A stretch of 64,000 bases of DNA from a virus (IMGVR_UViG_3300028394_000070:7522-71521), one strand, 5' to 3'; positions 1 through 64,000 are shown, counted from the stretch's first letter. Numbers and translations: made by a program. The notes: generated from the sequence alone by a model not told the origin.

Positions 1-16177: not shown

Positions 16178-16905
16178 ACGATGAACCACTATTGCTGATT
16201 CCGTATCTGCGAGTAAGTACGGACGACCAAGAGAACTCCATGGAGATGCAGTTGGCTGCCGTTGAGCGGTACTGCAAGTACCATGGGCATATCATGGGTA
16301 CTCCATTCGCAGATACGGACGTGAGTGCGTATACCGAGATGAACAACCGCCCTGCTGGGAAGAAACTCCTAGCAGAGGTTAACTACCTAGTGTCCAAGGG
16401 TACTAGGTGTGGTGTGGTGACGCTCAAGGTTGATCGGATGTTCCGCAACTCGATCGATGCACAACTGATCGTGCGTGGATGGAATGACGATGGCATCCCC
16501 TTGTATGTGATTGCTATGGGCGGTGCATCGTTTAATACATCCACATCTATCGGATGGCTATTCTTCCAAACGCTAGTTAGCTTCGCTGAGTTCGAACGCA
16601 ATCAGATATCTGAGCGGACGAAGGCAGTCAAGCAGCATCTCAAGGACAACCTCAAGAAGAATGGGGCGGTGGTCTATGGATGGGTGGCTGACGTTGAGGG
16701 TAACCTCAGCGAGCATCCCGAAGAGGCTCAAGCGGTACGTATGGCATTCAAACTAAAGGGAGATGGCTATAGCCTACAATACATCGCTGATGAGTTCAAC
16801 ATGCTAGGATACAAGACTAAGTCTGGTTCTCAATTCCAACCCGTTACCATCATGCGTATACTTAATTATGAACCGAATCTAAAACTACTTAGAAATGATG
16901 ACTGA
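16174..16905 (+). CDS. serine recombinase (resolvase catalytic domain plus short recombinase domain)
   Basis: YLRVSTDDQ catalytic Ser, VSA..RP, KVDRMFRN, FAEFERNQISERTK, YGW..EA..V...F.....SL..IA. Confidence 0.92.
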   Translation: MNDEPLLLIPYLRVSTDDQENSMEMQLAAVERYCKYHGHIMGTPFADTDVSAYTEMNNRPAGKKLLAEVNYLVSKGTRCGVVTLKVDRMFRNSIDAQLIVRGWNDDGIPLYVIAMGGASFNTSTSIGWLFFQTLVSFAEFERNQISERTKAVKQHLKDNLKKNGAVVYGWVADVEGNLSEHPEEAQAVRMAFKLKGDGYSLQYIADEFNMLGYKTKSGSQFQPVTIMRILNYEPNLKLLRNDD

Positions 16906-17155
16906 AGAAACAACCCCTAAGGTGGGACGGCCCACCAAGTACGACTTCTCCTGCTTGGAGATGGTCGGAGACTATATTACCATAGAGCCTAAAAAACTAG
17001 GTTACTTCCGTATACGTGAGGTGCATACTATAGCTGCATCCTTGTCTCAGCACAAGAAGAAGCACGCTCCTAACAATATCTACACCCTCAAGTCTATCTA
17101 TGACGAGAAGGGTCGCACAAAGGAGGTACGTATATTCTTAATTGCTGTGATATGA
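16895..17155 (+). CDS. small putative DNA-binding protein
   Basis: GRPTKYDF..LEMVGD N-terminus. Confidence 0.6.
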   Translation: MMTEETTPKVGRPTKYDFSCLEMVGDYITIEPKKLGYFRIREVHTIAASLSQHKKKHAPNNIYTLKSIYDEKGRTKEVRIFLIAVI

Positions 17156-17376
17156 AAGATGCATTTCGTACGCTGATGATGGTTGCCATGTGTATACTAT
17201 CGTTCTATTGCATGTGTTTGTACACAGAGTTGATGTTCAAGGGTGATGCCCCGATCAACTCATGCTTCATGCCGTTCATCCTATACATGGCAGGTCTGAC
17301 ATTGTCTGTAATTATTCCATTGTTTGTCACAGAATATCTGTGGAAATTTTTTGGATTATTCAAGATTAAGATTTAA
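17152..17376 (+). CDS. 2-TM membrane protein
   Basis: hydrophobic segments. Confidence 0.65.
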   Translation: MKDAFRTLMMVAMCILSFYCMCLYTELMFKGDAPINSCFMPFILYMAGLTLSVIIPLFVTEYLWKFFGLFKIKI

Positions 17377-17425
17377 ATTCGCATAAATAAATAAATTTTT
17401 TTGTTCAATTCTAATCAATTCAATT

Positions 17426-18139
17426 ATGTTATCAAATTCAGAATCAAAGAAGACTACCTACGTCAAGATGTTCTCTAGAGAACCTGGTACTAAAGACGCT
17501 AATGCCTTTTTCGGTATATCCGAGAAGGTTGATGGTCAGTGGAAAACAACAAAACGATTCGACACCCTAGAGGGGTATCTCGATTCAATCTCTGTCGGAG
17601 AGTTCGTCTTCGATGGCAAGTCTAACAAAACCGTGAAGATGGTATTCACTAGCGCAGACGGAGAACGTGTGCAGGTGGAAAGCACATTCACGCTGCTAGC
17701 CTATAGTACAATCAACTCCCTTGCTGGATGCGACTACACTAAGAGAATCAAACTTAAGCTATACGTACGTACACGCAAGGACACGGGCGACAAGAACGCT
17801 GCCATCTTTATCGAGTGCGATGGGGTGAGAGCGGATTGGAAGTATACTCCCGACGAACTCCCTAAGATTGTTAAGGTTATGGTAGGCAAGAAGGAAGTTA
17901 TAGATGATAGTGAAGTAGTCGAATTCTACGAAAATTTAATCCATGAAATCAATGGATATGTAAGCGTGTCTCTTAAGACCCGTAGCACAGACATCATGAT
18001 GGCACTACCTAACCGAGTTGCTGAACTACCTAAGGTGGAAATGTCAGCTAAGGTGGTATCAGCATTAGAGGTACTAGGAGCTAAACAAACAACCCAAGAA
18101 CTATTCGCAAATGAAGAAGATTCTGACCTCCCTTTTTAA
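17426..18139 (+). CDS. putative single-stranded DNA-binding protein
   Basis: beta-rich core with acidic EEDSDLPF C-terminal tip; next to a nuclease. Confidence 0.65.
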   Translation: MLSNSESKKTTYVKMFSREPGTKDANAFFGISEKVDGQWKTTKRFDTLEGYLDSISVGEFVFDGKSNKTVKMVFTSADGERVQVESTFTLLAYSTINSLAGCDYTKRIKLKLYVRTRKDTGDKNAAIFIECDGVRADWKYTPDELPKIVKVMVGKKEVIDDSEVVEFYENLIHEINGYVSVSLKTRSTDIMMALPNRVAELPKVEMSAKVVSALEVLGAKQTTQELFANEEDSDLPF

Positions 18140-18293
18140 TCCGAAGCCTAGCCCATATGTGATGTACAAAGAGCATTGCAGGGTTGTTAAGGCGATATTG
18201 ACAGCTGACCCAGGATTTGTGTCTACTAACGCTAGACATGACCACATAGTTGAGCAGAGAGCCATCCTGAGCGGTATGCTCGATTAACTAATC

Positions 18294-18329
18294 AGCCCCG
18301 ATGACCTAGCCTTGTCGGGGCTTAATTTT
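18294..18329 (+). terminator. GC-rich hairpin, possible terminator
   Basis: AGCCCCGA/TCGGGGCT followed by TAATTTT. Confidence 0.5.
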
Positions 18330-18336
18330 CTAAAAC

Positions 18337-19284
18337 ATGTCTGAGCAAGGTAAAGTAGAACACGTATCGGCTTTCTTCAGTAAGCTAGAGCCACTAGGAT
18401 ACACCCTGAGGAGGGTAAACACCAACCAAGGAAGGTACTACGTAGTAGATGATAGAATGTTCATCTCCGTGACTTCCCTAATAGATATGACGACCAAGAC
18501 CGATGAGGGTCTGGTTAGAAAGATGTGCGATACTGGTTACAACGAGTGGATGCGGTTCTTGAATGAACGTGCCACCTACGGGACAATCATGCACATATTG
18601 ATTGCAGACTTCCTTAACGACACCTTTATCAACTTCGGTATCCTAGACGCTAGGATCGAGGAGTTGTTTGAGGAGCATCGTGTGGAGGAGCGCAAGCGTT
18701 TCCATTTCATGGATGACCTGCGTAAAGATTTACTAGCCTTTGCCGAGTTTGCTGCCGAGCATCAGATTCTTCCGCTCTGCGCTGAACTTCCTATGGTTAG
18801 TTTCAAGTACGGATTCGCAGGTACACTAGACCTCATCTGCTTGATGGATATCAAGGAGAAGGGATTCTTCGGTGAGGTATACAAGTCGGGTGCTAACAAG
18901 GGTGCGCCTAAGGAGACGTACAACGTCAAGCGTGTGATGGCAATCATAGACTTTAAGTCGGGTCGTAACGGGTTCACAGACAAGCATGCTGACCAACTAA
19001 CGCTGTGTCGGATGCTAGTAGATGAGAACTACCCGAACCTATTGGAGGACTATGATGCTTCCGAACTGCATACATTCAATTGGTCTCCTAAGGATTGGAG
19101 GACTGAGCCTAGCTACACGTTGAAGAATCAGACGGGTGCGACACCTGATGCGGTGGCAATAGCTAAGATACTGATTGCTAAGGAGAAGGTGAAGGATACT
19201 ATACCTACGTTCCTGAAGACATCAGGCATGGTGGAGCTAGGGCAACGACCTACAGAGAATTATCATTTTAAAAGAGTAATATAA
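18337..19284 (+). CDS. PD-(D/E)XK exonuclease
   Basis: SVT, GTIMH, E, AGTLDL, IIDFKSG, QL motifs. Confidence 0.85.
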   Translation: MSEQGKVEHVSAFFSKLEPLGYTLRRVNTNQGRYYVVDDRMFISVTSLIDMTTKTDEGLVRKMCDTGYNEWMRFLNERATYGTIMHILIADFLNDTFINFGILDARIEELFEEHRVEERKRFHFMDDLRKDLLAFAEFAAEHQILPLCAELPMVSFKYGFAGTLDLICLMDIKEKGFFGEVYKSGANKGAPKETYNVKRVMAIIDFKSGRNGFTDKHADQLTLCRMLVDENYPNLLEDYDASELHTFNWSPKDWRTEPSYTLKNQTGATPDAVAIAKILIAKEKVKDTIPTFLKTSGMVELGQRPTENYHFKRVI

Positions 19285-19529
19285 TGTTAGAGAAAATACT
19301 AGAGTGGTTCCCTGAGGAAGAAATCCTTAAGGCTGATGGATATGATGATGCCATCATCGGCATAGACGACTCATCCATGCGACTGATTTATTCAGTCAGT
19401 AAGTGTATTCAGATACTCATTGAGGATGAGGGTATGACCGAGGAGGACGCACTAGAGCATTTTCACTACAACACCAAAGGTTCATGGGTCGGGGAGCAAA
19501 CCCCGATCTGGTGTACCGACGACCTTTAA
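19284..19529 (+). CDS. acidic phage hypothetical protein
   Basis: LKADGYDDAIIG...GSWVGEQTPI. Confidence 0.8.
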   Translation: MLEKILEWFPEEEILKADGYDDAIIGIDDSSMRLIYSVSKCIQILIEDEGMTEEDALEHFHYNTKGSWVGEQTPIWCTDDL

Positions 19530-19547
19530 CCCCCTAAACTAGTTACA

Positions 19548-19856
19548 ATGATAAACAAGATGAAGAATCTCAAGCCTAAGGTTGAATCGATTCTAAGGCA
19601 AAACATGCGCTGTCGTGACAGCGATAGCATCCTATACGCTACCCTATTATTCTACGAGATGGGTGACTCAAGACTAAATGCGATGAGTGGATACGAACTA
19701 CTCAAGGTGATATCCGAGGACGTATATCCATCCTATGACACCATTGCTAGGGTGAGGCGCAAGCTTCAGAACGAAGACGAGACCCTACGTGGAAAGAACT
19801 ACAACGAGAGACATCATCTAGAGGCTGAGGTACGAACTAATATATCTTCCCTATGA
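19548..19856 (+). CDS. hypothetical protein, possibly wHTH
   Basis: RDSD...PSYDTIARVRRKLQ. Confidence 0.75.
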   Translation: MINKMKNLKPKVESILRQNMRCRDSDSILYATLLFYEMGDSRLNAMSGYELLKVISEDVYPSYDTIARVRRKLQNEDETLRGKNYNERHHLEAEVRTNISSL

Positions 19857-20017
19857 ACTGCCCTAAATGTAAGTCCACTAGCAGAAAATATCTATCTTAC
19901 CAACGTAAGATTGAGAAGAGGGTCATGATGATTGAGAATAAATGGGAGTGTCAGAAATGTACGTACAAGTTTTACGTGATGATGCCTGAGCAGGTAGTAG
20001 CAATCGTAAATAACTAA
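19853..20017 (+). CDS. 54-aa zinc-ribbon protein (not in ORF track)
   Basis: CPKC...WECQKC. Confidence 0.7.
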   Translation: MNCPKCKSTSRKYLSYQRKIEKRVMMIENKWECQKCTYKFYVMMPEQVVAIVNN

Positions 20018-20027
20018 AAATAAAAAC

Positions 20028-20480
20028 ATGGAAAGCATGAAAAAATATAAATTCAAAACGTATACCCTACTAATGAGTTATAATCCTTGTGACATATTTA
20101 CATATTACAATGTTGTAGAAATGCATGGGCTTAATCTTGTGGATTGTATGAAGCACAAGAATAATACTCAACAGGCATACATTGCAGGGTGGTGTAACTA
20201 TATACCTAAACCTAAGAAAGATTATAAAGAGGGTGACCCTAAATTTCTTTTTATTAATCTAAGCAGATGTGGAGATGACATTGAAGCCTTTGGATTAATC
20301 ATGCATGAATTAATGCACCAATCATTTGATATATATAATGAAGATATATCTAAAGAAGAAGATATTATCACTTGGGCAGAGGAGGAAGCATATAAAGTTT
20401 TCAAATTAGTAAAAAAAGCTAAGAAGGATTCAACGTCATCTCACCCTTCGCCTAAATCAATTAATGGAATGCATTACTAA
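20028..20480 (+). CDS. HExxH (zincin-like) protein, AT-rich
   Basis: MHELMH plus downstream EEEAY. Confidence 0.65.
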   Translation: MESMKKYKFKTYTLLMSYNPCDIFTYYNVVEMHGLNLVDCMKHKNNTQQAYIAGWCNYIPKPKKDYKEGDPKFLFINLSRCGDDIEAFGLIMHELMHQSFDIYNEDISKEEDIITWAEEEAYKVFKLVKKAKKDSTSSHPSPKSINGMHY

Positions 20481-20728
20481 TGACCCTAGAAGAACGAATC
20501 ATATCCCACATGAACACCAAGTACCCTGAGGAAGGCTCTATGCCATTCGATTCAGGCAAATGCCCCGATGTTCAGTTCACGCACGAATCGTTCATGAGGA
20601 CGCTTAATCACGCTAAAAAAGGTAGCAGTTATTACTTTGATTGCCTGAGCCGTTGCTATGACTGGCTGAAGGCATTGAAACAGAATGGGATTAATCTAAT
20701 AGACAACCCTAGTCCTTCAGAATCTTGA
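20480..20728 (+). CDS. hypothetical protein
   Basis: TAATG coupling; last gene before convergence. Confidence 0.65.
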   Translation: MTLEERIISHMNTKYPEEGSMPFDSGKCPDVQFTHESFMRTLNHAKKGSSYYFDCLSRCYDWLKALKQNGINLIDNPSPSES

Positions 20729-21293
20729 TGGAATCCGTTTCTCTGAATGTTACGTTAGGACAGGTTGAAACAACACTAGTGGAGTAAACCTTCCTTCCGT
20801 ATCTGAACAGCCCCCACAACGATTGCTTCTTGCGTTTCCATTTGGTTACCACGTTCACATCCATCGACTGATCGATCGTGAACTCACCTATGTCTGTAGA
20901 ATCGTTGATGATGGCGGTCAGGGCTAGGCATCCGTCATCAAATTGGATGTACCTAGCAAGGATTGGCATCGTCTGATACATAACAACGGTGTCATGTACA
21001 GCAGCTAGTTGTTTGGTTTTGTATATAACCTTGGTTGTTACAATGGATTCAATCTGCTTAGGCTTGGCATCTACAGAGTCCTTGATTAGCTTCACTAGGT
21101 CTGGCCTTAGTTCGATCAGGTCGTCCAGGCTGATGGTCTTCACTAGTCCTAGGAGTGTATCCGACTGAGCCTTGAAGTTATCCTCCCAACGATCACGATC
21201 CTCACGTGCCTTTTCCACATCACAGCCTAGCTTTAAGAATGTAAGGATGATAAGGATGACGATGACGGCTCCTAGCTTTGCTAGTGGATTCAT
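20709..21293 (-). CDS. putative spanin-like lysis protein
   Basis: N-terminal TM then coiled coil and beta-rich C-terminus with W.LF; end of lysis module. Confidence 0.55.
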   Translation of the reverse strand: MNPLAKLGAVIVILIILTFLKLGCDVEKAREDRDRWEDNFKAQSDTLLGLVKTISLDDLIELRPDLVKLIKDSVDAKPKQIESIVTTKVIYKTKQLAAVHDTVVMYQTMPILARYIQFDDGCLALTAIINDSTDIGEFTIDQSMDVNVVTKWKRKKQSLWGLFRYGRKVYSTSVVSTCPNVTFRETDSIKILKD

Positions 21294-21505
21294 TAACTTA
21301 ATTGATTGCTTAGTGATAAAGCCCATGTTAGTTCTAGTTGTCGCTTGTCTTCAAAACTAAAAACCCCTGAGGATGTTTTCCACGTGTCGTGGGCTATCTC
21401 AAGGGCGGTATTTTCTGTAATCGATTCATTCAGAACACGTTCAATCAACATATCTACTAGTCTCTTATTGTGCTGGTGGATGCACGTAATGAATCGATTG
21501 TCCAT
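21293..21505 (-). CDS. 70-aa hypothetical protein (start MDNRF)
   Basis: coupled between the PAS-HisKA and spanin-like genes. Confidence 0.6.
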   Translation of the reverse strand: MDNRFITCIHQHNKRLVDMLIERVLNESITENTALEIAHDTWKTSSGVFSFEDKRQLELTWALSLSNQLS

Positions 21506-21506
21506 T

Positions 21507-22070
21507 TTATTTGCTTGACTTACTGCTAAGTTCGACAATTTCTTTGACAACTTCATCAAGTTCTTTTGATGAATCGTAAAGCATCTTAATTATCATCTTA
21601 TCCTCGTCGTTAGCATTCTTGCTTATAAGCTCTGATAATGCTAGGATGTTAGCCAATGGCTTGCGTACCTTATGCGACTGAACCCAGGATATTTTTTCTA
21701 GTAATCTCTGCTGCTCCTCGTACTCCTGAGCAGTGATGGATACAACATCGAATAGTTGTATTCCTATCATGTGGTATAGTCCTTTGCCGTATGCAATCTC
21801 CCACGTACTCCATCGCTTTGCCCCGTTCTTTTGATTTAGTCTGCACTGGAACGATGAGGGAAACGGACTTGAGTCAACAGCTCTCTTCATCGCCTTCGTC
21901 ATTTCTTCCTGATCTTGGGTATGCGTGATGAAGTGGTCTACGTTTTCTGGTTGGATGTGAGAGGCGAAACTAGAGAATAACTCGTTTGTGTATTCCAATT
22001 TGCCCTCGTTATCACAACGCACGTAAAACAGGTTTAACGAGTTCTCTAGTAAAACACTTGCTGGTATCAT
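21507..22070 (-). CDS. PAS domain plus HisKA/DHp protein without ATPase domain
   Basis: D.EG...Y.N..F PAS start, R...K.G..RW PAC, H-box QSHKVRKPLANIL. Confidence 0.85.
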   Translation of the reverse strand: MIPASVLLENSLNLFYVRCDNEGKLEYTNELFSSFASHIQPENVDHFITHTQDQEEMTKAMKRAVDSSPFPSSFQCRLNQKNGAKRWSTWEIAYGKGLYHMIGIQLFDVVSITAQEYEEQQRLLEKISWVQSHKVRKPLANILALSELISKNANDEDKMIIKMLYDSSKELDEVVKEIVELSSKSSK

Positions 22071-22110
22071 TGCCTCTTATCTGCTCGCTAATTTAAGGCA
22101 AATACTGAAA

Positions 22111-22617
22111 TTAACAAGACATTATTTCACTAAAGAAATTGCCCCATGAGTTCTTCACCACTGCACGATAAGCATAAGCTATGGTCATCAGCACTAGGAC
22201 AGGTAGGGACGCAACATCAATAACATTGTCATAGTTATTACTAGTAGCATTAACTGATTCTGCATGGGTATAGTAATGAGGAACGAAAGGTGTAGCAGAT
22301 GGATATACCTTGTCACCTACCTTGATGGTATCAAATGAATTCAATTGCACCTCGTTTATTTCTGTTGCCTCTTCCTCTGGATCCATGTAGAAGATATTAC
22401 CGAACATGTCCTTGTATAGATTTCTGCAATCTACGGAAGAATCCATTTCGGACGGCATCACCTTGAAATAAGTTTTCGATGTTCCAACATTCGCATAGAA
22501 ATAGAAGGTCGTGTCTATGATACCATGGTCATGATTAACACAGTTAACCCCTTCTAGGCAATAGTTAAACACCATAATGGTATCTATTGTTGTCTGGCTA
22601 TTGGGTTTCATCATCAC
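22111..22617 (-). CDS. hypothetical protein with C-terminal TM
   Basis: C-x5-C-x2-H-x-H near N-terminus; LPVLVLMTIAYAY TM. Confidence 0.65.
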   Translation of the reverse strand: MMMKPNSQTTIDTIMVFNYCLEGVNCVNHDHGIIDTTFYFYANVGTSKTYFKVMPSEMDSSVDCRNLYKDMFGNIFYMDPEEEATEINEVQLNSFDTIKVGDKVYPSATPFVPHYYTHAESVNATSNNYDNVIDVASLPVLVLMTIAYAYRAVVKNSWGNFFSEIMSC

Positions 22618-22855
22618 CTTTATTTTTATAATTGCCTAGGTACTTAAAGAAACCTATCAAGTCAATTGTATTGTTTATAAAACCTCCTGCCACTAGAAGA
22701 ACAAGGCCGAATACCGCCTTCTGCTCCGTTATCATATCGAAATACCACATGTAGAGTGTCACGAGTATAAATAAACTCCCTACGGTCTCCTTCCAGTTCT
22801 TAAGGATTACCATAGCAATCTTCACCCACCTAGGTAATTCTTCTGGTTTCTTCAT
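22598..22855 (-). CDS. putative holin (2 TM)
   Basis: KNWKETVGSL, two TM helices, charged C-terminus. Confidence 0.6.
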   Translation of the reverse strand: MKKPEELPRWVKIAMVILKNWKETVGSLFILVTLYMWYFDMITEQKAVFGLVLLVAGGFINNTIDLIGFFKYLGNYKNKGDDETQ

Positions 22856-22856
22856 T

Positions 22857-23618
22857 TCAACGAGGACTAATGTAGTACATATATTGTGAGCTTGAAACAC
22901 TTCTGCCTAGTATATCATAGCCAGACTGCTTCTTCTCTGTATACGGAACCTCACAGAACACGATGTCTGATATGTTCGCCTTTCCATTAACATCAATCTC
23001 ACGCACAGCGAAGTAGTTCATCCCTCCGTTATCGAATGGGATTGCTAGGTTGTACTCCGACTGCTTAGAGTTCGTCTCTTGGATCGGAGCCACCTCACGT
23101 ATCGTCCTCCAATTGACCGCATCAGTTGATGTGATGACCTCAAACTTATGTGTACCAGAATTGCTGCACGTAATCCATCTGACTCTTACATCACCATCTG
23201 AGTAGTATGAGTAGATACCACACCAATCCACGGCTAATCCACCTGCCAAAACAGTGTAAGGACAGAAGTTGTCAATCAGTACGGCTTGGATGGTATAGCA
23301 GAGTGTTAGCGTGTCCGTACCTGCTGGTATCATCGTGCCGTCACCTATGTAAATACACTGAGCATTGTACTGCTTGACGCTAGTAACGAACGCAGGTTGT
23401 CCCGATGGAGATGAATAACTAAATGCGGACACCTGTGTCTGGTTGGTCTTAGCAACCTTAACGCAGATGGTCGTGTCACGGATCTGACCTGAGATACATT
23501 GGTTGGAGAAGTACAGACCAAAGAAGCTAGGTAGTCCGTAATAGGCTTGAGCTATCCTGCTAGTGTTACACTGTGCGGATGCTGTTATCGATAGTAATAA
23601 GAGTATGATTGTCTTCAT
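22857..23618 (-). CDS. secreted protein resembling T9SS cargo
   Basis: SPI signal ASA|Q; V.W...S....FEV..S.D..NW..I..V...NYF.V.E.D.NG Ig-like module; YDILGR. Confidence 0.75.
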   Translation of the reverse strand: MKTIILLLLSITASAQCNTSRIAQAYYGLPSFFGLYFSNQCISGQIRDTTICVKVAKTNQTQVSAFSYSSPSGQPAFVTSVKQYNAQCIYIGDGTMIPAGTDTLTLCYTIQAVLIDNFCPYTVLAGGLAVDWCGIYSYYSDGDVRVRWITCSNSGTHKFEVITSTDAVNWRTIREVAPIQETNSKQSEYNLAIPFDNGGMNYFAVREIDVNGKANISDIVFCEVPYTEKKQSGYDILGRSVSSSQYMYYISPR

Positions 23619-23682
23619 GACTAAGTATACGACCTAGTACATGAGAGGTTTTTTCTGATTTAATTTTAAACTTACAAGGGTG

Positions 23683-24162
23683 TTATTTTAGCTTCCGCTT
23701 AGGAACCTTGGTGATATTTAAGTCACCCTTTCTTTGCTTAGGTTTACTCTTCCATGAACCTTCAGCGAATCTATTTGCCTGTCTGTCGTTTCTGAATGTG
23801 ATGTATTCATTCTTGTCGATGATATCTTTTTTTAAGTCCTTCATCTGACGAAGGTTTCCCGTAGAGTCTCTGACAATATTAGGGTATGCAACAGGCTTGC
23901 CGTTGACTCTTCCAGATGACATCAGGTGAGTTCCTGTCGACTTCCAATCTTCAGTCTTAGGTGTCTTACTAGCCCTAGTGGTTCCAGGAATAACTTTACT
24001 ATCTCTTCCCTCTCCTTGTACACGTATAACCTGAGGATCTTTGTCGTACATACGTTTAACAAAGTCCTTGTCTTTACTCTTCCGAAGAGTCTTTCTAGCG
24101 GATGCGAACCCAGTTCTCTTAGGTTCGTTGTCCTTTTTTACTACGGTTACTTTCTTTGCCAT
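23683..24162 (-). CDS. Lys/Arg-rich protein
   Basis: MAKK start; THLMS..YPNI motif. Confidence 0.75.
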   Translation of the reverse strand: MAKKVTVVKKDNEPKRTGFASARKTLRKSKDKDFVKRMYDKDPQVIRVQGEGRDSKVIPGTTRASKTPKTEDWKSTGTHLMSSGRVNGKPVAYPNIVRDSTGNLRQMKDLKKDIIDKNEYITFRNDRQANRFAEGSWKSKPKQRKGDLNITKVPKRKLK

Positions 24163-24173
24163 GATTTATATAT

Positions 24174-24440
24174 TTAGCATGCCCATCGTTTCAGGGCTGC
24201 ACCTTTTCTAGTTAGCTTACCACCCTTAGATGTGGGTCCTTTAACACCGCTCATCCTAGCGCAGAATGACTTCTTTCTAGCACCTCCACCAGGCTGTGGT
24301 GCTTGGAGGTTCGATCCGTTGGCCTTGTTGTACGCAGCACGACCTGCTGCTGTCATACCTGCACCCTGATCCGTTGGCAGGTAATTCTTTCCTTTTCCTT
24401 TTGTGGTCTTAGGGATCGACACAGATGTCTTCTTTGCCAT
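24174..24440 (-). CDS. small basic phage protein
   Basis: GMTAAGRAAYN..NL.AP..RKKSFCARM..ALKRW.C. Confidence 0.8.
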   Translation of the reverse strand: MAKKTSVSIPKTTKGKGKNYLPTDQGAGMTAAGRAAYNKANGSNLQAPQPGGGARKKSFCARMSGVKGPTSKGGKLTRKGAALKRWAC

Positions 24441-24441
24441 G

Positions 24442-24798
24442 TTATTTCTTTTTAGCTACTGGTTTTCTTGTAGGCTTACCTAATTTCTTTGGTGTCTTAA
24501 CACCTAGTCCATATCTTGGCTTCTCTTTATATTCTTCCATGGATGGGGCTTCAATACCCCCTGGCTTTGATGGACCTTTTTCCATACCTTTTTGAAATCT
24601 ATATTTACTAGATACCCCTCCTCCAAATCCTGCCCCACCTAGAACTCTTAATCCAGCTTTTCCTGCTAATAACAATTGACCTGTTGGGTCAAAGTCAGCC
24701 CTACCTGATGCCTTAGGCATTCTATCCATCCTTTTGGATTCCTTTTGGAATGAAGGACTTTTCATGTTTACTTTCTTAGTTGCGATTTTCTTTGCCAT
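24442..24798 (-). CDS. Lys-rich protein (start MAKKIA)
   Basis: basic, low complexity. Confidence 0.7.
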   Translation of the reverse strand: MAKKIATKKVNMKSPSFQKESKRMDRMPKASGRADFDPTGQLLLAGKAGLRVLGGAGFGGGVSSKYRFQKGMEKGPSKPGGIEAPSMEEYKEKPRYGLGVKTPKKLGKPTRKPVAKKK

Positions 24799-24809
24799 GT
24801 TATATCTTT

Positions 24810-24956
24810 TTAGCTCCACATATGCCTGAATGCGTAGTCTGTTTCTATTTTGTTCTTGAACTGTTCTAGGCTAAGGTTCATCTCGTCTAGCATCACGAAC
24901 GGCTCCGTATGATGTCTAGATAGATATATTGCATATAGCTTATTTATACGTTTCAT
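24810..24956 (-). CDS. 48-aa hypothetical protein (not in ORF track)
   Basis: MKRINKLYAIY...; ATGA overlap with the endolysin stop. Confidence 0.55.
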   Translation of the reverse strand: MKRINKLYAIYLSRHHTEPFVMLDEMNLSLEQFKNKIETDYAFRHMWS

Positions 24957-25411
24957 GTGAAATATAGCTCAGATTCTTCTTTTCTACGTCTTACTAGTCC
25001 CTTCAGCACCTTTCCTCCACCCTTGTTCCATTTAGCAAACTCATTGGCTATGGTCGGATCGTTTGGGTTGATGTTCACCTTCTTTAGTAGCGTGGATGAC
25101 TTCAATGCATTCGGCCCTACATTGTAGCAGAACGAAACTAGAGCATCAAACTGGTTCTGGTTTATATCATCACGGCAGTATGCGTCAACATTACGCTCGA
25201 ATGCCTTCATGTCGAAGATAAGATACTCCAATGCCTTAGCTTCTGTGATAGGAGCATCGTTCATTGATACCTTATTACCGTTAGGATATCTCGTTGTTCC
25301 GAAACCTATAGTGCATACATTAGCAGGACACATGTACGGCTTGGATGAGAACCCTTCGAATGACTTTACTAGGTCTATTCCATTCTTGCTAGTGGTGATT
25401 ATCTTGGTCAT
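24953..25411 (-). CDS. endolysin, GH24 lysozyme
   Basis: FEG..PY.CPA..TIGFG, QFDALVSF.YNVG, GL..RR..E. Confidence 0.93.
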   Translation of the reverse strand: MTKIITTSKNGIDLVKSFEGFSSKPYMCPANVCTIGFGTTRYPNGNKVSMNDAPITEAKALEYLIFDMKAFERNVDAYCRDDINQNQFDALVSFCYNVGPNALKSSTLLKKVNINPNDPTIANEFAKWNKGGGKVLKGLVRRRKEESELYFT

Positions 25412-25608
25412 AGTTCTGTGACTATTGGATTGTAATCAATCAAAGATAGTTCTTTCACCCAATCAATAGAGCATTGGGTTACTTCTTCTACTGAGATTAT
25501 CCAGTTACCATTGGCATCTTGGATCGGGTTGAAGTAGCTATCAGGCATAAACTCTGTCCCTGCAATAGACTGAGCTTGCTCTTCCGTGAGTAAGTGTACT
25601 TGTATCAT
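25408..25608 (-). CDS. small tail-fibre-associated protein
   Basis: coupled to the repeat protein; FNPIQDANGNWIIS. Confidence 0.65.
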   Translation of the reverse strand: MIQVHLLTEEQAQSIAGTEFMPDSYFNPIQDANGNWIISVEEVTQCSIDWVKELSLIDYNPIVTEL

Positions 25609-28600
25609 ACTTGTCGGTTTAAAGTTATTTGAAAATACTGAATTATGGTATATAGGTTACTTTGTTCCTCATCTGTTAATCCATCACCAATTGTGGCAAA
25701 TGCACACTGCCTATCGCTCCAATTACCAGGCTGTCCGTTATTTGCAGCTAACCAAATAGTCAATGGTGATAATGCAGGAGATGCTGATGCGTCTATACTT
25801 GTCAAAACTAATTGAGCATTTTTAAACATTGTGGTTTGAGTTGGAGAAATTCTATTCCCAACATAATAACCTCTTGTATCTGCTATTGTTGTTGTTGTTG
25901 TAATGGTTCTTTGATTAATTAATGGAGATGTTATACCCAATCTTAATAAAGTTAATCCAAAATAATATGGTGGACTAATGGATAAATAATTCGCTCCAAT
26001 CTCATATTGAAATTTAGTACCAGCAACAGGACTTGTTGTATTGCTTCTTGAATAGTAACTATTATGCGTACTATCTTGAGTTAATGAATTAACTGGTAAA
26101 AATGTATCAGCATATGCGTTAGTACCATTAGGTAACGCTCCCGTTGCTGAATGAGTCCATCCACCTGAAAATAATAAACGATATGCAGCATTAGTGTCAG
26201 CAGGGTTCTTTAAGTTGAACTTATGCGCCAATGCTGTACCACCAACCATAGGATATATGGCTTTCATCTTTGGCCACAACTGTGCAATTTTTAGATTAGT
26301 AACAAGAGTATTTATTGCACTAACTTGTGTTAGATCAGTTATCCCTGCTGCAATAATAAATAAATTTGCATCAGGATCCAATGTAACAGGAAATCCTAGA
26401 TACCTTCCTAGTTCCATTTGAAATCCTTGAACAATATTATATAATGCAAGAGCCTCTTCATCATTCATTCCTGTGCCTCCTAGTGTAGTGAATGCTACTT
26501 GCCTATTTGACCATCTAGAAAATAATGCTGTTTGTTCCCTAAAAGCTCCAATTGCCATTGGATTTGTAGATATACCAGCTGCTGCATTTGTTGCATTTAC
26601 TAGTATAGTATTATTTTTATATGTCTTAATAGCATTGCTTGCAGTACGAGCTGTTATATAATAGCCTGTTGAATTAAGATTAGGAACATTTGCATCACTA
26701 GCTTGATTTATACCTGAATATATTTCATTCAAGTATCTAATCATAATAATTGAATAAGGAGACCCATTTGTAGCACCTCCTACATCCACAAATAATCCAT
26801 TTGAATCTGTGCGAGAATAAAATGAAAGATGACCAGTATTAAGCACTGGATATAGATAAAATGTATTAGCGTAGGTATTAGATGCGTTTGGCAATGCGCC
26901 ATTGGTTGAATGTACCCAACCTCCTGAAAAGAATAATCTATACGCTACATCTAAATCTCTTGGGTCTTTTAAATTAAACTTATGTGTAGTAGCTGTTCCA
27001 CCAACAAATGGATATATAGCATCCATCCTAGTCCATAATCCGTTTCCTTTAAGGTTTAATACTAGATTGTTTATTGCTGTTGTTTGAACTTGATCTATTA
27101 TGACTGCTGCATTAATAAATGCCTGTGCGTTAGAATCAGTTACTGTCTGTGTTCCTATAGATCTTCCTAGTGCTACTTGGAATGCTTGTACTATAGTATA
27201 ATAATTTCCAGCTTCTGCGTCTGTTAGTCCTGTACCAATAGATGCAAAGGCACATTGTTTTGACGAAAAATTAGCAGCAACTCCACTATTATTATTCGCT
27301 CCAATATAAATATTATTATTTGGTCTTCCGTTTGTTGCAGTTGTTCCAGTAGCTACTTTTACTCCGCTTTTCCAACCATTGACAACATTTACAGCAGTTC
27401 TATTAGCGATATAAAACCCTCTTGAATCTGTATCAGTAAATGTTGCATATGGTGTAGTTTGATTTATTACAAAGAATGTTGTACTTGTCGTTCTTATTTG
27501 TAATACATTTTGATTTGGCAAAATTTGATTACCAATTTCAACCTGACCTGCTGTTGTATCTGTTCTTGAATAATAACTTATATGGTGGTCATTCTGAATT
27601 CCAGATATTGAACTATTGAAAAATGTATTTGCATAAGCATTAGTTCCATTGGGCAATGCTCCATTTACTGAATGAGTCCATGTATTAACAAATAGAAGCC
27701 TAAATGCTGCATCTGTATCTAATGGATTTTTTAAATTAAACTTATGAGCAAGTGCAGTACCTCCAACCATAGGATAGATTGCATTGAACTTAGTCCATAG
27801 TCCATTTGATTTAAGACTTGTAACGAGAGTATTGACAGCATTAGCTTGAGTAATGTTAGTGATATTAGCAGCATTTATAAATGCTTGAGCATCTGTATCA
27901 GTTACATAAGAAGAACCTATTTGTCTACCTAATGCTACTTGATATTGTTGAACAAGTGATGCTAGACTACTAGATTCTGTATCATTTAATCCTTGACCAA
28001 TATAAGCAAATCTGAATTCTGAATTAATCCAGCCGACACTATATGGAACACCATTTAAGTTTAAATTGCCTAAAAATATAGAAAGATTAGGCAAAACACC
28101 ACCCGAATTTATAGTTTGAATAGGTACACCATTTTTATAATATTTAGTAATTGTTGCAGCAGTCCTATGAACATCAAAATTTCCAGCTCCTCCAGTTATT
28201 GTCGTAACAACATTTGCGGCATTTAACCTTGAACTCATTGATGTAGGAGTTACAACATTGGTTGAAGCTGAAGTCAAAAAGTTTACTAAGCATCCCATTT
28301 GTACTGGGTCAGTTCCTGCAACTGTTCTCTCTGTTATATACATCCCCATTCCATTGTTATTTACAGACTGAACAAGGCTAGGGCTTAAAAATGTATTTGC
28401 ATATCCATTAGTTCCATTAGGCTGCGCTCCTGTTTGGCTATGTGTCCAACCTCCAACAAAACTTAATCTGAAAGCAGCATCTGTATTAAGAGGGTTTTTT
28501 AAGTTATACTTATGTGTAGTTGCAGTTGCTCCTACAAATGGGTAGATGGCACTACATTTTGCCCATGTTCCATTAGCCTTCATTCCTGCCACTAATGCAC

Positions 28601-28712
28601 ATAGTGCAGAAGCAATAGTTTGGTCTGTGATGCCTGTTACTTTTAAAAATAAAAGCACATCATAATCTGTGCATGGATACTTATACCAATATGGAGCAAT
28701 TAAAAAACTCAT
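25605..28712 (-). CDS. virion/receptor-binding protein with four ~255-aa tandem domains
   Basis: AIYP.VGG.A..HK.NLK.P repeated four times. Confidence 0.8.
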   Translation of the reverse strand: MSFLIAPYWYKYPCTDYDVLLFLKVTGITDQTIASALCALVAGMKANGTWAKCSAIYPFVGATATTHKYNLKNPLNTDAAFRLSFVGGWTHSQTGAQPNGTNGYANTFLSPSLVQSVNNNGMGMYITERTVAGTDPVQMGCLVNFLTSASTNVVTPTSMSSRLNAANVVTTITGGAGNFDVHRTAATITKYYKNGVPIQTINSGGVLPNLSIFLGNLNLNGVPYSVGWINSEFRFAYIGQGLNDTESSSLASLVQQYQVALGRQIGSSYVTDTDAQAFINAANITNITQANAVNTLVTSLKSNGLWTKFNAIYPMVGGTALAHKFNLKNPLDTDAAFRLLFVNTWTHSVNGALPNGTNAYANTFFNSSISGIQNDHHISYYSRTDTTAGQVEIGNQILPNQNVLQIRTTSTTFFVINQTTPYATFTDTDSRGFYIANRTAVNVVNGWKSGVKVATGTTATNGRPNNNIYIGANNNSGVAANFSSKQCAFASIGTGLTDAEAGNYYTIVQAFQVALGRSIGTQTVTDSNAQAFINAAVIIDQVQTTAINNLVLNLKGNGLWTRMDAIYPFVGGTATTHKFNLKDPRDLDVAYRLFFSGGWVHSTNGALPNASNTYANTFYLYPVLNTGHLSFYSRTDSNGLFVDVGGATNGSPYSIIMIRYLNEIYSGINQASDANVPNLNSTGYYITARTASNAIKTYKNNTILVNATNAAAGISTNPMAIGAFREQTALFSRWSNRQVAFTTLGGTGMNDEEALALYNIVQGFQMELGRYLGFPVTLDPDANLFIIAAGITDLTQVSAINTLVTNLKIAQLWPKMKAIYPMVGGTALAHKFNLKNPADTNAAYRLLFSGGWTHSATGALPNGTNAYADTFLPVNSLTQDSTHNSYYSRSNTTSPVAGTKFQYEIGANYLSISPPYYFGLTLLRLGITSPLINQRTITTTTTIADTRGYYVGNRISPTQTTMFKNAQLVLTSIDASASPALSPLTIWLAANNGQPGNWSDRQCAFATIGDGLTDEEQSNLYTIIQYFQITLNRQV

Positions 28713-30775
28713 ACAGTTGTACCTATTAAATATATTTTTAAACCTCTTGCAGTACCATCACCAACTTGATCCACATCAACAGTCATCTCTGCATCATCAG
28801 CAAGATTAACATCACTAATGATTGGTAGACTAGCAGCCGTTGTACTTGTTTTTTCATTGTTGTCAATAGTAATCTTAGTGCTTAATATTGATACTCCATT
28901 TTCATTTATATCAACAGTAAATATTGACCCAGCTCCTTGTGCAGTTCCTAGAGATGCTCTAACAGATGTAAGTGTAACCCCCCTAGGCATTCTAAATGTT
29001 ACTTTAGATGTTCCTGTTGTTAATGGAGTAGTTTCATCAGATGCAGCTACGACTAATTGAAATAAATTTGTAGGGTCTGCTTTCCATCCTCTAACTCCAG
29101 ATGCATCAGTACCATATACTTTGCTATTTCCAGGAGTTATTAAATCATTATCAAGTTCAACATTGTTAGATAAAATCTTTACTGACTTTGTAGTTCCAAG
29201 AGCATCCTGCTTACCATTAAATGTATTGTAATTGGTATTACTAATTAATCCTGCTGTTACACCTGATGTACTAGCTAATGGAATGTTGAATGTATGGGTA
29301 TTACTACTAGACACAATAGCGAAGGCGGTTCCACTTGTTCCTGTTGCTAGTGTCTGCGTTGCTCCTGTCTGTATGTTACCTGATGTACCCAATCCTGTGA
29401 TACCGCTAGCACTAGGAATAGCTGTAGTACTTAACTTTCCATTAGCATCAGCAGTAACCATTCTTGAACCAGTCCCTGCTAAACTTGTAAGAGTTACATC
29501 TATAGTATTTGTAGTAACTTCGATTGCTCTACCAACAGATGCTCCTGTTGAAGGATTATAACTAGATATTACATAGTTATTAGCTGCATCTACCCCTGCT
29601 GCAAATGTAGTTATATTGTTTTTTTGAAAAAATAATAGATTTACAGTACCTCCTGGAGGAACTTTTAAAAATAAACGAGAATCTGTACTAGATGTAATTG
29701 TAACATCACCTGAGCCATTATCAGATATACTACTATCGGTTAATACACCACTTGTTGCGCTCCATTTAGAAATAGTATTAGTAGTACCTGTTCCTGCGCT
29801 AGCTCCTGTAGTTGTAAACACATTACCACTAGCATCAACACCTAATACTTTAACTACTGCTCCATCAAATGTGGCTCCTGTATAATTATTCAGTTTAAGT
29901 TGTCCTGTTCCATTAAGTGTAAATAATTCACTTTCTACTGCACCATCAACACCTGATATCGCAAGTTGTGATAATCCTGTTGAAGGAAACCTTGACTTAA
30001 TTCTATTTGATATAGCGTTTACTCCACCGTCATCTGTTTCAAATGACATACTAGCACCTGGACTTGCTCCAATCCTGATAAGTCTTATAACATCAAGAGC
30101 ATCTTTTCCTGTTGTATTAAAACATCTAAAAAGCCCTGCTGTTATATAATTCCCTGTTGCTACTAAAGGATAATTAGCATCTGCTTCAGCTTGGACACCT
30201 ACACTATTTTCTGAATAACCTCTAATACCATAGTTATCAACTGAATTTCCAAATACAGCTACACCACTTTCAGTGTCTGATCTTATCCCACATGTTGATG
30301 GATCTTCGAAAGATGTAACAATTGGATTACTTACATAAAATAAAGCACCACCATTATATTCACCAATTACGGATAAATTATAAGAGTTAGCATTATCAAT
30401 AATAGTATTTTCAATTAAGTCACCTCCTAATTGAAAGTTATTAGGGTCGCCAGGTTGAGGTGATAGTCCATTATTTACGGTGTATGTTCCTCCTGTTCCA
30501 CCCGTAGAAGTGATAGTGATATTCCCTACATTGTCATCACTCAGCGTGATGCCTGGACCAGCTACTAGGTTTAAAAGGTTCTGGTTGCCATTATCAACCC
30601 CGTCGGTCTTTAGTAAAATAAGCGAACCGCCCCCAGAGAAGACCTCTGAAAGAGCGGTAAGCAGTTGTTGATACGTCAGGTCAAGAACAGCGTCCTTGTT
30701 CTGCGTTGGCCTGATTACCTGGAATATATCCGTGGGTATCAGGGGGAGGACGATTCTCTTCCTGACTAGTGACAT
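28709..30775 (-). CDS. tail fibre protein
   Basis: G/T/S-rich modular fibre repeats. Confidence 0.75.
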   Translation of the reverse strand: MSLVRKRIVLPLIPTDIFQVIRPTQNKDAVLDLTYQQLLTALSEVFSGGGSLILLKTDGVDNGNQNLLNLVAGPGITLSDDNVGNITITSTGGTGGTYTVNNGLSPQPGDPNNFQLGGDLIENTIIDNANSYNLSVIGEYNGGALFYVSNPIVTSFEDPSTCGIRSDTESGVAVFGNSVDNYGIRGYSENSVGVQAEADANYPLVATGNYITAGLFRCFNTTGKDALDVIRLIRIGASPGASMSFETDDGGVNAISNRIKSRFPSTGLSQLAISGVDGAVESELFTLNGTGQLKLNNYTGATFDGAVVKVLGVDASGNVFTTTGASAGTGTTNTISKWSATSGVLTDSSISDNGSGDVTITSSTDSRLFLKVPPGGTVNLLFFQKNNITTFAAGVDAANNYVISSYNPSTGASVGRAIEVTTNTIDVTLTSLAGTGSRMVTADANGKLSTTAIPSASGITGLGTSGNIQTGATQTLATGTSGTAFAIVSSSNTHTFNIPLASTSGVTAGLISNTNYNTFNGKQDALGTTKSVKILSNNVELDNDLITPGNSKVYGTDASGVRGWKADPTNLFQLVVAASDETTPLTTGTSKVTFRMPRGVTLTSVRASLGTAQGAGSIFTVDINENGVSILSTKITIDNNEKTSTTAASLPIISDVNLADDAEMTVDVDQVGDGTARGLKIYLIGTTV

Positions 30776-30783
30776 AATTTATC

Positions 30784-32223
30784 TTATCCTATTCGTGTCC
30801 ATGTTTGTGTAGCCCCGTTGGTGCATACTGCAACTATTCCTGTAAATGCTGGGATATTACATGTGAAATACTCAGTCAAAAGACTAGGACTTTTAAATCT
30901 AAATGTCCCTATGGTTAGATTACTGTATATGTGTATCTTTTTCCCTGTGTATGCAAAAAGAGGTGCTTTGCTAACATATGAAGTAATACTAGCACTAGCT
31001 GACTTCAATTCTAAACTAGATACATTATAGTTAATTTGATCAGATCCATTATTAACGATTGCTGCTAGTAATTGAAATCCATTATCCTCAGTAACCTGAT
31101 CCCATATAGCAGCTCCTACAGTATTACTACGGCATATATATGTCCTCTGTAACGTACCTGTGTTGCGTGCAACCGAACCAAGAGAATACCCTTGGCTTGA
31201 ATCATTACTTGCAGTAGGAGTTACATCTCCGCTCATTGATAACACCTTCGCTCCATTCAATGTAATCTCAGCAGTACTGCCATTTAATACTACAGGAACT
31301 TCTGAGAACATAGAACCTTTAAAATCGAATCCACCTATTGTAGACCCTGGGCCTGTTATGGTAGTTCCATCTGTTTTAATTGCTAATTTAGATACATAGG
31401 CTATATTAGCTACTCCAGCAGCTCCTGTAAGAGCGAAGTTGTTCGTAAATGTAATCTCCTGAGCTGCTGTCACTGTTGTACCTCCTCTAGTAACATCAAC
31501 ACCTGCCAATGGATTGATTGTGATATTAGTCCCTCCTATCCCATCATCTGCAACTACGGCCCCAGTGCCTAGGAATGTTAGATTATTCGTACCTGTTGTC
31601 ACTGTCCCACCTGAATCACTAACATCAACACCAGAAGATGAACCAGCGGTTGTGTTGTTCACACCCACAATCTCCCATGCCGTTCCGCTATATGAGAATG
31701 TATATTGTTGTGCAGCAGGGATTGTTAAGGAACTCGCACCTACCACATTAACCCCTGCTGAATCTTTAACTGTAAATTGACTAATAGCATCTTTAAAATA
31801 CACTAATACAGTCTTACCAATAAATGGATTAGGTGGTAGTTTTATTCCACATAAAACATTAGCAAGATTAGTATTTGTAGTTTTTATAACAGATACATTT
31901 GCATCTGTAGATACAATATCAAATGATGCCTTATAATTTATTGTTGAGAATTTAGCATCTGTCGGAATTAGTATCCAACTTGCATTCCCTGATAATGCTG
32001 TTTCGCAGATATAAAACCTTTCAGTAATAGTATCATAACCAACAGACCCTGGACGATAACCAAATGTCTCGTCGGTAGTATTACTAGGAGGAACACCACC
32101 AACATACAAAGGTCCGTATGCTGCTGCTAATATATCAGTTAGCAACTTATTCATCTTGGTCGCAGGATAGTCTGCTGCTGGCTGTATCTCGTTTATTAAC
32201 GCTAAAATGTCGCTCTGTTTCAT
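30784..32223 (-). CDS. tail fibre protein
   Basis: PT..NDS..GY..GS repeats; N-terminus shared with 33103..34260. Confidence 0.7.
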   Translation of the reverse strand: MKQSDILALINEIQPAADYPATKMNKLLTDILAAAYGPLYVGGVPPSNTTDETFGYRPGSVGYDTITERFYICETALSGNASWILIPTDAKFSTINYKASFDIVSTDANVSVIKTTNTNLANVLCGIKLPPNPFIGKTVLVYFKDAISQFTVKDSAGVNVVGASSLTIPAAQQYTFSYSGTAWEIVGVNNTTAGSSSGVDVSDSGGTVTTGTNNLTFLGTGAVVADDGIGGTNITINPLAGVDVTRGGTTVTAAQEITFTNNFALTGAAGVANIAYVSKLAIKTDGTTITGPGSTIGGFDFKGSMFSEVPVVLNGSTAEITLNGAKVLSMSGDVTPTASNDSSQGYSLGSVARNTGTLQRTYICRSNTVGAAIWDQVTEDNGFQLLAAIVNNGSDQINYNVSSLELKSASASITSYVSKAPLFAYTGKKIHIYSNLTIGTFRFKSPSLLTEYFTCNIPAFTGIVAVCTNGATQTWTRIG

Positions 32224-33086
32224 TATCTGTAGTCTTTACTGTTAAAGTCTGGTGTGTTAAAGTCTCTTCTTCGCTGTCCTGGACCACCGCCTCCTGGTGG
32301 GGTGAATGGAATGACTGATGCGAATGTTGGTGATGTAAATGTTATGATATTGGGGATCGTGTCAGTTAGGAATATGTTAGGATCGCATCCACATGGCGCA
32401 CCTGCTAGTAGTTCTATATTTAGAACGATAGCCTGAATCTGCTCATCTGTTAAGCATCTGTCTGCGTAATTAACAGACGTGTTATACTTTGTAACACTAG
32501 ACCCTTGAGTTATTAGTGTAATTACTTGTGATGGACTCCCTTGCTCTAGTGTAAAAAATGGTGTGCTAGAGTTTGCAGTTATGATAATCTCATTAGATTG
32601 CATCCCGTTTGATGCTACTACATCTATAGTGTTCTCTGTAAAGAAATCTCCTGGTTCAAAGTCCTCTGGATCGAAGTCTATTCCTGTTGTATTTATCTGG
32701 TTTATCAACTCATTTACAACAGTCGCCATTGTATCTCCTGGATTCGATGTATAACTAGGATTTGTTATAACCTGGTTCCCGTTAGAGTCTGTTTGTATTA
32801 TGGTAAATGCATATAATTCGTTATCAGAATAGCTACCTAGCGTAATACTAGACACCTGACTAACCGTTTCGGTACTTACCTCTGTCCTTGTCTCCCCTAT
32901 CGATGGGTCAACGCATTTAATACGCTGACTAAGCCAATGAAGATTTGCAACCTTGTTTATAAGACAATGGAATGTATTAATATCACCGTTATATGACGCA
33001 GCAATAGCCTCGATCATGATATCGGCTTGGACAGAATCAGCGATCCATGCCCTCTTTAATAACTCTTCTTTTGTATATAGTTGCAT
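32223..33086 (-). CDS. tail hub/adaptor protein
   Basis: CLTDEQI..PCGC; two DFxxxDF motifs. Confidence 0.6.
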   Translation of the reverse strand: MQLYTKEELLKRAWIADSVQADIMIEAIAASYNGDINTFHCLINKVANLHWLSQRIKCVDPSIGETRTEVSTETVSQVSSITLGSYSDNELYAFTIIQTDSNGNQVITNPSYTSNPGDTMATVVNELINQINTTGIDFDPEDFEPGDFFTENTIDVVASNGMQSNEIIITANSSTPFFTLEQGSPSQVITLITQGSSVTKYNTSVNYADRCLTDEQIQAIVLNIELLAGAPCGCDPNIFLTDTIPNIITFTSPTFASVIPFTPPGGGGPGQRRRDFNTPDFNSKDYR

Positions 33087-33102
33087 CTGACGTTACTATT
33101 GA

Positions 33103-34260
33103 TTACATGTATTCAAAGAAGAAGCGATATTTAACCCCTACTGCTGCTTGGCTTGCTAATAGATTCCCTGATAGCAACAATGATACATAGTCATCACAAG
33201 GTGTTGTTGTAGGGCCAAACGTATAAGTACCAACTCCAATATATTTATCACCTACTATTGATGTAGTTATAAATGATAATGGGTCGGGGAATATATAATC
33301 TACTCCAATATTAAATATCTTATAACACGTACCTGGATCTCCAACATTTGCAGTAACTCCTGGGGCAGGAACTATCCCTGGAACTACTTGATCTAACTCT
33401 GCATATAAGTATGTAAATGCCGATGCAGCCCCTTGGGCAAGAAAGTTATTATAATCTAATGGGTCAGATCCAAGAACATATTTATTGATACTGGATGATC
33501 CTGATATTGAAAATGAAGGTAAATCACCAGCTCCTACATCAGAACTTATGTTTGTGTATACTTTTATTTTTGTTATAGCATTCCAATTATTACCAACACC
33601 AATAGGCTTGAAATATGCAGATACACTATCTAATTGATAAGCATATCCTAAAGGTGATATTGGTGTGTTAATAGAAGGAGATGCATTTGAACCTAATGTA
33701 CTATAACTAGGGCTATTAGAAACTGTACTAATACCTGTTTGAACACCAAGAATTACACTATATGTCTGATTCGTAGTTCCTGTAATATCACCAGAATCAT
33801 ATTGTGCTATAGCAGGAGGTGACCACACCCAAGCACCTGGTAGTGGATTGTCTATACAAGTGAAATCATAAGCATTTCCATCAGGAGGAATGATTGCAGG
33901 CTGGCCCGTTAAATAATTATTAATCCTGCCTGCCACACCTTCATTATAATCAGGATATAAAAATACTGTCATCAAAGAGTTGTTGACAATAGTTATTCGT
34001 TTCCCTGTTGTTGGCACTGGCAATCTGCATGCATAATCAATATTAGTTGCAGTTACAACAATATTCACCCCATAGTTCAATACTAGTGTAGTGTCCTCCA
34101 TTGTGGTGTTGTTAGCAACCAATCCGTCAAACACTTGCGTCTGACCTGCTGAAGCAAACTCTAGCATCGAGGTTAGTAATGGACGCATTTCGTTAGCACG
34201 GTACTTACCGCCTGCTACAATCTCGTCTATTTGTGCTTGTATTTCCGCTTGTGATGCCAT
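33103..34260 (-). CDS. tail fibre protein
   Basis: shared N-terminal module; LP.P..G..I.I.N repeat. Confidence 0.7.
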   Translation of the reverse strand: MASQAEIQAQIDEIVAGGKYRANEMRPLLTSMLEFASAGQTQVFDGLVANNTTMEDTTLVLNYGVNIVVTATNIDYACRLPVPTTGKRITIVNNSLMTVFLYPDYNEGVAGRINNYLTGQPAIIPPDGNAYDFTCIDNPLPGAWVWSPPAIAQYDSGDITGTTNQTYSVILGVQTGISTVSNSPSYSTLGSNASPSINTPISPLGYAYQLDSVSAYFKPIGVGNNWNAITKIKVYTNISSDVGAGDLPSFSISGSSSINKYVLGSDPLDYNNFLAQGAASAFTYLYAELDQVVPGIVPAPGVTANVGDPGTCYKIFNIGVDYIFPDPLSFITTSIVGDKYIGVGTYTFGPTTTPCDDYVSLLLSGNLLASQAAVGVKYRFFFEYM

Positions 34261-34269
34261 TTTATTATG

Positions 34270-35484
34270 TTATGAGTTAATAGTTTGATATACAACAGTT
34301 ACTTTTATAGTTCCGTCTCCTGTCATTGGGTCACCTAAGTCTGCTTGAAGAAATATTGGTGCATTGGCTACCAATTGAAATTGTTGTGTCGCTGAATCAA
34401 GGCTATATAATTTTGATATACCAGAACTTAAAAATCCTAATAAATCAATACCCATATAATATCCAATTGTTCCAGCAGCATAAAAAGCAGAAACAGTTGT
34501 ACTTGTATCATACGGAGTAGTATTAAAATTACACGTCACAGTGATACTTGATATTACGTTTACAGTATTAACTCCTGATGCAGGTACTATAACAACAGGT
34601 GTCGTCCCTAGTGCTAATATCTGTGCAGATGTTAAATTTACTACAGATACTTTATTTAACACAACTAGTGAAGTGTCAAAATTATTTGAAGTTAGTAATG
34701 AAGTGGTCAATGTCGATCCACTACGCTGTAGTACACCGTAGTTAGTGCTGAATGTTATATCAGTAGGTGATGCCGATACGTTAGTGTAGTTACCCATAAC
34801 AGACAAAGCAGCAGATGGATTTAAATCTGCCGTTGAAATAGGTCTAGATGTCGATGCAGCAATCCATGATGTTGTTAGTACGTCATAGGTAGCGATAATG
34901 ATAACACCGCCATTCAATGCTTGGTTAGCATTGATGCTGATACCGAAAACTGTTAGTGTATTAGCACCTATCGTGATACCTCCTGCAAGCTCAATCTGAA
35001 ACTGACTACCTGCCTTTACTCCTGTACCAGCAATTACAGTGTAGTTACTTGTTAATGTAACAGGACCTTTTAAACGCTGATATGCTTCGCTTACACCTGC
35101 TGTTAATGTCAATGTACCTCCAACAGGAACCGTAACCGTCTTAACACCCTGTGCGATCTGTGGCTGGTCTTTACCATCAGCGTAATACTGAACATTCCAT
35201 GTCAAACCATCATAGACACATGTAAACGTGCCTGTCTGATTTAATTGGTCTTGTGTGATGGTTATCCCACAGATTGTTGCAGTGAAACCTCCTAGCAATA
35301 CGTTAGCATTCCAACGGATATTGAATGTCTGAAAGTTTAATGTACCTGATGTTGTTATTGACACCGATCCTGTTAACGTAACAAGACCTGATGTGTACAT
35401 CTCGAATGCCTCATATCCAAACATTGATGCTGCCGATGTGAATGTACCTCCAGGGGCTGTAATGGTTTGTCTAATGTAATTCAT
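34270..35484 (-). CDS. tail structural protein (start MNYIRQ)
   Basis: two internal beta repeats; T/G-rich. Confidence 0.7.
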   Translation of the reverse strand: MNYIRQTITAPGGTFTSAASMFGYEAFEMYTSGLVTLTGSVSITTSGTLNFQTFNIRWNANVLLGGFTATICGITITQDQLNQTGTFTCVYDGLTWNVQYYADGKDQPQIAQGVKTVTVPVGGTLTLTAGVSEAYQRLKGPVTLTSNYTVIAGTGVKAGSQFQIELAGGITIGANTLTVFGISINANQALNGGVIIIATYDVLTTSWIAASTSRPISTADLNPSAALSVMGNYTNVSASPTDITFSTNYGVLQRSGSTLTTSLLTSNNFDTSLVVLNKVSVVNLTSAQILALGTTPVVIVPASGVNTVNVISSITVTCNFNTTPYDTSTTVSAFYAAGTIGYYMGIDLLGFLSSGISKLYSLDSATQQFQLVANAPIFLQADLGDPMTGDGTIKVTVVYQTINS

Positions 35485-35488
35485 ATTA

Positions 35489-36412
35489 TTATTGTTTATA
35501 TGATGTAACAGAGGCTTGAACACATTCGGCATATTCTCCACTTGAAGCATTAAGTGGTAGTGTACCGAATATCTGTATGCTTATTGGATTATCTAAATCT
35601 TCAGTAAGTCCAGTTCCACCAGGAGTACCCCATGATGATGTTTGTCCCATACTATCTGTATATGTTACAGTGTATCTTATTACAAATTGAGTAATTCTAT
35701 ATACCTCAATTCTAACATTAGAACTTCTTCCTGGGGATAATACTAAATTTGTATTTGATGGATTGTAAAAATAAGAAGATACGATACTGGTATTAGCTCC
35801 AATTAATACAACGTAAAAATATGACATCAATCCTTTAGCAGACCCTATATTGTTATTAAATAGAGCATCAATAACAATCTTATCATTGTCTTGAGGAAAG
35901 ACTAACAACCCATTACCTAGACTAAATGCACCCCATACACTTGTCCATAGGTTATTTGTAACTACCCCTCCTTGGCTTGATACCAACAACCCTGATCCAG
36001 AAGTCCCTGCTGGGCCTTGGCTACCTGGATTTCCATTTTGTCCATTCTGACCTGCTGCCCCTGTTGCTCCTATTGGCCCCGATGGTGACACACTAGCACC
36101 TGATAAAATAGGTAAACCATCAGATGTGTTACTAGCATATCCTAGGTTAGTAATGGTAATAGAGTCATTACCTGTGATAGAAACAACCTGATAATAACCT
36201 CCGTTGCCTGATGAATCAACGATAAATATAATCTGTCCTGGACTAGCCCAAGCATTAGAAAACTGACCTAGGGTAGATACATTTATGGAAACAGATGAGC
36301 CAGGTACTGGCTGTGTAAATTGTGATGTTGTTCTTGTAAATGCATTCTTACCATCTACACCATCTTGTCCTAATGGTAGGGTAATCTCGTCGCATCCTCC
36401 GCAGTTAGACAT
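35489..36412 (-). CDS. tail protein with short collagen-like segment
   Basis: (G-X-Y)n GPIGATGAAGQNGQNGNPGSQGPAG; N-terminal CGGC. Confidence 0.75.
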   Translation of the reverse strand: MSNCGGCDEITLPLGQDGVDGKNAFTRTTSQFTQPVPGSSVSINVSTLGQFSNAWASPGQIIFIVDSSGNGGYYQVVSITGNDSITITNLGYASNTSDGLPILSGASVSPSGPIGATGAAGQNGQNGNPGSQGPAGTSGSGLLVSSQGGVVTNNLWTSVWGAFSLGNGLLVFPQDNDKIVIDALFNNNIGSAKGLMSYFYVVLIGANTSIVSSYFYNPSNTNLVLSPGRSSNVRIEVYRITQFVIRYTVTYTDSMGQTSSWGTPGGTGLTEDLDNPISIQIFGTLPLNASSGEYAECVQASVTSYKQ

Positions 36413-36415
36413 ATC

Positions 36416-36985
36416 TTAGCAGGTTTTACAGGTTTTTTGATCGCATAGCGACTGTGCGTACACGAATATTTGGTTTGCTCTCTCGAACTTCTGGCTTAAG
36501 AAAGCCTTACGGAGAGTGAATAATGTATATTGAAGTATTGAAGCGTTGGTTAGTCTTCCGCTCTCGCAAGAGCAGCCTGGGGCTTGTCCATCTAGCATCT
36601 GGTCAGCACAGCATTGTAACTGCCCTATCAGAAATACCCGACGTGTTCTAGTGTATGTTACACCATCAGTTATTGTTGTTCTAACAAACTGATACTGTCC
36701 GTCAGTTATCTGCTGTAATGGAGATAAGCCTAGGTTGACATTGGTTATAATTTGAGGCTGGTCAATAACATTTGGAAGCGTACCAATCATCTGAACTGTA
36801 AATATTACACTACCATTAGTGTCCTGTATTGACATCTCATCTGACGTTGCTGAACCTAGTTCGGGGTTAGGATTTCCCCAACCCCCAAGGTTATTCGTTG
36901 AGTTATATATCCCCGTAGTGTCGTAAATCTCAATCGACTTAAGATCACTACTTTGTGCGTATGAAAAATCGATCTTTAATGCCAC
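36416..36985 (-). CDS. tail hub protein, crAss-like, Cys-rich C-terminus
   Basis: DTTG.Y...N.GGWG.PNP; CC..CSC..C..CKTC. Confidence 0.65.
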   Translation of the reverse strand: MALKIDFSYAQSSDLKSIEIYDTTGIYNSTNNLGGWGNPNPELGSATSDEMSIQDTNGSVIFTVQMIGTLPNVIDQPQIITNVNLGLSPLQQITDGQYQFVRTTITDGVTYTRTRRVFLIGQLQCCADQMLDGQAPGCSCESGRLTNASILQYTLFTLRKAFLSQKFERANQIFVYAQSLCDQKTCKTC

Positions 36986-37007
36986 CTTTTTTCCCTATTG
37001 ATGTGTC

Positions 37008-37015
37008 CAAAGATA
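37008..37015 (-). promoter_or_regulatory. -7 element TATCTTTG
   Basis: consensus match upstream of the tail operon. Confidence 0.6.
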
Positions 37016-37040
37016 TGCATTTTAGGATATAAATCAAATG

Positions 37041-40000
37041 TTAATCTCTAATCCTAAATTGTTCATCTATTTTATCCTCAATCTTTTCATCTATAGTCTC
37101 GTCTATAAACGCATTCTCACCTATTACCTTCTTAAGGATGTAGTCTTTGTAGCCAGATTCATTCTCATCATAGTTAGCTAAGAATTGATCCAGTTCTAAA
37201 TCAAACTCCATTTTAGATATACCTGATTTAAGTTCGTCATATCTGTCGTCGCAGAACTGTCTCATTATCTTCTTATACTCGTCACGAACTAGATTTTTTT
37301 GCTCTAGTGTAAGAGACTTAACCTTGCTTTCTCCTTCTTCATCATTAGGATCTCTCTCTACATAACTAAATATTCCTGGCTTGTCAAACTGGTCGTTGTC
37401 GTACTTCTTGAACATAGCATAATACTTGCCTCCTGGGCCATTCATGATTTGGTCTACCTGTGGGAATTGCAATACACCATCAGCACCTCTAACATACAGC
37501 AAGCCTTGGGTCCCAACAGGAAGGACACGTTTCGTCTTCTCCTCGATAGGAAAGTCAAATGCATCGGTCTTTTCCTTTCTAATGATATTCTCTATGACTG
37601 GAACACGGAATGTTACAAAATCATACCACTCCCTAGGATCTTTGCCTGCTATACCCTGTAATGACTTCATGTCTTGGTTAAAGTTCTTAACCTCAGCTGC
37701 AACGAAGAAGTTGCTAATCAGATTACTTACTTTTTTAGTAAATAATAACTGCGCTCGGTCTCCCATATCCTCTAGCCCTGGCGCACTGTATGAAGATTTC
37801 GCTCCAATTGCATCAGCTATCTCCATTACAGGCTTAATAGCTGCCTGATCTTTTACTAGCATTAGTTGCAAGAATGAAGACTGCATCATCTGCTGAGTCC
37901 ATGTTTCTGTAGGTTTCTCTGGGTTGTTGTTAAACAATACAACGTCGTTGTTTGCACCTATACTTCCAAACACAGCTGCTAGTAAAGGGTTGTCATTATA
38001 CCTAGTTACTAGTTTTCCATAACTATACACGCAATAAGGCTCTATACCATACATAGACTTCATGGCACTCATCTTAGAATATGCTCCAGGATCTGTATAT
38101 CCATACATAGGGCCTGTCACATAGGTCTTAAGGTTCTTCCACTGCCCATTAAACTCTTCACTACCTTCTTCAGCGGTCTTATCTCCAAAGAATAGCATAT
38201 GACGTTCGTTCTCACTTATCTTACCTACGGCCATGATGCCGTCTTTTAGTATTCCTTCTTTTCTCTCATCGTCATCGTCTAGTGCCTTTCCTATCGCACC
38301 TACTATCGCAGTGGTTGATAATATTGACAATGGAACCAATACAGCCTGTAGCATGGTATAACGAACGATCATCTCCTTCTTTTCCATGTTAACATCTCTA
38401 CCAAGTACGGTGGATGTTACCCTTCCATACATCTCTGTACGAATGCCTTCATTGGTATAGAATTCAGATGTTGCCTTATTTGAATTTAAGAGACCTCTTT
38501 GATTTTTTAACAATCTTGTTATTAACACAATCCCTCCTATAAGCGTATTACCCTGTAGGATCTTCTCTGCTGCGTTCATCGGAGCATTAGCGAACATATT
38601 ACCAATCAAAACCTGAGAACCTGGCATAGCCTTTCCTGGTAACTTAAGGAAATGAGCTAGTATACCAAACGTACCTGGAGGGTTACCAACCAAACCTACT
38701 TTACTAGCTAGTTCTTTTGCTGTTGATATAATCTCATCGATACGTGCGCCATCTAGTTCTGATGCCCATCCATTATTTACGATATAGGCAGCTGCTCTGT
38801 CTTTAGCACCCTCTCTAACAATCTCCATCACCCTTGCTCTGAATAATTTTACATTACGCTTTGCATTGATATCAAGTTCTGCCTCTGTGAATTCAATCTT
38901 TGCCTGAGCAATTGCTTTTACTACTGGAGAATCGCCTAAACCTGGTGTGAATTTAACTCCTTGGATATTAGCCACAGTATCTGCAATCTGTTTGGTAGAT
39001 AGTGTGATGCCATTTTGTTTCGCTAGGTATTTAATCTCATCATACAATAAGTCAGATATCCTTGCTCCTGTTGCTGCCGATGTAAACAATGTATCGATAG
39101 ACCCTAGGAACCTGTTAGACTTTCTAGCGTATTTACCCCATGCTTTTAATGCAGGAGATTCATTTTGCTTAGATAATATTTCTGCTGTATTTGTTGTATT
39201 GAAGTTCTCTGTTTCAACCATCCCTGCTAGGGTTAGTTTAGCATTGTTCATTCCTTCTTTAAACCAAACCTCAGTATTCTTCTCTCCTTTTCTTCCAAAG
39301 TATGACTTTGCAATCAATGGAATCAATCTAAAATCCCCCTCAAATGTTGCTCTAATAGCCTGTGTTACGAACTCATGTGGCATATTAATAACATTGGAGT
39401 TGAATGCCTTCACCATCGTATCCATTGAAAACAATACATTATGATATATCTGTGAAAGGATAATACTTCCAGCCAGTGAATCCCTTATCTTCTGGAATTC
39501 GATGTATGACATCATATCATTATAAAACTGCTGTCTTAGGATACTATTCGGCTTTGTCTTAGCAATCTGTTCTGCGAATATCTTTAGGTTATCACGAATC
39601 TCTTGGTTCATCTTTGGAAGACCGAAGATGTCAGAGAACAAATCATTCAGGTCGGTTAAGTTACCATCCTTATCTGTCAACGATGCATTTTGGTCGATGG
39701 CTCCGTACTTAATCATTTCGAATGCTCTTTCAGCACTTGACTTTTTAAGTATCTTATCCTTACTCTTGGTTCTAGGAACCGACCTTGCTAGTACCTTCTC
39801 TGCTGTCTTTTGTGCAAGCTTATCGTATTCCTTAGTAAACGCTTCGGTAATAGCCTGTGCGTCAGAATATGATATCCCTGTCTGAGAAACTAATCTATCA
39901 ACCAAGTCCGCTACAAAATCTTCTCTGTTTGATGCAATAGTCTCATTAGGCAGAAGGAGAATATCCTGTATCTTAAGTTGCTTATCCTTTACATCCTCTG

Positions 40001-43000
40001 CGAACGTAGCTGTAATCTTTTTTTCTGACCGTGGAAGAGCGTTCGCTATCGTGTCGTTAAAGAACGAATCTAGCTTTCTTCTCAACTCTGCCTTAGCTGC
40101 ATCTGTATATTTAGTAGGGTCAAGTGCTTCAATCTGTCTTTCAACAGCAGCTTTCGACTCGTTCCATATAGGCTTAGTCATTGTTCCGTAGTGGTACAAC
40201 AACCTTCTTAGCTTATCGAACTCAGTCTCATTTTCTACATCAAAATCTTTTATGTCCTGTGTCGCACGTTTAAACAACTCGTCCTTAATCAACTTGATAG
40301 GATCGGTCATCGGTGCTGAGGTTGGAGCCGTCTGTTTTGTTTTGAATACAATCCTCTTGGCTAATATCTCAGCGTTGTATGCTATCTGTGCGTTACCTGC
40401 CTCTCTCCAGATGTCATTCCACATCTCAGTGTAATGAGCATCAGAAATACTCATATTGTCTTTAGCTAGTTTTTTGGCGATGGCATCCTTGATATCATAG
40501 AAATCAAATATACCTCTCTCAAAATTCACCCTTGCTATTTCAGCTAGGATATCTACCACATCAGCATCCACACCAGCAGGATATTGTCTCCTAGCTCTTG
40601 TGTTTCCTAGTGCCTTTAATCTATCCTTAAGCTGCTGAAACAATGAGCGTTCCTTCTTAAGATTTTCTTGTGTTGGTGTTGCAGGTGTCGTCTGAGGCTT
40701 CGGTGGTTTAGGTGGCTTTGGTGTTGTCGGCTTCCCTGGCTTTGGTGGTGTTGTTACTGGGCCTCCTGTAGCAGTTGCTATAGTAGCTCTTACCGCATCA
40801 ACCTCTAAAGCTAGTCTAGCTGCCTCAGCCTTGGCATCCTTCAACTCTTTTATTAGTGCGTCTATCTTTGCCTTTTGTGACTTATCCGTAAATGCAGCCT
40901 CAACGTCCTGTAAGAACTTCTTCGCCTCAATGGTATACATACCCTCAGGGCTATTTAGATATAGCTTATACAATGCTGCAATTTCACGACCATTTTCTCT
41001 AGCACGTTCTGCTAGTAATGATGACGAACTGTTTATAATTTGCTGATACCTCAACTGCTCTGCGGACCCCTTTGCTGCCTTCTTAGCTAGTTTATATGCC
41101 TCATTAAGCACATTACCTACTATGAATGTTTTAACAGCACCAGAGAACTCGTTTGAAAGGTCATACAGATCTTGTACATCTTGAGGTCCATCGATACCAC
41201 CGAACTCGTCTACAACCATCTGAGCTATTCTCATAGCATCGTCTTGGTTCTGTACCGTGTAGTGTAATGACTCTTTTAGCTTGTTTATAATCTTACGATT
41301 TAAGCTCTTGTCAGAACCTAGTTTCTCAAGCTTTGTTTTAATTCTATCTAATACACTTGACTTTCTAGTCTTTGTTCCTTCTTGTTGAGCGAATCCCTGA
41401 CCGCCTTTATTCTCACCGAACTTAGGTCTATTGCCCTCTTTTATGTCAAACCTTAATTGGAAAAGGTCATTAGGATTTAGATCAATTCCATCATCTGATA
41501 GGCCGATATACAATGCCTCGTGTTCGTCATCTTTTATACCACCTGAAGCGTAAAAATTATCTAAGAATGCCTTTGCCTTGTCGTATATTTTAACCTGATT
41601 GTCACGGTCTGCCTTTGTACCCTGATCAGTAGCCCTAGCTGTGTTGTAGTACTGTTGGCTAGACTGAGTCCTTCTGGCTCTGGTGGTAGGTTCATCCTCT
41701 CTATATTGAACCTTTCCTGTAATTAAATTCTCGTCTTCTATATAGTTTTTAGCAGCTTTTAATGACCCTTTAAACACAACATCTCCATCAACTTCAGTAG
41801 TTACTTCCCATGTTCTGCTGTTTTTATTAGCCCTTTCCATTTGAAGTCTGCTAATATTATCAACAATTACATTAGGAGTAATCTGCTCTAATTCTAAACC
41901 CTCTTCATTTAATTCTATAATCTTAGGGTTATCACGGCTATACTCATTGTATGTTGACTTTCTAGCTCTAGTGGAAGGTTCTGCTTGCCCCTTCTCTTGC
42001 TCTAGCAACGGAGTGATTAACTTATCGTACCTGTCGTATATCTCTTTCAGCTTCGCTTCGTCATTAGGATCGGTAGCATCATTTTCAGCCTGCTCCTGCT
42101 CTCTTAACTGCGCTATCTGGTCTGTGACATTTACTTGGGTTCTCCTTGCCCTTGTCGTTGACTCCGCATTAGCGACTCCACGAACACCTCCATTTGGTCC
42201 TTGGTCAGGTGCTGTGCTAGTTCGCTCGGCTCCTCCACCTCTAATCTCTTTTGCGACTGCTTCGGCTTGCTCTCCAAGCCCTCTGTCTGTTGCGATTTCG
42301 ATGAATTGTTTGTCATATGATAATTTTAAGTTTGATGGTTCTTCTCCACGTAGCTTCGCCCAGATATCTTTTTCTGGATACCATAATATCGCTTGTACGT
42401 CAGCATTTGTTACGTCATAACCTCTTTCAACAAGACCCTTGCGTATATTATTTACTACACGTGTTATGACTCTTCGGTCTTGGTTACTAGGAATATCTAT
42501 AGGATTTAAATCCATTATAATATTCTTAGCTGCATTACCCCATTCTGGTTTCTTTGCGCTTATCTCTTCATTGGTTGGAATAAATGTCCTTCCATCTTTT
42601 TCATTTTGTAAAGATATCCAACCTTTTATAGTTTCGCCATCTTTTACTTTTTTATCATTTTGCGCTAATGGCTTTAATCCTTTTGCTTTCTGAGCTGCTG
42701 CGTATACTTTATACTTTTCTTTTTGACGCTCATTAAGTGCTTTTAATTTATTAGATGCTTGAACATATGACATCTCTCCAGACAAGAACTTAGCATACAT
42801 CTCCTTTGACATTGGGATATAATGTATATTCTTATAGTGATTATCTGCAATTAATCTAATTTCATCTGATATCGAATTTAATGCAGCAACAAAGTCTAGA
42901 TCATTCTCTCTATCAAATGTGAACTTATCGTCCATTGTCCAATTCAACTCACCTTTTTCATTTTTTACTTGGACTGGCTTATGTTTTTTAAATTCTTTTG

Positions 43001-46000
43001 GTAATTTGATATTTAATTCTTTGTTTTTAATGCCTTGCGTTACAGTCATATATAGCTTTGCCATACGATCTTCTGTAACACCATCTCCAACAACATCACC
43101 TGTCCATCTACCCCATGTCCTTCTCATCCATAAATCAATGGTTACAGGATCAAATTTACCCATAAGGTTCTGTAAGAATCCTTGACCAATCTTTGGACCA
43201 AAAATAGCTGCTCCATTTACATCATCATTTCTTAACCCTGATATCTTTACTTTATTTCCTGTGGCTTCTTTAAAAGCAGTTTCAAGATCAGCTACAGTAA
43301 ATCCTTTTGAGATAAACTCTTCCGCAGCATTAAGACCCATCTTATCTATGATGGTATTGGCTAGTTCTAGATTGGATGAAATAGCAGGGGCTTTCGCTCC
43401 ATATTTCTTTTTAGAATTAAATCTTCCATTCTTTTTAAAATAGTCGAATTGCTCTTCTGCATATTTTGTATTTACATCAACATTTAAATTTTGTGATGTA
43501 ATAGCTAATGCCATTCTTAGGGCCATTCTAGCAGCTCCTTCAGGATCTTTTTCTTTAGAAAAGACTTCGTACTTCATCGCACTAGCTCTTGATACTAATT
43601 CAGGATGAATGACCCCTGCTACTGCAATTGCTACTTGTATTGCCGTTGAATACCAATTGGCTGCACTCTCATTTTCATTATCTTCAAGAGCATCTATTGC
43701 TTCTTGAATACCATTATTAGTTATTAACTCTTCTTGTTCAGGTGTTATATCATCACTTGTAACAATAGAACCTCCCCAATAATTAGCTGCTGCATTTTGC
43801 AATTCTATTGCAACCGCAGCATTCTTTACCTTCTTTTCTGGTTTTGGTAATTCTTCGCTGTCTTTATATAAAATATTACTAGCAGACATTGGCATCTGTT
43901 CACTTGCAACTTTAGCAGGATCTGCTTCTATTGGTGCTGATCTTCTAGCTCTAGTAGTTGTGGTTTCATTTACATTGTTTTCAATATCATATTCAAGTCT
44001 TTTTACAGCTTGCTGCTTCATTACCTCTTCGGCAGAGTCGTATCCATCTTTATCAAATGATTTTGTATTAGCCTTTTCAACTTCAACTATCTCCTTATTA
44101 GTATTTACTGTTGTATACACTTGAAACTGACCAATTCTATCTTCAATTGTATTTCTATTACCGCCATCGTATATAATGAATACTACATCTGGTCTTCCAT
44201 TATTAAATTTTTTGAATGTTTCATAATCCCAATCTTTAGTAGTATTACCATTCTCAACCATTGGCTTATATTCATCATTAAATGCAGTTCTTGATACTGC
44301 TTTAAATCCAAAATCAGCATAATAATTAGGTAATATAGTATCAAAACATTCTGCTGTTGAAGCCCCTTCTTTAATACCAAGTATTAGTAATTGAGATACA
44401 TTTTTTGGTCTTGTAGGCGATGAAAATGCTCCTCCTAGGAATCCATCTTTTGTTATTGTAACACCTGTACTTCCATCTTCAGTGACAAACATTCTCATGT
44501 CATTGAATTCTTCTGGAGTATGTATCGTTACAGCTGCTGCAAATTTGTTGTCTTTTAATGAATTAATCATTAATTTCTTATACGCAACACCATCAGTAAT
44601 TTCATATACCTTTTGAACACCCATAAAATCAGGGAATGCTTTTTTGATCCCTTCATCTATTTTGTTATCAAGTGTATATTCTGCAATAGTATTTACAGTA
44701 AGCCCTCCAAGTCTTTTAGTTCCTCGTACGTCTCTTTTATCGATTCCCCTCGTACCGCTGCTTCTGCTAATGTAACTCTCCAATAACTTGGGTAAGTCTT
44801 CAACTCTTCTATCTGGTCGTCTGTCAATTTCTTGCTGCTCTTTGATTCTTCTTGCTGTTTCATTTTTCTTTACAGTTGATTCTTCAAAAATAGTATTTAT
44901 ATTTTTAGATTCTTCTTTTTCAGGTGTTCTCCTTGGTCTACTTACTGCAACTTGCTCATTTTCAGTTACAATATTTTTTGTTTGTTGCTTTAATAAAGGC
45001 TCTGCTTTACCTTGAACACCCTGTACGATTCCTGTACGTGTAGACTCAGCCATTGTGTTAAAGAAGTCAATGACATCATTCGTATCGTTCGTGTTCTTAA
45101 ACAATAGATTCGGATCTACAGATATTTTAAGCTTTCTAGCAGCTGATACAATTGTGTTGTTAATCAACTGAGCAATTCTAGAAAGGATAGGCTTAGGTAT
45201 CTTTCTTCCCTCTGCCGACATCATACCTCCAAGCTCCGCTAGGAACTCTTCGGCTGTGACATCCTCTTTATTAGGATCTCTATAGTTTTCAATAAAGTCA
45301 TTTAAGGAAGCTAAATCAGCTGACTCTAATACCTTGCTTAGTTTACCTTGGAATGACTTGAATAGCTTCTGGTCGTTACCAAATATAGTATGCAAACCAA
45401 CATGCATCGCTTCGTGTGCAAACGTACGTATAGCCTCTGCCCTTTCCTTAGGATCTTTCTTACCTAGCATTGTCTCTAGGTTAAAATGGACTGCCTTAGG
45501 CTTGCCATTATTACCCATCACAAAAGCTGCATCGTCAGTAAGATTATGTTCATTTGCCCCTGACGTAGAATATACAGAATCATAAAATTCTTGTGATGTA
45601 GAATGTACGTATATCTTTACATTGGGAGCTATCTTATTAATGAACTTTATAGCATTATTAAGAAGCTTGTATATCTTAGAGGCATCAGCCTGCTCGTCGA
45701 TCATACTGGTAACAGACTCAGATGGATTAGAGTAGTCGTACTCCATCTCTGCCAACTCCTGTTCAGATAATTTTCCTTGTTTTTCAGTTGGTTCCTGCTG
45801 CGTTTGCTTCTGTTGTCTTTCTTGCTTTACTACAGGCTTTGTCCTAGATTCAGGTTTCAGTCCAGTAGCCTCCTCGTTGATACGTGTTTCTTTTTTATAT
45901 CTATCAAGCATGGTGATATCCTCGCCTAGTTTCGCTTGGATCTCACTTATAGCTTCTATGGACTCAGTTAACTTCTGTTGCTTTTCTTTACTAGTGGTGT

Positions 46001-48722
46001 TCTCAAGCTTATCCTGTATTCTTTGTTTTACATCAGATAGCTCATTATACTTCGAATAAAGAACCTCTTGTACATTGTTAGCATCATCAGATGATATTTC
46101 ATCACCATTCATTATGCCTTGGTATGTCTCCTGTATATCAGCAGGAACATCACCCATAAAGTCTAGGTCAGCTATAGGAACACCTAAAGCAATACGATCA
46201 GCTACTAGGCTTATGTCTAGACCTGGGATTATTTTCTCTTCTACAGTCTCTTCTATATAGCTATATGACTTCAGCTGGTCTGCTATTTCCTGAGCTTGCT
46301 GTGCAGCCTTCTCTGTTAATTCAGTTTTTACAGGTGCTGATGAAAATGACTTTGCTAGTGTTTCTAAAGCATTTACAGTTCTTTCAACCTTATTCTTAGG
46401 TATAGGCTCACTATTTTCTAATGAACTAACTAAGTTACTTATAAATCCCTTCCCTGATTGAACAGTAGATACAAATGTTCCAGCTGCATTCTGTTTTGAT
46501 GAGTTACTCACTAAAGCTTTTGTCATAGCCTCTAGTCCAGCGACAGATTCGAACAGTACAGGATTAGCTGGAGCCTTCCACTTCTGGTCAGCTATAGACT
46601 TTAATTCTGCTTGTATCGATATTAACCTAGCTCTATAACCATCTAACATACTAGGGTCTGCGGTAGCCATGTCAGTTTCTATTCGCTTCTTGTCTAGTAT
46701 CAGTTCTATAGAACGCTGTCTTACGGCATCGTCCTTTATGTATTTTGGTATAGCAGCCTTTGCCTCTTTAGCTATCTTTAGATTCTCAACGAAACTATCT
46801 CGTTGTTGCTGTGTTATCTTTCCAGACGTTAGTAATCCATCTGCAACAAGATTCAAGTTATTAAATGCTTCATTATCTCGTATGGCAGCTGATGCTATCT
46901 TTTCGTATGATTGATTATCTGATATCACATCTCCAGCTACAGATATACCACCAGTTCCGAACATACCTAGTACAAATTGTTCAACTGATTGCTTGCCAAA
47001 TTCTGCCATTGTAGGAATCTGGAATCCTGGATCTTCTTTATCTTTTACGAATTCGTTAAATGCTAACTTAGTTACCTGTTCCTGTGTATTTTGCAATACC
47101 TCTGTAGTTCCTTCTGGTATTCCTCTTACAAGTGCCTTTTGAGCAGATTCGTATGTTTTTTTAAATAAACTATTAATTATTTCTGCTTTAGGAACACCTG
47201 CTTTTGTCTGAGATCTAATAAATTGCTTTGTACTATTCTTTAGCATCTCTCTTTCCCATCCTTTTAGCAAGCCTTGGACAGGAAGATATTCAAGAAAACC
47301 TGATCCAATAGCTACCGTTTTAGCGAATATCTCTGCTTCATCTTCTTCAAATCCAGCTAATCTTGCATCATCTTTAAGGTCGCCAAACATCATACCGTAA
47401 CCTGCCATAAAACCTCCTACAGGACCACCTCTATATGTAGCAGCTATAACCGTTCCCATACTAGAAACTAATTGCCCAACAGCATGGCCTCCGTTTGCAG
47501 CATTTAATCCATCCAATATACTCACCTCTGATGCTAGTGCTGTTATTGGATTTGATTTCTTATAGTCTTCTAATTCTTTTTTTCTATTTACAACAAATTG
47601 CTTTACAGCTACAGCTATAGGGTCTGGATTATTTTTTAGTTTTTCGTTATATTTAGGATCGTCAAATACAAATGCTCCAGGTCCAGTCATGGATTCCGCA
47701 ACTGAATTAGCTAGAGATAATGCCATTCCATAAAGATCCTCTACATTACTTTCTAAAAATACAGCAGCTCTATATCCAGCTGGCATACTATCTAGAAAGT
47801 CTGAGGCGAATTGTACATCTTTTTTATGTTGCTTTTTCTGAAAAGGTTCTTGTACCTCGTTAGATACCCTATTGATTATAATCTGGTCGTATAATTCATC
47901 CTGCTTCTTTTTCAATAGAGCCTTGTCTGCCTGTGGGTCTTTTAACATTTTAGTGACCTCAGTAGTCAGATTAAACATATTCTTTGTAGACTCTTCTTGT
48001 AATGCTTTTATCGTAGCGTAGCTTGATATAAAATCAACAGTACCTTTCGCTGAATGATTTCTTCTAACTGCTATCTTTAATTGTTCTTTTTCTGGTTGAG
48101 TCAATTTAGCAATCTCTGCTCCTGATAATCCTAGTATTTTATTTTCTAGTGGAGCTTGTCCCAAATAATTACCAACTGCTGATATTTCAGCTCCTGGAAT
48201 TTTCCCATTATCAATTGCATCAAATATCCACTCAAGGTCTTTATCAGCAGCTTTATATTCATCAATCATCGTCTGAGAGATATTCAGATTTATCTCTTCT
48301 TCTGACTTTGGCCTAGCTATCTCTCTTCCTATTGTATTGAGTGTGAAGTCAGGTAATTCTTTTTTTGGTGCAGCTACAAGTGGATATTCTTCTTGCATAG
48401 ATTGCTCTTCTTGCTGCATCGGTTGAAACGATGATGGTATCCTACTAGACTCCAGCTTAGGTCTAAGGTAGTTACTAGTCAATGCCTGTGCTTCTTCCAT
48501 CGACTTACCGCTAACCATGCCAGCTATATCTCTTGTCTGTGTGTCCGTCAATGTCACACCTGCATTTGAGAAGTATCTCTTAACCTGCTGGGGGTTCATA
48601 TTAGCAGGAAGCTTTGGTTTAGCAGGTGGTTTTTTATATGATCCTGCCATAGATGGAAGCCCATCTTCTTCGCCATTATTATAGTCAACCATGCTTGGCA
48701 ATACTAATTCTTCATCATCCAT
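37041..48722 (-). CDS. 3893-aa polyvalent virion (ejected) protein: zincin peptidase, GNAT-like and HhH glycosylase-like domains
   Basis: HEAMH..EEFLAE; CFD..LP.YY..FGFK; WY..ALAITS..GPKIG..VTIDLWM; located after ejection genes. Confidence 0.8.
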   Translation of the reverse strand: MDDEELVLPSMVDYNNGEEDGLPSMAGSYKKPPAKPKLPANMNPQQVKRYFSNAGVTLTDTQTRDIAGMVSGKSMEEAQALTSNYLRPKLESSRIPSSFQPMQQEEQSMQEEYPLVAAPKKELPDFTLNTIGREIARPKSEEEINLNISQTMIDEYKAADKDLEWIFDAIDNGKIPGAEISAVGNYLGQAPLENKILGLSGAEIAKLTQPEKEQLKIAVRRNHSAKGTVDFISSYATIKALQEESTKNMFNLTTEVTKMLKDPQADKALLKKKQDELYDQIIINRVSNEVQEPFQKKQHKKDVQFASDFLDSMPAGYRAAVFLESNVEDLYGMALSLANSVAESMTGPGAFVFDDPKYNEKLKNNPDPIAVAVKQFVVNRKKELEDYKKSNPITALASEVSILDGLNAANGGHAVGQLVSSMGTVIAATYRGGPVGGFMAGYGMMFGDLKDDARLAGFEEDEAEIFAKTVAIGSGFLEYLPVQGLLKGWEREMLKNSTKQFIRSQTKAGVPKAEIINSLFKKTYESAQKALVRGIPEGTTEVLQNTQEQVTKLAFNEFVKDKEDPGFQIPTMAEFGKQSVEQFVLGMFGTGGISVAGDVISDNQSYEKIASAAIRDNEAFNNLNLVADGLLTSGKITQQQRDSFVENLKIAKEAKAAIPKYIKDDAVRQRSIELILDKKRIETDMATADPSMLDGYRARLISIQAELKSIADQKWKAPANPVLFESVAGLEAMTKALVSNSSKQNAAGTFVSTVQSGKGFISNLVSSLENSEPIPKNKVERTVNALETLAKSFSSAPVKTELTEKAAQQAQEIADQLKSYSYIEETVEEKIIPGLDISLVADRIALGVPIADLDFMGDVPADIQETYQGIMNGDEISSDDANNVQEVLYSKYNELSDVKQRIQDKLENTTSKEKQQKLTESIEAISEIQAKLGEDITMLDRYKKETRINEEATGLKPESRTKPVVKQERQQKQTQQEPTEKQGKLSEQELAEMEYDYSNPSESVTSMIDEQADASKIYKLLNNAIKFINKIAPNVKIYVHSTSQEFYDSVYSTSGANEHNLTDDAAFVMGNNGKPKAVHFNLETMLGKKDPKERAEAIRTFAHEAMHVGLHTIFGNDQKLFKSFQGKLSKVLESADLASLNDFIENYRDPNKEDVTAEEFLAELGGMMSAEGRKIPKPILSRIAQLINNTIVSAARKLKISVDPNLLFKNTNDTNDVIDFFNTMAESTRTGIVQGVQGKAEPLLKQQTKNIVTENEQVAVSRPRRTPEKEESKNINTIFEESTVKKNETARRIKEQQEIDRRPDRRVEDLPKLLESYISRSSGTRGIDKRDVRGTKRLGGLTVNTIAEYTLDNKIDEGIKKAFPDFMGVQKVYEITDGVAYKKLMINSLKDNKFAAAVTIHTPEEFNDMRMFVTEDGSTGVTITKDGFLGGAFSSPTRPKNVSQLLILGIKEGASTAECFDTILPNYYADFGFKAVSRTAFNDEYKPMVENGNTTKDWDYETFKKFNNGRPDVVFIIYDGGNRNTIEDRIGQFQVYTTVNTNKEIVEVEKANTKSFDKDGYDSAEEVMKQQAVKRLEYDIENNVNETTTTRARRSAPIEADPAKVASEQMPMSASNILYKDSEELPKPEKKVKNAAVAIELQNAAANYWGGSIVTSDDITPEQEELITNNGIQEAIDALEDNENESAANWYSTAIQVAIAVAGVIHPELVSRASAMKYEVFSKEKDPEGAARMALRMALAITSQNLNVDVNTKYAEEQFDYFKKNGRFNSKKKYGAKAPAISSNLELANTIIDKMGLNAAEEFISKGFTVADLETAFKEATGNKVKISGLRNDDVNGAAIFGPKIGQGFLQNLMGKFDPVTIDLWMRRTWGRWTGDVVGDGVTEDRMAKLYMTVTQGIKNKELNIKLPKEFKKHKPVQVKNEKGELNWTMDDKFTFDRENDLDFVAALNSISDEIRLIADNHYKNIHYIPMSKEMYAKFLSGEMSYVQASNKLKALNERQKEKYKVYAAAQKAKGLKPLAQNDKKVKDGETIKGWISLQNEKDGRTFIPTNEEISAKKPEWGNAAKNIIMDLNPIDIPSNQDRRVITRVVNNIRKGLVERGYDVTNADVQAILWYPEKDIWAKLRGEEPSNLKLSYDKQFIEIATDRGLGEQAEAVAKEIRGGGAERTSTAPDQGPNGGVRGVANAESTTRARRTQVNVTDQIAQLREQEQAENDATDPNDEAKLKEIYDRYDKLITPLLEQEKGQAEPSTRARKSTYNEYSRDNPKIIELNEEGLELEQITPNVIVDNISRLQMERANKNSRTWEVTTEVDGDVVFKGSLKAAKNYIEDENLITGKVQYREDEPTTRARRTQSSQQYYNTARATDQGTKADRDNQVKIYDKAKAFLDNFYASGGIKDDEHEALYIGLSDDGIDLNPNDLFQLRFDIKEGNRPKFGENKGGQGFAQQEGTKTRKSSVLDRIKTKLEKLGSDKSLNRKIINKLKESLHYTVQNQDDAMRIAQMVVDEFGGIDGPQDVQDLYDLSNEFSGAVKTFIVGNVLNEAYKLAKKAAKGSAEQLRYQQIINSSSSLLAERARENGREIAALYKLYLNSPEGMYTIEAKKFLQDVEAAFTDKSQKAKIDALIKELKDAKAEAARLALEVDAVRATIATATGGPVTTPPKPGKPTTPKPPKPPKPQTTPATPTQENLKKERSLFQQLKDRLKALGNTRARRQYPAGVDADVVDILAEIARVNFERGIFDFYDIKDAIAKKLAKDNMSISDAHYTEMWNDIWREAGNAQIAYNAEILAKRIVFKTKQTAPTSAPMTDPIKLIKDELFKRATQDIKDFDVENETEFDKLRRLLYHYGTMTKPIWNESKAAVERQIEALDPTKYTDAAKAELRRKLDSFFNDTIANALPRSEKKITATFAEDVKDKQLKIQDILLLPNETIASNREDFVADLVDRLVSQTGISYSDAQAITEAFTKEYDKLAQKTAEKVLARSVPRTKSKDKILKKSSAERAFEMIKYGAIDQNASLTDKDGNLTDLNDLFSDIFGLPKMNQEIRDNLKIFAEQIAKTKPNSILRQQFYNDMMSYIEFQKIRDSLAGSIILSQIYHNVLFSMDTMVKAFNSNVINMPHEFVTQAIRATFEGDFRLIPLIAKSYFGRKGEKNTEVWFKEGMNNAKLTLAGMVETENFNTTNTAEILSKQNESPALKAWGKYARKSNRFLGSIDTLFTSAATGARISDLLYDEIKYLAKQNGITLSTKQIADTVANIQGVKFTPGLGDSPVVKAIAQAKIEFTEAELDINAKRNVKLFRARVMEIVREGAKDRAAAYIVNNGWASELDGARIDEIISTAKELASKVGLVGNPPGTFGILAHFLKLPGKAMPGSQVLIGNMFANAPMNAAEKILQGNTLIGGIVLITRLLKNQRGLLNSNKATSEFYTNEGIRTEMYGRVTSTVLGRDVNMEKKEMIVRYTMLQAVLVPLSILSTTAIVGAIGKALDDDDERKEGILKDGIMAVGKISENERHMLFFGDKTAEEGSEEFNGQWKNLKTYVTGPMYGYTDPGAYSKMSAMKSMYGIEPYCVYSYGKLVTRYNDNPLLAAVFGSIGANNDVVLFNNNPEKPTETWTQQMMQSSFLQLMLVKDQAAIKPVMEIADAIGAKSSYSAPGLEDMGDRAQLLFTKKVSNLISNFFVAAEVKNFNQDMKSLQGIAGKDPREWYDFVTFRVPVIENIIRKEKTDAFDFPIEEKTKRVLPVGTQGLLYVRGADGVLQFPQVDQIMNGPGGKYYAMFKKYDNDQFDKPGIFSYVERDPNDEEGESKVKSLTLEQKNLVRDEYKKIMRQFCDDRYDELKSGISKMEFDLELDQFLANYDENESGYKDYILKKVIGENAFIDETIDEKIEDKIDEQFRIRD

Positions 48723-48733
48723 GATTCCTTATA

Positions 48734-50449
48734 TTAAAATGCAAATTGATATTTTTGATCTTTTAAAAATTGCTTATACTTAGCACGGTCAGCATTTGGA
48801 TCTTTCTTTAATTCTTTCGCAAAAGCGGCATCGAATTCAGCTTTGGTTATTTTTTTATTGCTACTAGTACCAGTTGATGCTCCACTAGATCCTCCTCCAG
48901 ATTTTCTTGCAATCCATTCATCTATAGTTCCGTATCCTTTAACTTTGTAATTTTTTGAATTACCGTCTATTTGCATTAATGCATCTTCTAATCCTTTGTC
49001 TTTTACTGCTGCATTTTTCAAATGATTAAGATCAGATATTTTTAATGGCACGTCTAATTCAAACATTATAAGCGATGATCCACTTCCAGCTACTGTTGAT
49101 GACATCTTAGCGTAGTATTGGTCTTTATCTTGATTGTAATATATCTCATCTATCTTTTGTAGTTTTTTATTTGGACTACTTGGTATAGTAAGAACGTCAT
49201 TTGTTTGTGATACTTGCGCTGTTGGATATCTAGAATGAGCCACTTCTGCACCTGCCTTATCTAAGGCTTTAAATCCAGGTAGCATTTTCTTTTCTTCTGT
49301 AGTAAGTGAATTAGGATCACTTTTATATTTATTATATGCTTTTATTATTTTAGCATCTGACATACCAGAAACTTTGGGGTAATATATTTTAACTGTGTTC
49401 CTTACATTTGGTCCCACATGCTCGCCTCCTAAAATAGCTGTTGGATTAGGCTTAGGATCAGTGTCCTTAGGAGGTCTAGGCCCTGGTGTTGCTTTTGGAA
49501 CAGGATTCATATTCTCATCAACAGTATGCTCCATGATCCATTTAGCTTTATGATTTTTGTCGTAATCATCTCTAACTATCTGCTTGTTAACCATTTCATA
49601 GGTCACCTTACCATCTAGTGTAGGGTCATTAAGAATCATTTGCTTCTGTGTCTCTAGGGCTAGATCGCCATATTTCATTTTTCTATCTCTAGAAATTCTA
49701 TTGACAGCATTAGCAACGAAATCATTATCTGATATCATTCTTTCTCTATGTGCGTTATACATATCGTCATTTGGCACATATACTTGAGTCACTTGTGACA
49801 ATTGTCCTTTTACATCTGCCTGTTGCCTTATAATAGGATCTATTTTGTTTTGTCTAAATACTTCTATGTCTGGCTTGTAGTTTTCAAATTCAGCAAGATC
49901 GTTTCTTACTTTAATGCCTCTATAGTCAATCGTATTTGTTTTTGGATCGTATGGTATCCCTAATGAATTCCATTGCTCAACTTGTGTCTGTGTTGGCCTT
50001 CTTTTAGCAGGGTCGGTACTTGATGACCATTCTGCTACATCCTCGATCACAAGGTTGCTTGGATCTTGATTCTTCAAATTTATATTATCAAAACCAGCAG
50101 ATTCTTTTTCTAGTTGATTCATGTACTGGGCCATTGCTACAAATTCTTTCGTAGCACCTTCCATATCATCTTCTTGAACTCTCTCTGTTATTCTTTCTCT
50201 AGCTCCTGCCATATATTTATTGGCATCATCTTGAACTTTTTTATTGAGATTTTTAATTTCATATGGCACAATTCTCTCAAGTTGTTTATCTCCCTCAAGC
50301 TTCTTCTCTTTTTTCGCTATAGCTCTTTCCTGAGATTTTCTTGCAAGGTCAGCAGCCTGGAATTGCATAAGCTGAGGTGTAATATCTTTAGCTCTATATC
50401 CTAGACCTATAGACTCTCCCATAGATGCTGCTGTAACTTCTTCTGCCAT
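48734..50449 (-). CDS. putative ejection/internal virion protein
   Basis: helical, charged; position in the podovirus ejection cluster. Confidence 0.6.
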   Translation of the reverse strand: MAEEVTAASMGESIGLGYRAKDITPQLMQFQAADLARKSQERAIAKKEKKLEGDKQLERIVPYEIKNLNKKVQDDANKYMAGARERITERVQEDDMEGATKEFVAMAQYMNQLEKESAGFDNINLKNQDPSNLVIEDVAEWSSSTDPAKRRPTQTQVEQWNSLGIPYDPKTNTIDYRGIKVRNDLAEFENYKPDIEVFRQNKIDPIIRQQADVKGQLSQVTQVYVPNDDMYNAHRERMISDNDFVANAVNRISRDRKMKYGDLALETQKQMILNDPTLDGKVTYEMVNKQIVRDDYDKNHKAKWIMEHTVDENMNPVPKATPGPRPPKDTDPKPNPTAILGGEHVGPNVRNTVKIYYPKVSGMSDAKIIKAYNKYKSDPNSLTTEEKKMLPGFKALDKAGAEVAHSRYPTAQVSQTNDVLTIPSSPNKKLQKIDEIYYNQDKDQYYAKMSSTVAGSGSSLIMFELDVPLKISDLNHLKNAAVKDKGLEDALMQIDGNSKNYKVKGYGTIDEWIARKSGGGSSGASTGTSSNKKITKAEFDAAFAKELKKDPNADRAKYKQFLKDQKYQFAF

Positions 50450-50481
50450 GACTTATTGAATTTTATTATAATTCGATTTTA

Positions 50482-51087
50482 TTATCCTTGACCTATGCCT
50501 GCACCAAGACCAACACCACCCATTCCACCTTGTAGTGCCAAGCCTGATAGACCAGATATAGTATCTCTAGTAGATTTATAAGATTCCGATATTACATTAC
50601 CGTAATTAGCAACCTGCTGATCATATTTTTGACCTGCATCCTGCTCGTTAGCTGTTTGGTATTTACCGATATCAGTTGCATAAGCATCTGCTGCATTTAA
50701 GTCTTGAGCTTGGCCTGCCCTGTTCATACGAGCTGATTCAGCTGCCATTTGTACATTAGCTCTTGCATTTTGGTTCGCAAATCCTGCTTGTATTGCTTGA
50801 GCAGAACCGCCCATTCCTTGCATTTGTTTTGCTAGTCCTGCATTAGTTGATGCTATATCTTGTCTACTTCGATTTCTTTCAGCGTCTGTAAAACCTTGGT
50901 ATTGTTTTGATCTGTTTAATCTATTTTGATATGCAGCTAATACCTCTTTAGGGGTTGTAAGCTGAGGTCTTTTCCCCATTCGGTCTAATGCTCTTTGAGC
51001 TTTTTTCCTTCTTTGTGCATCCATGACCAATCCATAGGTCATCCCTATACCACCTAGTACTAAACTTGCTACACCTGCTGCTGACAT
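50482..51087 (-). CDS. putative pilot/ejection protein
   Basis: G/A-rich hydrophobic termini, Q/A-rich coiled coil. Confidence 0.65.
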   Translation of the reverse strand: MSAAGVASLVLGGIGMTYGLVMDAQRRKKAQRALDRMGKRPQLTTPKEVLAAYQNRLNRSKQYQGFTDAERNRSRQDIASTNAGLAKQMQGMGGSAQAIQAGFANQNARANVQMAAESARMNRAGQAQDLNAADAYATDIGKYQTANEQDAGQKYDQQVANYGNVISESYKSTRDTISGLSGLALQGGMGGVGLGAGIGQG

Positions 51088-51108
51088 GATATTTATTTTT
51101 TATTGTTA

Positions 51109-51116
51109 CAAATATA
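51109..51116 (-). promoter_or_regulatory. -7 element TATATTTG
   Basis: consensus match upstream of the ejection genes. Confidence 0.6.
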
Positions 51117-51117
51117 G

Positions 51118-54100
51118 TTAACTATTCCAAAGCCTTGCCATCGGATTAAATTTCAATATCATATTTGTTAGTCTCTGAAACACACCAGATTGATAATGAA
51201 ACCTAACCTTTATCCACTGGCCATACAAGAACGTATTATCATTACCTGTGCTACCATTATCTAAGTTGTTAGGTATTGGAGCTACGTACTGATCTAGCTG
51301 CTCTAAGAACTCCACTGGGTTTATTAGTGTCGTGTGATTCTTTGTAAATGCCTCTACTTTATACGGAGCAATTTCTGTATTGCATATCAACGATATGAAG
51401 TGCTTGGTAGTGTTAGGGTCAATATTAAAGACAATGTCTATATACCCGTCTTCAATTTGGCCACCTGAGCTAGACATATACCACTCTAGATACTTTCCTT
51501 CATTATGCTCGTATATCTGATTAGAATTACTAGATGGAGATGGTGACAAGAAAGTGTCCTTGTACTGAAGATAAATTCTTGGATGAGGTGTCTCTTCAGA
51601 AATTATAAACCTATTCTTAACTTCACTCCATACAATAGTTCTTAAACTATAGTACTCAATGTCATCAAATGGAATCGGTGTATAATATTCCTCCCATCCT
51701 GGATCCACTCCTGGATTTAGCGCATTATTAAACTCACTACTCTGGATACATAGGTATAGTATTGGAAACTGCTCGAATCCATATGTATTAGTTGTATCGT
51801 ATGTTATAACCAACTTTCCTTCAGCAATGGCCGTTAATGGCTCCCAAATAACGTCTGGCTTTCTATACGCACGACATGTCCATGAAGCCTCGTTAATACG
51901 CTGGTTCCATATACCATGAATACCATAGTTGTCGGCAGGAGTTTGGTAGTTAACTACCCACTTAAATCCATCGTTAGCTAGCGTTCTAATATTTGTTCTG
52001 TCAGAGATTGGCACGGCTCCATCTGCACCAAAGCGCATAAACTTCTTGTTGATTGAGTCATACCAATACAATGTATCATCACCTCCAGCAGACTTACCTA
52101 GAAACGATGACCACTTGTCTGAGCATCCGTAGCTAGTTATAGTTAAACCTGGTCTAGATAATACACCTGCGTCCCCTAGTACAACCTGAGAACCATCACT
52201 TACAGATAATGTACCTCTGGTATTTACAAACTGCTTTTGGAACTTTTTAGTCTGTAGAGTAAACAACTCACCGTTAACAACCTTCATGTCTTCTATTGGG
52301 CCGAATGATGGATCTAAGTCTCTCAATGAAAACGGGCCAAATCTTCTGTAGTTGTTTGTTATTGAGCCTTGTGGCTTATTGTCAGAGTAAATTATCCTAG
52401 TATTTAATGTTTTTGTTTTATTGTTTATCTCACCAGACCTGTATCCAACCTGTAAGTTATTAAGTGAGTAACCGTTGTTGTATGGATTAGAATCTAGTGT
52501 TATTTCTGTATTCTCCCAGGCTCCGAAGTTATTTGGTCCATAGCTGTATGGATATATTTTACTACCATCGCTATCGTCAATTAAATAATTATTGACTTTT
52601 GATTGTAGCGTTAGGTTTATTGTTTGAGCAGCTGTTGGATACGTACCAGGATTGTTAATAGCTTTGATACGTGTTATATGCTTGAAGTATGGATTAACAG
52701 TGAAGGTATCCCCACCAAATACATCAATCTTAGTGACATTGTTTTGGTATATATATGCCCCTGTGTAAACATAGTTATCTAGACCACTATCTGAATATTG
52801 CTGTGTTGTACTAGGCTTCTTTTTTATTTGTACAATCCTAAATCCATGATCTTTATCTGTAGGGTTTACTTTAAATGGATCCAATCTCGGCAAACCTCCT
52901 CCAGGGCTTGGCACTTGGACTACATAACTAGCTGGGCTTTGGAATATGTCAGTTGAAAATATAACTGGTTGCGCACTTCCTGGTGGAGGAAATGTCCCTA
53001 CATTACCTGAACCGTTAATGGTTAAGAACGCTCCACTGACCCAACTGCCTGGAGTTAATTTAAATATAACAGCATCATTACCATTTCCTTCTACTGTTAT
53101 ACCTACACCACTACTAGCAGCGTCAGTATTAAAATAACTAAAGAAAGTAATATTTGATATACCACCAAAAGGCACAAAATATGATGCTACAAATTGATTA
53201 TTATATGTAAATGTATAGTTACTTCCTCCAATTCCCCCATACGTAACATCATATCCACCCATTGAGTGTAAATTACTTACATTCAATACTGTAGGTAGTG
53301 CAGATTGGGTAAATCCAGCCCACCCCCAGTTTTTATATGATATCGAATTAAATGTGTTTGCACCTGTCCCCTGCACAAATAATGCAGATCCTAGTTGAGG
53401 AATAAGTTTTGAGTCAGTTATATTAACATCTTCTTTTACATTATTAGTAATTACATATCCCTTTCCTATAACACCTTGTCCGTAATTTATTATTGTATCT
53501 CCTGCTCCTATATCTTTATTGTATGGTACTCCATCTACGATATTTACCATAGATTCGGCTAGGTAGATACTAAAATAATTTTGCGGTGATCCATTTTGTA
53601 TATCATTATTATTATTACTGATAAATGGATAGTCCGCTATATATCCTTCGTTATTAGTTGTGATATTATTAGGAATCTTTTCATATACAAACGATCCTAA
53701 TGTAGGTGATATCTGTACCTCATATAGACCAAATCCAATGTTTGCATCTATTTGTTGTACTGCTATTCCACATCCAGTAATTGTCTCATTGGCTTCATTT
53801 AACTCAACCCTAAATATTTCAATCTTATCAATAATATCATTAGCTAAATATTCATTTATCAATGTATTGTATACATTAGAAAAGTCTAACTCTATATAAG
53901 GAACTAAATTTTCATCTGTCCCCCCTGGGCCTGTTCCTGGTGATACTAAGTCATAGTCTGTTAGTCCCGATGTTCTTTTATTATCAGATGATGATTGATT
54001 TGTATCTATAGTAATATCAGAAATCTTATAGACAGGTGTGATGTCTCCATTTTTAAATGTAAACCTAACTCCGATCCTATAGGTCTCATTTATCATGTAA

Positions 54101-55947
54101 CCAGTATAGTAATAGATATTTATTGGGTCTTGATGACCTCCAAATCCAAATCCATTACTTGCCCCTGTTACTTGAACTGGCCTTGTTATTACTTTCTTTT
54201 TAAGTGAATATTTTATTTTGTCTATTAATATTTTGACATCGTATTTTATTGTCTTCAGGTTCGATAAGTAATACCTGTTATCTATAATCAGATTATTCTT
54301 AGCTGTTGAATAGTTCTCTGTTTGTACACCCAATTCATCCTGATTAAATAGTCTAGGGTTCTCTCTTCCACTATGACTTATGTCTAGTGTAGTATTAGTT
54401 CCATCTACTAGATATTCACCTATGATTCCATATATAGACGAATCAATACCTATCGTATTTACTATAATACAGGCAACCTCTATGCTTTTGTATAGGCTAC
54501 TGTTAATGTTAGTAATCCTTATGTTATTTGTCTTTCCTGACTGATCTCCTGCTGCATTACCCTTTATCTTATACGCAGGTGGTTGACTCTCTGTATAGAC
54601 AGAAACAAACCTAGATGGTAATGACCAGTCTGTGTACGAGTTGTCACTTAGCACACCCCTTACGAAATAGACGTGGTTCCCTACTGATAACGTACCACCT
54701 ATAGTTTGAGACACTAGCTCTATGTTAAACAATCCCTGACCTAGTATATGTCTTACTTGGTTAGATATGTTTGCATATGAATATGTTCCAATGTTAGGGT
54801 GTAGTATCTTAATAGCTCCGTCTTCAACGTATTCTTCATCTAAAAGGTAGTTAAACAACCTAGGTTCGTTATAGTTATCTGTAAAATATATAGTATTGTC
54901 ATACGATGACTTCTCTCCCTGTACGTCGCACTGATGGTATGTGAATAAATTTAATTGCTTAGAACGAAGCAATCTAGTGTACTTCCAAGTATTGGACGAG
55001 ATGTCTTTTTGTGCGACACCTATTTCTCCCATACCAAACTTATTAAATGTCATTGTGCCTGTACCTTGGACATATGTCTGACCTAATACAGCGAATGAAT
55101 TAAATAATATAAATATTGTTTCGCCTGTTTGAGGAATTTGCGCTACAGTTATAATGAATACTCCATTCGCTTCTGGAATACCTTCTACTCCTGTTATGTA
55201 TACCTCCGAACCATCTACAACTACTTCGTTTATAATATTTGGATAAACGACTAATGTAGAGACACCTGCAACATTTAATACATCGATGTATAGTATTTCA
55301 ATATCAAAAGGCTTATCCCGTTTACATGATGAAATAATAAAAAGGTCTCCTAGTAAATCTTTACTACCAATAACCTCTAGCTTTCCTGTCCTAGATGGGC
55401 TTATAGACTCCTGTATAACATCTACTAGTAGACTATTTGCACCTGTTGATATTATGAAGTAGTCATATAAACGAAGGAATGGACTATAAGACGCAGGGGT
55501 AATTAGTAGTGTATTAGTTCCTATTAATGAAGGGTAAACACTAGAAGCAGGGACAACATCTACAAAATAGCTAGCATTTGCGAATGCATCTCGTATTGCT
55601 GTTGCAGCTTGTGTCCCAGGTGCTATATTTGGATCTCCGAAATATAGAGGTACATCTATTGCTGGAAATAATGGATTGATTTGGTCAGCTCTATTTACTT
55701 GTAATATATATCCACCATCAGGTTCTATCTCAGGAAATGTTATTACATACCTCTTATCTTGCTCTAGTACCTCTCCTAGTTCAAACGCATATTCATTTCC
55801 CATACGTGGGGTAACAGCAACCGACTCACCCGTAACAGAACTGACATGATCAATATTCTTTGCATCAGGGTAGTCACCGTTACGCAAGTCCTGTACATGG
55901 GTGTCTGTATTGAGTCCACCGAATGATCTTATCTGAACATTAGCCAT
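51118..55947 (-). CDS. tail stabilisation/nozzle protein (crAss-like)
   Basis: FGGLNTD..Y.DA.NI N-terminus, IYFTDNYNEPR, ETYRIGVRF, YWYD beta-propeller C-terminus. Confidence 0.8.
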   Translation of the reverse strand: MANVQIRSFGGLNTDTHVQDLRNGDYPDAKNIDHVSSVTGESVAVTPRMGNEYAFELGEVLEQDKRYVITFPEIEPDGGYILQVNRADQINPLFPAIDVPLYFGDPNIAPGTQAATAIRDAFANASYFVDVVPASSVYPSLIGTNTLLITPASYSPFLRLYDYFIISTGANSLLVDVIQESISPSRTGKLEVIGSKDLLGDLFIISSCKRDKPFDIEILYIDVLNVAGVSTLVVYPNIINEVVVDGSEVYITGVEGIPEANGVFIITVAQIPQTGETIFILFNSFAVLGQTYVQGTGTMTFNKFGMGEIGVAQKDISSNTWKYTRLLRSKQLNLFTYHQCDVQGEKSSYDNTIYFTDNYNEPRLFNYLLDEEYVEDGAIKILHPNIGTYSYANISNQVRHILGQGLFNIELVSQTIGGTLSVGNHVYFVRGVLSDNSYTDWSLPSRFVSVYTESQPPAYKIKGNAAGDQSGKTNNIRITNINSSLYKSIEVACIIVNTIGIDSSIYGIIGEYLVDGTNTTLDISHSGRENPRLFNQDELGVQTENYSTAKNNLIIDNRYYLSNLKTIKYDVKILIDKIKYSLKKKVITRPVQVTGASNGFGFGGHQDPINIYYYTGYMINETYRIGVRFTFKNGDITPVYKISDITIDTNQSSSDNKRTSGLTDYDLVSPGTGPGGTDENLVPYIELDFSNVYNTLINEYLANDIIDKIEIFRVELNEANETITGCGIAVQQIDANIGFGLYEVQISPTLGSFVYEKIPNNITTNNEGYIADYPFISNNNNDIQNGSPQNYFSIYLAESMVNIVDGVPYNKDIGAGDTIINYGQGVIGKGYVITNNVKEDVNITDSKLIPQLGSALFVQGTGANTFNSISYKNWGWAGFTQSALPTVLNVSNLHSMGGYDVTYGGIGGSNYTFTYNNQFVASYFVPFGGISNITFFSYFNTDAASSGVGITVEGNGNDAVIFKLTPGSWVSGAFLTINGSGNVGTFPPPGSAQPVIFSTDIFQSPASYVVQVPSPGGGLPRLDPFKVNPTDKDHGFRIVQIKKKPSTTQQYSDSGLDNYVYTGAYIYQNNVTKIDVFGGDTFTVNPYFKHITRIKAINNPGTYPTAAQTINLTLQSKVNNYLIDDSDGSKIYPYSYGPNNFGAWENTEITLDSNPYNNGYSLNNLQVGYRSGEINNKTKTLNTRIIYSDNKPQGSITNNYRRFGPFSLRDLDPSFGPIEDMKVVNGELFTLQTKKFQKQFVNTRGTLSVSDGSQVVLGDAGVLSRPGLTITSYGCSDKWSSFLGKSAGGDDTLYWYDSINKKFMRFGADGAVPISDRTNIRTLANDGFKWVVNYQTPADNYGIHGIWNQRINEASWTCRAYRKPDVIWEPLTAIAEGKLVITYDTTNTYGFEQFPILYLCIQSSEFNNALNPGVDPGWEEYYTPIPFDDIEYYSLRTIVWSEVKNRFIISEETPHPRIYLQYKDTFLSPSPSSNSNQIYEHNEGKYLEWYMSSSGGQIEDGYIDIVFNIDPNTTKHFISLICNTEIAPYKVEAFTKNHTTLINPVEFLEQLDQYVAPIPNNLDNGSTGNDNTFLYGQWIKVRFHYQSGVFQRLTNMILKFNPMARLWNS

Positions 55948-56633
55948 TAGATTGAGAAATTATGGTTGCTTATAATTGCGCTCACGATAGAGCCGATCTG
56001 TTGTCTTTTATTTCTGAAGTCACGTTGCACTGACTCACCGATAAGATATCGTCTCTGAGCAGTCCATTCGGCCATGTATTCAGCACGGACATCACGTGGG
56101 TATAGGTCATAGAATATCCTAGTGAAGTTCCAGCATAGATATGAACGCACAGCACGTTCCTGCTGCTCATACATTACCATCATACAGTCCTCGTCTAGGT
56201 TACGTCCGTAGTACGACATCACAGCCTGCGTAGCATTGATATCAGTATTAAATACCCAGTACCCGTCAGACAACTGTCCTGTAGCCTGTAGGTCAGAATA
56301 GTTTCTAAACTGAGTATCCTCGCAGTCGCACTGACGCAAGAAGTCCTGGTTAAAGTACAACACATTGCCTGCAACACCGTCTGTCTGCGTTCCAACTAGT
56401 CGGATTGCTATTGGACGGATAAACCCTTCAGGAAGTTCAAACTTATAGTCTTCGATATCAAAGCATCGAGTCATCTTAACGAATCCATCTAGCGTCCCTA
56501 TCTGGCTTATACACTCATCTGCTAGTCTATATAGCATCAAGTCATGCTCCGTAGTGGTAGCAATCCTTAAATTCTGTTTTGCCGATGCTATAACAGCCTT
56601 CAGGCTAACTGGTGTTAAGACTCCTCTTTTCAT
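55947..56633 (-). CDS. tail ring/adaptor protein
   Basis: size and position; ELPEGF. Confidence 0.65.
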   Translation of the reverse strand: MKRGVLTPVSLKAVIASAKQNLRIATTTEHDLMLYRLADECISQIGTLDGFVKMTRCFDIEDYKFELPEGFIRPIAIRLVGTQTDGVAGNVLYFNQDFLRQCDCEDTQFRNYSDLQATGQLSDGYWVFNTDINATQAVMSYYGRNLDEDCMMVMYEQQERAVRSYLCWNFTRIFYDLYPRDVRAEYMAEWTAQRRYLIGESVQRDFRNKRQQIGSIVSAIISNHNFSI

Positions 56634-57262
56634 CGCTTATTCTTAGGATCTGTAGTTGTTGCTAGTAATTGCTTGATATCCACCTGTAACATGTAGTCCT
56701 TAGCCATTGAGAATATATCCTGTGTGATAGGATAGTCGTCAATCTCCTCGTTGTATTCAGGAACCTTTGTAGGATCCACAAACACAGCACTAACCATGAT
56801 ACGTTTAGGCAGGTTACCTGGGGTCTTATTAATCTGTATTAGACTAAATTCAGGCACATACACGCATACAGGTTCTCTGTTTGCGATACTAGCCATGATA
56901 GGATGCTGCATGCTGTTAGCGTAGTCAGACTGGTCGTGTGACCTTATATAAGGTGTAGTCCCATTCATACCTCCGATATATCCAATACTATCCTTACTAG
57001 CATCTAGCTGGATGATTGGCGATGGAAGGTTGAATACGGTGAAGCATTCATCATACTGTGCATCCTTTCTAAATATTGGATATGTAGTCTGGAACAACTG
57101 TGCAGGGATTGTCTTCTTCTGTGTGATATATGCAACAATAGTCTTCTCTCTTGCTATTTCTAACAAGCCTCCAACTAATCGAATACTAGAATGCATCTCA
57201 TCGAACATATCCCCTCCAACAAGGTCCGACATGAGGATGTCAATATATTGTTTACGTGTCAT
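56630..57262 (-). CDS. tail ring protein
   Basis: AVFVDP...DDYPI motif. Confidence 0.65.
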   Translation of the reverse strand: MTRKQYIDILMSDLVGGDMFDEMHSSIRLVGGLLEIAREKTIVAYITQKKTIPAQLFQTTYPIFRKDAQYDECFTVFNLPSPIIQLDASKDSIGYIGGMNGTTPYIRSHDQSDYANSMQHPIMASIANREPVCVYVPEFSLIQINKTPGNLPKRIMVSAVFVDPTKVPEYNEEIDDYPITQDIFSMAKDYMLQVDIKQLLATTTDPKNKR

Positions 57263-58125
57263 GGATTAATCTGTATGTCTTGTTGTACAACCTGAGCTGC
57301 TGTGTAGTCTTTAAATGATAGATCGAAGCTTCTAGCAGCAAAGTTTATTACATTGTAGATGAACTTTTCAGGGTATGTTAGTAAATAGTCTATTTGATTA
57401 TCTGCTAGGTCAAAGTATACCACATTAGATAAAACAAAGTTCATAGTTACCTCAACAGGATATCCCTCTGTATCATTACTAGGATAAAACTTAGCGAATT
57501 GTTCAGAATATTCATACAATGGAAATGCAACCGTAGCCCTCTTCCATGAGTTGATCTTCTCGTCTGCCTTAACCATCTGGCAGTAGTTGTAGTATACTCT
57601 TTGGAATAATACATTAAACGACTGTACATATGTACCAGACCCTGCTACAGGATTTGCTGTACCAGGAGTTGAATATAATGCGAACTTAAATTTATTCAAT
57701 GGAAGTACATAAAACTCTCCATTAGCTGCTACATTACCTTGGATACCTGATATCTTAATGATATCACCACGTCTTATGTTTGTAGCATTAAACGTCTCGA
57801 TTACTATTGGTGTGCTATTACTAGCACCCACCACAACCATATCCTCTATCTGCTTAAGGTATTTAGCCTTAGCAGAGAGGATGTGGTTTATAGAATTGGT
57901 AGTTAGTGAAACTATATTTACGGACGGTGTGAATGGAACTTCAGTCCTGATAAACGTAGCAAGCTCCTCGTACTGCTGATCGCTGCTATACTTGCCATAT
58001 TTATCTTCAATGGCATCAATCAATGCCCTTTGAAACCGTCTGTTCTTCTTAGCAATGTCCTCGATACCAGAATATGTCTGACCGATTTGCTGCTCGAATA
58101 GCCTGTTTATTTCTTGACCTGTCAT
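57259..58125 (-). CDS. tail ring protein with inserted small beta domain
   Basis: SNSTPIVI..GDIIKISGIQGN.AANGEF insertion. Confidence 0.65.
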   Translation of the reverse strand: MTGQEINRLFEQQIGQTYSGIEDIAKKNRRFQRALIDAIEDKYGKYSSDQQYEELATFIRTEVPFTPSVNIVSLTTNSINHILSAKAKYLKQIEDMVVVGASNSTPIVIETFNATNIRRGDIIKISGIQGNVAANGEFYVLPLNKFKFALYSTPGTANPVAGSGTYVQSFNVLFQRVYYNYCQMVKADEKINSWKRATVAFPLYEYSEQFAKFYPSNDTEGYPVEVTMNFVLSNVVYFDLADNQIDYLLTYPEKFIYNVINFAARSFDLSFKDYTAAQVVQQDIQINP

Positions 58126-58129
58126 ACAG

Positions 58130-58137
58130 CAAATGTA
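58130..58137 (-). promoter_or_regulatory. -7 element TACATTTG, leaderless geometry
   Basis: 4 nt before ATG 58125. Confidence 0.6.
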
Positions 58138-58156
58138 ATCAAAAGAGCGTCAAATA

Positions 58157-58180
58157 CAAAAGGGTACTTTCGTACCCTTT
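58157..58180 (-). terminator. intrinsic terminator
   Basis: AAAGGGTAC-GAAA-GTACCCTTTT on minus strand. Confidence 0.7.
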
Positions 58181-58227
58181 CGATGTTACATGATTCGCAT
58201 ATAACCCACTAACCCCCGTTAGTATCT

Positions 58228-58389
58228 TTATTTCTTCTTCTTTGCCTTCATAGCCACTTTTTTCTTAGCAGCGGTTTTTCCGTACTCCTTCATCATTTCT
58301 TTCATTGACTCACCTTTTTCATGCTTCATCATTGCAGCTTTGCTAGAGTACATTTCTCCTGTCTTTTTTTCCTTGATCATTTTTTTCAT
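58228..58389 (-). CDS. 53-aa Lys/Met-rich protein (not in ORF track)
   Basis: MKKMIKEKKTGEMYSSKAAMMKHEKGES...KKKK. Confidence 0.7.
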   Translation of the reverse strand: MKKMIKEKKTGEMYSSKAAMMKHEKGESMKEMMKEYGKTAAKKKVAMKAKKKK

Positions 58390-58394
58390 GGCTT

Positions 58395-58661
58395 TTATTT
58401 TTTCGTGGTTTTTTTATTGGCTCCGTTTCTTGCACGGTTTTTACTTTGCTTTTCTTTAGTAATGGTTCCATCTTTTTTATGGGACGCATCGTATCCGTCA
58501 CCGTTACCGTAGGTTCCTGCTTTTCGATTGGCTTTGTTAAGCTCGGCTCGATACTTTTTCCGTACAGTAGTTTTCTGATACTGTTTATCGTATTCGTAAT
58601 CACGTCCTGTATCTTCATTGTATCGTCCTTTACCTTTACCTGCAAGAGTATTTCTTGGCAT
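58395..58661 (-). CDS. basic protein with degenerate HNH-like motif
   Basis: RDY..R...N.A.R..GDG.DASH....S.NRARN. Confidence 0.65.
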   Translation of the reverse strand: MPRNTLAGKGKGRYNEDTGRDYEYDKQYQKTTVRKKYRAELNKANRKAGTYGNGDGYDASHKKDGTITKEKQSKNRARNGANKKTTKK

Positions 58662-58663
58662 TT

Positions 58664-59071
58664 TTATTTAGATTTTTTTTCAGCTCTACGCATTGATCTA
58701 GCAGTCGGCTTCTTTACACGATCCATCTTTCCTGTTTCAGGATTAGAAACGTATTCACCTGTACCTCGGATGTTCTTAAGAGCAGTAACTCCCTTTTTAA
58801 CACCACCAACCACAGCCTGGCCTGTCTTCTTCATTAATCGTCTACCACCTGGAGTATTCAACAAAGCAGTTGCTGTACCTAAAGCTGTCGCTCCAACTGC
58901 TGTACGCATCTGACGACGGTTTCTTTTGTCCATGAAGTCATCGTTAGCTTGCTGCTCTGCATTCGTTGTTGGATTTTTGTACGGCTTCTTTGTGAAGATA
59001 TTCATCTTAGCACCTTTGGTAGTTCCTTTTGGTTTTTTAGGATCTCCGTCTTTTGGTTTTGTAATTGCCAT
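58664..59071 (-). CDS. Lys-rich protein with hydrophobic segment
   Basis: AVGATALGTATALL. Confidence 0.7.
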   Translation of the reverse strand: MAITKPKDGDPKKPKGTTKGAKMNIFTKKPYKNPTTNAEQQANDDFMDKRNRRQMRTAVGATALGTATALLNTPGGRRLMKKTGQAVVGGVKKGVTALKNIRGTGEYVSNPETGKMDRVKKPTARSMRRAEKKSK

Positions 59072-59076
59072 GATAT

Positions 59077-59451
59077 TTATTTTTTTCTTTTTAGTTTATT
59101 GTCAATTTTATAAATCAAATTTGAGCTTCTTGACTTTTCATTCATCAATTGATCATTACTAGTAGTCTGTGTTCTAGGCAAGATACCTTTTTTTCTAGTT
59201 CTCTTTTCAGTCAACACATCTCCTTTATCAACTCCTTTGTATATAGTTGTAGTTTCTTTTTTACCAAACACATTTTTAATGCCTGGTTTTTTAACTACTG
59301 TTTTTGACATTGAGGAACCATCAGGATTCTGTACGAACTTTCCTTTTACAACTCGACCTTTTTCATCTGTACTACGTGACTTAGTAATAAGTTTTTTGCC
59401 GAATAGTGACTTACGTGTTTTTGGGAGTTTATCCTTTGTAGTAGTTGCCAT
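59077..59451 (-). CDS. Lys-rich protein
   Basis: (L/V)FGKK repeats. Confidence 0.7.
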   Translation of the reverse strand: MATTTKDKLPKTRKSLFGKKLITKSRSTDEKGRVVKGKFVQNPDGSSMSKTVVKKPGIKNVFGKKETTTIYKGVDKGDVLTEKRTRKKGILPRTQTTSNDQLMNEKSRSSNLIYKIDNKLKRKK

Positions 59452-59463
59452 AATTATTTTTGA

Positions 59464-60030
59464 TTATCTGGTTACTTTTTTTAAAGGAAAGCTAGCTACT
59501 CCAATTGTTCCAGCCATTACTCGTTGCCTTTTTTCTCTTCTTTCTTGATTTTTGGTTTCCATATCTCGTCGTTGAGAATCTCGCATAGAATTAGAACTAC
59601 TAATATCTATTTTAGCGTTCAATTTAGGAGCTTTTTTCATAGGATCCCCTTTGGTGCTTTCAACGAATTTAGTTTCTCTCTTAACGGTTCTTTTGCCAAA
59701 TATTCCAGGTGCTTTACTTATTGTTTTGCTTTTAACATTCATTCCGTAAGCAGAGCCGTTTTCACTTAACATTTCAACAGGGTTTGCTTTTTTTATTGTT
59801 TTTGTTTTACCACCAAACATTCCCTTTTCTTTCCTTACGTTTACGCTAGTTACTCTACCTTCTTCACCTCTAGTCTTTAGTTTCATTCTTAACGTAGATC
59901 CATCACTTCCTTCACCTCTTTTTTTATATGTTTTCCCTCCACTTGAGTTTTTTTTCACCTTAAGTGAATTGTCACCTTGGATCAAAGTCTTTATTTTTTT
60001 TAAAATAGGACGTGGTTTTTTAGCTTCCAT
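59464..60030 (-). CDS. Lys-rich protein
   Basis: GMFGGK / GIFGKR repeats. Confidence 0.7.
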   Translation of the reverse strand: MEAKKPRPILKKIKTLIQGDNSLKVKKNSSGGKTYKKRGEGSDGSTLRMKLKTRGEEGRVTSVNVRKEKGMFGGKTKTIKKANPVEMLSENGSAYGMNVKSKTISKAPGIFGKRTVKRETKFVESTKGDPMKKAPKLNAKIDISSSNSMRDSQRRDMETKNQERREKRQRVMAGTIGVASFPLKKVTR

Positions 60031-60032
60031 GA

Positions 60033-60185
60033 TTATTTCTTTTTAACAGTTTTTTGTGCGTCTTTAAAATTTTTATCAGTAGGTCGGCCTTTGCCACCAG
60101 GCCCAGTCATCTTCTCGCCAGAACCTGCTTTGATGCGTTCTCGCTTTGCATGGATGTTAGCGTATAGTCCTTTCTTGGTTGGCAT
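60033..60185 (-). CDS. 50-aa basic protein (not in ORF track)
   Basis: MPTKKGLYANIHAKRERIKAGSGEKM... Confidence 0.75.
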   Translation of the reverse strand: MPTKKGLYANIHAKRERIKAGSGEKMTGPGGKGRPTDKNFKDAQKTVKKK

Positions 60186-60191
60186 AACTTA

Positions 60192-60368
60192 TTATTTTGC
60201 TTTACCCTTTACATGACCCAACATAGGATTCTTTCTCTTCGCTTCTGGAGATGCCTTTCTAGCAGATGTTGCTAGTATAGCTCCTGCTGCTTTCTTAGAA
60301 ATACCTTGCTTCTTAGCAATCTTATTCTGTACTGCTTTAAATCCTGGATGTTTTTTAGTAGTACCCAT
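60192..60368 (-). CDS. 58-aa basic protein (not in ORF track)
   Basis: MGTTKKHPGFKAVQNKIAKKQGISKKAAGAILA... Confidence 0.75.
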   Translation of the reverse strand: MGTTKKHPGFKAVQNKIAKKQGISKKAAGAILATSARKASPEAKRKNPMLGHVKGKAK

Positions 60369-60370
60369 AT

Positions 60371-60601
60371 TTATCTTCTGCCTCCAGGCATTGCTTTAGC
60401 ACCCCTACAGCTTTTATTTGATAAACCGCTTTTATTTGTATTACTACTACTCTTCTTTTTCTTTCTCTTGCGTTTCTCAATCTCCATAAGATCATTAGGA
60501 GCCGACATAGCTGACTTGCTTGATACTCTTGCCATCGCTGCCTTAGGAGACATTAGATCCTTTGTTCCTGCGTTCGCTCTTGGATTGTTTATGATCGCCA
60601 T
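60371..60601 (-). CDS. 76-aa basic protein (start MAIINN)
   Basis: KRKRKKKK; start reassigned downstream of the promoter. Confidence 0.65.
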   Translation of the reverse strand: MAIINNPRANAGTKDLMSPKAAMARVSSKSAMSAPNDLMEIEKRKRKKKKSSSNTNKSGLSNKSCRGAKAMPGGRR

Positions 60602-60618
60602 AATATAGAAATATGAAA

Positions 60619-60626
60619 CAAATATA
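60619..60626 (-). promoter_or_regulatory. -7 element TATATTTG
   Basis: consensus match immediately after a terminator. Confidence 0.6.
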
Positions 60627-60627
60627 T

Positions 60628-60652
60628 AAAAAAAAGCCACCGATTTGGTGGC
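60628..60652 (-). terminator. intrinsic terminator
   Basis: GCCACC-AAATC-GGTGGC followed by T8. Confidence 0.85.
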
Positions 60653-60663
60653 ATTATATTTTA

Positions 60664-61611
60664 TTATGCTGTTATTGTTTTCTTTGCAGGTTTGTGTTGT
60701 CTTTGGTCATCTTCTAGTGCCGAAGAGATAAGATCAACCTCTGTCTTGTTGATAGGAGACACCTCCTTAATCGATCCAGATGAGTCAAACTTTCCAGGGA
60801 AATGCATCTCAACACGCTCGATGTATTCTGCTAGATCGTAGTCACTAGAGTCGATATCTTTGATAACCTGACGTAGTGTTGTTCTATCCGCTGTCAGAGC
60901 AGCTGTAACCTCGTCAATTGTACGTCCGATAGGATTGTTGTCAAACTTGTACGTTTCGTTGTCACGCTTGATGATACCTAGCGCAGATGCCTTCTCAGCT
61001 ACCGTACGTGGGTCATCCTTATGGAACGTAGACTTCCATTTGTAGAACTCGTCACAGTTTTCCATTGTGCTGATGATAACACCAGTCTTAGTTCCTACTA
61101 GTTCTGCTGCTAGTTCATGTGGACCCTTCTTGGTTGGATTGATACCGAAACGGAACGCACATTCTCTCCATGCATATGGTGACATGTTTAAGAACGTATT
61201 CATAACATCAAGACGCTTAAGTAGGTCGTTGTATGAGTTTTCGATTGTCTGTTGTTGTAACTCAGCGATCCATAGTGTCTTTCCTGTATAGTTCGCATTC
61301 TGCTTACCGCTAGATGCAAATACATTAGGATGGTTTAAGATAAACTGTGCCTCTATATAGTCAGACGATGTCTTCTCATCTGTGTCATATGAAATCTTAT
61401 AACGAAGATTTGTTGCATCAAAGCTTATCTTCTTTTCTTCTCTCTGTTGGTTTGGGTCACGACCGATCGCTAGTGATCCTTCGTACACAGTTCCATTTAC
61501 TAGGAAGTTTACCTGCTTGCGCTTTGCGCTATCGTAGTAAGAATATTGGAACATACGAAGTCCTGATCCTGCCAATCCTGAGGGCATTAATACTAGTGTT
61601 TCTCTTGCCAT
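60664..61611 (-). CDS. capsid-module protein (start MARETL)
   Basis: own promoter element at 61630-61637; position downstream of capsid genes. Confidence 0.7.
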   Translation of the reverse strand: MARETLVLMPSGLAGSGLRMFQYSYYDSAKRKQVNFLVNGTVYEGSLAIGRDPNQQREEKKISFDATNLRYKISYDTDEKTSSDYIEAQFILNHPNVFASSGKQNANYTGKTLWIAELQQQTIENSYNDLLKRLDVMNTFLNMSPYAWRECAFRFGINPTKKGPHELAAELVGTKTGVIISTMENCDEFYKWKSTFHKDDPRTVAEKASALGIIKRDNETYKFDNNPIGRTIDEVTAALTADRTTLRQVIKDIDSSDYDLAEYIERVEMHFPGKFDSSGSIKEVSPINKTEVDLISSALEDDQRQHKPAKKTITA

Positions 61612-61667
61612 TGCTTTTAGTTTAAAGAACAAATATATAAAAATTTTTATTATTTATTACTAGAAAC

Positions 61668-61693
61668 AAAAAGGGCTGGAATAAATCCAGCCC
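61668..61693 (-). terminator. intrinsic terminator after capsid genes
   Basis: GGGCTGGA-TTTAT-TCCAGCCC followed by T5. Confidence 0.85.
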
Positions 61694-61714
61694 CCTGTAT
61701 GGTTTTAATTACAA

Positions 61715-62482
61715 TTATGCTGATGGAACAGATACAGCAGCACCTGCTGGACCTACCGCAATAATTGTAGTTAACTTAGATCCGATTGCAGTTGTAAATG
61801 CAGCAGCATTTGCAGACGCTGAATCATAGTATACATATACCAATGACTCTTGATTTCTTGCGATAGTATTTCCAGAATTAACTGGGTTGCTATAAGAAAA
61901 CAATGCCAAGTTATATACAGTAGCAGCAACAGGCTGTACATTGATACCTGTGATACCAGCAGCGATTAGTTCAGAACCTAACCCAAATGCTTCATTTCCA
62001 GCAACTGTAGTAGCGACAGTAATTGTCCCTTCTAGTGGAGATGTTACAAATAATGGATTAGCAGCTGAACCAACAATTGTAATTACTGCACCTGAGTTTG
62101 TAGCTGTCGCTAATTGGATGCTTCCTGATCCGATTAATCTTGTCAAAACTCTTGCTAATGCAGCAGCAACTGTAGTTGTTGTGTCAGTACTTACCGTTGA
62201 GTAAGAAGCATAAACAGTTGTCCACTGGCTTCCTAACAATTGTGTTACTTGTAACGAGTACGCAGTACCAGGAGTTGCTGGAGTTCCTCCAATTGTTGCT
62301 GTTTGTTGACGGGCTGTGTGTGTTGTTCCTGATTTTAGTCCAATGCTGTTAATTAGATTAACACGCATTTCTGGTGTTACATTTGTTGTAGCACCGATGG
62401 TAGCAAGACCTTCAGCAACAACAATATCACCTGCACCTGCAACAGTGTTCAAGAATAAATATAATGGTTGAATAGCACTCAT
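61715..62482 (-). CDS. auxiliary capsid/decoration protein
   Basis: A/T/G-rich; directly after the MCP and before a terminator. Confidence 0.65.
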   Translation of the reverse strand: MSAIQPLYLFLNTVAGAGDIVVAEGLATIGATTNVTPEMRVNLINSIGLKSGTTHTARQQTATIGGTPATPGTAYSLQVTQLLGSQWTTVYASYSTVSTDTTTTVAAALARVLTRLIGSGSIQLATATNSGAVITIVGSAANPLFVTSPLEGTITVATTVAGNEAFGLGSELIAAGITGINVQPVAATVYNLALFSYSNPVNSGNTIARNQESLVYVYYDSASANAAAFTTAIGSKLTTIIAVGPAGAAVSVPSA

Positions 62483-62514
62483 TTTATATAGTTTTTAAAA
62501 AGTTAAACAATAAA

Positions 62515-64000: not shown

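Follow-up and report, generated by a model that had tools for sequence, protein, structure and literature searches.

In T4-like and phiKZ-like phages, head and ejection proteins are cut at a short consensus by a separate prohead protease, and a general phage head-maturation protease usually has several substrates. RNA virus polyproteins carry their protease in cis, and MARTX-type toxins contain swappable effector domains that are released by an internal protease. The giant phage protein analyzed here, P0001, resembles the T4-like and phiKZ-like substrates in being a packaged-type protein with a short repeated consensus, at which cutting is predicted; however, the T4- and phiKZ-like protease is a stand-alone enzyme of the assemblin type that acts on many substrates, whereas the P0001 motif is confined to one zincin-bearing protein. 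With RNA virus polyproteins and MARTX toxins, P0001 appears to share a single chain, an internal protease-like domain, uniform linker sites and exchanged modules, but as their proteases are unrelated (cysteine or serine types) and their biology is different, the analogy is one of mechanism and not of membership.

Polyvalent proteins, which are widespread in phages and plasmids, have since 2017 been predicted, without sites or experiments, to be cut into individual effectors. As set out in the main text of Iyer et al. (2017; PMC5512222), processing would be carried out by their own zincin-like MPTase domains, yet such peptidase domains also occur in N4 virion RNA polymerase, ArdC and TraC1, which are delivered uncut. 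No motif for cleavage is given in that main text, which has "cleavage site" solely in the title of a reference and uses linker, interdomain, words in boundar- and low-complexity 0 times. We found no named junction code in print. The phage P1 proteins DdrB and DarA, head-packaged anti-defence proteins, are proteolytically processed, and DdrB has a C-terminal MPTase-type domain; unlike P0001, they are much smaller, undergo single cleavages and have no repeated junction motif described in that text (PMC5512222).

P0001 is encoded by one intact ORF of an uncultured crAss-like phage and is a cargo-type protein. Coordinates (Table 1) are those of the window, the whole 64,000-nucleotide stretch analyzed, which belongs to a 71,521-base record with an estimated completeness of 49%. 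The gene follows that of the crAss-type muzzle protein in the structural block, with weak matches to ring protein 1 and an SU10-like capsid protein further upstream, and it is this position that suggests a virion location. In its placement and very large size, P0001 is like the cargo proteins of crassviruses, such as phi-crAss001 gp45, gp46, gp47, gp49 and gp50 (Bayfield et al., 2023; PMC10172136), and a transmembrane-like segment is likewise predicted for gp45. The main text on the phi-crAss001 cargo reports no processing. P0001 has no match among PDB sequences (0 in a whole-protein phmmer search) and no DxDGD-type polymerase motif.

Table 1. Features of the giant gene and its surroundings (window coordinates; aa, residues of P0001)
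Feature	Position	Strand	Remarks
Giant ORF P0001	37041..48722	-	Single open frame, ATG start, stop codon included, 3893 aa
Constant N-terminal chassis before zincin, aa 1-983	45774..48722	-	56-88% identity in P0002-P0007
Conserved domain within chassis, aa ~395-725	46548-47540	-	Recurs in ~40 other proteins
Zincin-like domain, aa 984-1219	45066..45773	-	pLDDT 70-94; VIA Z 5.0-7.0 (middling) to zincin folds
HEAMH, aa 1103	45402-45416	-	Sequence motif
EEFLAE, aa 1158-1163	45234-45251	-	Sequence motif, 55 residues after HEAMH
Junction 0, SRPRR (degenerate copy)	44928..44942	-	Coil, pLDDT <50
Cassette G, aa 1266-1589, GNAT-like fold	43956..44927	-	Common to P0002, P0003, P0017
Junction 1, TRARR	43941..43955	-	pLDDT <50; P0002 homology ends aa 1595
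Cassette D, aa 1595-2189, large helical domain, HhH-GPD-glycosylase-like core	42156..43940	-	pLDDT 75-95
Junction 2, TRARR	42141..42155	-	Homology with P0003, P0005, P0007, P0008 ends aa 2198
Cassette J, aa 2195-2250, two-helix mini-module	41973..42140	-	pLDDT 84-91; common to P0006 only
Junction 3, TRARK	41958..41972	-	
Cassette N, aa 2256-2346	41685..41957	-	Only in P0001 among nine proteins
Junction 4, TRARR	41670..41684	-	Homology with 7 of 8 homologues resumes aa 2342-2344 (P0005: 2331)
Constant helical region B, aa 2352-2707	40602..41669	-	Helical model; separable in 8 of 9 proteins
Pro/Thr-rich linker, then one helix, at end of region B	40683-40769 (linker)	-	
Junction 5, TRARR, between constant regions B and A	40587..40601	-	
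Constant C-terminal region A, aa 2713-3893	37044..40586	-	Homologue comparison
Strongly hydrophobic, transmembrane-like segment in region A, aa 3460-3478	38289-38345	-	
crAss-type muzzle protein gene	51118..55947	-	Pfam PF25731, E 7.3e-35; two genes upstream, same strand

Like the proteins of Iyer et al., P0001 is a giant multidomain phage chain that combines a zincin-like peptidase with conflict-type enzyme domains; its zincin-, GNAT- and HhH-GPD-like folds place it within the range of 2-15 conflict-type domains in one chain. The signature Pfam domains (LPD, ART-PolyVal, MPTase-PolyVal), which we treated as a marker and not as the definition of a polyvalent protein, are absent from P0001 and present in its homologues P0002 and P0003. 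The whole protein matched 0 Pfam families at E up to 0.1, and none of the eight pieces into which it was cut matched a polyvalent or peptidase family with E up to 1; ten of the ~40 proteins that share the conserved chassis domain are also without a meaningful Pfam family. Close homologues hold ART-PolyVal, DUF7178 and GNAT cassettes in the same slots, which bears out the polyvalent architecture proposed in the first-pass annotation. P0001 differs from the proteins of Iyer et al. in that a specific, lineage-coded junction peptide marks every boundary and in that its zincin is not recognized by the MPTase model PF18818.

All six junctions, the degenerate SRPRR and five copies of TRAR[RK], lie downstream of HEAMH...EEFLAE, and the positions first given for HEAMH and every junction were reproduced within one uninterrupted ORF. 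The extended pattern is x-[P/T]-T-T-R-A-R-[R/K]-[S/T]-Q, found in a disordered linker at every boundary after the peptidase. The five copies compare with 0.005 expected from composition, and in 20,000 shuffles of the protein at least one copy arose in 0.46%, with a maximum of 2. A degenerate DNA pattern for TRARR has 4 matches in the record, all in the giant gene (reversed control, 0), and a six-frame search of the record's ORFs of at least 50 aa for [TS]R[ASP]R[RK] or RxR[RK][ST]Q returned only the giant gene's six sites. In AlphaFold2 predictions, six of six motifs fall in stretches of pLDDT <50, mostly coil, that lie between domains of pLDDT 70-95 and not inside them. The modules so bracketed have the sizes originally proposed (329, 600, 61, 96 and 361 aa, with the closing motif counted in each). 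Junction 0, the first after the zincin, is the least conserved, with QRARR, QRQRK, TRARA or TTARK as its equivalents in homologues, a point against cutting by the zincin at these sites.

Comparison of P0001 with eight close homologues shows that the motifs are the exchange points of cassettes. The nine proteins contain 50 motif instances in 46 unique contexts, in which the core positions are T (42), R (45), A (40), R (46) and R/K (42). Split at the motif, they yield 15 families, 3 constant and 12 variable, in arrangements that include C-G-D-J-N-B-A (P0001), C-G-H-I-E-B-A, C-G-D-E-I-B-A and C-L-M-F-D-J-K-B-A, with E and I in either order. Swaps, gains, losses and reordering thus occur at the motif, in the part of the protein that lies between the invariant N-terminal chassis and C-terminus, as the first-pass annotation had predicted for an alignment of homologues. 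Of the 225 internal endpoints of BLAST alignments among the nine, 99 are no more than 5 aa away from a motif, compared with 2.3% for random positions. In P0002, ART-PolyVal (2293-2434) fills one cassette (2274-2451). In P0005, region B stays joined to A when the protein is split, and an IRSRR junction is found before B.

Is the motif, then, mainly a recombination joint that persists for cassette exchange rather than for protein function? The coincidence of exchange points with the motif and the uniform junction Arg codons (17 of 17 AGR, compared with 117 of 153 elsewhere in the gene) speak for this, as do the VAPRQQ junctions of another lineage, of which three of five in L006 are identical over all 18 bases (third-position identity 0.73-0.75); in that lineage, the near-identical DNA is compatible with a DNA-level role as well. 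In P0001, however, the five TRAR[RK] copies have a third-position identity of 0.38, close to the roughly 0.40 expected from the gene's codon counts, and the few identical bases that this leaves at most would not suffice for homologous recombination. Nor is the motif lost at the B/A junction, where there is no exchange: chassis relatives only 31-33% identical have SKAAR or TKAAR there, before a conserved PAG[LMIV][DE]P/A, and it is therefore not merely a scar of swapping. Cassettes moved between lineages have the recipient's motif. We regard a recombination joint as improbable. The earlier statements that codons differ between copies and that conservation is at the protein level both hold, and we conclude that the junction motif is under protein-level selection.

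In related lineages, the junction peptide changes in concert within a lineage: TKASK occurs in three copies in P0055 and TKAGRT in four copies in P0059, and elsewhere in this zincin family the junctions read [IV]SKSQ, LKSKAQ or VAPRQQ. In P0010, a D cassette 82% identical to that of P0001 is flanked by SKSQ, and the P0010 zincin is only 29% identical. The motif therefore belongs to the chassis lineage rather than to the cassettes and is read at the protein level. Polarity is also marked: among 24 zincin-family proteins with at least three copies each, 96 of 98 copies follow the zincin, the other 2 fall within it and 0 precede it.

These patterns also bear on whether the protein stays uncut, with the junction peptide serving as a handle for the unfolded chain on its way through portal and tail, as a binding point for packaged DNA or for a partner in the virion, or as a spacer between independently folding modules. 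In favour of this, all motifs are in disordered linkers and TRARR is strongly basic; mass spectrometry of phi-crAss001 found its large cargo proteins at 154-277 kDa, in a paper whose main text has no words in cleav- or proteoly- (PMC10172136), and N4 virion RNA polymerase is packaged uncut according to the main text of Iyer et al. (2017; PMC5512222). However, a charge-based role does not generalize to the non-basic junctions of other lineages (VAPRQQ, Q-FMPAE), and partner binding would need a reader as specific as a protease, none of which was identified. A five-residue motif that is strict in fast-changing linkers, at every boundary and only after a peptidase domain, is the pattern of polyprotein sites, and we consider an uncut protein rather unlikely.

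How well does the peptidase itself fit the part of the reader? The HExxH...EE site is retained in 70 of 70 relatives that cover it, and H, E, H, E and E are nearly invariant in an alignment of 20 members of the domain; the downstream Glu may be the third zinc ligand. In VIA-align comparisons, in which Z below 8 can reflect a common arrangement, the matches are middling: the N-domains of Certhrax (Z 7.0) and lethal factor (Z 7.0 and 6.9), lethal factor (Z 6.1), PPEP-2 (Z 5.6, 154 aligned), PPEP-3 (Z 5.1) and collagenase T (Z 5.0), the best of these being the non-catalytic N-terminal domains of Certhrax and lethal factor. Foldseek returned nothing at E 0.001 or better, and Pfam no peptidase family, MPTase-PolyVal (PF18818) included; among the 20 aligned members, one each matched PF18818 (E 0.0025), SprT-like (E 0.0079) and DUF6782 (E 0.0051). 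We propose, with moderate confidence, that the HExxH domain resembles zincins of the lethal-factor/PPEP/collagenase type.

This moderate assignment of fold and family leaves room for a different protease, from the unsequenced half of the phage (the record being ~49% complete) or from the host, to cut the motif, with the zincin attacking a host protein or the cell wall. Iyer et al. (2017; PMC5512222) allow in their main text for such peptidase domains as effectors, and a preprint on phi24B proposes that the peptidase in that phage's polyvalent protein may act on the cell wall. A maturation protease would be expected to have several substrates, yet across all six frames of the record the motif is confined to this ORF, and Pfam detects no protease family in 30 further ORFs of the window. 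The motif type follows the zincin lineage, with the polarity described above, and a host protease leaves unexplained why different motifs surround an 82%-identical cassette in different chassis. A separate protease is distinctly improbable. Because polarity, lineage specificity and active-site conservation are inherited together, however, they do not test the identity of the motif reader independently of one another.

We suggest, as an evenly balanced proposition, that the gene product is a cargo or ejection protein of the polyvalent kind, organized in the manner of a viral polyprotein, with a uniform short site at every domain boundary, accessible linkers and a protease-like domain in the same chain. 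The constant N-terminal chassis would end in the zincin-like metallopeptidase, to be followed by a series of self-contained enzyme cassettes that varies between proteins (in P0001, a GNAT-like and an HhH-glycosylase-like cassette plus two mini-modules) and then by the constant helical region and a membrane-active C-terminus. The zincin would recognize the motif and cut the chain into separate effectors and structural pieces, either while still in the capsid or once it has been ejected into the host. With uniform sites, whatever cassette is placed between two junctions would be released correctly. The overall reading of the first-pass annotation, in which an in-cis peptidase releases interchangeable injected effectors, finds partial support here: the motif-bracketed modules, exchange at the motif, the fold labels (at moderate strength) and the polyvalent architecture all stand, and the cis peptidase is a putative reader of the motif.

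More tentatively, and with somewhat less than even confidence, we suggest that each built-in zincin lineage recognizes its own junction peptide (TTRARR[ST]Q in P0001; TKASK/TKAGR, SKSQ, LKSKAQ and VAPRQQ in relatives). Giant polyvalent cargo proteins would then be self-processing polyproteins with a lineage-specific punctuation code, and cassettes, which also exist as free-standing genes, would cross lineages only between the recipient's junctions. If so, they work as plug-and-play delivery racks, and sequence alone reveals where they are cut; if the zincin is the reader, protease/site pairs from different lineages are natural orthogonal processing systems. The junction peptide also offers an explanation of how an injected protein can take up new anti-defence enzymes and need no redesign. 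As the motif ends in Arg-Arg or Arg-Lys, tryptic proteomics cannot separate natural cuts from those of trypsin.

The junction peptide supplies exact candidate scissile regions as well as cassette borders, and with borders defined, effector domains of no assigned role can therefore be excised and tested singly. Cassette N has a model of pLDDT <30, from an alignment without homologues. Cassette G has no Pfam match; PHROG 2563 matches aa 1401-1487, and its model, of pLDDT only 50-75, aligns with more than 15 GNAT structures at VIA Z 4.6-5.6 over ~87-121 residues, a moderate resemblance of the 329-aa module to GNAT acetyltransferases. The 600-aa module likewise moderately resembles HhH-GPD DNA glycosylases: cassette D gave Z 7.9-8.7 over 188-198 residues with four glycosylases (3n0u, Z 8.7, 198/209 residues; 7rdt, Z 8.2; 8a5g, Z 8.0; 1pu6, Z 7.9) and phage PaMx11 gp46 (8z2m, Z 8.1). 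The fold labels first proposed for these two modules, judged on Z 4.7-5.6 and 7.9-8.7, hold at moderate strength. Cassette D has no Foldseek or Pfam match, and Atlas points to DUF7178 (0.94-0.95). More than 50 other giant proteins contain it, and it also occurs as stand-alone proteins of ~500-570 aa.

The giant cargo-type protein P0001 is encoded by a single intact ORF, and a check of the sequence bore out every zincin and junction motif position reported for it in the first-pass annotation. From the composition of P0001, 0.005 copies of TRAR[RK] are expected; in 20,000 shuffles of the protein, at least one copy arose in 0.46%, with a maximum of two, and on these counts we rejected a chance origin. 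The window makes up the greater part of an IMG/VR virus record of 71,521 bases, whose completeness is put at 49%. A degenerate DNA pattern for TRARR has four matches in that record, all within the P0001 gene, and a six-frame protein search of the record found no junction motif outside P0001. AGA and AGG supply every one of the 17 Arg codons of the six junctions, and 117 of the 153 in the rest of the gene. CGN makes up 23% of the gene's Arg codons outside the junctions. We rejected translational pausing at rare Arg codons as the role of the motif: AGA accounts for 103 of the gene's 170 Arg codons, more than any other, and other lineages have Arg-free motifs.

Features of P0001, its homologues and the window (C, N-terminal chassis; B and A, constant regions; other single letters, cassettes)
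Feature	Position (aa)	Window position (strand)	Detail
P0001 ORF		37041-48722 (-)	3893 residues
Chassis domain	395-725	46548-47540	
Zincin motif HEAMH	1103		EEFLAE 55 residues downstream
Six junctions		40587-44942	
Junction SRPRR	1261		
Junction TRARR	1590		
Junction TRARR	2190		
Junction TRARK	2251		
Junction TRARR	2347		
Junction TRARR	2708		
Cassette D		42156-43940	
Hydrophobic segment	3460-3478		
HELIH, P0006 cassette L	1414		
HELIH, P0007 cassette L	1415		
Constant family C			N-terminal chassis with zincin
Constant family B			helical region, ~355 aa
Constant family A			C-terminus, ~1180 aa
P0001 architecture			C-G-D-J-N-B-A
P0002 architecture			C-G-H-I-E-B-A
P0003 architecture			C-G-D-E-I-B-A
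P0004 architecture			C-F-H-K-B-A
P0006 architecture			C-L-M-F-D-J-K-B-A
P0007 architecture			C-L-M-F-D-B-A
Primase-polymerase/helicase fusion		1852-4011 (-)	
AAA-type ATPase		7939-9129 (+)	
Serine-recombinase ORF		16174-16905 (+)	

A whole-length search with P0001 returned 53 proteins at E ≤0.001, P0001 itself among them. Eight close homologues (P0002-P0009) are 55-96% identical to it over the N- and C-terminal thirds, and all carry the motif; the remaining 44 proteins yield one weak look-alike only. When the nine proteins were cut at the motif and the pieces clustered, 15 families resulted, three constant and 12 variable. The differing architectures mean that cassettes are present or absent and are reordered, E and I occurring in both orders (I-E in P0002, E-I in P0003). 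Homology between P0001 and its homologues breaks at aa 1589-1595, 2198 and 2342-2344, each a few residues from a junction. BLAST comparison of the nine proteins gives 225 internal endpoints; 99 are no more than 5 residues from a motif and 128 no more than 10, compared with 2.3% and 3.8% of random positions, counts that are a description and not a probability, since the protein pairs are related. The far-off endpoints, among the matches listed, are located mostly at the far N-terminal end, which is variable, or in linkers of low complexity. At the level of sequence comparison, architectures and endpoints together show the motif to be the exchange point of cassettes, which answers the first-pass annotation's call to see whether homologues gain and lose domains there. 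The consensus of 50 junction instances is x-[P/T/G]-T-T-R-A-R-[R/K]-[T/S]-Q, and domains named by Pfam fill a whole cassette (ART-PolyVal in E, DUF7178 in H and GNAT in O). Cassette L of P0006 and P0007 contains a second HExxH motif, HELIH, and may represent a further metallopeptidase-like module, carried as cargo.

If cassettes are exchanged at the motif, to which part of the protein does the motif belong? Residues 66-1265 of P0001 retrieved 96 proteins in an exhaustive phmmer search. Distant chassis relatives, 31-33% identical, have junctions related to TRARR yet different, such as TKASK (three copies in P0055) and TKAGRT (four copies in P0059), and at the orthologous B-A junction all of them have [ST]KAAR before a conserved PAG[LMIV][DE]P/A, where P0001 has TRARR-QYPAGVDA. 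Other proteins with a zincin of the same family carry [IV]SKSQ, LKSKAQ or VAPRQQ in 3-6 repeats; in three of these (L006-L008), [G/D]-V-A-P-R-Q-Q occurs 4-6 times downstream of the zincin. Giant proteins that have cassette D alone in common with P0001 carry [QRL][FY]MPAE, K[YF]SL[AS]R or RFNPK repeats. The first of these, [Q/R/L]-[F/Y]-M-P-A-E, recurs 3-7 times per protein at a spacing of ~50-700 residues (P0022, P0027, L010, L011, L013, L024-L026 and L033-L035), and a profile of the P0001 zincin did not detect the HExxH domains of these proteins; P0023 has six copies of K[YF]SL[AS]R, and L030 and L031 have three of ER-FNPK. In P0012-P0014, cassette D is flanked by a repeated ~50-residue helical element (IPL[ST]..K.A.DA...LV..G..LRDAI.K), with no short motif. 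The D cassette of P0010 is 82% identical to that of P0001 and has SKSQ at both flanks, and the zincins of the two proteins are only 29% identical. The 24 zincin-family proteins that have three or more junction copies contain 98 in total, of which 96 follow the zincin, two lie inside it and none precedes it. In 70 of 70 relatives, HExxH...EE is preserved. Judged from these protein sequences, the motif is part of the chassis and not of the cassettes.

In our interpretation, the junction peptide is recognized as protein, by a reader peculiar to the chassis lineage, and the simplest candidate is the conserved zincin ahead of the array. If this zincin is the reader and cuts the junctions, P0001 would be a self-processing polyprotein that releases interchangeable effectors, which is the prediction made for polyvalent proteins by Iyer et al. 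(2017; PMC5512222). The main text of that paper names no cleavage site or linker motif. A whole-word literature search for TRARR found nothing relevant, nor did titles and abstracts, among the matches listed, for a cleavage site of polyvalent proteins. We put the chance that the zincin cuts at the junctions in cis at about even.

In two AlphaFold2 models, with input alignments checked for register, all six junctions lie in stretches of pLDDT <50, so that no motif falls inside a folded domain, the location that the first-pass annotation had set against its proposal. In the model of aa 955-1600, pLDDT is 70-94 across the zincin domain (aa 984-1219) and <50 in the next ~100 residues, SRPRR among them; the core of cassette G is at 50-75, and TRARR 1590 lies within a low-confidence tail. 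In the model of aa 1580-2730, D is at 75-95, J is a two-helix unit at 84-91 and B is helical, and pLDDT is <50 around TRARR 1590, TRARR 2190, TRARK 2251, TRARR 2347 and TRARR 2708. Cassette N has no homologues in the alignment and hence no confident fold. Fold searches of the models gave middling scores: Z 5.0-7.0 for the zincin region against the lethal-factor/PPEP/collagenase group, 4.6-5.6 for G against many GNATs, and 7.9-8.7 for D against four HhH-GPD glycosylases and phage PaMx11 gp46, these targets being covered nearly in full. Foldseek found no match in the PDB at E ≤0.001 for either model, sequence searches of PDB chains with the whole of P0001 and with zincin and N-terminal-domain profiles returned nothing meaningful, and Pfam and PHROGs returned almost nothing for P0001. 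IMG/VR scans found no relatives when the query was the zincin and two when it was cassette G.

Several observations count against cutting in cis. Peptidase family models do not recognize the zincin, and half of the genome is missing from the record. Another protease could act at the junctions, which we regard as improbable. Delivery without cutting is known for some polyvalent proteins that bear a peptidase (Iyer et al., 2017; PMC5512222), and the junction could be a signal within a linker that stays uncut, a reading that we consider rather unlikely. A complex prediction for the zincin domain (residues 30-270 of the family alignment A4) with a 46-residue junction peptide scored 0.02 against a mark of 0.32 and counts for neither side. 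Also against cutting in cis, junction DNA in the VAPRQQ lineage is nearly identical between copies, and three of the five L006 copies are identical across all 18 bases, which suggests DNA-level homogenization or very recent exchange. Because of this near-identity, the junction may have a DNA-level role in cassette exchange alongside a role as protein. A mainly recombinational role seems quite unlikely to us; in P0001, the codons do differ among the five TRAR[RK] copies, as first noted, with a third-position identity of 0.38 that by our own arithmetic is about the expectation from the gene's codon usage.

Where might P0001 be carried? Its gene is preceded, two genes upstream and in the same orientation, by a crAss-type muzzle protein gene (PF25731, E 7.3e-35); weak matches to an SU10-like capsid protein and to tail ring protein 1 lie farther upstream, and a collagen-like fibre gene lies downstream. 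Since the genes after the muzzle gene of phi-crAss001 encode the packaged cargo proteins gp45-gp50 (PMC10172136), we reasonably infer from gene position that P0001 is packaged in the virion. The chassis domain at aa 395-725 recurs in ~40 proteins of 320-3,100 aa. It matches neither a Pfam family nor any PDB sequence and may serve to anchor the protein in the virion; Pfam and PHROGs returned almost nothing for ten proteins that contain it. P0001 lacks a DxDxD motif, and the DxDGD-type motif of two-barrel RNA polymerases is absent from ORFs of at least 150 aa in the 71,521-base record; on motif grounds only, we rejected P0001 as a virion RNA polymerase. A virion polymerase is expected in crAss-like phages; here it either is encoded in the missing half of the genome or is too divergent for motif detection. 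P0001 has one strongly hydrophobic segment. With the C-terminal region as query, megablast and tblastn found no cultured relative of the gene among 50,697 phage records; the middle region matched eight unrelated phage records, in cassettes only.

Cassette D also occurs in free-standing proteins of about 500-570 aa, some of them encoded by Rhizobiales contigs of megabase size. The bacterial homologues P0181, P0191, P0192 and P0188 (~475-530 aa) are all annotated as hypothetical; megabase contigs of Agrobacterium, Rhizobium and Neorhizobium carry free-standing homologues, and a Roseibium copy is on a shorter contig, of 8.6 kb. In different homologues, one slot is filled either by D or by the DUF7178 cassette H (P0002, P0004), and D adjoins DUF7178 clusters in a protein-language-model atlas (0.94-0.95), so that D and H may be distantly related. 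Elsewhere in the window, a 243-aa ORF combines an N-terminal serine-recombinase (resolvase) domain (E 1.7e-25) with the beginning of a Recombinase domain. Another ORF encodes a primase-polymerase fused to a helicase (PHROG 19930, E 7e-62), and a third encodes an AAA-type ATPase that falls in PHROG 249, labelled "porphyrin biosynthesis."
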